Below are positions 1 through 64,000 of a DNA stretch of 64,000 bases, in pieces. The DNA is from Sphagnum compactum (Eukaryota): NCBI GenBank assembly GCA_965153455.1, contig OZ234493.1:13940213-14004212 (forward strand), given 5' to 3'. The notes beneath the pieces are model-generated. The model saw only the letters and a list, made by a program, of their open reading frames with translations. It was not told the origin of the DNA and made no database searches. How positions within the stretch are numbered: position 1 is the first letter of the stretch; each line of letters opens with the position of its first letter. The position numbers and the translations under genes are program-made.

Positions 1-2254
1 TAAAAATTCAAAGTGTTTACCATGCTTGATCTTTCAGCATGGTAATCTTGTGACCTAAAGACAAAGTATCCCAATATAGATCTAATATCCAAATCACCTT
101 CAAAAGGCCCAATCACACATCAAAAGGAATTATATAAATCCATGTCCAAACCTTAAAAGTTAATTCTAACTATGATATGAATGTTGCCTATTTCCCTTTT
201 ATGTCAATTCAATGGCACTTTTAAGCAACAATGTAGATGGACAACCCCCTTGCAAATGGTTGTAACAAGATATAGAAAAGACAATTAAATGTTTGATATG
301 CATTGCTCATCACAACTTGCAACCCACAATTGAACTACCCACAATTTTTGTTACTTAATGGGTGGCTAAATAAAGGTCTTGAACACAATGCCATAGATTC
401 TTAAAATTTACATTATTGTTTTGAGGTTGCCATATATACATAAGACAATAGAAATTATAAAAACATTTGAATAAATATGTTATAATGATATTATTAGTAT
501 TTTTTAAGCATCTATTATTATTCTATGTTGAAATGTTTAAAGTGCTAGTAAGAAGACATAAGGTGACAAAAACTTTCAAATGATTAATACCAAATGTTAT
601 CAAAGCAACTTCCAATGGTTAGTACAATTTAAAACCCCGTTTTCAAATTCAAATTTATGTCCACATCTCATTCAAATAGGTTAAGCATTTACCTTGAAAT
701 CTAATTTGTCGATACAAAAGATATGGGTAAAACCAATGGTTGAACTTTTGGCTCAATTCATTCTAAAGCACACAAGTTGTTGCATGGTTCAACAAAATAA
801 TTCAAATTTAAATATTTACAAGAATGTGAATTCGACTAAATCAAGAAATAATTGTTTGATATTTCATGTCCAAACTATAAATAGCTTGTGGGTATCCTTT
901 TTGAACAATTCAATGTGACAAATCAACAGTTCAAAATGCAAAATGTCTTGTTTGCTTGACAAAAATTACAAATTTTTATTTTCAATCTTTTTTGGTTAAA
1001 ATGTGAGCTAGTCAAGTGCATTGTGTGAGAACAATTTCAAAAACAATTTAATAAATGGCACTAAAGTTATGAATTCCCCTTTCCACAATGCACCCATTAG
1101 CTCTTGTATAATATGGTTCAACAATAAGGTGTCTAATAAAAATAAAATTGGTCATTTATGTTTAGCAACAAAAATAAAAATATTTAGTAACTCGACATTA
1201 GCCTAAATAATGAAGCTAGTGTGCTCGAAAGTTTCCAAAATTGGCAATTCCAAAAAGTTCATCCACAAGTCTTTTTAGTCATCAATAGTGTGGTCATTAG
1301 GGACAAGGGGCCGGTTAACACAAAAAATTTGTGGATCGTTAAACCTTGAGGTAAATAATAGATTGGGTTGCTTTTGTTATAGCAATTAAAAATTTTGCAC
1401 AAGCAAAAAGGGAATAAACATAATTTAATTGGCAACTTCATATCATTTTTCTTCTTTCCTCAATTTTATTGAGTCCTACACCAAGTTTGAATTAGAATCC
1501 ATGTGATGCAAATTCATTAAGGCAATTTCCACATGGAATTATCTAGTAAAACAACATATAAAAACATATTATGCAAAAAGCTTTCTATACTAGCTCAATT
1601 TTAAATATTTGCACGATTTCATAATTTGAGCTTTGCATTGCTACGCACTACTAGCGATGATCAATTATTTATTTTATTTTTCTTATGTTTTCATATGATT
1701 TTCAATAATTCATCATTATTTATGTCAATGACAAATTTTAATAAAAATAAATATACATTTCATGGATATGAAAAGACATATTTTAATTTGTTTTTTTTTT
1801 TAATATCCATGTTGGTGGATAGGGAAAAAGAGTGAGGTGGTTATATAATGGAGATAGTTATTACGAAAGAAATGTAGTTAGGGTTGAAAATGAGGTAGTT
1901 ATTTTCGACAAAAAACCCCATATAACAGTTTTGATTATTTATCACTGAAATTAATATGTAAATGTTATATTAATCACATTGTTCACCAAAAGGGGGGAAA
2001 AATAAATAAATAAATAAAATGTATCCAAATTTTAAACATTTAAATGCACAAGGTTCAACTTTGTGATATCATGATTTGTTGGATTTTGAATGGTTCTTAT
2101 TGTGTTCCCACAAAGTTCTCAATGTGTTCACATCATGTTCTCAATGTGTTCCCATCAAGTTTCAAAACCTGTTCCCATCGAGTTCCCATTCTGTTTCCGT
2201 AGAGGGGGGAAAAGAAAAAGGGGAGTAGTCTTTGGCGTCACACAACTCGGGAGC

Positions 2255-2327
2255 TTCCGTTGCCGGGACTCGAACCCGGGTCGCTCGGGTGAGAGCCGAG
2301 TATCCTAACCATCTAGACTACAACGGA
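2255..2327 (-). tRNA. trnE: tRNA-Glu (anticodon CUC), cytosolic
   Basis: Minus strand reads TCCGTTGTAGTCTAGATGGTTAGGATACTCGGCTCTCACCCGAGCGACCCGGGTTCGAGTCCCGGCAACGGAA. It has the acceptor stem TCCGTTG/CAACGGA, anticodon arm CTCGG-CT[CTC]AC-CCGAG and T-loop GGTTCGAGTCC. An oligo-T terminator lies about 35 nt downstream. Confidence 0.97.
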
Positions 2328-2802
2328 TGACAGGAAATGAGCTGAGAATAAACTACTTGCTTCTTTTACTAGTCATTTTGTCAGGGTTTAGGGTTTACGC
2401 CAGGCTGCAACTGAGATGGAGCTACTACTGCAATAGTGACTCTTTTAGAGGAGAAAATGAACTTTGCAAGCTCTGGTTTTGCATGTCATGATCCATGTGA
2501 CATCCAAATCATGAGCCTTTCTTTACCACAGCAGAGGCACACTAAACATGATGGTCACAATTTATCGTATTCAGATTCTTTTAATATTATATTGATTATA
2601 TAAACATGTTTACACAACTTGACATCAAAAGGATTCGTTCACTAGCATTTGCTGTATTGCTTTGAAAACTGCTGAGAAAGCCTCTCCATCATAAGGTAAT
2701 TGGATATTTAGCAACATAAATTAAGAGTTAAGCTGAAGTTTCAAAATGCAAAATTTGTAGAGTTGGTTGGGTGCAAACATGGGTTCCACGAACTGCATTC
2801 TT

Positions 2803-3235
2803 CTCTGTTTCATCCATGCTGGGCAACAAACCAAGCCAATTGGCTCAGATTTGGAGGATGTCCTTTGCTATTGTCTAAGGTTCCTCAATCATGTACTCAA
2901 TGGACCGAGATTTTGTCCATGGGGTCAGAATGCTCATCTTATGCTGGAGGAAAGAAGCAATAATATTCCCTTTTTTCTTCCAAGTGAGTTCCATGAGCAA
3001 ATCCCCTAGTGCTAAAACTAGCTCTGTTTCATCCATGCTCTGCTACAATCCAAGCCAATTGGCTCTGATTAGGAGGACCTTCCCTGTCTAAGGTTCCACA
3101 ATCATGTACTCAATGGACTGCCATTTCGCCCATGGGGTCACACAGAATCCTCATCTTGTGCTGAAGGAAAGAAGCAGCAACATTCCCTTTTTTCTTCCAA
3201 GTGAATTCCATGAGCAAATCCCTCGGTGCTAGACT
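2803..3235. repeat. Diverged tandem duplication, 2 x ~215 bp
   Basis: 2803-3018 and 3023-3235 align by eye (ctctgtttcatccatgct...ccaagccaattggctc...aatcatgtactcaatggac...ttccatgagcaaatccc). Confidence 0.9.
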
Positions 3236-3501
3236 TCCTTCTTTCTGCCTGAAGTAGACGATACTCAGGGTGGGGTGATCCAGAGCCTTGTAAGAGGTCT
3301 TGCTGTCAGCGTCAGAAGAGAACCCTGTTTCAGGTCCATCTGAAAACCCTAATCCATTCCTCTTGCTTCTGGAGATTTAGTGTAGGAAATGTATGGGGCT
3401 AAGAAGGCAGGAGGTTTATCAGCTCAACCATCAATCCCATGAACTCAGGGCAGTCGCAGCATGAAATGCTCAACGCAGACACCTCATGTTGATAACTGAG
3501 A

Positions 3502-3790
3502 TCTCATCAGCCATAATACCAGTTAGATTCCCCGCTTCACAATCTCTGAAGGTTGACAACAAGTACCTTCCAAGAGGGTCAAAAAAACGTGGCCTTGGCC
3601 AAGCTGCTTAAACCCTAAACCCCTCCCTGTTGTTCCTGACTCAGTTCTCATTCAGCCAAAATACCAGTTAAATTTCCCACTTCACAGACTCAGGAGCTTG
3701 AAAACAAAGCACTTTCCAAGAGTGTCAAAAAACATGGGCTTGGCCAAGCTGCATGAACCCTAAACCTTCCCTGTTGTTCCTAACCCAGTC
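3502..3790. repeat. Diverged tandem duplication, 2 x ~144 bp
   Basis: 3502-3645 and 3646-3790 align (tctca..cagcca.aataccagtta...ttccaagag.gtcaaaaaa...ttggccaagctgc...aaccctaaacc..ccctgttgttcct). It abuts the stop codon of the domain-X gene. Confidence 0.9.
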
Positions 3791-3806
3791 ATCATCATTC
3801 TGCTTG

Positions 3807-4796
3807 CTATCTCCACTCTCGCTTGCTCCTCTCAAAAGCTTGCTGCAGAATAGAAACTTCACAGTAACGTCGGTCTCTAGTGTTGAACTTCCCTGTGGTT
3901 TTCAAAGAAGTAGGATAGTACAGAGATGTGACCTCTTTGCCGTGTTCAGAGATCCGCAGATAGGGTCCGAATCTTTTGAAAGCAGCCGCCGCTGATCGCA
4001 TGCTATGCTTCCTTGCCAATGTGAGAGCACAAGACTTTCTGTAGATGGAGGTCACCTTCCACAGCGACGAGCGCTTGTTCACAAATGCGTAGTAGTCCAC
4101 GATGCTGCGTATGATGCACGAGAAGTGATTCACAATGACTCTGTCCTCTGCTGCAGAATACTTCGGCTGCGAAGTCGCTCGAGCCAACCCAATTGCGTTC
4201 TTCTTCGCATATCCTCTTTCCACAGCTTCCGCGATCAGATCCCTAACGGGTGCCAGTAGTCGCGGCTTCGACATGGAATACAGTCTGCTCTTTCTGCTGC
4301 TGTTGCCAACTCTTTTGTTGCGCCTCACTTCCACTTCGCCATCGCCGTCGTCTTCGTCTTCTTCAAAACCCTCCTCCTCATCTTCTTCCTCTTCATCTTC
4401 ACTAAGGTGGGTGTCAGCCTGAGCCTCCACAGGCGCAACTAAATTTCTTCTTCCTCGAGACAATCGAAGCTCCCTGGAGTCCATGAGCTGTGTTCTAGTA
4501 GAGAACATTCGTGTGCGAGTCAGCAATCTCTGGGAAAACTCTCCTCCCACTTCTTCTTCTGCGATCCATTTGGAGGCAGTAGCCAGGGGGAATGCTGCTC
4601 TTCTTCTAGTAGCGGCGGCTGCAGCATTCGACGACACCCTCCTCATCTCCTCCTGTGCCGTTGTCAAATGAAAACGACAACAAGAAGACCACATGAAATC
4701 CGAGCAAGCTTCCGACAACTGATTCTTCTTCTTCCTCACACACCTTCCTGCCGCAGTCTGCAGCAATCGACTACCAAAAGAGGACCAAGGATTCAT
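3807..4796 (-). CDS. Stand-alone group II intron maturase domain X protein (Intron_maturas2-like), no RT domain, putative organelle (mitochondrial) presequence
   Basis: Uninterrupted single-exon ORF. First ATG is at 4796 (329 aa), with an alternative ATG at 4646; the ORF-track start at 4931 is GTG. The C-terminal ~130 aa (4265-3882) PRLLAPVRDLIAEAVERGY...IVNHFSCIIRSIVDYYAFVNKRSSLWKVTSIYRKSCALTLARKHSMRSAAAAFKRFG matches the domain X pattern (L.AP...G[FY]; I..YY.F.N; S.ALTLA.K; K.[FY]G). The N-terminus is R/S/A-rich with an R-3-like RMF|ST site, followed by an acidic tract. Confidence 0.85.
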   Translation of the reverse strand: MNPWSSFGSRLLQTAAGRCVRKKKNQLSEACSDFMWSSCCRFHLTTAQEEMRRVSSNAAAAATRRRAAFPLATASKWIAEEEVGGEFSQRLLTRTRMFSTRTQLMDSRELRLSRGRRNLVAPVEAQADTHLSEDEEEEDEEEGFEEDEDDGDGEVEVRRNKRVGNSSRKSRLYSMSKPRLLAPVRDLIAEAVERGYAKKNAIGLARATSQPKYSAAEDRVIVNHFSCIIRSIVDYYAFVNKRSSLWKVTSIYRKSCALTLARKHSMRSAAAAFKRFGPYLRISEHGKEVTSLYYPTSLKTTGKFNTRDRRYCEVSILQQAFERSKREWR

Positions 4797-5208
4797 GACA
4801 TCAGACAAAAGAAAATCCCGCACTTGCTTGCTGCCCCTCGTCGTGGTGCACGAGCAGCAGCGACAGCTCCTACGAGCCTGAGCTCTCCATTTTCTAGCGG
4901 ATGCGAGCAAGCTCTTGCAGCGCAGCAGCACCTCCTGTTAGGGTTTTGTGAGCGTTGCTGCTGTTGTCGCGCGCGTACTTTGCGCCTCTAGACTGACAAA
5001 ACCCTAACACTTTTGATCTCTGGTCGGGTTTCCACCCGTCTTCTCGCTCGCCCCAACTGAAGAGACATACATTCATTGTTGCTCACCTTCATTTGCGGAT
5101 TTACTGTTGTGGGTACTGAGCAGAATTTCTCGAGACTGAAGCTCGAATGTTGTGAGGATTGCTGAAGGAGAGGGAGAGACAGAGACAAAAAGAAGGAGAG
5201 AGACTGAG
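4797..5208. promoter_or_regulatory. Putative bidirectional promoter/5'UTR region with telo-boxes
   Basis: 412 bp separate the divergent ATGs at 4796(-) and 5209(+). The interval has TTAGGGTTTT at 4938-4947, AAAACCCTAA at 4998-5007, retained CpGs and a GA-rich tract before the GIF ATG. Confidence 0.6.
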
Positions 5209-7082
5209 ATGATGCAGCAGCAAATGGCAGCTTATGCTAGCACCACTATCAGCACCGAGCTAATACAGAAGGTACGCTCAAGCTCCCGGTGCAGACCCAA
5301 GGACCATCTTCTTCCATCATGTACTGCACTCTCTCTCTCTCTCTCTCTCTCTGAGTTGTTTCCAGTACTGTCCGATGAAGATTCAAAGCTGCTTTTGCCT
5401 TTCTCTTTGTATGTGTGGAGTTCATTCTGCACTTTACTGGAAACCGGGCTACACACACACACGCAGAGACAGAGACAGACAGATTCCTGCAGAGGAGATC
5501 ATCTCTGCCTTGTAGGAAAACCCTATTCAACAAACAATTTGCAATCTGTGTTCTTTGATAAAACAAGCTTGCTGTTGCCTAACTGTGCTTGCAAAACAAT
5601 GTAGTTGTCTTCTCTGGGGGCAGCAGGGGTTTATGAGTGGAGGGGTTTCTGTGTAACATTGCTAACTTTTTTGCCGAGAATCTCTGGGTGCAAGAGAATT
5701 CTGCAAGGGATGTTGACTGAAAAATCCTTCATCTCCACAATTGTTTATGATAACTCTCTTGCTGCTGAGAGAGCTCTGGAGCTTTGTTTTTCGTTTTTTT
5801 TTGTTTTTCTTTCCAGCCTTGCTTGATAATGGACTATCTGATAATGATGCTATCCTTCTATTCACAATTCTCAAGGCTACTCAGTTATGGTTGTGCAAAA
5901 AGATGTGAGAGATATCTATCACACAGCGATTGAGCTCTTGCACTGGAACTCTAAACCCTGGATGCAATATTAGAGATGTGTACCTGGGCTGCCCTGCTTG
6001 CCTAGTGTATCTGCTCGACCCCACTAATGTCATGACTGATTTGATGTGGAAGAGGGGCTGCGGATTGTGCAGTATTTGGATGAGAACAAGCAGCTTATTC
6101 TTGCTATTCTCGACAACCAAAACCTTGGAAAGCTCAATGAATGTGCAACGTAAGTGGAATGGTGTACCAGCTTTTTTTTTTCAAGTATCTACTATCTTTT
6201 CTTTTGACACAGAGCTGTCTCCTGGGATTTGTATGCGTCTGGAAATGAGGTAGTAATCTTATCAAGTGTTATGATCTGAGCTTATCCTGTGTTGGTGGGG
6301 CTGTGCAGTTACCAAGCCAAGCTGCAGCAGAATCTCATGTATCTGGCAGCCATAGCTGATGCGCAGCCACAAGCAGTCCAGAGTTCGCCTCAGGTACTTC
6401 TCTGTAAAAGGGAACACTGACTGACATTCATGACAGTAATCTGAATTTTTCTTCAAGTCCTCCATGTAAATTTGGAGTGCAAAAGAAGGGTGTATTGATT
6501 CATTCTTCCATTTAGACAAGCATTCTCAGCCAATATATGCAAGTGTTGACATGATGCATATGCCTCATGTGGATTCCAATATCTCAAATTCTGCCAAATT
6601 TGTAGTCAATTCACTTTTTCATTTCTCCCAAGTCATTAAGCTTGACTAACTGATGTTGAAAGTGAGCCACACAGGCTGCCCCAACACCATCAATGCAACA
6701 ACAATACCTGCAGCAGCAGCAACTCATGATGAGCCAAAGGACACCAATCCCACAATATCTGCAACAAAGCCAACAGGTCTCACCGCACATGTCACAGCAT
6801 TCCTATCATAGCCAACAAGGAATAGTGTCTGGTGGGGGTGCAGGAGGCCATTTGATGTCCAATGATGGAGCCACAGGGCCTGGTAATGGCACTCAGTCCA
6901 TGGGTGGATTACCAGAATATGGAAAATTGCCTGGATCTAGGGATGGGGGGAACCAGACAATGGGCATAATAGGAGGGGTTGCAGGGTCATCACCACTCAG
7001 CCATCCTGGAAAAGATGGAGGATCTGTGCAGGGTGGGGATGAATCAGAGGTCTCATATTTGAAGGGCTCTGAAGAGGATTGA
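5209..7082 (+). CDS. GIF: GRF-interacting factor (GIF/AN3/SYT family, SSXT domain), 4 exons, ~210 aa
   Basis: Exons 5209-5271, 6073-6149, 6309-6393 and 6675-7082 are all GT-AG and frame-consistent. Spliced protein: MMQQQMAAYASTTISTELIQK-YLDENKQLILAILDNQNLGKLNECATYQAKLQQNLMYLAAIADAQP (SSXT/SNH domain), then a Q/G-rich region ending SYLKGSEED. Confidence 0.95.
5329..5352 (+). repeat. (CT)n microsatellite in GIF intron 1
   Basis: Direct CT dinucleotide run; (AC)n and GACA/GAGA runs also occur at about 5451-5483. Confidence 0.9.
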
Positions 7083-9215
7083 CAGTGAGTTGTAAATTTT
7101 TATGATTGTGCAAATTGCCTGTTTGTTGCTTTTTTTCCTGCCATTTTCCATACGGCTTTGCTGCTGCAAACCCTGGTGATTCTAATTGGTGGCTGGAGTT
7201 TTGTGGGTCATCAAAGCATGTTGTTTTCAAGTTTCGGGTCAGCCTCAAAGTAGAGGTGCAAATGTGAACAACCCTCTTTCAGGCTAAAACTGAGATATCT
7301 GAGTCTGAAGGCCATATCTCCAATCCAGTTTCACTACCATTCAGTGCTGGAGCTTCAGTCCCTGGCTCCTAACCAAAGTTTGATGAGAAGCTTAGCCTTT
7401 GGTTGGAGGCATTTGTTACATATCTGCAGCTGCACTTAATGCTATTCTACCATTCTTGTGGTATGTACAACTCCTTTTCGATGAGTTTTTGTCTTGAGCT
7501 AGATCTGATGCAAAGTTTCTGCTCATGAAGTTTCTACATTTTTAAGTACATGCCAAATTCACAGTACTAGTTATACTATGACTCTCCTAAACTGCAAAGA
7601 TTAACAACACTAGCTGATAAGCATATTTAATCTCGCTAGAGGTACATGGTGACTCTTGAGTCACTCTCCTTAATAGTGTTTTTAAGGTGACTACAACATG
7701 AGGTTGGAAAATTTATTCATACACTTGGTACCTTCATCCATGGGTGTATTTTAAGCTTTGAATTTTCTATATTTAATCTAGCATTGAACACGGTGAAAGA
7801 TGATGCATATTTGTGTAGTGGATGACCATCGGCAGGCCCAAGTTTGCTAGCTTGCCAATTGTGAAACTAATGTGGACATGGCCTTTATTGTGCATGGAAA
7901 ACACGGAGAACATTGTTGCTCACACGCATGCATGCTCTCCACGAGTTGTTGAGAACCCTATCTTTATATCAACCCTATTTTGTAATGATGCATGTCAAGG
8001 AAGGATGTGGGTTTTTGGTTCATGGCAATAATGTACACTTGATAGAAATGAATAACCCTTCATTTCTTGCATGTTTCCAACCATGTGGGATGTGCTCAAA
8101 TTTCCTTACTTTATATCTAAAAATGATGATATAATGAACTTGGAAATCTTGATATCTACAACCAAGATATCAAATGCATTGCAAAAGTGATCCAACCTCT
8201 CCTTTTTTGCTTGGGAGAGAATACAATAATTGTATCTTGTCATTAGAGTTACCTGTGAAGTCACCCTGTCTTCGCCCTCTCTTTCACCCCTTATTTCCTC
8301 TTTCAAGTGGTATTTGCAAAGTAAGAATTTTTTTAAAAATCTCAGTATGAAATGTTGGAACTTAGCATGCACAAGGTTCCGGAGTAATTATAGTAGTTGT
8401 ACAGGTAGGAGCAATGGAAATGTATGTAGCAGCAGTGGAAGCGCTTAGGAATAGGAAAGAAAGGATGAAACTCAGTTTGTGTCTTAGTTATTTTGTTTTT
8501 GTAAAATTTTGGTCCCCAGTTATGTGTTTGATGCCCTATTATGCTGAAAATGGCTTTTCTCGCCCCTTAATTGTGCGACTTTATGGATAATTCTATTGAA
8601 GCAATTAAATTCGCAAAATTTGCACAACTTTTTTTGCCTTTGGGATATTGGTGGTATTGTGATATTTTGTGTGTCATTTTTATAATAAGCATTTGTGTTG
8701 GTGTCCAAGTGACATCAAGGCCAAAAGTAGTTCACACATTGTCAATTTTTGATTTTCTTTTGACTAATAACTTTAATTTTGAGGTGGATTGTTTGTAAAT
8801 AAGTTTGCTACCTTCAAGTTGATAGCCTAATGGCTAGTATTCATGACAAACCTTGCAAATGATTGTTATTCTAATTTTTCATGTTAAAATGTTACTCATC
8901 AACATAATAACCTATTTGACAATATAAGATGTTCACCAAGGGTTTTTTTGGTGAAATTTTGCATCCTAGTGACCAAAACACAACTAGTGATATTCATACA
9001 AAGAATTTTATTGGGATAAATGTCCCAAAGTTGCCATATTTCGAGGGTTTTTTCTTTATGAAATCACCAAATTTAGACAACAAGTTCCAACATGTTGGCA
9101 AAATATAGTAGGATTCCTAAAATTTTCTATTTAACCTATAACCAAATTTGGCCAAGTCCTCTTATGCAGATTGATTGCTAGCCAACCTACCTCACAAAAA
9201 AAACAGGTTGTGAAT

Positions 9216-9492
9216 CACTTCATCACAAACTTGCCCCCTACAAGATTTAGTGCTTTTATAACACTTTAATAATGTGTTCAAGATTAAGTGTTAATTAAGT
9301 GTTGATACAATCATTAATATGATGTTATGATTGCATTGTAACACATTTTGATAATCAAACATTATATTACAATGTCATAATAATATTATGTCAATAATTT
9401 TTAACATTTAACTAACACTTAATTTTGAACACATTGTTAAAATGTTGTAAAGGCATAAATACATGGAAGGGGCAAGTTTGTGATGCATAGTG
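9216..9492. mobile_element. Fold-back MITE with CACTA-like termini (~277 bp imperfect palindrome)
   Basis: CATCACAAACTTGCCCC (9221-9237) pairs with GGGGCAAGTTTGTGATG (9469-9485). Pairing continues inward (tgtgttcaagattaagtgtta / taacacttaattttgaacaca; cattgtaa / ttacaatg). The right end reads ...TAGTG. No clean TSD. Confidence 0.7.
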
Positions 9493-9541
9493 TAGTCAAT
9501 GGGTCATGCAAAGTTGTAAGGAACTAAATTTGAAGAAGAAA

Positions 9542-9734
9542 GCCCCTAGGGTGATGGCTCACTGGTATAGCCTTTTCTGGGACCCTGAGCATTAAAAAGT
9601 CTTGGGTTCAAACCCAGTGGCGTGCAAGTGAAATTCTTGTTGGCCCTTTGCCATTGGGCCTAACTTGGGGTCTTCGCCAACAACTTGTCAGTCAAGTCTG
9701 CTATTGTGTGCCAAAAAATTAAAAAAAATTAAAT
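9542..9734 (+). mobile_element. tRNA-derived SINE
   Basis: A-box TGGCTCACTGG (9555-9565), B-box GGTTCAAACCC (9605-9615) and an A-rich tail at about 9713-9734. Flanked by a 17-bp TSD: TAAATTTGAAGAAGAAA (9525-9541) and TAAATTTGAAATAGAAA (9735-9751), 15/17 identical. Confidence 0.8.
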
Positions 9735-9934
9735 TAAATTTGAAATAGAAATATTAAATAACCATTTCCCCCCTCCTTCTTTACAATGGTTATAAATTTT
9801 GCAACTTTGTAAATGAAACAACATTACCTTCAAAGGTGAAAATAGATTTGTTACTAATTAATAGAAAAAAATTCAATCCTTCAAATTTTTCATATATTAC
9901 AAAGACGGCAATGGTCAATTCTTTTAAATCCTCA

Positions 9935-12900
9935 CAACTCTTCAAATGTGACTAATTAATCTCACTAATCAATTTCATTAAAGGTTAATGCATTGTCTAA
10001 TATTCCTCCTTAATGAAAACTAAGATTAAAACAAACTAATATTTGTTTATTTCCCCTCTTTCAATCGAAAGGGTTGTGACATCAAACATGTCACAACAAT
10101 AACAAATCTTTAAGCTTAGGAAAAACCTTGGTCGTCACAACAATAACAAATCTTTAAGCTTAGGAAAAACCTTCGTCGAGACATCTACAAACATGGATTC
10201 AATAAAAATATAACCCCAAGACAATAATTTAGTTTCAACTTGCTTGTGCAAATAATGATATCAAATTTCAATGTTTGGAATGATCATGAAATTTTGGATC
10301 TTTGAACAAGGCAATACAAGATCAATTGTCACAAAATATCATTATAGGTAAGGGCTATGAGTAACAAAGGTCATCAAGAAGTTGATGTAACCAAGTGGGT
10401 CAAAATGAGTTACAAGGAGCCACAAGTGTTACTTTACATTAGCAATGCCTATCTTTTTTCCCCAAAATAACTTTTTCATATGAATGATTTTTTGAATGAT
10501 TTTTTTTGCAACTTGTTATGAAAAATGATTAGAATTGCCCCAATAAGTCAATTTATTTTTCTTAATCATTTCTTAATAAATATTAATTTGTAAAAATGTA
10601 CAAACTCCTTGCAAATTCTATGTTTCGTCTTGAAAAATGATGCTAATTTGAAATCATACCAAAAACTTTAATTGGAAAGGATGTCAATCTACTATACTAA
10701 ATGCCATATTTGAAGGTCTCTTGCAAGTAACAAAATATACGCTTGATAACATACCAATGAGCTAGTCAAAGGTTGGCCATAAATTGGGTTGTGTTGTTGA
10801 CTACAAATGCCATGTCAAAGTGAATGTAAGTGGTCACGTGGATGAAATTACCAACTACACTAACATAAAGAATCAAAGCCATGTCTTGAACTTCAATGTC
10901 AAATGGGGGAAACATTTCAAAAGTCGGCTTCTTTCCAAATGGCATGGGTGTTAAACTTGGTTTACAATTTACCATCCCAAATTGTTAAAGCTTTTCCAAG
11001 ATGTATTTTTCTAGATTAATATGATTAGTTTTGTTTGGCCTATTTCAATGGACTTGAATGTCAAGATAGTAATGAAACTCCTCATTGTTGGTCATCTCAA
11101 AAGCTGAAATAATTCCATTTTTGCAGTGTTTAAAAATGGAATATTATTGGAAATTGAGATAGAGCCATCAACATAGAATCCCAAAATGATAAACATGTGA
11201 ATGAAATGTTTAATGTATACATTTGGGTAACTTTTAGTTTTTTAAATCCAACTTGCAATAAATATTCATTAAAACATCCATACCACATGCAAGGGGATTG
11301 TTTAAAACCAAATATGGTGCATAACAATGAACAAACTTTTTTCTCAACTCTAAGTTGTTAAACTAGGGGGCTAGGTCATATAAAAAAATTCGACTAAAGC
11401 ATTGTAAAAATGCAATTTTTACATGCATTTGATGGATTTCAAAATTATAAATGGTTGCTAAGGAAATCAAAACTTGAAGAAAAATCATTTTGATGACATG
11501 AAAAAAAATCTTGTCATAATTGATGCCAAATTTCTAGGAAAAATCACAAGCAACAAATCGGGCGTTATATAAAGCAAGGGAACCATCTACATTATATTTG
11601 TTGTGTAAAATCCATTCATAGGATATTACATAGGGAATTGGGTGGCAAGTCAACAAGTTCCCAAGTGCTATTGTTAATGAAGGAATCATATTCTTGGTTA
11701 ATGGTTTTTCACCATCAAGGAGCCTCCAAACTTGAAAAAGCTTCTGAAACTAAAATAATATCATTAACTTGGGATGATATGGATGCACAAAATTATTTTG
11801 GAAGTGTCAAGCCTTATGGCCTTTAATGTATTGAACAAAAATGCATTAGGAGTTTAATGTATGATAAGGATATGTGGTTAGTACCTTTTTAGGTAAAGAA
11901 TTTGAATTTTATGGGTTTTAATTAGTGTATTTGGAGTCAAACTTTGAATAGGAGGAATAGGATCTACTTTTGGTTGTAAATGTGCATTTTGAATTATTGG
12001 TGGGACCATTTGTGGAGGTGGGGCTATAGTTAGAAATAGTGGTGGGGCCATTTATGGGTCATCCAAATATATAAATTCTTCTATGTGATTAGAAGAATTA
12101 ATTGGAGCATCAATGTGTGTGGGTTGTTAGTCAAGGAGAATTACTTCTTCGTCAAATATGACATTTCAATTCAAAATTGTTATGTGTGCATGTCAATCAT
12201 ATAATTAATAACCTTTAATGTTAGTTTGGTATCCATACCCAATGAATATGTATTAAAAAAATTTATCGTCCCATTTTTTTCAAATTTATTGAAAAACTTG
12301 AACATAACAAAGACATCCAAAAATATGCAAATGGGCCAATGTTGGGTTATGATGTTTTGAAACCTCATAAGGGACAATATTTTTAGGGTCAAATATGGCA
12401 ATCCATAATGATCATGGACATGAATCATTGATTGTTAATGGATAGATCATGAACACGAATGAATGATTAATTGGCTAATAATTAAATGATTGATTTTTTT
12501 CACTTATAATTAGGTTGGGTGATGCTACTTCATCAAGTACCTTTTGAAAATCCTTTTAAATATGGTAATTAAATGGCCTTCTTAAAGTTTGATGGTCATC
12601 AAATTTTTTTTGAATAGAAAATTGGGAAGAATGATCTATGTGTTCATAAATTTGTTTGAATTTTGCCAATACCCCAATTGAAGTTTTCTAGGATCGAACC
12701 AAATGAAGTTAAACATCTCCATGATGTAGAAAATATATGACCATGTTTTATTATCACATAGAGACCATGCACGAAGTGTTGCATGATTTGTGTTTCTAGG
12801 ATTGGGATCTAACCCATCCGCCATGGAAAATAAATCATTCCTTTTTAGGAACATTTCAACTCTCATGTTCCATGTAAAATAATTTGTAATCTTGAACCTT

Positions 12901-13344
12901 TCAACAGAACATGCTCTCACCTCTTAATTAACAATAAAAAAATAACATTGTGATTATCAATCAATGGATTAATATTGTACTTGTGATTTTGTTGATAAAT
13001 TTATTTTAAATTATCCATGAATTTATTAAAGTTGATTCGACAATGGCATGTAATCAAAAAAATTCTACTTATAATTTTTCTTTTCTTATTGACTTCAATG
13101 TGGGTATCACTGGACATATTATTTTGAATATAAAACACAATTTAAAAAATGTCATGGCTTTGATACCATGTTGAAATGCAAAGTCGAGAAAAAACAAACA
13201 AAAGGATAAAAAAAACTTAAACATTTATTGTTTCTTTGATGATGTTTTAATACAAGAAAGTCCTTTATGTAGGTTAAAGTGAACCATCACACCTCTTCAA
13301 ATGTGATTAATTAATCTCATTAGAAGTTAATACATTGTCTAATA
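9935..13344 (-). mobile_element. Decayed, internally deleted Ty1/copia LTR retrotransposon
   Basis: 5' LTR at about 13344-13169, followed by PBS TGGTATCAAAGCCA (tRNA-iMet type, 13168-13155). Gag remnant NYFTWNMRVEMFL (12920-12636). RT remnants IFGFKQSPCMWY (11327-11130) and CKPSLTPM...DMAFVV...QFM (10975-10766). RNase H-like remnant at about 10.2-10.4 kb. PPT-like AGGAGGAA at 10010-10003, then a partial 3' LTR (from 10002) matching the 5' LTR (tattagacaatg.attaac...gagattaatta.tcacatttgaagag). Many stops and frameshifts. Confidence 0.88.
10090..10177. repeat. 44-bp tandem duplication inside the copia remnant
   Basis: gtcacaacaataacaaatctttaagcttaggaaaaacctt[g/c]gtc occurs twice, head-to-tail. 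Confidence 0.9.
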
Positions 13345-16300
13345 CCTATGACAAAATTTGGGCCAATATAGGAAAGGAAAAAATTGAGGCAAGAAATTAT
13401 AATTATAACAAATGCACATAACATTGTGAGAATCAAGTTCATGGCAATTGAATTACCTTGCAACTAGAGCTCCAAAACAATTAATATATAATTATGCTAC
13501 AATTGTCCCATAGAAATAGGGGAAATTAATGAATAAAATGTCACATTAAAGAATCATGGAATTGTATCGTAGTTACAAGTTAGTTGTAAGATGGAGATAT
13601 CTATACAAGAAAATGTACACACCATAAATATGGTTGCAAGCAACCATCTTTGATTATGTTGGCAAATTGCACTTTGGTAGCATGTGACAACTACATTACA
13701 ATTAGGGTAAATGTAACACCCAATTAATGATTCCTTTACAACTAGTGTACATTTTTCACACATATGATCATGCCACATGTATGCATTTTCACCGCCCATT
13801 ACATATAACACTTTCAATTTGTTTGTAACTAGTTGTCAACTATACTTCCCATTGATCCAACTAGTTGTGCCACTAGGTTATCACTACATAAGTATTACCT
13901 TTTCACTATTTTGTGATTATTGTTCAAAATTTTTATTACTAATTTTGCAATTGCAATTTGACAACATCATGTCACCATACAAAACTGTTAGACCGTATAA
14001 TTCATTGAAGATGAAAGTTTACTCTTGAAGTGAAATTAAAAGCAATTTCTATATTGTATTGCAAATTTAATTAGGGTGTACATGTGGATCTACTTTTATA
14101 TACCTATCTTATACCCCAAATATCTAATTATTTCATTGACAAAGGTCGATTTTTTCAAGCCAATCATGTGACTATGTCTATTATAAAAAAAATTCAAGAT
14201 GAATTATAAAAAATATATTTTTTCCTTCTAACAATTAACATTTAGTAAATATGTAAACCAAAGTAACAAAATTAGCCAAACCGACATGTGGACACATTAG
14301 TAAAATCAACCATGTGATTATTGTGAATAATTAATATGCAACTAGATTTCAACTTGGAATTTGAAATTTGAAAATATGAAATTTGGGCAAGATACTTTTA
14401 AGCAAGTGACACATGACAATAAATCAACAAATCTCCCCTTTTGAATCAACAACTCTCATGCATCTATGCCTATTGTTAAAAAACTTGATATGAACCAGAA
14501 AGGAGGTATTTTTCTTTAAACATTTTTGTGTCTTTTGGTCATGCAATTATCATATCATGTGCTACATAACTAAGATTTTTTTTTTTTTCTAGTTTAAAAG
14601 TGAAGCTGAAAGGTTGTTACAAGTTTATTTATTAATTTAAAAATTTGGAGGTTGAAAATTCTTATTCTTGTTCTTAGAGGTTGAAGGTTATTGTTTTCGT
14701 TATTATTTTTGTCCATTGAAAGTTCGTGATCTATGCATCATGAGATGTTTATTTGCATATATTAACGAAAAATGGTGTGAAAAAATCTTCCATTTTTTAA
14801 AGAAGTTGACTTGTAAAATGTAACTTATAGTGATGAGGGATTTATGAGGGGTGAATAAGTTTTTATGAGAATCATGTTGTGCCTTTTGTTTGTGTGTTTG
14901 AACATTTAGATTTTTGAAATGGAAGGTGGAGTTGAAATAAAACTAATTTGTTCAAACACACATGTCATTTTTGTGCAATTATGATGACATTTGTTATTTG
15001 TGTTATAAGGCAAAACTTTGATAATGTTTGAATCCATCAAAATTAAAGTTGTGCATACAAGGTAAGGTTTTAAAAAAAATGAAATGGTGGTTTTGTTTGA
15101 AAAATATTGTCTTGAGTAAAAGGGCATGCACATGTGATGTTGTATAATTTGGTTAGGTGAATAACTATTTCATTAAATGTGTTATTGTTTGTTGTGTAAT
15201 AATCCAAACCAATACATGCAAAAAGACAAATTTCAAAGCAACAAAGGTGAAGTAATAGACCAAATATGGTGAATTCTAACTTCAATACTCCAAGTACGTG
15301 ATGCATTTTATTTTGAAAACCACCATTTTATGTAAGTGTAACTTATTACGTTTTAGTTTGTATCATGTTATGTATGTTGCATTTTAGTGATTAATAATGT
15401 TTATGAATGACATTGTAGTTTAAATTAGTTCATTTAAATTGAAAGAATGGACATTTAGATATCGTTTGCATTACAATGTTATGTATACGTTATTGATCTC
15501 ATTTCACACGTGACATTGAATACCATATAATGGCAGATTTCAAGCAAACAATGTGAAATGAAGAAATTATAGTTCAAGCTCCATTTCAACTATATATATA
15601 TATATATAATGTTTAAATGACAATATTTGATTATGTGGTTCATCATCTTTGTGATGAACTTTTGTTATAACTGGTTTGGGCAATATATTTAAATTTATAA
15701 TCAAATTTCATTTCAATAAATAATTTTTAAAAAATGTTCTTATAATGCATTTTCCAACTTTGAAATTTGAATGCCAATGTACACAATTTTAGATATGTTT
15801 CATATTTGTAAATAGTGATGGAATGCAATTATGCATTATCCATCGAACTTTGGACAATGATAATGTGTGTGCAAGGTCTACACATTTGCATTGTAATATG
15901 TAATTTAGTTGTTCAATTTTCTTAAAATCAATTGCCATACAACTACATTAAAACCCATAACTAAACACGTAGTTGTAAAGGACATCAACAAATTTCATTT
16001 ATAAATGAATGAATGAAAAATCACATAAACATCAAGTTCATTGATGGATGAATGAAAAATAATGCAACATTAAGTTTGTCGATGAATGAATAAAAAGTCA
16101 CACAAACATTAACATTACACCAAAATGTGGTAAATATGACTTGATTTTTTGGATTAACATTACACTAAAATGTGTCCTAGTTCACTCTAGCTTTCATTAG
16201 ATTTTGAATGAATTTGGACATTTTTACCATGGTGAAAGTGGTCAACCCCCTAATGAATAGGGACCAGTTGTTACGGACAATGAATTGGTCCATTAATATC

Positions 16301-16944
16301 TAATGAAATAAGGTTATTTTCAAGTGAAATATTAATTTACCAAGCCATTTCACTTGTTAATTAATTAACTAAGTAGCATGGAAATCAATTAAATTTAAAT
16401 TATTTAATATTTAATAATACTGATAACTTCATGATTTTCAGCCTATGAATTATTGACACATGTCACTACCTAACATAGCTACATAGGCCATGTAATCAAC
16501 TTAAGTAGGCACCTATTTTAGGGAACAATATAGAAGAATATTTGGTCAACTTACCACTATTGACCACAAACACACCATTTGTGAGGTTTGATCCTTTGAC
16601 CTCTAGGATGGAAGTAAACACCCCTACCATCAAGCCATCACACTTGTTATGATAATGTGTTACATTGCATTTTATTTATCAAATACTTCATTTTAAACAT
16701 TACAAAAACATAAACTTTAAAAATTCATATCTTATTGAGATTTTGTCCAAATAAAATGATAGAAGTTGTTTTTTTTTTTCAATAATGTAGGTAATTATAT
16801 ATATATTTTTTGAAAGTATAAAATCATTCGAACAAATTATTTTTTGAATATCACTATTCAATAACATTTCAATGACCATTTTTTTGAAAAAAAAAAAGTT
16901 TAATAGATGGATAAATTTTTTGTTAATATAATAATACTACCTTT

Positions 16945-18350
16945 GTTAAGTTACTTTTAGTTATTTTAGGGCTACTTTTCATTGTTTTAAGTTATTTCAC
17001 CTTACATTATTTATGGTTATTTATGGTTATTCTCAGTTATTTTAGCTATTTCACCTTAAGTTACTTTCGATTATTTTGAGTTATTTTTGACTATTTTATG
17101 TTACTTTTGATTCTTTTAGGTTATTTCACATTCGGCTATTTTTAACTATTATAATTTTTTTTTGCTATTTTATGTTTTTTCGGCTATTATAGGCTATTTC
17201 ATTCTAGGTTATTTGTGGTTATTATAAATTATTTTTGACTATTCTAAGCTCTTTCATTTTTAATTATTTTTGACTATGTGAAATTATTATTAATTATTTT
17301 TGGCTATTGAAGGTTATTTCATGTTATGTTATTATTGACTATTTTAGGTTATATTACCATAAGTTATTTATGGTTATCCTATTTGTGGCTACTGGTTGCT
17401 CTTCTATTGGTGGCTATTAATGGTTATTTTATTAATGGCTATTGGTGGGTATTAATGGTTATTTTATTGGTGGATATTAGTGGGTATTACTTTAATGATT
17501 GTCACTGGTAATTCTATTAATGGTTATTATTAATTATTCTATTGGTGGCTATTGGTGGATATTCTATTGGTAAATATTGGTGGTTATTATAGGTTAAATT
17601 ATCATACGCTATTGGTGGTTTTTAGTGGTTATTATCGGTGGCTATTTCATTAATGGTTATTAGTGCCTATTGGTGGCTAAATTACCATAGGCTATTGGTG
17701 GCTATTGGTGATTATCCCATTAATGGTTATTGTTGGATATTCTATTGTAGGCCATTGGTGGTTATCTTATTAGTGGCTATTGGTGGCTATTAATGGTTGT
17801 TTTATTAATGGTTATTCTATTGTGAGTATTGGTGGCTATTATATTATAAATTATTGTTGGATATTTTAAGTTATATTATCATAGGCTATTGGTAGTTATT
17901 TTATTGTAGGTTATTCTAAATTATTTTTCATAGGCTATTATTGGCTATTTTAGGTTATTTTACTTAGTTCATTATATTATATTTTAGATTATTTTAAATT
18001 GTTATACTTAAGATCAAATAACTTATAATAACACAAAGTATAATGACTTTGAATAATTTAAAATATAATTTGAAATAACATATATTAGCTTAAAATAAAA
18101 TAACCTAAAGTTAGTTGAATAATTTAATTTAAAAACCTATAATAAATTAGCTATGATACCTTAAGGTATAATAACGTATAATAATTTAAGGTATAATAAT
18201 TTATAATAGCCCATAATAACTTATAATAACTTAAGGTATAAGTTAGAAAAACTAAGGTAACCTAAAATAATATAAAGTATATCATAAAGTAGCATAGGGT
18301 ATTTAAAACAACAACATAAAAATAAACCTATTTACCATAATAAATTATAA
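16945..18350. repeat. Low-complexity GG(T/C)TATT array with strand switch (fold-back-like repeat)
   Basis: ggttatt/ggctatt/ttattttaggtt units run from 16945 to about 18000. Reverse-complement units (aataacc, acctaaaataa) run from about 18010 to 18350. Confidence 0.7.
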
Positions 18351-18879
18351 TAGTGAATTATGTCAACTTGTAATGAAACACGATCTTTGCATAGTGATAT
18401 TATAGTGAAATAACTTTAATTAAGGTGAAAACACTAAAGTGAAGTGAATTTATTTCACTTTTAATGTCCCATATTGATTTAGGCTAATGAATTACACCCC
18501 ATTTTTGTGTTAGTGTGGGGAAGAAAAAGACTTAGGACAAATTATTTTGAGGCATTAAGACATGTTGCTACTATGGGAGAAGGATTTGAAGAAACATTAT
18601 AAGGCCTTTGAAAAAACAATTCACCTCCTACACTTACATTGTCATAATTAGTGATTTTAAGGAGGAAAAATAGGTGGAAAAAAAACTATAGACATAGGAA
18701 AAAAAGCTGAACAACTTGTGGAAGTTGAGCAACCGATGGATTTTTCGTTAGCACAAGTTGAAAGAAGATTCTTTGATGTAGAAGTTAATTTTCTTAACAT
18801 ACATGTTGTTATACCTACCAAGGCCTAGTCCAAATACATGATGAGGTGTAAAGGAAAGGAACATGTGGAGGAGGGCGGT

Positions 18880-21600
18880 TCACTTGCCAAAATGATTCGA
18901 AAGCGAACACTTGTTGAAGCAAAAGAAATTCAAAAAATGCTTCAATGGATCTGAATGGGATCTGAATGGGATCCAAAGAGCGACAATGGGTAGAGCGAAC
19001 TAGTTTGGGTGGCTTATTTGTTGTTCACTAAATAGTTCCATGACCAGACTTGTTGGAGGAGTTTTTGCACACCTAGGCATCCATAGAGGATGGACGCATT
19101 AGGGCAATTGTTTGTGGTGAGAAAATCACCATTGACCAAATGTTAATTGCTTAACAATTTGGTGTTAGTGCTAAAGGGGTAGTTGATGTATCAAACACAT
19201 TCGTTAAGGAGGCCCAAATTGCTCTCAGGAACATAGCTAAATCAAATGCGTTTGTGAACAAAAAATAATGGAATGCCATTTAGTTAAAGGAGGAATACCA
19301 CACTAGATTTGCAACAATTATACAAATCATTTACCAATGAGAAATGTTAGTTTATTTCAATAACCACATTGCCATTACTTTAAATTTCGCAAACAAAGGG
19401 AAGAAAATCAACTGGTGCTCCATTATGTTGACACAAATGTTAATATATTTGTTTGGTTATGTGTGTTTTATATGACTTTTTACGTACTATTATATAATGA
19501 CGAATTACCCAAAATAAGTCACATTCTCAAACTACGAGAGCAACTGATTTCACATCAAAATGTAGGCACAGAATTGAGCAATTACAGTGTTGAACAGGAT
19601 GTGCTTTTCCAAGAATGCTTTGACACCAGTATATCCTATCTGTACTCGAGTGTATCTGGAGCATCCAAGTGGTGTAACAAAATGATAAAAAGCTTAAATG
19701 TTAATCAATTGAAAAAAATGAATAAATCTTATGTATGTTTCTTGAGAGAAATTAGTGTCTCACAAATAATAATAAAAAAATGCATTCTCAACCATGAGTC
19801 CCTCTACTTATCATCACACTTTTCTAGTTTTACGTCAAAGCACCGCTCTCAACAAAATATATGTTTTACGCAGACATAGGTACATTCTAGTAAATATCCA
19901 AAACGGACCAAGAAAGAAGAGGAATACGAATGCGTGAATTGCTCATATTTGCTATTTGAATTTTTAGTGTTTTGAGTTCAAAACAAATCTTAATTTATAG
20001 AACTGACCCAATGGATTGAACACCAAAAACAGAGTGTAGTAGGGTTATTAGCACCTAACAAGAAGGCAACAACTTGTTACTTTAGAATAGTTATAAAAAT
20101 ATGTTTATAACATTAATTTCACTTGTTAAAGGAAGATACGCCCGTTGATTCTCCAAAACCACAACTGATTCAGGAGAGAAAAAAAAAGAAGGTTTTTGCA
20201 AAGCAATATGGAGATACCTTTCTTGAGGTTGTGACGAAGGAGTAATTCATTAGTGAATGTCGATTAGTGTGCTCAACTAACATATCGCCACAACCAGTTT
20301 GATAGTCACAATGGGTGAAGATACGAACAGAGCTGTCAACACCTAGGGATTGGTTGAGTCCAAAACCAACCAATTCACCACCAAAGAAAAAACCTCACAC
20401 CCATCAATGAATTATGATTATGGAGGGAGGTGATGAGGACATGGAAACCGATGTTATTACACAACAAGATGACAAATAAGTAAGGATGGAAAGTGACTAG
20501 TTCATGGAAGATCGAAGTGAACCTAACTTTGAACAAGTACCAAATCAAAAGCCTTTACATGTTCAAAAGACTTCTGCTCCTATAGAACATGCTAACAACA
20601 TGTTATCAATAAATACATAACCAATTAAACCAATTAAACCTAAACTTGTTGAACCAGTTTAGCCTAGACTTGTTTATATTTTTCTTAAGACGTCAACAGT
20701 TTATGTTCAACATGAAAGTCTGAAACAAGTTACACATTTTTTTGAGCAAGTAACCTTAATTGCCAGACTTGGCTTCAAATAGTAGATAGCTTAGTTGATT
20801 TGAAAACCAAATACAATATTGTTGATAACTTGTTAGAGGACATTAACAACTAGTTACAGGCGTATTGCCTAAAACTAGTTAGCCATAAATTAGACCTGTA
20901 GAACAAAGATAAGGACCTAGTTACTATGAAAACCCAACTATTTAAACTACAAACAAAAATTAAGCATCTGGCCACTAAAAATGTTGAAACTAAAAGGGCA
21001 ATAAAAAAGGCTGAAATTTTGTAGTTGGAGTACAATGAGCTAAACTAGGTTCATTTCAAAACTTATAATGACTTGAAGGCTTTACAAACTGATTTTGACC
21101 GGTTAACAAGGGACTACGGCAAGATGGAAGCCATTAGTGTACAACGGGAGAAGAATTTGAAGGCAAATTGGAAACACTTTGTCGAGCGCCAAGTAAAGTT
21201 TCTCAAACCACATATATGAATAACTAGTTGAAAGAGTTTGAGGAATTGTTTTTGGACAATGCCTTGCTTAAGGTACAAAACCAAACATTGGTTGATAAAA
21301 ACCCGAAGTGGAAGGAATGGTGGTAAATTGTATAGGAGATTAGGGAGGAACATATTCAAGACAGTTTGGAGATAACTCGTGCAAATGAAGAAGCTTACTT
21401 AAATGAATTGGTTGCATATCGATTACAGTTTGAAGGCTATACATATGATCAGCTTACTAACAAATTGGTTGAAGTACCTGTTATTGTTTTCTAAAAAATG
21501 TCACCTATGTAGGTAGCAAATGTAACTACGAATTTTTGGAATGAACTTGTTGTCAGTATTATTTAGGAACCCAAACTAATTAAAGGAGGAGTAGCCTTGA
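18880..21600 (+). pseudogene. Decayed TE-associated accessory ORF (plant mobile-element type) with coiled-coil C-terminal part, interrupted at ~19445-20050
   Basis: Stop-riddled frame PDLLEEFLHT*ASIEDGRIRAIVCGEKITIDQMLIA*QFGVS...FATIIQIIYQ*...NKGKKINWCSIMLTQML (about 19045-19442). It appears to resume near 20060 (KKATTCYF...), followed by acidic and coiled-coil-like remnants. Family assignment is inference. Confidence 0.5.
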
Positions 21601-22384
21601 ACACATAATCCCTTAACCACATGATGTTGATCTAAGTAAAATAAGAACAAACCTGACATTTAACCTTTCAAAGTATAGAAAGACATTATAAAAGTATGAA
21701 ATGAAAAACACAAAACAAACTACAAAACATCAATGGCAACTTTTAGAACCTTAAAACTTGTCGCCACCCATTCTCACTTCACAAAACCCTAACTTCACAA
21801 CTAAAAAATAAAATACCCAATGTGAGATAAACTCAAATAAGATAAAATCTGCAAAACTTGGATTCAATGTGACAATCCTTGTCCCTATGGGCCCAACAAA
21901 GCCGGAAATATACAGAAGATGTGCAAATGTTGAAAAAGTCAACCTTAAATAGGAAGATGCAAATAAATGTTATGGAACATCTATGTAATTTTACAATACT
22001 TAAACATCTTTCCATTAAGTATTATGATCACAACAAATTTCCATTTTGTTTTTTCAACTAATTGTGTTCATAATTATGTCTCAATTCCACCAATCAAGCA
22101 TTGACTAATTGAAGGGGTTATGTGTCAAATTGTGATTCACCACATAATGACATTTATATATTTTTTCATGAGAACATGTGTTCCCAAAGTTCCTAACATG
22201 ATTAAATATATATTTTCAATGCACTTGGAGCTTTCCAATCAAAAGATATTGTCCTTGGAGTAAGATACAAGGCCTTATGTTAATGGTTTTCTATTAGGTT
22301 GTTGTGATCACAACACACTATGTGTAACTATGATCATAGTAGCCTAAGACCCTTAAGAGACCTTTAAGATGCATATGAGGCTAA

Positions 22385-23180
22385 ACCATAAATCCAATAG
22401 GGATACACCAACTTTGATGTGTTCACGGGGGAGAGTGCATAGTCACATATGATGCAGTTTGATTCTTTCACCTCCATAAATTGTTAGGGATGTCGGGTTC
22501 CATGTTTTGCACAAGTAAACACATGTTTTTTCAATGCCATCTTTCTAATCATCATGGTGACGAATGGATATTGTGCTTACAATAAATGGTAGTCGCACAT
22601 TGAAAAACATAATCATTACTGGCCTAATTTGTGCAAGTCTTGTTTCACAAGCCGTTTATTCTTGGGGAGTGGCTACGATGATTATAACTCATGTAAAAAT
22701 TGTGTCATATTATAACTAACACCTTGAGAACGATTTCATTCCTCTAGTAGTAGAAATATTTGGATATTTACACCAACATGCGGATGACTTCCTTCAGTGA
22801 TGTGCCAAAGTGACATGATTAGCGAAGGGCTCTGGCTTAGGTCCTCCTTTTTCGATTATACGTTCATTTTATAAGTAGAGGGTGTCAATGGCTCTTTAGA
22901 GAGTTCAGGCCACTACTATTTTACGTTGGGTAGTTGTGGCAACAGGAGATCAATGTTTTTTTTAAACTTGGTGTCTTTTTAAGTTTTTCGCCCATCTCCT
23001 TGCACAACTTGCTTTGTGTTAATGGTGATGGATTTAGGTCCTAGGTGTGATGTTTTCTCCTCTCAGGGCTCCCCATTGTGCGTTTTGCATTTTTAGGTGT
23101 GATCTTTTGTTTGGATTTTGATCCCTTTTTTTCATGTTTTTGTTCCCTCGGGTGTTTTTTCGTTCTTTCTTTCTTTATTT
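22385..23180 (+). mobile_element. 3' fragment of an RLE-type (CRE/NeSL-like) non-LTR retrotransposon
   Basis: Degenerate frame: GIHQL*CVHGGECI..YDAV (zinc-knuckle remnant), RMDIVL (PD..D motif region), DFIPLVVEIFGYLHQHADDFL, FYK*RVSMAL*RVQATTIL. This is the C-terminal signature of restriction-like endonuclease retroelements. A 3' UTR ends in a (TTTC)n/T-rich tail at about 23155-23180. Confidence 0.72.
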
Positions 23181-23460
23181 TAAAAGATTGTTCCTACTAT
23201 GAAATGTAGGAAAAAATAACTAGCAATTACGAATTTTTTGTTTGCTTATGATTGGTTGAAACCAAATCACCATTGGAGATCAGTAGTTATATTTAAAACC
23301 AAAATTGACCTTGAAACCCACTAATAAAATTGAATAGATTTTTGCTAAAGAACTAAAGAAAACTGAAGGAAACTAACAATGATTCACCTCCCAAAAAAAA
23401 AAAATCTTTAATTAAAAATCAATATGACCAAATATGATTAGATTTATTGTTTTCTTCTTT

Positions 23461-23646
23461 GCTGGTGCGGAAGCGTTTATTGAAAGCGGTTCGCTGCTGG
23501 TGTGAAAGCGGTCAGTTGAAAGCAGTTCACTTGCTAGTGTGAAAGCGGAGTGTTGAAAGCCATTTGTTGCCTGTGTAAAAGCGGTTCCATCGTCATCGCC
23601 GGTGTGAGATTGGTTCCGTACTAGTTGCTGGTGTGAAAGCGGTTCT
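23461..23646 (+). promoter_or_regulatory. Array of GCTGGTGTGAAAGCGG-like motifs in the PEX1 proximal promoter/5'UTR
   Basis: GAAAGCGG or near-matches occur at about 23482, 23504, 23518, 23541, 23555, 23577 and 23635, with ~36-37 bp periodicity, 190-380 bp upstream of the ATG. Confidence 0.5.
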
Positions 23647-23838
23647 GTCGTCATTGCCGCAATCGGACGCCGAACGGATTACCAGGATGTCGCGCCGGAA
23701 GATTGTGTTTCGGCGGTGGATTTGGAGGTTGGCGATGGCGAGGCTGATGTTGGGCGACTAGTTTTGGAATTGGGTTTCTGGATTCGGCAATATCTTAACA
23801 TTGTACGTGTGTGCAATTTGAAAGTTTTGTTGTTCCAA

Positions 23839-26800
23839 ATGGAGATGGAGGTGAGGAGGGTTGGGAAGCAGGACTGCTTTGTGTCGCTGCCTGGCAGCTT
23901 GCTGGAGGTTTTATTGTCCAGTCGGGAGCTTCCCTCCTTCCCCGTGGTACTGGAGCTGCGTCTCACGACCAGCAGCGTAAGAGGAGGACGAAGTGGCGGC
24001 AGCGTGGGCGACGCTACATGGTTCCTTGCATGGGATGGCTCTGCCTCTCGCTCTTCCCAAGTTGAGGTACTTATCTAGGCGCAACCACCAGACGACCTAA
24101 TTCTCTTGGCAATTGCGCTCACCGTATTTGATCCCGTTCTGTAATTCTTCTTTTTTTTTCTCGAGACATCATGCGTTGGTCCTCAGAGGAAAGAAGTTTA
24201 GAAACCCTAATCTGTGCAACTCGTTGGTCCTCAGAGGAAAGAAGCTGTAAAACCCTAATTCTTTCTGTGCACCAAATCTGAATCCTGTTGATGATATACA
24301 CAAGTCAGAATTGCTCTTTTTTTTTGTAAGTGCAATTCTTACTTTCCTGTTCACATGAATGATCACATTGCAACCAACAATTTTCAGGCACTTGCTTCAC
24401 CGTCATTCCTTACTTGCCTGTGAAATTGTACTACCTGGAACATGATGCTGTGGAGTTTCAATATGCTACCTGGATGGTACTTTGAAGTATCCATGGGGAT
24501 TTTTAAGGAGCTTGTGTATGTGTGTGTTTAATTAAGGTCTCAGAAGCATTGGCGGAGTGCATTGGCTTGAAAGATGGGGCAAGAGTACTTGTGCGGGTGA
24601 AGGTGGAAGTGGCAAAAGCAAAGACGGTGACCATTGAGCCTGCAAGCGAAGATGACTGGGAGATTCTGGAGCTTAATGCTGACTACTTGGAGCAGCATTT
24701 GCTTGCTAGGGTTGGGTTCATACATCCAAAGCAAAGCCTCTTGTTGTCATGGAGATCTGGCTGGGGTTTTAGGAGAACCTGAAATGCTTTGTGCATATGT
24801 AAAAGGCAAAAGCATGTTTGCAGTGAGCTTGAACCAGTGAATTCGTTTCTTCTTGCAATCCAATTTATCCTTGTCACATTTCTGCATATCAAGCGATGGG
24901 ATTATAACTCATTCCTGGATGAATTGGGGATCACAGGTGGGGGTGTTGCGTGAAGGTCAGCGATTTCCCGTGTGGGTGGAGAGTGGCACTGTCTTGGTTC
25001 TTCTAGCTGTCTCTACACAACCAAAATCACTGGTTTGTACGTTTGTCTCTTCAAAACCTATTGTTTTCCTTTGTGCAAATCTTGTTTGTCAAATTGTTTG
25101 TCTCTGAACCATGTTGCTGACATTTTGGTTTTTTTTGTGGAAATCATCTTCATCCTAGCTTTTCCCTTTTTATTATTATCCTGTCCCATGATGCATAAAC
25201 CTGATTTGAATGATTTCAGGTCCGGTTAGTGGCAGGTGCTGAGCTCATTGTTGCACCCAAGAAGCGGCAAGTGATGAAATCACTAAATGACGCAGGAGTT
25301 CCAGAACCTGATGGCAATCCTTCTGGAAATGTCTCCAAGGATACCTTTCCAACTCAAGCTGTGGAGGTTTGGCTTCGGGTGCAAGAGCTGGACCCTTCTC
25401 TTTTGCAACCAGTTAACCTTCAGGGGACTGTCTGCAGTACCTTGCCCACAACAGTCCTCTTCATATGTCACTCAACTGCAAAGATGGCTTCACTCAGGCA
25501 TGGTCAGCTTGTTGTTTTGTCAGGTCATGATTATAGAAACTCAACTGTTGAATCTAGAAACAACTCTGTTGAGAAAGATTCAGCATCTCGAGCCTACTCA
25601 GGCAGCACTAGAGATGGACGAAGATCTCCTGAAGTTGCGAAAGATGATCCTGGAACTGAAGGTTTGGGAGAAGAGAAGGCAGGAGTGAGGACAGCAATTG
25701 TCAGGGTTGTGGTAACAAAGGCAGTGACAAGAGGCCATGTCATGCTTGCACTGCCTCTTCGACTGTACATGGGTTTTGAAGTGCATACCTGTAAGACCAC
25801 TAGTTCTTTCTTCCTTATTCATATCATGGATCCAGTAGATCTCTACACCCTTGGCTGTGGCTTATCTCTTGAGTGCTAGCCAACATCATGACTGGGTCTT
25901 CCTGTTGAGTTTTTTAGTCTCTTGGTGCTTTGGCTATTGAATTCCCCACTGAATCATCATGATCTAGCTTCTAATGTGTGTGGGATTTGTTGTTTCTGAA
26001 ACAGGTATCTGTATTAAGTCCTGCAGTGATTCTTGCTTGCCGTACCCAAATTCTCTTAGTCTTTTGCCAACTTTCTTCAAGCCAGCTAACAATGAGGGCT
26101 CCTTGGATGTGGAAACTATGGAAAACTCAAGGAGACAGGTTTCAAGTATTAGTGAGGATGGGTATGGTGTGAAACAGAAAAGGCAGGGAAGATGGAGTTG
26201 CCATAGAGAGCTTCTCGCAGAGATGGTAGCCGTTCAGGATAATGATGTTACACAAATTGATGAAAAGACTAATCACTTGGGTATGGCACCAAAATTCAAT
26301 TGGAGAGGTGGGAGTGCTGAGGGTGCAACAAGGTTGTTTCAGGGATGGTTGGCAGCTCAAGCAGCTGCTGTAGGTGATGAGAAGACCAGTGTGCCAGTTT
26401 TTGAAGAATCCATTGTGCATTTTCGGGTTGGTGCTCAAACAGACAGGCACAAGGAAGATGAAGAGAGAAGGGCAAGCCATGGATTAGCTCAAAGCTCTGC
26501 AATGCCCGATCTCTTTGTCACCACCAATAGATGGCAGGGGCGTGGTCCCAAAGATCTGTTGTTTTTATTAAGTGTGCCTGGCAATCAGAAACCAGACTCA
26601 ACAAAGCAGGGGTCACCAAACCAGTTTGTGTCAAATGGGAATGAAAGGTCAGGAGCAAGGGGAACAAGTGGTTATTTTCTGCTGGAGACAGGGATGCTTC
26701 CCAAGGGAAAACCCATTCAGGCGAATGAGCTCAATAAAGAATCGTATGAAAGTTCATTGACAGTTGAAGCTGGAAGTGTCTGTATTCTTTCATGCCTTCC

Positions 26801-29800
26801 TGGGTCAGATTGTCACAAACTTGATGGGCCACCACTGTCATCTCTGGGATGGCTGGAGAAGGCAGGCTCTGAAGCTATTGCTAGTAAGTCTTTCACCACT
26901 ATGTTCTTCTCTTGCTGAGATAACAACCTGTCACAGGTTGCGGATAAGGAGGTGTACATTGTGGTACTTTAGCTCTGTTTTGTTGCCTTCCAGGCAGGTC
27001 CGTGTAAAAAGTTACAAGCAATTTGCAATGCAGGATTGCGAGTGCTGCTATCTCCTGGTGCTCGGAGAAAGATGAAGAAGATTGGGATTCCTCTTCCTGG
27101 AGCTCTGCTTCTGCATGGACCTCCAGTAAGATGGGTTCAACCTTACCAGTCCATAGGATCTGGTACTCCTAGCATTAGTGGCTGTTTGTCACTCTGCAAT
27201 TGGTGTTCTTAGCCACCTCAGTATTTGCAAGTTCCTGTGGAAATGAAGTTTTATCAGAGTGCAGATTCAGACCTGTAGCGGTTCTCTCCTCATATTTGTT
27301 TGCTACATAGGTGCATATGCAGCTGGTGTGAGGGACAGTTGATCATTTGACAATCAATTTGGGAATGTGGGTATCTGCCTTTAGTTTGTGGGACACACAC
27401 TAACAGGTTAACACTTTCGCAGGCCTGTGGGAAAAGTCGATTGGCCCTTGCACTGGCTCAGGTGCTTGAAGAAGACCGAAATGTGTTGGCTCATAGGTGT
27501 GCTCCTCTGTTCTCACCTTCAAGGGCAATACTTTGTTTGTTGAATGGCATGCGAGAAAGAGAGTGTGTTTGTAAAGACTTTACTTGCTTGCTTCACAATT
27601 CACATCACATTTTTTGTTTCATCCTATCATTGGTGGGTTCATCTCAATGGTTCTATCAGGTTCTGATTTGGAGTTATACAGGGTCATCATAAGCTGTGGT
27701 GAGCTAGTTGGAGGAGAGGCAGAGATGATTCGGAGGGTACTGGAAGACGCTGTAGCTGAGGCCGTCAACCATGCACCCTCTTTGATTATACTGGATGATC
27801 TGGATGGCCTTATCCCTGGTGGATCAGAGGGCCCCGAGCCAGCAACGACAGTTGTGGCACTAGCTGAGTTTCTTGGTGATCTCATGGACCTTTACCAGGT
27901 ATAGTTTAGATATCTTGCAAGTGCAACAGGTTTATGTCTAGTCATCTCTACAGTGTTAGCTACTGTCTTGATAAGGAGAGACTGGAACCCAAAACTGATT
28001 TGCCTCAATGGGCGATTTGTGACACAGGGAGGTGGCCAGAAGGATAATGGAAGGCCAGCAATTGTGTTTCTTGCAATTGCAAGGTCACCTAATGCACTTC
28101 CATCAAGTTTGTGCCTTTCTGGTATTTCTTTCTTCTGTTTCTTTCTCCCAGTGTTGTTTTGGCTAGGGTGTCACCATAACATTTGCCTTGCCACCAAAAT
28201 CTTGCCTTGGACATTGGAGAAATCCTATGGCAGTAGTCAATTCTGAGGTTTTAGGGACATGTGAAGAAAGATGGCATTGTTCAAATACCTATGAAGCATA
28301 TGGATAAATGGGTCTGGATGATTTGAAGATCCTGTTGTCTGCAGGTAGGTTTGACTTCCATATTGGGTTGCCAACACCCGCAGCTTCAGAAAGGGCAACG
28401 ATTCTAGCTCAAGCTGTAGCTGCAAGGGGGCTAGTCTGTGCTGAACCAACTCCAACTGAAGTGGCAGCAAATTGTGATGGAGCTGATGCTTCTGATTTGG
28501 TGATAGTTCTCTACATGTCCTCTGTACCTAGCAAAACTGTTCAATGACCCATCTCTAAGACACTCAGTCATTCTAACCATTGTCTCATTATGGCCTGAAC
28601 AATTGGGCAAATGTAGGAGGTCTTGGTGGAGAGGGCAGTGCATGCTGCTGCTGCTCGGTTTCTTTCCTCTTCTTCAGCTGCAAATATTCCAAGTTTTGCT
28701 GCCACCTCCAGCTTGGCTGCACAGGTGGATCGTACAAAGAACATGCAAATGATGCAACGACTTAGAGTTGAGCAAGCAGTGCCTCTTATGAGAAAGAGTA
28801 GATTTGAGCTGGGGGCATCAGACTTTAGTGTGGCTCTTCGAGATTTTGTGCCTGTGGCTATGCAAGGCATTGCAAAGGGAGGAACTCAAGTGGGAAGATC
28901 TGGATGGGAGGATGTGGGAGGTCTTACTGAGACACGCCGTGCATTGCAAGAGGTTGCTATTTCACACCCTTATTGGTCATCATTTATCTCAAGTACAAAC
29001 ATTGGGTTTTGCATTAGTTAGTTTTGACTATTGCCCCATGTGTTTGCTGTTGTATTCTATTACTGTGCATGTTTGATATGATAATTCCATCAACAATTTT
29101 CAGAGCAAATCCGCATTTGTCTATGTGTGTGCTTCAAATCAATTTAACTCATGCTGGAGCCTCAATACCTGGCTATTGGTGTAACAGATGTTAGAAATGC
29201 CAATCAGGCATGGAGAACTCTTTGCAGGAGCACCTTTAAGGCTACGCTCTGGTGTTCTTTTATATGGTCCACCAGGATGCGGCAAAACCCATATAGTGGC
29301 TGCAGCTGCTGCAGCATGCTCTCTCCGATTTGTTTCTGTGAAGGGTCCAGAACTGCTCAACAAGTACATTGGTGCTTCTGAGCAAGGGGTGAGATCTCTT
29401 GTCCCCTTCTCTCTGTTGTTACATGGAGATTGGGGACATTTATATAAGGATGGGCATTGATCCAGGGATTGCATGAGAGAGTAAGTGGCAGTTGCATGGG
29501 AAACACTAAAATGCAGCCGAAAGGAAAAGTAGGTGCTTTGCTGCATAAGACACAAGTGACAATTTGTATTGGGTTTGTTGGCTTGGACAACAGGTACGTG
29601 ACATCTTTGCAAGAGCAGCAGCAGCAGCCCCAGCACTCCTCTTCTTCGATGAGTTTGATGCTATTGCTCCACGGCGAGGGCATGATAACACAGGTGTAAC
29701 TGACCGAGTTGTCAATCAAGTATGTTATCCTGGCCATTTGTTTTTATCAACAAAGTTAACAGATCTCAGAAGCAAAGTACCTTCATTTATTCTTCTAAAG

Positions 29801-31161
29801 TATGTTTCTTCTGTAGACTGGATGTACCCTCAGTCTCACCCAATTCAATGTTACTCTCCTGCCATGAACCCACAATGGTTTGGATGCTTGGAAGCTTCTG
29901 AATCTGGCAGGTTTGCTGTCATGCTCTCATAGATGTGATCCAATTTTACCCAGGAAATAAATGGAAGACCGAGGAGAAACTCTGCAGTGATCTAGTTGCT
30001 GTGAGAGCATTTGCTAGGTGATTGAATGAAACTAATGTGGCATGTTTGCAGCTGCTGACAGAACTTGATGGAGTGGAAGCCCTTACTGGTGTGTTTGTGT
30101 TTGCTGCTACCAGGTACAGTCCTCTTTGAGGTGCATGTTCTCATTCATGATACATGCTCTTTCTTCCTGTGCCTACCCCATTTTTCAAAGTGCTCACTTG
30201 GTCAGTGGGTTGTGATGTTTCTTGCAGTCGGCCTGATTTATTGGATGCGGCACTCCTACGACCAGGGCGGCTGGACAGGATGCTTTTGTGTGATTTTCCT
30301 TCCATGTCTGAACGCTGTGAGATTCTCCAAGTGCTCTCACAGAAGGTAGAATTTCCCCCAGTCTCCAGTTGCTGCTTGACTTAATGAGAACATGTGGACA
30401 CATCAGTACTAGTTGCATTCACAGCTGAGTACAATATGGGACTAGCTCAAGTGGGACTAAATGGAGTGAATGTGGGATTGTGACAGCTACCTCTTGCAGA
30501 TGATGTGGACTTAGAGGTGTTGGCTGCCTTGACAGATGGTTTTAGTGGTGCTGATTTGCAAGCAGTGTTATCTGATGCACAACTAGAGTCTGTACATACC
30601 TTCCTGGATAAACCAAAAGAGACTTCCTCAGCTGCTACCTCTTCAGAAGGTATGCAGAAGCCATTGATCACAATGTCCCAACTTCAAGCCACTGCTCTAA
30701 AGGCAAGGCCTTCAGTACCAGAGTCAGAGCGACGACGATTGAATGACATCTATGAATCCTTTTTGGGTGCAAGATCCTCTGCTTCTTCAAAGGTCTTTTT
30801 CCTACCATTTCTTTTCATGGTTTGTCCAGAACTAACAGAACATTGAACATGTTTTTGTGCAGTTTCTCACTTCATTGATGTTTATTTCAGATTGACCTCA
30901 GTGTCTTTACTTGACATTTGATGATTTACTTATAAAAGAGAACTAGATGCCTTTGCGGTCAGGCTGCTTGACAGTACATTACTGCATTGGCTTGTGATCA
31001 GAATGGCATAAGATGTGCAGTAATGGGTGTACCTTGTGATCAGAGTCTGCAGGCCATTACAGGCTTGCCCAAGGGACTGTGCTCCTCATCTGATGTATGT
31101 GACTTGTCTGTCATTTTTGCAGACAATAGAAGCTAAAGGAAAGCGAGCCACTTTGGCTTGA
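23839..31161 (+). CDS. PEX1: Peroxisome biogenesis factor 1 (AAA+ ATPase PEX1), 17 coding exons
   Basis: Exons: 23839-24066, 24537-24710, 24937-25032, 25220-25790, 26005-26883, 27034-27125, 27423-27496, 27682-27898, 28028-28121, 28345-28499, 28617-28952, 29188-29388, 29594-29719, 30052-30113, 30228-30345, 30487-30792, 31123-31161. N-terminus [21 protein letters not shown]-1N motif [17 protein letters not shown]1 has GPPACGKS / IILDDLD. D2 has GPPGCGKT / FFDEFD / [18 protein letters not shown] / LLRPGRLDR. Plant-type C-terminus KGKRATLA*. Confidence 0.96.
24174..24272 (+). repeat. ~48-bp tandem duplication with telo-boxes in PEX1 intron 1
   Basis: cgttggtcctcagaggaaagaag.....aaaccctaat occurs twice. 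Confidence 0.8.
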
Positions 31162-34100
31162 GAATCTTCCTTGACTATCATGGCTGATGGTGGAATACAC
31201 CTGCTGGAGAGTTTGGAGGAGATTTACAATTTTAAGGGGGGCAACCCAATTCAAGCAAAGACTAGAAAAACCTCTAGCATTATTGAGGTTTGTTATTCCA
31301 CAAAATTCTTTGCAAACTGTGTGCAGTGATAAGAACAGAGTTCTTTAAGATCAGAAATTCATCAGATGACCTGAGACTGGGTGGTCACATTTTGTGAATT
31401 TCCTTGGTAAACCAATTTAACAGTTTTAGGCAAGCCATTATTCCATTAGTTCTTAGACTTTAACAAGGTTTCAAAATCCCACTTGTTGCAGCAGTCCTTT
31501 ATGTGTAGGCTTGATGACCTGTATGTGTTTAGAAATATTGATAGATGGAAGAGTTTGAAAGCTCTCATGACCTGTATATGTGATTTTGAGGCATATCATG
31601 TAGATATGTGACAGTGTTAGTGGGTTTGGGTATGAACCATGAACCAGTAGTTAGGTCAATTTGGGGATGTGCTACAAAAGTCTTAGCCATGCAACTTCTA
31701 AGGCCCAGTTTGTTGTTCACAGGAGGAGTGAATGTCCCAATTCAGTGAATGATCAATTCTTATTTTGTGGAAGAGCTTCCAGTGGATGGCATAATAAATC
31801 AAGGCCAATTAGCTGAGGAAAAATAATTGGACATTTTGGGTATGGAAGGATCTGGTCGTAGGTGGTCTGCCTATGTTGACTACTGAAGATGCTGCAAATG
31901 GAAAAGACATCCCAGGAGTGAGCAGTCATTTTTGGTGGCCTGTGCCATCACTTGAGGATGGAGCATGTGCCTCTACATCCAGGGTGCTAAGTCTGCAAGC
32001 TCAAGATCAGAGGTTTGTGATGGTATGTACCGAAATGAGTTCTTCTGTGGAACAATGGGAATTTTATTGGAGTCTTTGAAAATACAATGGTAGGTAAGGA
32101 ACTGTTCGGGAACTGTTCCTTTTGCTTCTCTGAAGTTAAGAAGTCTTGTCATGATCTCCAGATCTTTACCACGACTTTGGTGTAGAATCATAAATCCTTG
32201 TCTGCAGACACAGGTTTCCCTCATCACTCCCACTCTCTTCCAACCTCTCTATTTCCAAGCTAAATGCTGAAAGTTACTTTCTGTTGCTCATTTTTTTTGG
32301 CTCATTTTTTGTCAGTTTGGGCTACATTCAAGAAGATTGGTATATACACTTATTTGAAATCAGATGCAACAGATAATTTCTGAAGCTGAATTCTTTTTAT
32401 TTAGTGCAGGTTGTTGAGGACTTGAGTAATTTACTTTTGGTCTCTGGAAATTGTGTTCCTGCAGTTAGTATAGTGTTGATTGACAAATCTGTATATGGAT
32501 TGGAATCTGTGCGCTGCATTTTGCAACAACTAAGTATGGATATGAGTTCTAATGAAAATGCCATCATTTCCAACCAGTCGTAATGCTTTGGCTTTTGTGT
32601 ATAGCCTTTGTTAGACCCATCTACTATAACATGTTTTCTGTGGTGATTTATAGTGGTGATTTTGAGCAGTTTTGGAATTTTGGATTTCTTGTCAAAACAA
32701 TGTCTGATTGATTATCATAGTGGAAAGGAAATGGTCCTATTTTCAGTGTAGCCAATGTCCTGCATCGACTGACACAGTGTCTCTTTTGCTGTAGAAGCAT
32801 TGGCAATATACTTTGGTTCAGTGGAACATCTTACATAAGTGTGAAAGCAACATTGGATTTTTGCAGGTTATTAGGAAGGCATGGTACCAGGTGTAATTTC
32901 GCCTATGCAAAGGGTGGCTGTTTTGAAAAAATGTAATGCCAGTTCCTGCAGGTGTTTTGGTTTTTATTTTTTATGTTTTTTCTGGTGATACCACCTTAGT
33001 ATCATGGAATTTTTTAATAAAAATAATCTGAATACGTCTTTATGCATAGGAAAGATTTGGCCACAGGCTCTACCAGAATTGGGTGTGTTCAAAAGAGGCT
33101 CTGCCTTGCACAGGCCCTTATTTTGGTGAAGCCAGTGGTCTCTCAATCTTTACCTACCATATAATCTTCTTCGTCCTCTAAAGACCTCTAAAGAGTCACA
33201 GAATCTGTAAGGTGTGCCTCCCAAACACAGGATTTCAATTTTGGTGAACTTTTTCAAGTGTGGGGATTAAATGCCCAAGGAGAAGAGAGTGTTCCTGGAG
33301 AGAGGGATCACTCCTGCAGGTGTTAGCTGAGGGCAGGACTGCCCTTTGGGAGCACCCGGCTGTGAGTGGTGTTGCAAGCTTGACCAGCAATCTATCAAAT
33401 GAATGGCAAAATCTGATGGGGCCCTGCACGATGGGCTCTTTGAATTGTATGGAGGAAATTATGAAGTTTGAAGGCCCTCCACATGGGTGGAAGAAGCCTG
33501 CCATACAGAGGCCAGCAAACACACACACTCTGTTAAGGGTGGTAAGGTGCCTTCCAACTACATTCTTGAGTGCTTTACTTAGGTAGGGTCCTCAGTTGAC
33601 ATAGTCAAACTTTGAGCTATGGAAGATAGTCCTTTGTTCTAGGGTACATGGAACTCTTTAGATCTTGCAGTCTTCTCCCAAAATGGTTTTCATGTGGCCT
33701 TTTCAATTCTGTGTCTTTTTTGTCCTCTTACAAAGCACAATGGACGGTTGGTCTTCTTGAGTGTACCTGACTTAACTTGGGCCAAATGACCATTGTGTAA
33801 ATCCACATGACTATTTTGTAAATCCATGAAAACCATTATGCAATGAAATGAAGAGTGCGTGCCAGGTACAGCAATTGTGCCCGTTTGTAAATTTGGGACT
33901 CGCCCAAAACCCTTGGCAATTGGGTCCTATACTACAGAGATGATCCCCGTGATCCTTGGAAATTTGGCCACTCACCCAAATTCCTTGCAATTGGGTCCCA
34001 TGGTGGTACAGAGATGATCCCCTTGATCCAATGACCCTGAATCACAGCTGAGTTCGAATGCAACCACACAATTCATTTCGGGAAAAGCTGCAGGACCAAA

Positions 34101-34260
34101 CCACCAAGCATTTTGCTTTGTATCTATGACATATGTGTTCATTTCAAGGTGATACTCGGCAATGGAAAGACCAACAACATATTTGGTACTCTGCAAAGTA
34201 CCTTGCTGGAAACCTTTATTTAGAATATCAGCTACTTGAAGTTTTGGAAAATGGAAAGTT

Positions 34261-34411
34261 GGGTGTTTTGGGTATTACTTTGAATCCCTTAAATGGGTGT
34301 TTGGGTACTACTTTGAATCCCTTAAATGGGTGTTTGGGTATTACTTTGAATCCCTTGAAATGGGTGTTTTGGGTATTACTTTGAATCCCTTAAATGGGTG
34401 TTTTGTGTACT
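34261..34411 (+). repeat. Minisatellite, ~4.5 x 33-34 bp
   Basis: Unit gggtgttttgggtattactttgaatcccttaaat is repeated head-to-tail with no spacers. Confidence 0.92.
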
Positions 34412-34744
34412 AGTTATACCTTAAGTTTTAACTGGGGTACTACCTTTTGGACCACTTCTCATAGCAACCAAGGTTGAATGGGGGTACTACCCTCCTACCT
34501 CCTTTTACTAACCTACTGAAATTGATTTTTTATTACAATTTTTTTTCCCCCATGATACCCTGTACCTACCTGACATACCCAGGTTTTGGTGAAATTTTAA
34601 AGAATTATATTTTGCATTTATGGCTATGAATGTTTTTAAGTTGAGTAAGAGTACAATGCTTTAGATCTGGAGCTTAGGCCAAGAAAGTATTCTGCTAAAC
34701 ACAAAAGATCTTGAATTTTGCGTGAAATAAGTTAAATGTTGGTA

Positions 34745-35684
34745 TTACATATAGTAAAGGACGTCGGGATGAAATGAAGCTTTCCATCCATCCGTCCGTC
34801 ATCCATCCCGTCATCCGTCCTGTCATCCATCCAAACAGAACAAATATATATTAAAAAAAGGGAAAAAACTAGAAAAAAAAAAAAACAGAAAAACACTTTA
34901 ACAATTAGAAACTTTTTGTAAACACTTAAACATGAAACAAAAAGGGAAATACAGTAAAATAATCTTAAAAGAAAATTAAAAAATAGATGACAAAAAATAA
35001 GAAACAAAAGAGAGAGCAAAAGAAAGAGAAAAAAACCATACTTGAAAAAAAAAATGAGGTTTGTCTTCTTTTTGCAAACTTCAAACCTGCATCTAATCAA
35101 ACAAAAATAAAAAAGTTTTTTTAAATTATTTTTATTATAAAACATATTAGAAAAACTCGAATTTTTTTGGAAAAGAAAATAGAAAAGAAATAAATAAATA
35201 AACGCATAAAAATGAAAAAAACATGAAGATAGACAAAATAAGAATAGAAAAAATTAAAACATGAAACAAACATAAACAAAAAAAAGTGAAAACACAAAAA
35301 CTATAAAAAAGGAATGGAAACAAATGAAACAAGGAAAGGGAAATACAATAAAATCATTTTAAAAGAAAAAAATTACAAAAATGAAGAAACCAAATAAAGA
35401 GTAGAAAATAAGAAAAAATAAAACTTTATAATAAATGAAGAAAAACCCTACTTGAAAAAGAATGAGGTGTGTCTTCTTTCTCCAAACTTCAAACTTGCAT
35501 CCAAATAAACAAAAATACAAAAGTGAAAAAGAAACACTTTATTTTTATTATACAAATAATAATAAAAATAGAAAACACATAAAAATAAAAAATAAAAAAG
35601 ATAAAGTTTTAAAAAAAAACTAAAACATGAACCAAACATTGTTGAAATAACACACCTGTGCATTAGGCACTGGGTTCAAACTAG
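34745..35684 (+). mobile_element. Non-autonomous Helitron
   Basis: The 3' end has the hairpin CCTGTGCATTAGGCACTGGG followed by CTAG|T (35681-35685). The 5' end A|TTACATATAGTAAAGG is a degenerate TC...ATA start. Inside are a (TCCG/TCCA)n microsatellite and an internal ~400-bp A-rich duplication. No TSD. Confidence 0.75.
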
Positions 35685-36365
35685 TATAAAAGTAAGACTC
35701 GATAGCAACATATTTTTGTTCGTTACAACTCTTTCTTCATAATTTTATTAGAAACAAGTAAAATTTCCCCTAAAACCTCATTGAATGAATGGCCCAAGTG
35801 GTTGCATTTCATGCAACTTTTAGGATAAATTGTGGGTCTAATTCACCACCATGCCACAAATATTACCTATTACAATTTTATTTGGAAATCATTTTTTAGT
35901 GAAAATTTGAAAAACACTGTATAATTTGCCAAACTTTGGAAACCACCTGGTTGGTACCCCAGTATATTAAGAAACTGATCACTTCTGACTTGTGGCATTA
36001 CTCATATATGATAAACATCAATTAATCACACTTGCAAACTAAGAGCGTCTCCACCCCCACACCGGCAAAAAACACCCCTTTTCATTCAATCTTGCAGGAG
36101 GATAGTGCAAATCCTGTTGCTCTCCGATATTAATGGTCCATTTTGCCGTGGTCATTTTAACCTCTTTTAAGAGCTTTTTCTCTTACTATGGATTTGGACA
36201 GTGACTATTACTCGTCCAGATGTAAAGACATAAATGGGCTTTTTGAGTGTTTAAAAAGGGACTTTTTAGGACATTTGTGTGGTGGGGACAGTGATCATTA
36301 AACGATATTTTATTCTAAAATAAAGGAGTTGTTTACTGTTTTGGGGTGGAGATCCTCTAAGATCA

Positions 36366-36400
36366 ACCCCCCCCCCCCCCCCCCCCCGCCCCCCACCCCC
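36366..36400 (+). repeat. Poly-C tract (G-quadruplex-capable on the minus strand)
   Basis: Run of about 33 C with two interruptions. Confidence 0.85.
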
Positions 36401-38099
36401 AAATTGTGTGATCTTGCTCAAGTGGTGACCATCCATAAGTATATTTAGCCAAATTTGGTGATATTCAATATATGAAAGTAAAAAATCTTAATCACATTTT
36501 CATATTGTAAGAAATGGCAAATTTTTGACGATTTTTTAAATAAGATTTTTTATGGAAATTTTTTTCCCGTAAAGGAAATTGCAACAGAATATTTCTTGTT
36601 AATTTATTTATTTTTCACAAAATGGAGAAAATTTGCCACATAAAAAACCATTGAGCCAAAATGGATAAATCCCATCTCTCAAGTTCCAACCCCCAAGAAC
36701 TTAAAAAAATCCTCATTTGAAAAACTGAAGCACCATGTTTCCAAATGTGTTTAGAAGTCAGGTATTGCTAGTTTTTGACCTTTGAGAAACACTTGTCAAT
36801 GGTGTTGAGAAAAGGCTCTTTGAAATTGACCCTTGCTTTAGAAAGGGATACCTACCCAAGAATTTGGGGGTTTACCAATGTTGGCCAGTTCTTCTTTATT
36901 AAAATAAAATTAAAATTAAAAATAAAAATAATTAAATCAATTAAATTTTTATAAATTAAAAGAAACCATTGCTGGGCAAAGTCTTTGTGAATTTTTTAAT
37001 TTTTTTTCCCACATAGGATGTTGAAAATGATTGAGACCCGGTCATTCTCAATTTGCCAACACCCCATTATTGAGACCCGTTCATGCCCGTGTCACAACGG
37101 TCTCATATGGGTCTCTAAAAGAAAAAGAAAAAAGAAAAATTAAAGACTTGGTTCCAACTTCTTGGCTCCACAACTATACAAAGTAAATCATTCAAAACCT
37201 TCAAGAGAAAATCATTCTTTTATTAGGAACTTGAGGCCAAACAACAAGCCAAAAAAGTGTTAAAATTTTTACCCCTAATTGCCCCTCAACCGGTAGTTCC
37301 AAATAGGCCTAAAATCAGGGTCTCTCTGAGTCCAAATTTGACACACCCACGGTTTAAATTTAGAAGCTTATAAGAGGCATCACTCAAGAAGGTGAAGGTA
37401 CTACCGCACCCAACCAAACCCCAAATTAGTTGGGGGATGATTCCGAGCAGCCTTTTGTTTTGCTGGCCATATAGCCAGAAAAGCTGTACTGAAAAAATAA
37501 AAAGTTCTATAATCAAGTGCTTTTTGAGATTTTCAATAGCCATCTAATTCGACCAAAATCATCAGATTTTCTATACAACGGTTCACATGGGTAGCCAAAA
37601 ATATAGAAGGATGGGTCTAGTTTTCTTATTTTCATTTTCACCTTGTAACCAAATTTGGCTAAAATCTTCCTGTATCTCAACTTTCAAGACGAGTTTAGCC
37701 ATAAATGTTGACAAGTTTTTAGAACCTGGCTTAGATAATTAAAAAAACGTAGTTAAAGAAACGCTACCAAACTAAAATCAGAGTCCAAATATGACGAATT
37801 TTTTCCCCCAATTTTTCTTTTCCAAAAATTGGGAAATTACTACTGAATAGTAAATTCTCCCATTTTTTTTTTAAAAAATCGTATTTTGGCGAAATTTCGC
37901 ACCCAAAAAAACCGCTGGGTGTTGGGGGGGAGGGGGGTGGTGAGTGCGGCGAGGCAATGAATTAAGATGAAGAAGGCGTAAGGATGGATGAAAACATCGC
38001 TAATGGCTTGATCATGGCTCATGGATGATGATGTCCCCCCCAGCACTCAGCAACGGGTCAAGAGAGGCTTTGCGAGCGCCAGTCCCCTTGAGCTTTTCA

Positions 38100-38314
38100 G
38101 CCGCGCACGGGTGCGCACAAAGCTTCGCTACAGACGCTCACCGTCTCTCGCGTGCTCCAGGCCGCTGGAGGATGTCGTCGTCGTCGTCGTCGTTGTCGTC
38201 GTCGACGGTGGTATTGCCAACAAATCAAAGAGGCGATTTTTCTTCTTCTCCTTCTCCTGCTGAAACTAGATCTGCGTCTTTTCCTTTCTCAAGGATCTGA
38301 TTGAATGCACCAAG
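38100..38314 (+). promoter_or_regulatory. Probable non-coding first exon (5'UTR) of UGE, followed by a leader intron
   Basis: CpG-rich island with (GTC)n and a CT-rich tract, ending in a strong donor AAG|GTGAGT at 38314/38315. Candidate acceptor TTTTATTTTGCAG ends at 39541. The start coordinate is approximate. Confidence 0.55.
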
Positions 38315-40004
38315 GTGAGTGAGTTCTTTTGTCAGTTTTTTCTCCTGCTGTCAATTTTCTCCGCCCCCTGATCAGACGAAGTATCTGCTGTCAATTTTTT
38401 AAATTTTTTTTGCAAAGGAAGCGGTTGTTGCTTGCTGATCAATCTCTTGTCGACATTGTCGATGTGCATTTTTTTCTCTACTTCATCTTCTTCTGCTATG
38501 AAATTTCCGTTGTAGCAACAGCTCTACAAGATTGATTTGGTGTATTACACAAAAGAATCCAACTAGGTGGTACTCCAGATGTATGTGTCTTGTCTCTGAG
38601 ATCTGGAATGGTAGTGACATGAGTGTAAAAGAGAGCACAACTTCCAAGGCTATCTATCTGTAGCGAACAGAAAACAAATGGCTCTCTCTGGGAAGAAGTG
38701 TCTCGTCACATTATTGTTTTGCAAAATGCGGTGTGTGAATGAATGGAACACATAACGGTTTGTGTGCATTATGGTCGCGTCGTCGTCATCGTCGTGTACT
38801 TCTACCACCACTACTACGGGGGATAAGGTGTGGTTGCCGCGCTTACTTCGTTGCGGGAGCTTTGAAACCCAATGGACAGGAATAGACGCAAATTTCCCAT
38901 AGGTAGAGATGCACTAGTACCGACTGTGTTTTTTTTCATCAGGGCTTTTTGCATGTGAAACACATTCCTGGACAAAATGGGGAGCAAAATCCTCCTTTAC
39001 TTTTTCTGTTAGGTTTTTCTCTTTCTTGGGCCACTTCATGCCCAGTTCCTGGAAAGCCAATGGATAGATTCAGCAAACCATTGCACAAAGGATCTGACAC
39101 AAATTCCAACAGACAATACTTAATGTCACTCCTGATGAGTTTCTTGATGGATTGTGCGAATGCTAGAGATATAATAACTATGTATTTGGTAATGATCACT
39201 ACATTGGTACTTATCTGCCACATGATTTCACTTGACCTTGTTTCTTCTTCTTCTCTTCAGAACCCCAGATGCTTCATATCCATGGGAATGTCGGATGTCA
39301 TTGGTCTTGACTGAGTACTTGGCAACCCAACAATTTTCATTAGGTTATCCCCTGTATACGAAAAGCACAGTGTCTGACCATATAGCACAGTGTCTGACAT
39401 GTGTGGTGACCTATGAAGATCTGTGCTCTTTTTACCAGTGTTTTGTTGTCTGTGGCATCATGACTATTCTTGTCCTTTCTGTGAGAATATTAAGTACTAC
39501 TCCTGTCATTGTTCTATGGGAGTCTTTTTTTTATTTTGCAGTTGAGTGTCTGGTATAGCTCAACCATGTGGGAGCATGTGTGTGCCCCAACTGTGGGGTA
39601 TATTTGTTTCAAAATTATTCTGGGGAAAAGAACACTGCAGTGATGAAGGGCTGAAACTTTCCTAGGGCATGGGATTGATGACTGGTTTGTGGCCTGATGA
39701 TGATACCAGGGCAGTTGTGTGGCAGAGCTCAAAGCAAAGAATCAGATGCACACATTCACAGGGGGAAAGAGGAAGAAAACAGGAGGGATTGTTGGAAAGC
39801 GATGAGTGAGACCATGCCCAAATTGAGGGCACAGTCCTTGCAATGATACTGGAAGGATCTTTCCCTCTCCTGCAGAGATGTGTCTTAGCAACAAGTAAGG
39901 CTAAACCAGACACAATCTGGAATTGTCTTGAACATATTAGAGATCAGGAGGAGGGAAAGTAGTAGTTGGGGTGGTGGAATACTTCATTGGAGAAGAAGAA
40001 GGTC

Positions 40005-43667
<3,663 letters not shown>

Positions 43668-44889
43668 CACTAATATACCTCTGCAGAAGTTTCATCATAA
43701 CCTGGTAGTCCAACTGATCTTGCTTGCCTTCTCCCTATTTCTTGCACCACCCTCTTACAATTTGGCTGCATTTGATGTAAATAAGCTCTGGTTACAGCAA
43801 CCATGTAACTAGACAACTGAAACCATGCTTGAGCAAGTCTTGGGACATTTGTCTCAGTTCCCAAATTTCATACCAACTCAAGAACCAGAGCTTGCCAGAC
43901 TTGAACAGCCTCTAAACAAACTTCTCTGCTTATCTCTGTGCATGCATAAGAGTGAGGCATCACCAGAGAGAGTGATGAAATTTGGAGCCTCCCTTGAACC
44001 CAGCTTTTTATTTTCATAGCCATAGATCTCATGCCAGATTGGTGGACAGAAAGCACAATGAGAGGATTAGAGTGGGGAGAGTGCCATACTGCACCATTTG
44101 TGTGGTGCGATGGTGATTCATGTGGTTACCATCTTGTTGCCTTTGTAGGTAGGTACTCCTCTCTGGTAGTTGCTCCCATTTGGGGAAAGTCTTTGAGAAA
44201 TATTTTGTGCTTGATGTTTTTCACAGCATTCAGCTTTAAGCCTCTGCAGTACAAAGTATTAGGTCATTTGTTGGCAGGGTCATTCTTGCTGTATTTGTCA
44301 TTGTGGAGGTGTGTTGACGCCCCATAATCTGACAAAATTTGCTTAGCCATGAGCCTTCTAGTTTATCATAAGGTTGTAATTTAATAGCTAGTTTACTTAT
44401 GATTCAGTAGTTGTTCTGACAACTACAGTTGTGTCTAGCAGCACATGGTTTGATAGATTGTCCTATTTGGAATACATCACTTTATTACTATAAGTCTAGA
44501 GGCACATTCATCAAGAGTCATGGTTCAAGGTTTCTGGACAAATTTGACTTGCAATAGTTTCCAATGATAATCTTACTTGGGATTTCTTATCTTGGAGATT
44601 TCCACTTCTGGACAGTGTTATTATAAACCCAGTTTGCCATCTACCATACCATTCCATAACCACAGAACTCATTCTAGTGTGGCAACTAAAAGCAGTTCTG
44701 AGAAGAAACTGTCACTAGCTACCGTCAATGTTCATGTTAATGTGCTCATTTGTTTCTTGCATTTGGTGTTGCATCCTGTTGGAGCTCTCCCCCTTCTACT
44801 TCCTTGTAGTCATTTCCAGGGTCTGAAGGAACAGGACTGACAAAAGAGATCCAAACAAGCTTGATGCAAATAATTAAGGATTTCTACTA

Positions 44890-46099
44890 GTGAATGGCTT
44901 CAGGGTACATGTTGGATGAAACTATGGGGTTTTGTGACATGCAAACCTTTACACATGTACGATCCCAAATATGGGATGGCAATGAGGAAGAAAGGATTTT
45001 TGGTGAAGTGTAAGGGTGTGGTGCCAAATTTCATGTTGGACTACCAAAAAAAGACATTGCACATCAATGTGTGCTCAACAATGTTGAGTGCTTAGCGGCA
45101 TGGGTCTGGTATTTTGTTGGCTAAACAAATTGCCCATTATTTGATATTGCTTTGGCAAGCTATGGATGTTGGTCATGTATTTCATTTGTATAAGCCACTT
45201 GTACAAGTAAACTAGTAGCTAACTTGGTAAGGGCCTTGTTTGGATGGATGGGTTTTGGTAGTAAGCATAAACATGAATAGACTTGAGTAGCAAATGGACA
45301 TGTAGAGTTTGAAAAACAATGGCATAGAGACACAACAAGAAAAAGAAAGCATATCAAGTATCCTATGGAGCTGGGAAAGGTGCAATCCAAACCCCAACTT
45401 GGACAAGGTAGCGCACTTGACAATATGGATTCTTACCATTTCTCAATGAAGCCAACATTTGAGGCTTGCAAGTACATGAAGATGAAGGCCCATAGGAACC
45501 ATTACAGGGTTATTGGAAAAAACCATGCTAACACAATGGTGACCTTTGATGGTGTGGAGTGGCCTTGATTTTCTAGCAAGAACAAGGAACAAATGAAAGG
45601 ACTATACTAGGGCTCATTCAATACGTGGGAGTACTCAAAGATATAATGTTACTTGACTATGCGCCAATATCAATGCCAATAATTTTGTTTGAATGTGAAT
45701 GGGTGAAAAATGAAGTTGATAGTTGGGGTGATCCCACTTACAATCATGATGAAGATGGTTTAAGAACTTGCCAATTTTTGTGCACTCAAGGTGAAAGATG
45801 ATGAACCATATGTATTTCTGGCCCAAGTACAACAAGTTTTTTATTTTGATGAAGTCAACCAACCATGGTGGAAAGTTGTGTTTCATAAGGAACCACGTTC
45901 GAGGCATGTGGTAGCAAAAGCAAGTGAAGAGCAACACATGATCATCGAGAATGTGATAGGCATTGAAGCACTTTTGGAAATTCCAAAATTGCCACAAAAT
46001 ATGGCACTAGTTAGTGCCATTGAACAATTTGGAATTGAGGCCATTATGGCATTAGAGGAATTGCAAGGGCCTAGTGGGGATGAAGACAGAACAATATAA
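44890..46099 (+). mobile_element. CACTA (En/Spm) TnpD transposase remnant (DUF4218/DUF4216-like region)
   Basis: GYMLDETMGF near 44905, and DEPYVFLAQVQQVFYFDEVNQPWWKVVFHKEPR (45800-45900), which matches the DEP[FY]..A.Q..QVFY...W.VV...PR signature. Frameshifts and stops throughout. Confidence 0.82.
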
Positions 46100-47729
46100 G
46101 CATTTTTGGGATTGGATATGAATATATGTTGACATGTGGAAACACATGTTGAGTTTTTTTCCGAAATATTTTTTGGACATTTGCATATGCATTCCAATCA
46201 CTAAGCACAACCCATAACCCTTGTTTTTCCACTCCGAGCATATTGTAGGGACTTTTGTGGGTGAGATCCTTGAATTACAAGTCAAGTCATTTTATATTTG
46301 ATGCTAATTTGTGTTCTTTAGAGTGCAAGAGGACAAGCCAAGTGATACTCTCTATGTAGGTTGCTTATAATTCTTCACTAGGATGCTTGTTTGTACAACA
46401 ACATGCCAAATAGAAAACAAGCTTACCTTCAAATGTTTATTGGATGTTGAATGATGATATTATTAATTTATATTAAAAATCTGGTTTTAGTGCTTATGAT
46501 TTCCCAGTCCTACTTGGTTTTTGAATTCAAGTCATGCTCAAGCTAGGATGTGCTCCAAAAATTGATCGAATATTAGGAATAAATGACATTGATGTGTAAG
46601 CATTTGAGTGGCATATCCTTAAAATAGGTTGGGCAGATAGAATGAGAGAATAAAAGGCACAATAGAGCAAAGATCTGACCTTTCATCTCTTGTTTGAACA
46701 CATTATTATGTTATTAACTTGCACTTGATATTTAGTCTCGAAAGGAAGTTTGGAAATAGGGTGACATAATATACAAAATTAGGGTATGTTTCTTGAATCC
46801 ATGGATATCAACTAGGTTAGGCTGATTGTTGATGTGGACATGGATTTAGTGTTCAAAATCTTTTGGGACCTCAATGAATTAGTAAAAAATATTGCCACCA
46901 ACTTTGTGGGATTTCAATGTATGTGTTTGTCCCATTTCTTTTGGGTACATTTTTGGAAAGCTCCAAAGGTATAATTTTTGAATGGTCAATCCCTTAGTTT
47001 AAGGTTATGAATTTAGTCCCAAATGCACTCATGAAAATCAAATGCATGATAAAACCCTAATAAAATTATGACCATGCCTTTAATACAACATTAACATTTA
47101 TTAGTTTACTTTTAGTATTTTAGAACCTCAATATTAACACCTAAATATATATCTTTAATATGCATTTTTTTATTAAAGATATATAAAATATATAATTTTA
47201 ATATATCCTTGATACACCTTTATAAATATATTCATAATACATGCATGAAATCCTTTAAGGTGTACCACATAGGACAAAAAGGGCCTAGTCCTTATTATAA
47301 TCTTTTTTTACTTTATATTTTGATCCCCATAAAAAATAATGAATCAAAAGTTGTCAAAAAATTTTAAAGGATTATATTTTAGATTATTACAATTATAGAT
47401 TCCATCATAATAATCCATAAATGTGTCTTTACATGGTAAAAAACGACTAGGTAAAAAAGACAGAAAAAGGTGACGCTATGACAAGATTTTGGTACACTTA
47501 AAAAAATTTGCACCTATACAATATTTTTTTAATATGTCTTAAATATACCATTATACAACTTCAATTAGTAATAGACATATAACTTTCAATAAATTCTTAG
47601 TACACCAAGGCATACCATTAGGGGCTATCTCCACACCTTAATGGTGCAACTAAATTTGGTTTGATTGCAACCAATGGGACATATAATGATAATCATGTAT
47701 CAAAATAATCTTAGAAGGTAGGATGAAGT

Positions 47730-47887
47730 AGTTGGTAGTTGCAAATGTAGTCGTAACATAGTTGCAAAAATCATGAAAGGTGAAAAATAGTTGCAAAGGT
47801 GATTATAACTAAAATTAGTTTCAAGTTATAATTAGTTGTACATAGTTGCAAATGCATTGGTTGCATTTTAGGGGATTTCTACTAGTG
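47730..47887 (+). mobile_element. CACTA right terminus with TAGTTGCA subterminal repeats
   Basis: Ends GGGGATTTCTACTAGTG (reverse complement CACTAGTAGAAATCCCC) after repeated tagttgcaa motifs. The same GGATTTCTACTAGTG occurs at 44878-44892, and a related CACTAGAAGAAATC starts at 59892. Confidence 0.65.
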
Positions 47888-47989
47888 ATAAACTTTGCAA
47901 AATTACATTAGGCCCTAGCAACAAGTAGGTTAAGTTAACTAATATGGAGCAAGGATGTCACAATGTCCAAACATCCCTCGCAACATGAA

Positions 47990-48440
47990 ATGCCCACTTT
48001 TGGACCCATTTTCATTGCCATATACCTTGTGGTGGCCGAAATGGCTTTCAATCACCATACACCTTGTGGTGACCGAAATGGCTTTCAATTGCCACAATTA
48101 AGACTTTTTAATCGCCACCACTTTCAATTGTCACAACTTTTGATCACCACAAAATTATCTATTGCCAAATTTTTGGTTGCCACAAATTTTCCATTGCCAA
48201 AGTTTTGGTCTCCACAAATTTTTCCATTGCTAGTAGATTTTTTTGGTCACCACAATTTGTTTTGTTGTCAAAGTTTTAGTTGCCAAAAATTTTGTTGTCG
48301 CCACAAATTTCAGTCATTAGTAGATTTATTCAGTCACAGTTTTTTTTGGTCACCACAATTTATTTTTTTAATGCCATAATTTCGATCATTAGCAAAAAGA
48401 AATTTGCTTGCCAAATTTTCGGTTGTCACACAATGACTAG
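47990..48440. repeat. Degenerate GGTC(A/G)CCAC-type short-repeat array
   Basis: Repeated ttggtcaccacaa / ttgccacaa / aatcgccacc units. The same motif family occurs at 50670-50800, 52150-52980 and 63320-63420. Confidence 0.6.
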
Positions 48441-48849
48441 ATGAGTAAACTTTGGTGATGGACAACAAGGAGTTTAAAGGTTTTCATCCAATGTTTTTTT
48501 TGGCCATATTTCTTTTTTTAATCCTAAATTTTTTGGAGAATTTTTTTTTTTTTGTCATGCAATTTTTTTTTTGAAATGGGACTTCAATCAATTTTCAATA
48601 TTTTTGTTATATTATAACTTTACCAAAAACCTCCACACCAAAAGAAAGAGAAGCTTGGGGACATGAAATGGGATGCATGCTATTTATTTATGCTTTCAAC
48701 ATGTGCATAATGAAGAATCACAATATGAATAAAAAGTCCAATATCACACAAATTTCAAATATAATCACACATGACAACATGATTCCTTGAAAAAATTTGG
48801 TTTTATTAAATCAACAGGTTCACAACATGTCATTTTTAACAATTCATGC

Positions 48850-50280
48850 AAATTGAGCCAAATTTCTTATGAACCAACTACAAACAATCTATTGTTGCCT
48901 TTGGTAACATTCTATCAGGTGGAGGCCCCATCAACGTACACACAACATGTTGAACAATTCATTGTGCCTTTTAATTTAGCTTGTACATGTTATAGATCAC
49001 CTTGCCAAATGATATCTTGGTTGAATTGTTCACAAAGTATTTTGCATCCCAATTTTCACCTCATATCACAGTTGCAAACTTGCTCACCAAATATGCCTCA
49101 AACTTCAAAGTTGTTTGGTGTTGTTTAGCCATTCGTTGAGGGGAATTTGTTGTTCCCCAATTGCCGTGAACAAAAAACAATTTTAGGGCCACCCACTAAC
49201 GCATTTTTTGTGTGTTGATGTAAACCTACTCCTTAACAAATGCATGTACAAAGATGGAGTCACCTCTTGCATGCATATGGCTTCACCCCAATCACACATG
49301 CCAATGTATATAACATTTGTTTTGTTTGTCGAAAAATGCAACATGATGTTGTCATTTAGCAAGTCATTGTGCAAAATTCCAAAATGGTATGTTACATTCA
49401 TAATGTTCATGAATGCCCATGCTACCTTCACATGATTTCACTTAAAGGCAACAAGTCATGTTCGTCCTTCAATATCTAACTTTCCTTGCTACAATAACAT
49501 TCAATTGTCCAGAATGGGTGAGTATTTCATGTTGTAATCCAATATTTATCAAATTGTGCCCCCATTTCACCACAATGTGTAAGCTTCCATTTTATCTGAA
49601 TGGATGGTCAAGAAGTTAATGACACTTGGATGTTCAAATGGGCAAGCTAATGCTTCTATTGATCATTGTTTATGTGTTTTTCATTTATCATTCATTTTGG
49701 GTGTCTTACTTGCCAACTTAATGGTGCTTGGGATACAATGAACCTTTCAATTTGCAACTTGCGCATCACACCATAACCACCATGATTATCCCCACCCGAC
49801 AATGGCTATGCAATTACTATATTTGAAATCTATAAGATGCCTTGGCTTCAAGTATAGGAAAAAAGGTTTTAAACCTTTTTTTTCCATTCATAGTACCACC
49901 CACACCCTCTTCTTCAAAAACTTGTTGAATTTAACCCACCATGTTACCTTATCCCACAACTTCATCACCTCCATGGTCTTATGCACCTTGTATCCATAAA
50001 ATACTTATCCATAAAAGTACAAGGTTAATACTTATCCGGGGAATCATTTATTTCCACCAAAAGAATTATTTCTAGGACCTCTTTGTACTTATCCAAGCCG
50101 AATGATTGAACTTGCTCACAAAAATGTTATCAAGGTAAACCATTGAATGCTCCTTGAAAAAATCCAAGACAATTTTTTGGAATCATCGTGTGGTGATTCA
50201 TTTGAGGTCATTGTCCACAAGTTTTTGCCACTTTTGAAATTGCATTGATGTATTGCTATCACCTTTGGAATTTCCGGATG
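48850..50280 (-). pseudogene. Protein kinase pseudogene with N-terminal extension
   Basis: Subdomains appear in order on the minus strand: GGYGVMRK (I, ~49780), IKLASKTPK (II), SIEALAC (III), HPSVINFLTIH (IV), YTLW*NGGTI (V), GILHNDLLNDNIML (VIb), IGMCDWG (VII), *WVALKLF (degenerate VIII), TTLKFEAYLVSK (IX). Multiple stops and frameshifts. A strong acceptor CTAAC...TTTTTTTTTAG precedes 50280. Confidence 0.8.
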
Positions 50281-50809
50281 CTAAAAAAAAAGGTTTGGGG
50301 GGTTGAGGTTAGATTGTCCACTAGATGGTTGGCTTAATGACATTTCTAAAGGTTTAAGGTTCCCAAAAACCCAAAAGATTTTCCAAGCATTAATTGTCAT
50401 GAACAATTTAATTTTCAAAGGTGATAGTTTAAAATGTTATAGGTTATTACACAAAAGGCCAAAACAATCCCCCCCACCCCCTATCCAAGTCTCAGCCACC
50501 TTAATTTACCCAAGGTTTTATGCAATGGTTATAAATGTGCAACGAAAGACACAAAATCTAGATGAGAAAGAGGAGGCCAAAACTGAATCCAAAACTTTGT
50601 TTTTTTTTTCCTCTTATACTTTCAAATTTGAATCAAAATTTTGCTTGCCATTGGGCGGGAACATGTAAAATGTGATTGCCACTAAACAATAATAACCAAA
50701 TTTGGTCACCAAACCCTAACATTGGTGACCAAATTCAATCGCTAAAATTAGATGGTGATTAAATTCTATCACTATCATCTGATGGCAACTAAATTTTATC
50801 ATTAGTAGG

Positions 50810-51330
50810 GTGTGTTCTCCCCCTCTGTTCTTCCTTAACCCCCCCCTCTTTTCATTTTATTCCTTAATTTTTTTCTCACGACCTTTTTATTCTTACTTTC
50901 TATTTTCATGTTTTTAATCATTTTTGCCTCCTCCTCCACTCCCCCCCACCTTTTTTCTTCATTTTCCCTTTTATTTCTCATGTATTATTTTTTTTCCCTC
51001 ACTCCCACCTTTTTTTTTCCTCTTTTTTTTTCTAATCGACATTCTCCTATCTACTTCTTTCCTCCCCCCTATTTTCTCCCTGGTCTTTCCCTCTTTAGTC
51101 TTTTCCTTGCTTCATTTGCCTTTCATCCCCCCCCCCATTTATTTTTTTCCCCTTAATCAATGTGTAACTAATATTTACACATAGGGTTTTAGAACATTAT
51201 TTATGTAGTTTGTTTTTTGTTTTTCCCTCCTTCCCCCTTATTTTCTCTATTCTACTTCCTTTCTTCTCCTTTGTCTTCTTTATTTATTTTATTTATTTTT
51301 ATTATTTTATTTATATTTTTAATCCTACAT
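50810..51330 (+). repeat. Polypyrimidine (T/C) low-complexity tract
   Basis: About 500 bp that is almost entirely T/C; it explains the F/L/P-rich spurious ORFs here. Confidence 0.85.
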
Positions 51331-51473
51331 CTTTTGGAGGGAAAGGTATATTTTCTCAATAGATAAAAGTGGTCTATGTTTTTGAAAAACCACTCAAAAA
51401 CATTTCACAATTTTTCAAATAAAAAAATTTGAACAACTAAATCATGGGTAACTTGCTTAACATGTGGGAATAC

Positions 51474-51978
51474 CAATATCTTTTATTTATAAAAATGTGC
51501 ATTTTGTACATTCATAATAAAATTATGCATTTTTATTATTAACATTGTTTTGATGGTCATATATATTATGCTAAAATAATCATGTGTGTCATAAACATGA
51601 AGCTCCCCAACCTTGTCCTCATCCAATAAATCTTCAAGCATATTTGTGACATCCAAAACATAAACACCTTCAAACATGAATGAGAGATATTTGACATTCA
51701 CACCATTGTGATCCCAAGTTATGAACTTTGTTCCCTATCCAAACATGCTTAATGTTGACATAAAAGGCCATGGGGATTTCCTTGTACAACAAATCCTTTG
51801 ATAATTGAGCAATATCCATATGATATTCTCCTTCTTCTTCGCCTAACAAATATATGACATTTGCTCCTTCATAATCCCATGGCATGATTGTGTGGTTGTC
51901 GCAAGTGTCACTGTCTTCAAGAACCATGTGTGAATTGGCCTCCTTGCCTTTTTCACCCTCATCTTGATTACTTGACAT
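51474..51978 (-). pseudogene. Decayed exon encoding two tandem WDxxGxNVxYL...EGxYxxD...DLL repeats (unknown family)
   Basis: Repeat 1 is WDYEGANVIYLLGEEEGEYHMDIAQLSKDLL. Repeat 2, after a frameshift, is WDHNGVNVKYLSFMFEGVYVLDVTNMLEDLL. A homologous copy lies at 63617-64000, and the GT donor is conserved in both copies. Confidence 0.6.
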
Positions 51979-52149
51979 AAATGCTTCTGCATAAAAAGAA
52001 AAAAAAATTTGTAAATGCAAGCACTTTTGGAATCACAAGAAAAACCCAAATTATTCAAATGAGTGAGATTGTTCTTCTTAATGTATCACATCGAATTCCA
52101 CCCACAATCTAAGTCATGCACATCGAGGAGAAAGTTCTCAAATTCCAAG

Positions 52150-52980
52150 TTCAAACCTTTTATGTAAACAAAATGGTCACCAAAGTTGAATTTGGTCATC
52201 GACGAATGGGTATATTGCTATTTGATGATTTACATGGCAGTTCAAAAATTTGGTCATCATTTGACAACCAACATGCATTAGCAATACACAACCGTCAAAT
52301 GGTGATCAAAAATTTAGTCACCACTTTAATGACCACCCAAAATGGTGACTAAAAAATTCAATCACCATTGAACTTAGCTATCCCCATGGCAATTGAAATT
52401 TTTTAGTTGCCACCTGAATTCATTGTCCACCATGTTGATTGAAAATTTTCAATCACCACCTATCTCGATTGTCCAAGTGACAATTGAAAAAATTTAGTTG
52501 CTAACTAAATGATAATGATTGATTGCAATTGAAGTTATTTTAGTCACCAACTTTTTCACATGCCTTTGTGGCAATTGAACCTATTTGGGTCCCAACTTTC
52601 TCACGTCCCTTAGTGGGGACAAACCTATTTCAATCACCAATTTTTTCACATGCCTTGGTGGTGATCAAACCTATTTTAGTTGCACACTTTTTCATGTGCC
52701 TTGGTGGCCACTGAACCTATTCAGTCGCCAACTTTTTCACGTGTTTTGGTGGCAATCAAACCTATTTCGATTGCCAACTTTTTCACATGCCTTGTGGCCA
52801 CTGAATCTATTTCAGTTGCTAACTTTTTATGTGCCTTGGTGGCAACTAAATCTATTTTGATCAATTTTTTCATGTGCCTTGGTGGCCACCAAACCTATTT
52901 CGATCACCATTCAATAACTTTATGTAGCCCAAATATTTTGGCCATTGGATGGCGACCAAAATTGTTTGGTTGCTAATCAA
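52150..52980. repeat. Tandem ~45-bp repeat array (ttttcacatgccttggtggc...aacctattt..atc.cca)
   Basis: About 8 recognisable units at 52540-52910, plus degenerate ggtcacca motifs upstream. Confidence 0.8.
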
Positions 52981-53034
52981 TCTAAGCCAATCCTTTTAGC
53001 CAATAATGAAATCTAACCCTTCATGATGACCAAA

Positions 53035-54194
53035 CACTAAAAGAAATCATGGTTTTTCAAAAGGTTCAACTTGATTAAAATGTCCACATTGACCAAAGAG
53101 ATGTTCATTTTGACTAAAGGCATGGGGCATGAAAAACACATGGTTCTTTTGATTGGTTTTTTGATTGAAATGACCATTTTGACCAAGTGTTCAGTCGTAC
53201 ATTTAATCAAGAAGGACAAAGTTTTAAAATGGCCCATCAAGATGCCCATGGCCTAGTCGAATTGACCATACTAAATGACCATGTTTAGTCAAATTGGCCA
53301 TATTAATTTGATTAATTCACATACTTACTATGCTTATTAGGCTACCTACTACCTATTTATTTAACACATACGTACCTACTTACCTAAATATGTCCTATCT
53401 ACCTACCTAATTACCTACCATCTACCTACCTATGTCCTACCTACCTACTATTATCTACCTACTATTTACCAAAGTTACCTATTTATCTACCTACCCACCT
53501 ATATTCTATTTATCTATTTACCTACCTACTATCTACCTACATATCTACCTATAGTTTACATAAATAGGTATGAACATTTAAAAATATAGGTAAGTACGCA
53601 TGTGTATTTACCTATCTACCTATTTAATTAAGTACCTACTAACCTACTTATAAGTTCAAATGTTGTTATACACGTTGATAGAAAATGTCATGAAAAGTCA
53701 AGGATACATGTTAAATCCATTTGGTATCATATTATTTTACAAAGTGGTGAGGTGGTTTGATGGCCAAAACATTGGTGTGGAACCAAGAAGACCAAGGTTC
53801 AATCCCCTTTATCAACATAAACTATGTGGAATATGTATATTTGTATATATACCTTGTACATCTATGTAAATATATTGTACCTAGGTGGGTTGTGGATAGG
53901 TAAACATGAGGCCATGGTGGGTAGGTAGGTACATACTATTCATTTATTATTTACATTTTTATATTTACAAATTGAGCTATTTTAAAATTAAATTTGTTGG
54001 GCTGCCCAAATTTTTGTCCGATTTGACTAGTCAAAAAAACCATTTTATAGTCAGTCAAAATAACCACCAGTCAAGTTGGACATATTTAAATCGACTTGTC
54101 TAATATGATTAAGTGGTGAAATTGACCGAGTGTCAAAATGACTAATTTTTTTGTTTTACTTTTCTAGTAAAATAAATCGTGATTTCTCGTAGTG
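53035..54194 (+). mobile_element. Non-autonomous CACTA element (1160 bp) with a tRNA-like internal core
   Basis: Left TIR CACTAAAAGAAATCATGGTTT and right TIR (reverse complement) CACTACGAGAAATCACGATTT, with 3-bp TSD AAA/AAA. It has TTGACCA/TTGACTA subterminal repeats, an (ACCT)n array, an A-box at 53753-53763 and a B-box at 53796-53806. Confidence 0.82.
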
Positions 54195-55704
54195 AAAAGG
54201 TGAATGAAATTGGTTTAAGCTGCTCCTAGGACTTTTGAAATGAATGGGTCCACTATAAGACCCACATTTTTCCCATTGTTAATATTTTCTTCCCCATGTG
54301 TGAAGACTTTGTTTACTTTGACCTATTAGTGTGATACACATGGAAGAAAGTGGGACCCTTTGAGAAGGCATTCAAATTCACAATGCCACTTGTGAAAGCA
54401 ATTGTGTGTTGGACTTCATTGATGAACCTTTTAGAGGACCCCAACCCCCTACTAAATAATTTTAAAACCCTAATTATAACACTAAATGGATTTGAAATAT
54501 CCCACCCCCATTGGATTCAACACAAGTTTGAACATTTATCAATACAGGTCAATAATTAATACCATGTGGTAAATTGTGGGGAGCACACAAGAGCGATCAA
54601 TAGCCATGGGGTGAAAGGAAAACACCATGATGTAAAACTTAAGGCCTTTCAAGACTCAGTTGTGGTAGTAGATTCTAGATTACAACACATACCCCGACCA
54701 TGGTCATACACATTATGTTCCTAGTATGTGTGGTGGTGCCACATTAACAAGAAATGGCCATTGTTTTAGCATGACACACATTGCAAGAATAATTCTACCT
54801 AGTTTATGAGTTGCTAGATGCACAAATGAAAGAACACATGTTGGAAGTGCACACAACAATGACAAGGAGTTCAAATTTTGCCAAAAATCAAGTGTTTTTT
54901 TATTGTGGCATGGATGGTGTACATCAAGGTGGCGCTTGGGGTTCAAACTTACTGGAGGACCATTTTAGGCAGTTGAAGGGGCAAGGTGCCTTTGTATCAA
55001 ACAAAAGCAATTCAAGCACATCTTTAAATTACCTCACCACATCTGCCAACTATTCCAGCACATCCCCAAATCCCTATTCAACTGTACCACCAATACACAT
55101 TATAGCCCAATCGACGATGCGTGTGGAACATCCATGTCCGAAATGTAATTCCCAAGGTTGTCAACTAAATTGTACAATGTCCGTGGGAACAAATTCCTCT
55201 TTGTGAAACTTCGAACATAAATGAAGCCTAGATGGAGACGTCACATCCTAGGAACAAATGGTGGCCCATTTGGATGTTGTGGTTCAAATGACATCATATG
55301 ATCCATTTGAAACTCTAGTACAACAAGGGGTGAACACAAAAGGGGCAAGCACATTAAAGCCATCCCAATATATTGGGGAGGCAAACCTAAAGGCTAAGAT
55401 TGTATTACATGTTCTTGAAGTGTTGCAAAGAGAAATTTCTTCAATGCATGTCCAATTGAATGATATAATGATGAAGTGCAATGTTATACCAATCATTTTA
55501 TGTAGATGTATTATTCATGCAACACATTAAAATTGATACAAATAAACAAAAAAAAAAAACTTCATGATATTTGAAAATTAGATGTATCTAGGATTTTTTC
55601 ATATGTGACAATCCTTTTGTGTAACCCAATCTTGAATGTACCACATTATAAAACTTTGAAAAATAAATAAATAATGAAATCGATATCATTATGATAGTCA
55701 TAAA

Positions 55705-56925
55705 CACTACTACAATTCATGGATTTTAAAGCTATCCAAGTTGATTACCTTTTTCAGCTTGACTAATGAACATGTCCATTCTAACTAGAAGCATGGCACT
55801 TAAATGGCATGTGTATTTTCTGACTAGTGAATTCGATTATAATGATTTATTTGATTATTTATCAAATTAAAAATCTAATTTAGTTGAACAAAAAAACAAC
55901 CACCTTGATCAAGATGGTCACTAGATCTTAATCAAATGGACATTTAATCAAATTCAACAAAACAAAATGACATGCTTAATCAAAATGACCAATGGTTTAA
56001 TTTTAGTCAAATTGGACATCCTATGTTAGTTAATAGGTCACTACCTTGGTTAAGGCGACCTATTTACCTGGGCTTACCTACCTACCTACCTATTACCTAG
56101 CTTAGAAGTAGGCAGCTTAATAGATTTACGTACTTGCCTACTTAGTTATTACCTAGGTTCTGTAAGTAGACCTAAATAATTGAATAACTTAAGTCTACGT
56201 ACCTACCTATTTACCTACTTAAGTTTACTTAAGTCTACATATCTTATATTTAGGTTTATTTACCTACCTAGGCCTAGGTCTACCTAGGTTTGAGTCTTCC
56301 TAGGTCTATGTATTTTATATCTAGGTTTACTTACTTACCTACGTGCCTTTATTTACCTACTTACAAACCTACCTCCAACCTATTTAATAATTACTTAACA
56401 TTTGGACTTACCTATGTAATTAAACATGTGAAATAAAAAACGTAACAAGACTTGTCACTTTTTGGTGTTGTAATCCATTGGTAAGGACTTGGTTTATCAT
56501 TGTTGAGGTGAAAGGTTCAATTCCTTATACTTGTAGCCTATCTGCATGCCTAAGGAATTAAAGTAGTTAAGTAAACTAGACTAATATAATTAAGTAGGTT
56601 AAGTTAGGTAGGTTAAGCGACCACCTACCTACCTATTTATTATTTTACAACCTACTTAAACCTATTTACAATTTATTTACCTTAAAAAATATTTTTCATA
56701 ATAATCCAAAAAACTTGGGTAAAAATTCGACAAGTAAAATGGTCCAATGTTAGGTAATCAAAATGATTAGTCAAATAGTCTCCTATTCTACCAATCAAAT
56801 AGACCATCCCAATCACAATGATGGGTACAATTGATTTGTCCAAATTGACATGGTTTTTTTTATGCTTGTCATTTTGGATATTTTTTTGTTTGATCTAGTA
56901 AAAAAAACATGTTTTTGTAATAGTG
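55705..56925 (+). mobile_element. Non-autonomous CACTA element (~1220 bp) with a tRNA-like internal core
   Basis: Left TIR CACTACTACAATTCATG and right TIR (reverse complement) CACTATTACAAAAACATG; flanks are AAA/ATA. Same layout as 53035-54194, with an (ACCT)n array, an A-box at 56471-56481 and B-box GGTTCAATTCC at 56514-56524. Confidence 0.72.
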
Positions 56926-57449
56926 ATAGTGTCCAACTTGGGAAAGGAGGTCTTAGCCCAAAGGCAAAGAATATTTCAATCACACAATTCTTTATCATGA
57001 CAATTTAAGGTCGTGATTCTTTTTCTTGCCATCGTATCTCATCAATTACCATTTAGTTTCTTCCATATTATAAAATTAAAAGGAAGACTTTCAAATGTAG
57101 CATGGTTACCTTCAAGGGGTTCAACAAATGTGATTTTCAAGTTTAGACATTGAGATTTGTTTTTCAATTTTATGTCATGTGGACATGAAACTACAAAGGA
57201 TGAAGACAATCCTATTGTGATAAATGTGGGCATACTAATTACTAAAAGATGTGTGAATTAGTAGTAGGGATCTTGCATTAGTAATATTTAAATTTGGAAT
57301 AAAATTTCACCAACTTTTAATACATTTAGAGGGTACTGGAAAATACAAATCAATATATGAAAGATTTTCCCACATTTTGATGATGATATATACGAATTTA
57401 TATTCACACATTATGTTTGTGCATGCACACACACATCTCTAGTTCATTT

Positions 57450-58302
57450 TGACGCGCTCCCAAGTCCCTAGTTAGTCCCAAGATGGACTAACTTGTTCAA
57501 GTTGCGAAAAGGGGAAGGACTCAGGGCACGCTCCCAGCCTTCAGCACTAAAAGGGGTAGAGGGGCGTGCTGAAGCCTCGGGATGGATTAGGAAGAGTGAC
57601 AAGCTATTCACTTACTCGAACCTGCATCAAAACCAACCACAAGTTGGTTAGACCACTTTCTGGATCAACCTTGGTGCTAGGACAAGCCACGGGCAACTCT
57701 GGACTCACAAGACTCACCACGGCCCGGACTCGAGGGAAGCCACCACCTTCCCCCATATAGTATTCTCTGTGTTCGCCCATGGCACCCGCATTTGAATGGC
57801 TTTTTGTCCCGGGACTCCCAAGGAGAAGTCCCGAAACTGTCCCGGTTTAGATTCCCGGGACTTTGGAAGCTCATAACTCCCGGCTCAGACCTCCGATTGA
57901 GATGAGGTCTGAAGCAATCTTGTAGCTCTCTTCAAGAGCTTTTCAACGGTGTGTCGCACTCCACCTGCACGCACCGGCATCGGGTCGATTCCCGACTTTT
58001 AGTGGTCGAGAGTTAAACTGCCAGTTTGACTCCCGGCCCTTCTTTTGCCCATAATTTGTGCTGCATATCTTCAAATGGCCCATGCGAGCCCATTTTGCAC
58101 ATCTATTCTTCAAGACCTTTTCAACGGTATAAAGAACTCTTTAATGCAAGGTGTTTTGACCCCTGCAATCGAGATCTGAGTTTTCGGGAGTCCCGGAGGA
58201 CTTTAAGTCCCGGAGGACTCCAAGTCCCGGAGGACTCCAAGTCCCCAACTTTGGGAGTGTGAGTTGCATCCTCACATTTTGCCTCAAAGTGAGGTTGCGA
58301 CA
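57450..58302. mobile_element. Solo LTR (853 bp), relatively young
   Basis: TGAC...GACA termini (TG...CA) are flanked by an ATTT/ATTT duplication. The element is a sharp GC- and CpG-rich island in AT-rich DNA, with an internal 3x 17-bp repeat agtcccggaggact(cca/tta) at about 58189-58245. No adjacent PBS or internal domain seen. Confidence 0.8.
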
Positions 58303-59891
58303 ATTTTGTTGCAAGTTAACAATCTAAAGTGCAAACATCTACAAATAATTTAAATATAAACACATTGTTTGGATTTAATGTTCAAAACAATATTGGCCAT
58401 GTTTGCCAATGTTCCTAAGGCCAAGGTTTTGTTTATTCCCATGTTGTTTCTCATGAAATGGTACATTTCTTTATCCCATGTTCCCAAAACCTATCGCTCG
58501 ACATTTTGTGTCATAAAACCATGTGAATGCATGGTTGAATCCAACTCGTTTTGTGACAACTTTTTGGTGTTTGCAATATTACTAATCTTGCTTCAATGTT
58601 TCCTAGCAAAACACATAATTTGAAAATTTTCAATTGGGACATGGTTATTAATAACTTGATTATGAAAACATATGTGTAATTTTATTTATTGACAAAAGTA
58701 CACCCAATTTTAAAAGTGGATTTTGAAGTGCAAAAATATGGATTGGCCATGTAATTGGAATGGTAGTTCAATTTGAGAAGGTCATGTTAAGTTTCATTGC
58801 AAATTTTCTATAATGATTTAGTATGTGATGTAGCCTAAAATAATAAATGTTTGTGTGTAGTTATTTTTCAAAAATTGCAACCAAATTCTAACTAGGGGCA
58901 TTCAAATGGCCAAAATTGGGCCACATTTTCATAAGTTGCTAAAGTATGTTTTTCCCCCCTAAGTTTTCAAAAAAATCCCAAGTTCATATATATTGATTTT
59001 TTTTAATATAGTTATTTATATGGACATTTTCTTTTGATACATGGACTTTATTATGGTATAATAATTTATTATTTTAACACTATAGAATGGAATTTGTGTG
59101 GATCTTTAAGTTCAAAAGGAAAATACCAAGGGCATCTTATAGTGGAGGCTTATTCTACAACTAGACAAAAACACATGTCCATCATTCTCAAACTATCAGT
59201 TATAGTCAAATGCATTCCATAGAATGACCCTTTAAGCCTTTAGATGCACATGTTGTCATAATTTAATTGTTATTGTAAACATCAATTTTAGGACTATCAA
59301 TATATGTTCATATTCATGTGCTAATATGTAATCCTACTATTAATGAAGGTATTTTTGTTTTGTGTATTTTTGATGTTTTGTTTGTTTTGCTTTGTCACAT
59401 TGAAATCTATTTTATATGAGCTCCTCTTAAGCCTTTTAAATGCATTTTCCAAACATAAAATTTTATAATTATTGGGTCCCTCTTTTGTTTTCAAGTGTTG
59501 TGTAATTTTCATCATGTAAGATTATCATTTGCATCATACGACATGACATGACAAAGTTGAAAATGGAGCTAACACCGTGTTAGGTTAAGTTGTATTGGAG
59601 TTCAATCAACTTAATATAACATGTATTCTTCCCTTTCTAAAATCTTAGCTCACATGCAATGAGGACAATTTACATGTGTGTCCATTTTTTTTGTGGAATT
59701 GATGAATCATGGTACTCAACCCACTTTTGTGTCCTTTTTTTGGGTGAGAAGTTTTTCCTCAAAGGAAGAAAACTTTTTCTAAAGGAATCTTGGAGTACCA
59801 AAAGTGTCATAGCACATGAAGTAAATAAAAAAGGAATCACAAATGATGCATTTGATTTGGATGTAATCTACATGGAGAACCACATAGGGTC

Positions 59892-61603
59892 CACTAGAAG
59901 AAATCATGTTGTAATTAATCACTATGCAATTGTGTGTAATTAGTTTTTATTTGCAACTATATTGGTTATGTTTATAATAAATAAAATGGATATTGTATAG
60001 TTTTTGGGCCATACGATTGTGTGTGCAACTAACATGAACTAATGGTGTTATTTTCATAACACATATCATAAAGATAACATCATAAACTAATACATATCTA
60101 AATTAATATATCCAATTTATTTAAATAGGTTATCTATAATAATATTATATTTATAGTACTAAAACTAAACCCATGCCAATTAAGGCTAAACCTAAGCTAA
60201 ACTAACCTAAATTGATCATGGTTAAATTAATAAAACTACGCTACCATGGCTAAACTAACATAGGCTAAACCAACTAGGAGGTTAAACTAACCAATGTTAA
60301 TTAAACTAACCTTGATTAAATTAACTAATTGTTAATTTCATGTTAAAACATGTATGGTTAGTAGGTTACATTACCTAGCCTTTAAATACCTTAGCCAAAG
60401 CTAGGTAATTATATTATAATATTATTAATTATCACAAGTAATCATATATAGTAATTTTTAAAATATTATATTAATATTTATTATAAATATTATTATAATT
60501 TATTAAATATTATTAATTATGGTAGTATATTTATGGTTAATAGCTAGGTAATAATATTATAATATCATTGATTACTAACCATCATAGGTAATCTTAACTA
60601 TTAACATTTTAATATAATTATTATAATGATTTATTAACCAATTAATAATATTATCATAGTATTATTGTATTATTACCTATTAACTTTTATTACTTATAAT
60701 ATAATTCATATAGCTAGTAGGTAGATTAGGTTAGTATGGCATAAATACCATGTAGTAATTCCATGTCGGTTGCAATTACATCGGTTGTGTTTGTAACTGA
60801 CTTGTTTATCCCATATTTTTTGCCTTGTATTCCAATTGTGCACACTATATAAATAGGTGCATTAGTCTTGTTCACAAACCAAGTACCAAATGCCATTTGG
60901 GATGAACCAATGGAAAAGCCTCGACCTTAAATGCTAAACCCAAACACAAAGTTGGATTATTTTAAACCTACCTACCTACTTATGACCTACCTACAACCTA
61001 CCCCCCTACCTACTTATGTGGCCCTACCTACTTAATTAAAAAATCAATGGGCTTTTTGGAATGTCACATGTCATCATATAATTGGCCTTCATAAACGGAG
61101 ATGTGTTAAAATTTGATTCACAATTTATTGGATGGATGATATATTATTAATTTATTAATAATGATGAATATTGAAATAAAACTCAAACGCCATTGTCACC
61201 TAAATTCATAACCCATAACACATGTCCCCCATCAAAAAATTACATTATAGTTGCATATATAGTTGCATTTATGCAACTATATCACAAAAATACATATAGA
61301 TGAATTAGTATATTCAAATTGTACATACTTTCCATATACATATCCTCCATATATACATTGTCATATGCAATTATGTATTTTGCATGTATGTCGCATGTGA
61401 CTTTTTTTGGACAACTGTAGGGATTTTAATTGCTTGAGTTATGTGCAACCATTACTACAAAATGTGGGTGCAATTCATTAGTTCTCATTCACTAGACCAA
61501 CAAATTCACTACTTTTTAATTAGTCTTTGTTTACTAAGACCAGTGAATTCATTCAATATTTAGTGAAATCACTTGGCGTACAAGGACACCTTTTGTTGTA
61601 GTG
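59892..61603. mobile_element. Degenerate non-autonomous CACTA-like region
   Basis: Starts CACTAGAAGAAATC with TGCAACTA subterminal motifs and contains AT-rich and (ACCT)n/AAACTAA arrays. A TAGTG end at 61603 matches the left TIR poorly, so it may be nested elements. Confidence 0.45.
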
Positions 61604-63289
61604 AACTAAAAACCAATTGCAAATAACAATTGAAAAATGCATAATTTATCTAATGGTCTTAATTTGTAGATTGCATAAATATTTAATTACATTAATTCAT
61701 GTTTACATGAACTAATCAAGACAAGCTTAAAATAGGGACATAGTTTATGAATTCAATAGAAAAAAATTTACTTTTTACTGTAACGTCTATCTTGTACACA
61801 TTTTTGTCCTTTTTAAACATCAATGAACATACATCATGATACATACCACATTTTCTCTTCGAGGGTGAAAACCTTTTTTTAATATTTTGGCATATTTGGC
61901 AAAATATCATCTCAACACATAATTGTCATTACATTGTTACATCAATGATCATAATATGTGTGTAATGCACTAATGACCATGGTATATGGTTATATCAAAT
62001 TATGTGATATGTTTTGCCATGCTAAGGATTGCAATATATTTTTGTGAAGCATCCCCTATAACCTCTATGTTAATTCATATACACTAGAATAAATGTTGTC
62101 CATCGCAACCATATGTTTGCAATTACCATGTGACTACTATCCAAACCAACTTATTTTGTGACTATAAAAGATCCAATTGTCCTACATGTCATGATAGTTG
62201 CAAGTCATGCTAATCACATATGCGACTACAAGAAGCTCAAATCAAAGTTTAGTTGTAGGTGTGACTGTAATTTACGAATCTAAAATCTTTCTTTGAAAAT
62301 ATAAATGAAAAGTGACTAGTGTCATGTAGAATTTGGTTGCATCCATCAATGGATGATAACTTAGTTGTTTTTGCAACTACAATGTATTTTGTGCAATTGC
62401 AACAATATATTTTGCCAAGTGTACAAAGATGCTTAGATCTACCACACATGCCATCTTTGTTACTCCAAATGAAGTATTGAAGTAGGCAACAATGGAACTT
62501 ATGTTGTTGGAGAAAGCCATGATCACAACACCCCAAATATAAATAAAGTTTGAGAACACCCCAAGTATATATCAATGAAAACTACTTAAAGACATATATT
62601 TACTAGTTCTTTTATCTCCTCTTCCAATGATATGGCGCATCCCATACTGATCATCCCTTTCAAACTAAAAAAATGTTCATGATAACAAATCATAAGTTAT
62701 ATACTCCATCCCATTAATTCCAAGACTTATAAATTTAACTACAACTTAAGTTTTACTCCTTCAAGATATAGAAAGTGCTATGAAAAGATGCACATGTTTC
62801 TATTATTTTTAAACCAACTAGATTAGCACCTAAGTACCCAAACCTCATAAAATTGACAAGGATACACACTGCAATAGAAAAAATACTCACATTTATTTTG
62901 AATTTTCAAGAATAAAATTAACATCCTCTCCAAAAGTCATGAAATACCAATATAAAGTCAAAACCTTCTCCCAAAACTAGCAACCCTTTAAAAGTTTCTT
63001 TGAAAAAAAATTAGCAAAAAAAGAAAATTTTGCCAAGGATTTTAATGGTAAGATCCTTTAAGGGCTTACATTATAATTACCAAAGTTTTTGAGTATTGAA
63101 ACTTTTTACCGAAATTGGAGTATTGAAGTTTTGTACTAAAAGGCTTTACCAAAAGTCACTACCAAGACCGTTTACCAAAAGTTCATTACTAAAAATGGGA
63201 GGGGCCAAGGACCAAAAATGAAAAGGGCAAGTGACTGAAAATGAAAAGGCCATGATCCAAATTGGAAAGGGCTAGTGATTGAAAATTTA

Positions 63290-64000
63290 AAGGTTTGATA
63301 ATCACACTTACATGACATCTGTCCAATGGTGACTGAGAGGTCACCACAATTGTTTGATGGTGACTGAAACATGCATAGTTGTTTACTGGTGACCAAATTG
63401 ATATATTCAAGTTTAGTAATCATGGAAGCCTTTTTTTTGCCTTCTGTTTCTGCTTTCTTTTTGAGGGGGAGGGGGGGGGTGATTATTTTTCAAAATTTGG
63501 AAAGTGACTTAAGTATGTGAAATCACCCACAATAATGTTTAGAGGTTCAAGAAATTTGAAAAAACAAAATCATGGGTAATGTGTACAACTTTTTATATCA
63601 ACTTGTGAGGAAATACCAATATCCTTTATTTACAAAGAATGTGCATTTATGTGTTTGCAACAAAATTATGCACTTCTGTCATGGACAATATTCCTATTTA
63701 TGGTTGTATTCTATTGAAGTAATCATGTGTGTTATAAACATGAAGTTCCTTGGGGATGTCTTTGTATAACAAATCCTCTAGCATATTCATGGTAACATCC
63801 AAAACATATACACTTTCAAATGCACATGGTAGATATTTGACATTTGCACCCTTGTAATCCCAAGCTACAAACATTCACTCCCCTTTCGTGATTTGTGCAT
63901 TACTAACATACAAGGTTGATGGGATTTCCTTGTACAACAAGCCTTTTAGTAATTGAACGATATCTACATAATATTCTCCTTCTTTCTAGCTTGGGAAATA
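63290..64000 (-). mobile_element. Second (partial) copy of the repeat unit at ~50670-51840
   Basis: 63550-63990 aligns with 51420-51840 (aaatttgaa...aatcatgggtaa...aataccaatatc...gtgtg..ataaacatgaag...acatccaaaacat...gggatttccttgtacaacaa). Minus translation GEYYVDIVQLLKGLLYKEIP...WDYKGANVKYLPCAFESVYVLDV. Runs off the window end. Confidence 0.75.

Follow-up and report, generated by a model that had tools for sequence, protein, structure and literature searches.

A nuclear moss gene for a maturase domain X without a reverse transcriptase part, related to mitochondrial mat-atp9i87g2

We analysed a stretch of 64,000 nucleotides from Sphagnum compactum (hereafter the window), which carries an intact nuclear gene for a 329-residue protein with a group II intron maturase domain X (thumb) as its only folded part, as judged from the predicted structure. 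The gene belongs to a moss-wide family and, according to its phylogeny, derives from the mitochondrial intron maturase lineage as a sister to mat-atp9i87g2. Gene structure, expression and selection are established here, as are the fold, the phylogenetic origin and the lack of a reverse transcriptase (RT) part, and we infer, with a probability of roughly 60%, that the product is a trans-acting splicing cofactor, imported into mitochondria and serving the intron atp9i87g2, that goes back to a single early transfer. The evolutionary origin is not new, since similar nuclear genes of Physcomitrella have already been published (PMC7049729); the notable part is the conserved RT-less build. The features discussed below are the following.

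3807-4796, minus strand: complete intronless coding sequence, 329 codons plus stop (open reading frame list and translation)
3819-4283, minus strand: group II intron maturase domain X (thumb), residues about 172-326 (Pfam, hhalign, AlphaFold, VIA-align)
4329-4400, minus strand: acidic tract, residues 133-156, EDEEEEDEEEGFEEDEDDGDGEVE (composition)
4401-4796, minus strand: N-terminal region, residues 1-132, predicted disordered and presequence-like (pLDDT, composition)
4796-4794, minus strand: Met1
4646-4644, minus strand: internal Met51
4500-4511, minus strand: R-M-F|S-T motif, residues 96-100
4797-5208, no strand: shared divergent promoter and CpG island (CpG observed/expected, drop in depth)
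3000-3806, minus strand: 3' UTR of at least 800 nt (continuous sense polyA depth of 3.4-9.4 over 3000-3855, no joint)

An intact and expressed nuclear gene

The open reading frame starts with ATG and contains no internal stop, and the nearest in-frame stop upstream is at about 4940. PF01348 (Intron_maturas2) is the sole significant Pfam family in the protein (E 4.2e-20), with a match of 72.6 bits against a curated gathering cut-off of 20.8 that spans residues 177-287 (window 4268-3936), and neither RVT_1 nor GIIM nor HNH was found at E<=1, in agreement with the original prediction, which had named domain X as the only domain. Alignment by hhalign to full-length maturases covered residues 172-324 only, at 64% identity, and no RT remnant was detected in the protein by either Pfam or hhalign. 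When four full-length relatives (P0027, P0197, P0026 and P0030) were compared with the window by tblastn, no RT-coding DNA was found in the whole 64 kb; the sole match was 4295-3831, and all others had E>5. Over 1500-6500, Rfam gave no group II intron RNA at E<=1; apart from a tRNA, its sole match was an sRNA at chance level. Domain X is followed by only a few more residues, with no HNH or DNA-binding endonuclease domain. The three features of a canonical group II intron-encoded RT/maturase, namely RT0-7 with YADD, a host intron RNA and HNH, are therefore all missing here, as had been predicted from the letters.

A total of 150 polyA reads aligned to the locus, 145 of them at >=99% identity. 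Stranded reads cover the open reading frame in sense at a depth of 2-12 with no splice joint inside, which bears out the claim of an intact, intronless 329-codon frame; RNA-seq had been proposed as a check for transcripts that join this exon to RT-encoding exons elsewhere, and no such joint was seen. Plus-strand polyA reads also lie over the frame, antisense to it (depth 0.7-5.6), so the RNA signal of the locus does not consist of sense mRNA alone. In sense, the depth drops from 6.4 over 4712-4818 to 0.7 over 4819-4925, and the RNA-library contig ends at 4818. A divergent neighbour on the plus strand has its ATG at 5209 and a first exon spliced from 5269 to 6071 across a GT..AG intron in 11 reads. 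The CpG observed/expected ratio is 0.81 in the coding sequence and 0.79 in 4797-5208, compared to 0.16-0.43 in each of the nine remaining stretches, which matches the CpG-retaining gene island described earlier. Downstream, the 3' UTR ends beyond the covered region 3000-3806, has a CpG observed/expected of 0.19 and contains a 145-nt tandem duplication at 3507-3795 with direct repeats D1-D3 spaced 144-145 nt. The gene is nuclear, as first supposed: it has polyadenylated RNA, the neighbour has a GT..AG intron, a tRNA-Glu(CTC) gene is close by, and the 90% cluster of P0002 (97% identical) has members on Sphagnum chromosome records of 18-21 Mb.

To describe selection, we compared the gene with an open reading frame of equal length and 97% identity on contig L001. 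The dN/dS is 0.12 in domain X (2 nonsynonymous and 5 synonymous changes), 0.75 in the N-terminal part (8 and 3) and 0.37 overall, values that rest on small counts, with 18 changes altogether. In 10 moss proteins, ranging from Sphagnum to Physcomitrium, 72 columns are invariant, all within domain X, and 37 of the 46 columns that are invariant in 11 organellar maturases are kept in the moss domain X. In a metagenome scan, related loci made up 1 of 585 pattern matches. The gene is alive, being expressed and having its domain X under purifying selection, and the expression, dN/dS and orthologue checks laid out with the original prediction all came out in its favor. That an intronless, organelle-derived sequence has lost most of the ancestral protein would also be expected of a dead NUMT or a decaying pseudogene that is open by chance, but this reading is effectively refuted by the sense polyA RNA, by the relative's frame of the same length with its low ratio in domain X, by open orthologues across mosses, by the retention of both Sphagnum paralogues and by tblastn searches with maturases and Rfam searches that found neither flanking mitochondrial sequence nor intron RNA around the gene.

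Moss family and phylogenetic origin

The nuclear family is present throughout the mosses, with two members in Sphagnum and others in Ceratodon, Physcomitrium and further mosses. The two Sphagnum paralogues are diverged, at 47% identity overall, and both have been retained. None of the 16 moss members scanned carries RVT_1, whereas both mitochondrial controls (P0027 and P0197) do. The moss clade, which groups the Sphagnum protein with Physcomitrium P0017 and Ceratodon P0016, has a support of 100/99 and was recovered in 100% of 200 bootstrap trees. Its sister is the mitochondrial mat-atp9i87g2 of liverworts and lycophytes, a placement whose support of 94/81 is below the star threshold of the tree tool, and chlorophyte mitochondrial open reading frames fall outside of this grouping (95/90). 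The best full-length matches are the Marchantia 'Atp9 intron ORF' cluster and the lycophyte (Phylloglossum) 'Mat-atp9i87g2c' cluster, and domain X is 62-66% identical to mat-atp9i87g2. The mitochondrial-lineage origin that had been suggested by eye thus agrees with the tree.

The intron atp9i87g2 is present in mosses, where its own maturase is found only as degenerate traces, and these pseudogene traces are kept to variable degrees in moss mtDNAs (PMC7049729). Citing Guo & Mower 2013, the same paper reports two Physcomitrella nuclear genes that resemble mat-atp9i87g2 and proposes that they encode splicing factors imported into the organelle (PMC7049729), so the origin was already in print. That prediction allowed for identity with an already characterised family, and here the outcome is divided: the family had been noticed, but no functional study of it was found in the literature searched. 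The Physcomitrium genes (database entry XP_024388226.1, 210 aa) fall in the same clade as the Sphagnum protein and share with it the domain-X-only build, the presequence-like N-terminus and the proposed role of an imported splicing factor; the Sphagnum protein differs in its greater length (329 aa), its acidic tract and the presence of two diverged paralogues. Similar to the moss protein, mat-atp9i87g2 (Marchantia P0027, 781 aa; Phylloglossum P0197, 749 aa) ends right after domain X and has no endonuclease, but it is encoded by an intron in mtDNA and carries RVT_1, whereas the moss protein is nuclear, RT-less and has an unrelated N-terminal region.

The transfer is likely to be independent of the angiosperm nMATs, because nMAT1/2, nMAT3/4 and matR are assigned to the intron families F03, F10 and F17, whereas F07 consists of atp9i87g2, nad2i156g2, nad1i477g2 and cobi372g2 (PMC10012718). 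Our tree contains no nMAT, matR or matK rows; of 20 library representatives looked up by name, the four with organism names include brown alga, diatom and Volvox-type organellar open reading frames and no nMAT or matR. The nMAT1-4 are set apart from the moss family by their published placement with F03 and F10 (PMC10012718), taken together with our tree. The angiosperm nMAT1-4 are likewise nuclear, derived from mitochondrial maturases, provided with N-terminal targeting sequences and active in mitochondrial intron splicing, but they are described as keeping a deviant RT domain beside domain X (PMC3927076), of which the moss protein has none. MatK and MatR have lost the mobility functions and have a well conserved domain X (PMC3927076), although they are organelle-encoded and retain degenerate RT motifs, in contrast to the moss protein with no detectable RT remnant. 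We also considered the P. patens gene 'mat-nuc1' as a member of the moss family and rejected it, as it is placed with free-standing liverwort maturases in F01 and not in F07 (PMC10012718).

The nuclear domain X could also be one half of a split maturase, joined in the mitochondrion by an RT-like polypeptide that came from the remnant open reading frame of atp9i87g2 or from another maturase. The break falls in the linker immediately before domain X, and both domains are reportedly required for splicing, a result attributed to Cui et al. in 2004. The variable pseudogene traces in moss mtDNAs would leave room for such a partner, but the moss reading frame is called degenerated in the same source (PMC7049729), and no RT-bearing moss relative of the clade was found among proteins of 180-2000 aa. 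We regard a split maturase as very improbable.

Predicted fold and N-terminal region

The AlphaFold model has a pLDDT of 79-97 across residues 181-300 and below 50 in the N-terminal region, with the N-terminal 178 residues disordered. Structural alignment with VIA-align matched model residues 173-303 to residues 379-516 of LtrA (8h2h_D) at Z 14.0, with 129 residues aligned and an rmsd of 5.3; the runner-up was 7d0f_C at Z 8.3, and unrelated rows had Z <=6.3. Foldseek alone gave nothing at E<=0.001, its best match being again 8h2h_D at 1.6e-3, and a search of solved structures by sequence yielded nothing beyond chance-level matches to the acidic tract (E about 0.9 throughout). In the model, domain X has the helical thumb-like fold of solved group II intron RTs. 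The same fold is seen in the thumb/domain X of LtrA, as part of the group II intron RNP of Lactococcus (8h2h, 5g2x), although the identity is 16% and in LtrA the thumb belongs, as one domain, to a 599-residue RT.

The N-terminal region is presequence-like in composition and may target the protein to an organelle. The first 40 residues include six K/R and two D/E, and no acidic residue comes before position 29. The start that the original prediction quoted for the R/S/A-rich leader (MRRVSS...) is the internal Met51 (ATG 4646), and Met1 (MNPWSS...) is the more likely start of the presequence: Met1 lies inside the transcript, and it is matched in the chr15 paralogue, which begins MNPCSS... and has MNPxSS..RLL..VRKK and TR(M/L)F-S-RT in common with the 329-residue protein. 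In a library search the N-terminal region was matched only in P0004 and, from residue 95 on, in the paralogue P0006. The N-termini of the six moss members compared are dissimilar in sequence, and all are basic and rich in hydroxyl residues (S/T), with a late first acidic residue. Acid-poor, basic and S/T-rich N-termini are typical of targeting peptides. We liken the R-M-F|S-T motif to the -3R pattern of the mitochondrial processing peptidase; cleavage at R-M-F|S would give an unusually long presequence of 98 residues. A decayed RT was considered as the source of the N-terminal region and rejected, as hhalign and phmmer gave no signal outside P0004 and the paralogue P0006, and as P0027 has roughly 630 residues ahead of its domain X, many more than this region.

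Between the leader and domain X is the acidic tract noted earlier, with 20 D/E and no K/R in residues 126-157 (net -20), against a net charge of +19 for domain X. Acidic runs occur at the equivalent position in the Sphagnum chr15 paralogue, P0013, P0014 and Ceratodon, and are absent in Physcomitrium. The tract might mimic RNA within the protein and so cover the basic domain before the intron is met. The protein also has two basic patches, KKK and RRNKR. Low-complexity acidic and basic regions are found in nuclear proteins as well.

The domain could have been reused outside of the organelles, in a nuclear or cytosolic RNA-binding protein whose low-complexity region serves as a nuclear or nucleolar signal. 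The two basic patches, the long acidic run and the extended N-terminal disorder would suit such a protein, but the targeting-peptide-like opening of all six moss N-termini, the absence of any acidic tract in Physcomitrium and the conservation of maturase-invariant positions in domain X speak against this reading, and we consider reuse elsewhere improbable.

A possible trans-acting splicing cofactor

The mechanism that we favor would begin with a single transfer of mat-atp9i87g2 to the nucleus early in moss evolution; the whole RT part is absent from every moss member examined. The Sphagnum protein consists of a disordered, presequence-like N-terminus, an acidic tract and a single folded thumb/domain X module. 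Once imported into mitochondria, it would bind the intron atp9i87g2, and perhaps also its F07 relative nad2i156g2, through the RNA-contact surface of domain X, and it would act in trans, in place of the maturase encoded by the intron itself, which is reported to be degenerate in moss mtDNA (PMC7049729). The literature searched contained no localisation, RNA-binding or splicing data for any family member and no Physcomitrium maturase knockout, the knockout work found there being on PPR proteins.

A gene of the same origin might have a different RNA role in the organelles, either as a chloroplast factor or as a general mitochondrial cofactor that acts on many introns in a complex with PPR, CRM or helicase proteins. 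A domain-X-only protein may have low specificity, as canonical maturases are anchored on domain IVa by the RT part that it lacks, and S/T-rich N-termini are no guide to whether targeting is to plastids or to mitochondria. For angiosperm nMATs and MatK, action on several introns has been described (PMC3927076, PMC4424553). However, domain X keeps most of the invariant positions of its organellar relatives, its identity to mat-atp9i87g2 fits the retention of the ancestral RNA partner, and the cognate intron survives in mosses without its own maturase (PMC7049729). We give this alternative a low but not negligible probability.

Within the reading of a mitochondrial cofactor for atp9i87g2, we treat separately whether the thumb works without help. 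A bacterial maturase reportedly requires both the RT and the X domains to promote splicing, so the thumb alone may not suffice. It is a tentative idea, and in our view a rather doubtful one, that domain X without RT fingers or palm has served mosses for hundreds of millions of years as a trans-acting maturase both sufficient and specific for atp9i87g2. If domain X alone is sufficient, the protein would be the smallest natural maturase known, and the RT part, which bacterial LtrA is said to need, would be dispensable in vivo.

Nuclear maturases show how organelle introns come to depend on host proteins and serve as models for the origin of the spliceosome. The characterised plant maturases nMAT1-4, MatR and MatK keep RT-derived sequence (PMC3927076), and a maturase with domain X only, or one without RT, was not described in the literature searched, with the text of Guo & Mower 2013 lying outside of the search. 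A thumb-only family under purifying selection, in a group where the maturase of the cognate intron has been lost, offers a simple test of the contribution of the RT part to splicing, and targeted knockouts, which can be made in Physcomitrium, put this test within reach. In the databases, the proteins of Sphagnum, Ceratodon and Physcomitrium carry the labels 'Domain X domain-containing protein', 'hypothetical protein' or 'maturase K', and 'nuclear mat-atp9i87g2-derived domain-X protein' would be a better annotation.

The open reading frame, its surroundings and its transcripts

3807-4796, minus strand: uninterrupted ORF of 329 codons, the maturase-like gene (ORF list and translation)
5209-6149, plus strand: neighbouring gene, ATG at 5209, protein beginning MMQQQMAAYAS... 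(ORF list and RNA reads)
2255-2327, minus strand: tRNA-Glu(CTC), about 1.5 kb downstream of the ORF (Rfam, 63.9 bits, and ARAGORN)

The maturase-like locus behaves as nuclear DNA, with a tRNA gene nearby and a neighbour whose GT..AG intron is spliced (the end of exon 1 at 5269 is joined to 6071 in 11 reads, and a second donor lies near 6149, where 18 reads have loose ends). P0002, a relative with 97% identity, shares its 90% cluster with named proteins of Sphagnum fallax, S. magellanicum, S. jensenii and S. troendelagicum, which are encoded on records 18-21 Mb long. The neighbour is a putative GIF, a name that comes from the original prediction.

Upstream of the ORF the closest in-frame stop is at about 4940. 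Intron_maturas2 (domain X, the maturase thumb) is the sole significant Pfam family in the protein (residues 177-287, E = 4.2e-20, 72.6 bits against a cut-off of 20.8); the remaining four Pfam rows are at chance level (E ≥ 0.07), and the scan of this protein found no RVT_1, GIIM or HNH. No RT-coding DNA was detected when four full-length relatives were compared by tblastn with all 64 kb, as they matched only 4295-3831 (others E > 5), and Rfam found no group II intron RNA around the ORF (E ≤ 1, 1500-6500). The original prediction of an intact ORF with domain X and no RT family, free of surrounding intron RNA, is confirmed by these searches, and two further features that it described are also present. 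Residues 126-157 form an acidic tract with 20 D/E and no K/R (net charge given as -20), next to a basic domain X (net +19), and the CpG observed/expected ratio is 0.81 in the ORF and 0.79 in the 400 bp upstream, against 0.16-0.43 across nine other stretches, with a GC content in the ORF and upstream island exceeding that of the AT-rich flanks. The ratio of about 0.8 is restricted to the coding sequence and promoter (3807-5208), falling to 0.19 in the gene's own 3' UTR and 0.28 in the neighbour's gene body, which hints that methylation perhaps spares just this 1.4-kb island.

From a stranded polyA RNA-seq run with the same species label, of which about 12% was read, 150 reads aligned, 145 of them at ≥99% identity. 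Because all 11 reads spanning the neighbour's intron have the first mate on the minus strand, a first mate on the plus strand denotes minus-strand RNA. Such sense RNA covers 3000-4818 at a mean depth of 2.4-11.9, except for one bin of 0.7 at the acidic tract, skipped as repeat by the tool; beyond 4818 the minus-strand depth is 0.7-2.4 until 5353 and then 0. No splice joints are listed within 3000-5200 in this run and one RNA-library contig terminates at 4818, and we therefore conclude that the gene, intronless as had been proposed, is expressed and yields an unspliced polyadenylated sense RNA starting close to 4818. Its 3' UTR is at least 800 nt long, with an end beyond the region covered by aligned reads. 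The first ATG (4796, Met1) falls inside the transcript and opens a start, MNPWSS, that matches MNPCSS in the chromosome 15 paralogue, making it a likelier start than Met51 (ATG at 4646), where the leader was originally taken to begin.

Plus-strand polyA RNA is also found over 3642-5139 (depth 0.7-8.7), antisense to the entire ORF and continuing into the neighbour's first exon. Either the neighbour has a long 5' leader or this is a natural antisense RNA, both being candidate readings, and it counts against a simple picture of expression.

Two repeats lie downstream. Directly past the stop codon, in the 3' UTR, a unit of about 145 nt is imperfectly duplicated in tandem (3507-3795, 82-90% identity), a repeat absent from the Tandem Repeats Finder list, and a 217-bp unit is present in 1.9 tandem copies at 2803-3222 (85% match). 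Contigs of two RNA libraries from related plants contain a joint there that goes back 217, which suggests one extra copy in relatives.

The moss family and its mitochondrial relatives

Across two large protein libraries, only two proteins match within the N-terminal 160 residues, the library protein P0004 and, beginning at residue 95, the paralogue P0006; the remaining hits cover residues ~150-329. The orthologues sought in other mosses exist, with relatives of the same build in Ceratodon, Physcomitrium, moss-like transcripts and Sphagnum itself, whose second gene is the paralogue (S. magellanicum locus 15G045900, 368 aa, 47% identical overall). Pfam detects Intron_maturas2 in 16 of 16 moss proteins and RVT_1 in none of them, and RVT_1 in both mitochondrial controls (the 781-aa Marchantia atp9 intron ORF, P0027, and the 749-aa Phylloglossum Mat-atp9i87g2c, P0197). 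Among library candidates of 180-2000 residues, none that belongs to the moss clade carries an RT. Profile-profile alignment to 11 full-length maturases is confined to residues 172-324 (64% identity), placing the break in the linker directly before domain X.

The best full-length matches are two clusters, the Marchantia mitochondrial 'Atp9 intron ORF' / Mp_Mg00880 and the lycophyte 'Mat-atp9i87g2c', each 62-66% identical to the window protein in domain X. We computed a maximum-likelihood tree (162 columns, LG+C20+F+G4) from 63 hand-picked hits, comprising the closest ones and representatives from the libraries with E values as weak as about 1e-16, keeping the 56 domain X segments that match at least 115 of 164 query positions; nMAT, matR and matK have no rows in it. 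The moss nuclear proteins form a single clade (support 100/99) in which both Sphagnum paralogues pair with each other (98/94). This clade is sister to liverwort and lycophyte mat-atp9i87g2, the maturase borne by mitochondrial intron atp9i87g2 (94/81, slightly below the tool's star threshold), and the chlorophyte mitochondrial ORFs of Ostreobium and Bryopsis fall outside (95/90). The topology is consistent with one transfer predating the split between Sphagnum and other mosses, and the proposed descent from a mitochondrial intron maturase domesticated in the nucleus was right in substance.

At RT5, where YADD is the catalytic motif, the mitochondrial relatives P0027, P0018 and P0021 from liverworts and lycophytes have YADN or YADE, and reverse transcription may have been impaired in the lineage before any transfer.

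PMC7049729 describes atp9i87g2 as an intron conserved among liverworts, mosses, hornworts and lycophytes, whose maturase survives in mosses only as degenerate traces, and, citing Guo & Mower 2013, it proposes two Physcomitrella nuclear genes similar to mat-atp9i87g2 as possible imported splicing factors. The intron is grouped with nad2i156g2, nad1i477g2 and cobi372g2 in intron family F07, with nMAT1/2, nMAT3/4 and matR placed with F03, F10 and F17, and the Physcomitrium 'mat-nuc1' in a different clade, F01 (PMC10012718). MatR, MatK and nMAT1-4 retain RT-derived sequence, according to PMC3927076, whereas the window protein has domain X only. A phrase search found no paper on a domain-X-only maturase; the RT-less state may already be described in supplementary material. 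A literature search for a Physcomitrium maturase knockout gave only PPR studies. For Physcomitrella, published work already covers this family, where it came from and the role proposed for it, and the Sphagnum genes are deposited as uncharacterised proteins. What we add is the RT-less build of all 16 moss members examined, their union in one old clade including two Sphagnum paralogues, transcription of the family, purifying selection in domain X, and the identity of the folded part as a thumb.

Selection, fold and candidate role

dN/dS (Nei-Gojobori) between the window ORF and the ORF of equal length on contig L001, whose protein is 97% identical; changes are few
Region; dN/dS; nonsynonymous; synonymous
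Entire ORF; 0.37; 10; 8
N-terminal 170 codons; 0.75; 8; 3
Domain X; 0.12; 2; 5

The deep comparison across mosses is stronger evidence of selection than these few changes. All 72 columns invariant among 10 moss proteins, from Sphagnum to Physcomitrium, lie in domain X. Of the 46 columns invariant in 11 full-length organellar relatives, the window protein keeps 37 and all eight moss proteins compared keep 27, and changes at the remaining ones are mostly conservative. A dead insert, which the original prediction had named as a possible outcome, has next to no probability, since the gene is transcribed, has orthologues in other mosses and shows purifying selection in domain X, small as the counts are.

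An AlphaFold2 model (18-row alignment) has pLDDT <50 at residues 4-145 and 152-178, whereas over 181-300 the block means reach 79-97. The confident part matches the LtrA thumb (8h2h_D, chain 379-516, Z 14.0, 129 residues, rmsd 5.3) and the thumb of another intron RT (7d0f_C, Z 8.3), both scoring above unrelated helical proteins (Z ≤6.3); Foldseek by itself is borderline. What folds in the model is a genuine thumb.

We thus have a nuclear, expressed and selected gene whose product has the thumb of mat-atp9i87g2 as its only folded part, and we consider it probable (roughly 0.6) that the protein is a mitochondrial splicing cofactor of atp9i87g2, with both import and target intron inferred. The first 28 residues lack acidic residues, the first 40 contain six K/R, and an R-M-F|S-T motif at 96-100 has the counterpart R-L-F|S-S in the paralogue; other moss N-termini are dissimilar in sequence and similar in composition. 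Judging from this composition and motif, the N-terminal region would be a targeting peptide. Some other organellar RNA role is rather unlikely, and a non-organellar use of the domain X protein more so. After import, the basic domain would bind the ancestral intron and aid its folding, replacing the decayed maturase that the intron carried, and nad2i156g2, the F07 paralogue, might be a second target. Possible roles of the acidic tract are to shield the domain or to maintain its solubility; Physcomitrium lacks the tract, which is thus not essential to the core function.

A bacterial maturase reportedly needs both its RT and X domains for splicing (Cui et al. 2004, listed in PMC4424553), so that a lone thumb may depend on partners or be more restricted in what it does. 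This is the main objection to a thumb-only cofactor. A two-piece maturase, in which nuclear domain X works with a mitochondrial RT remnant, seems very improbable. With this gene, one can cleanly test whether a thumb works as a maturase by itself.

Full-length maturases of the mat-atp9i87g2 type are abundant in environmental metagenomes: the cluster of P0029 (816 aa) has 25 members, and its contigs reach 82 kb. A moss mitochondrial origin of any member, if true, would bear on the argument for maturase replacement; in our tree the cluster groups with the liverwort clade.
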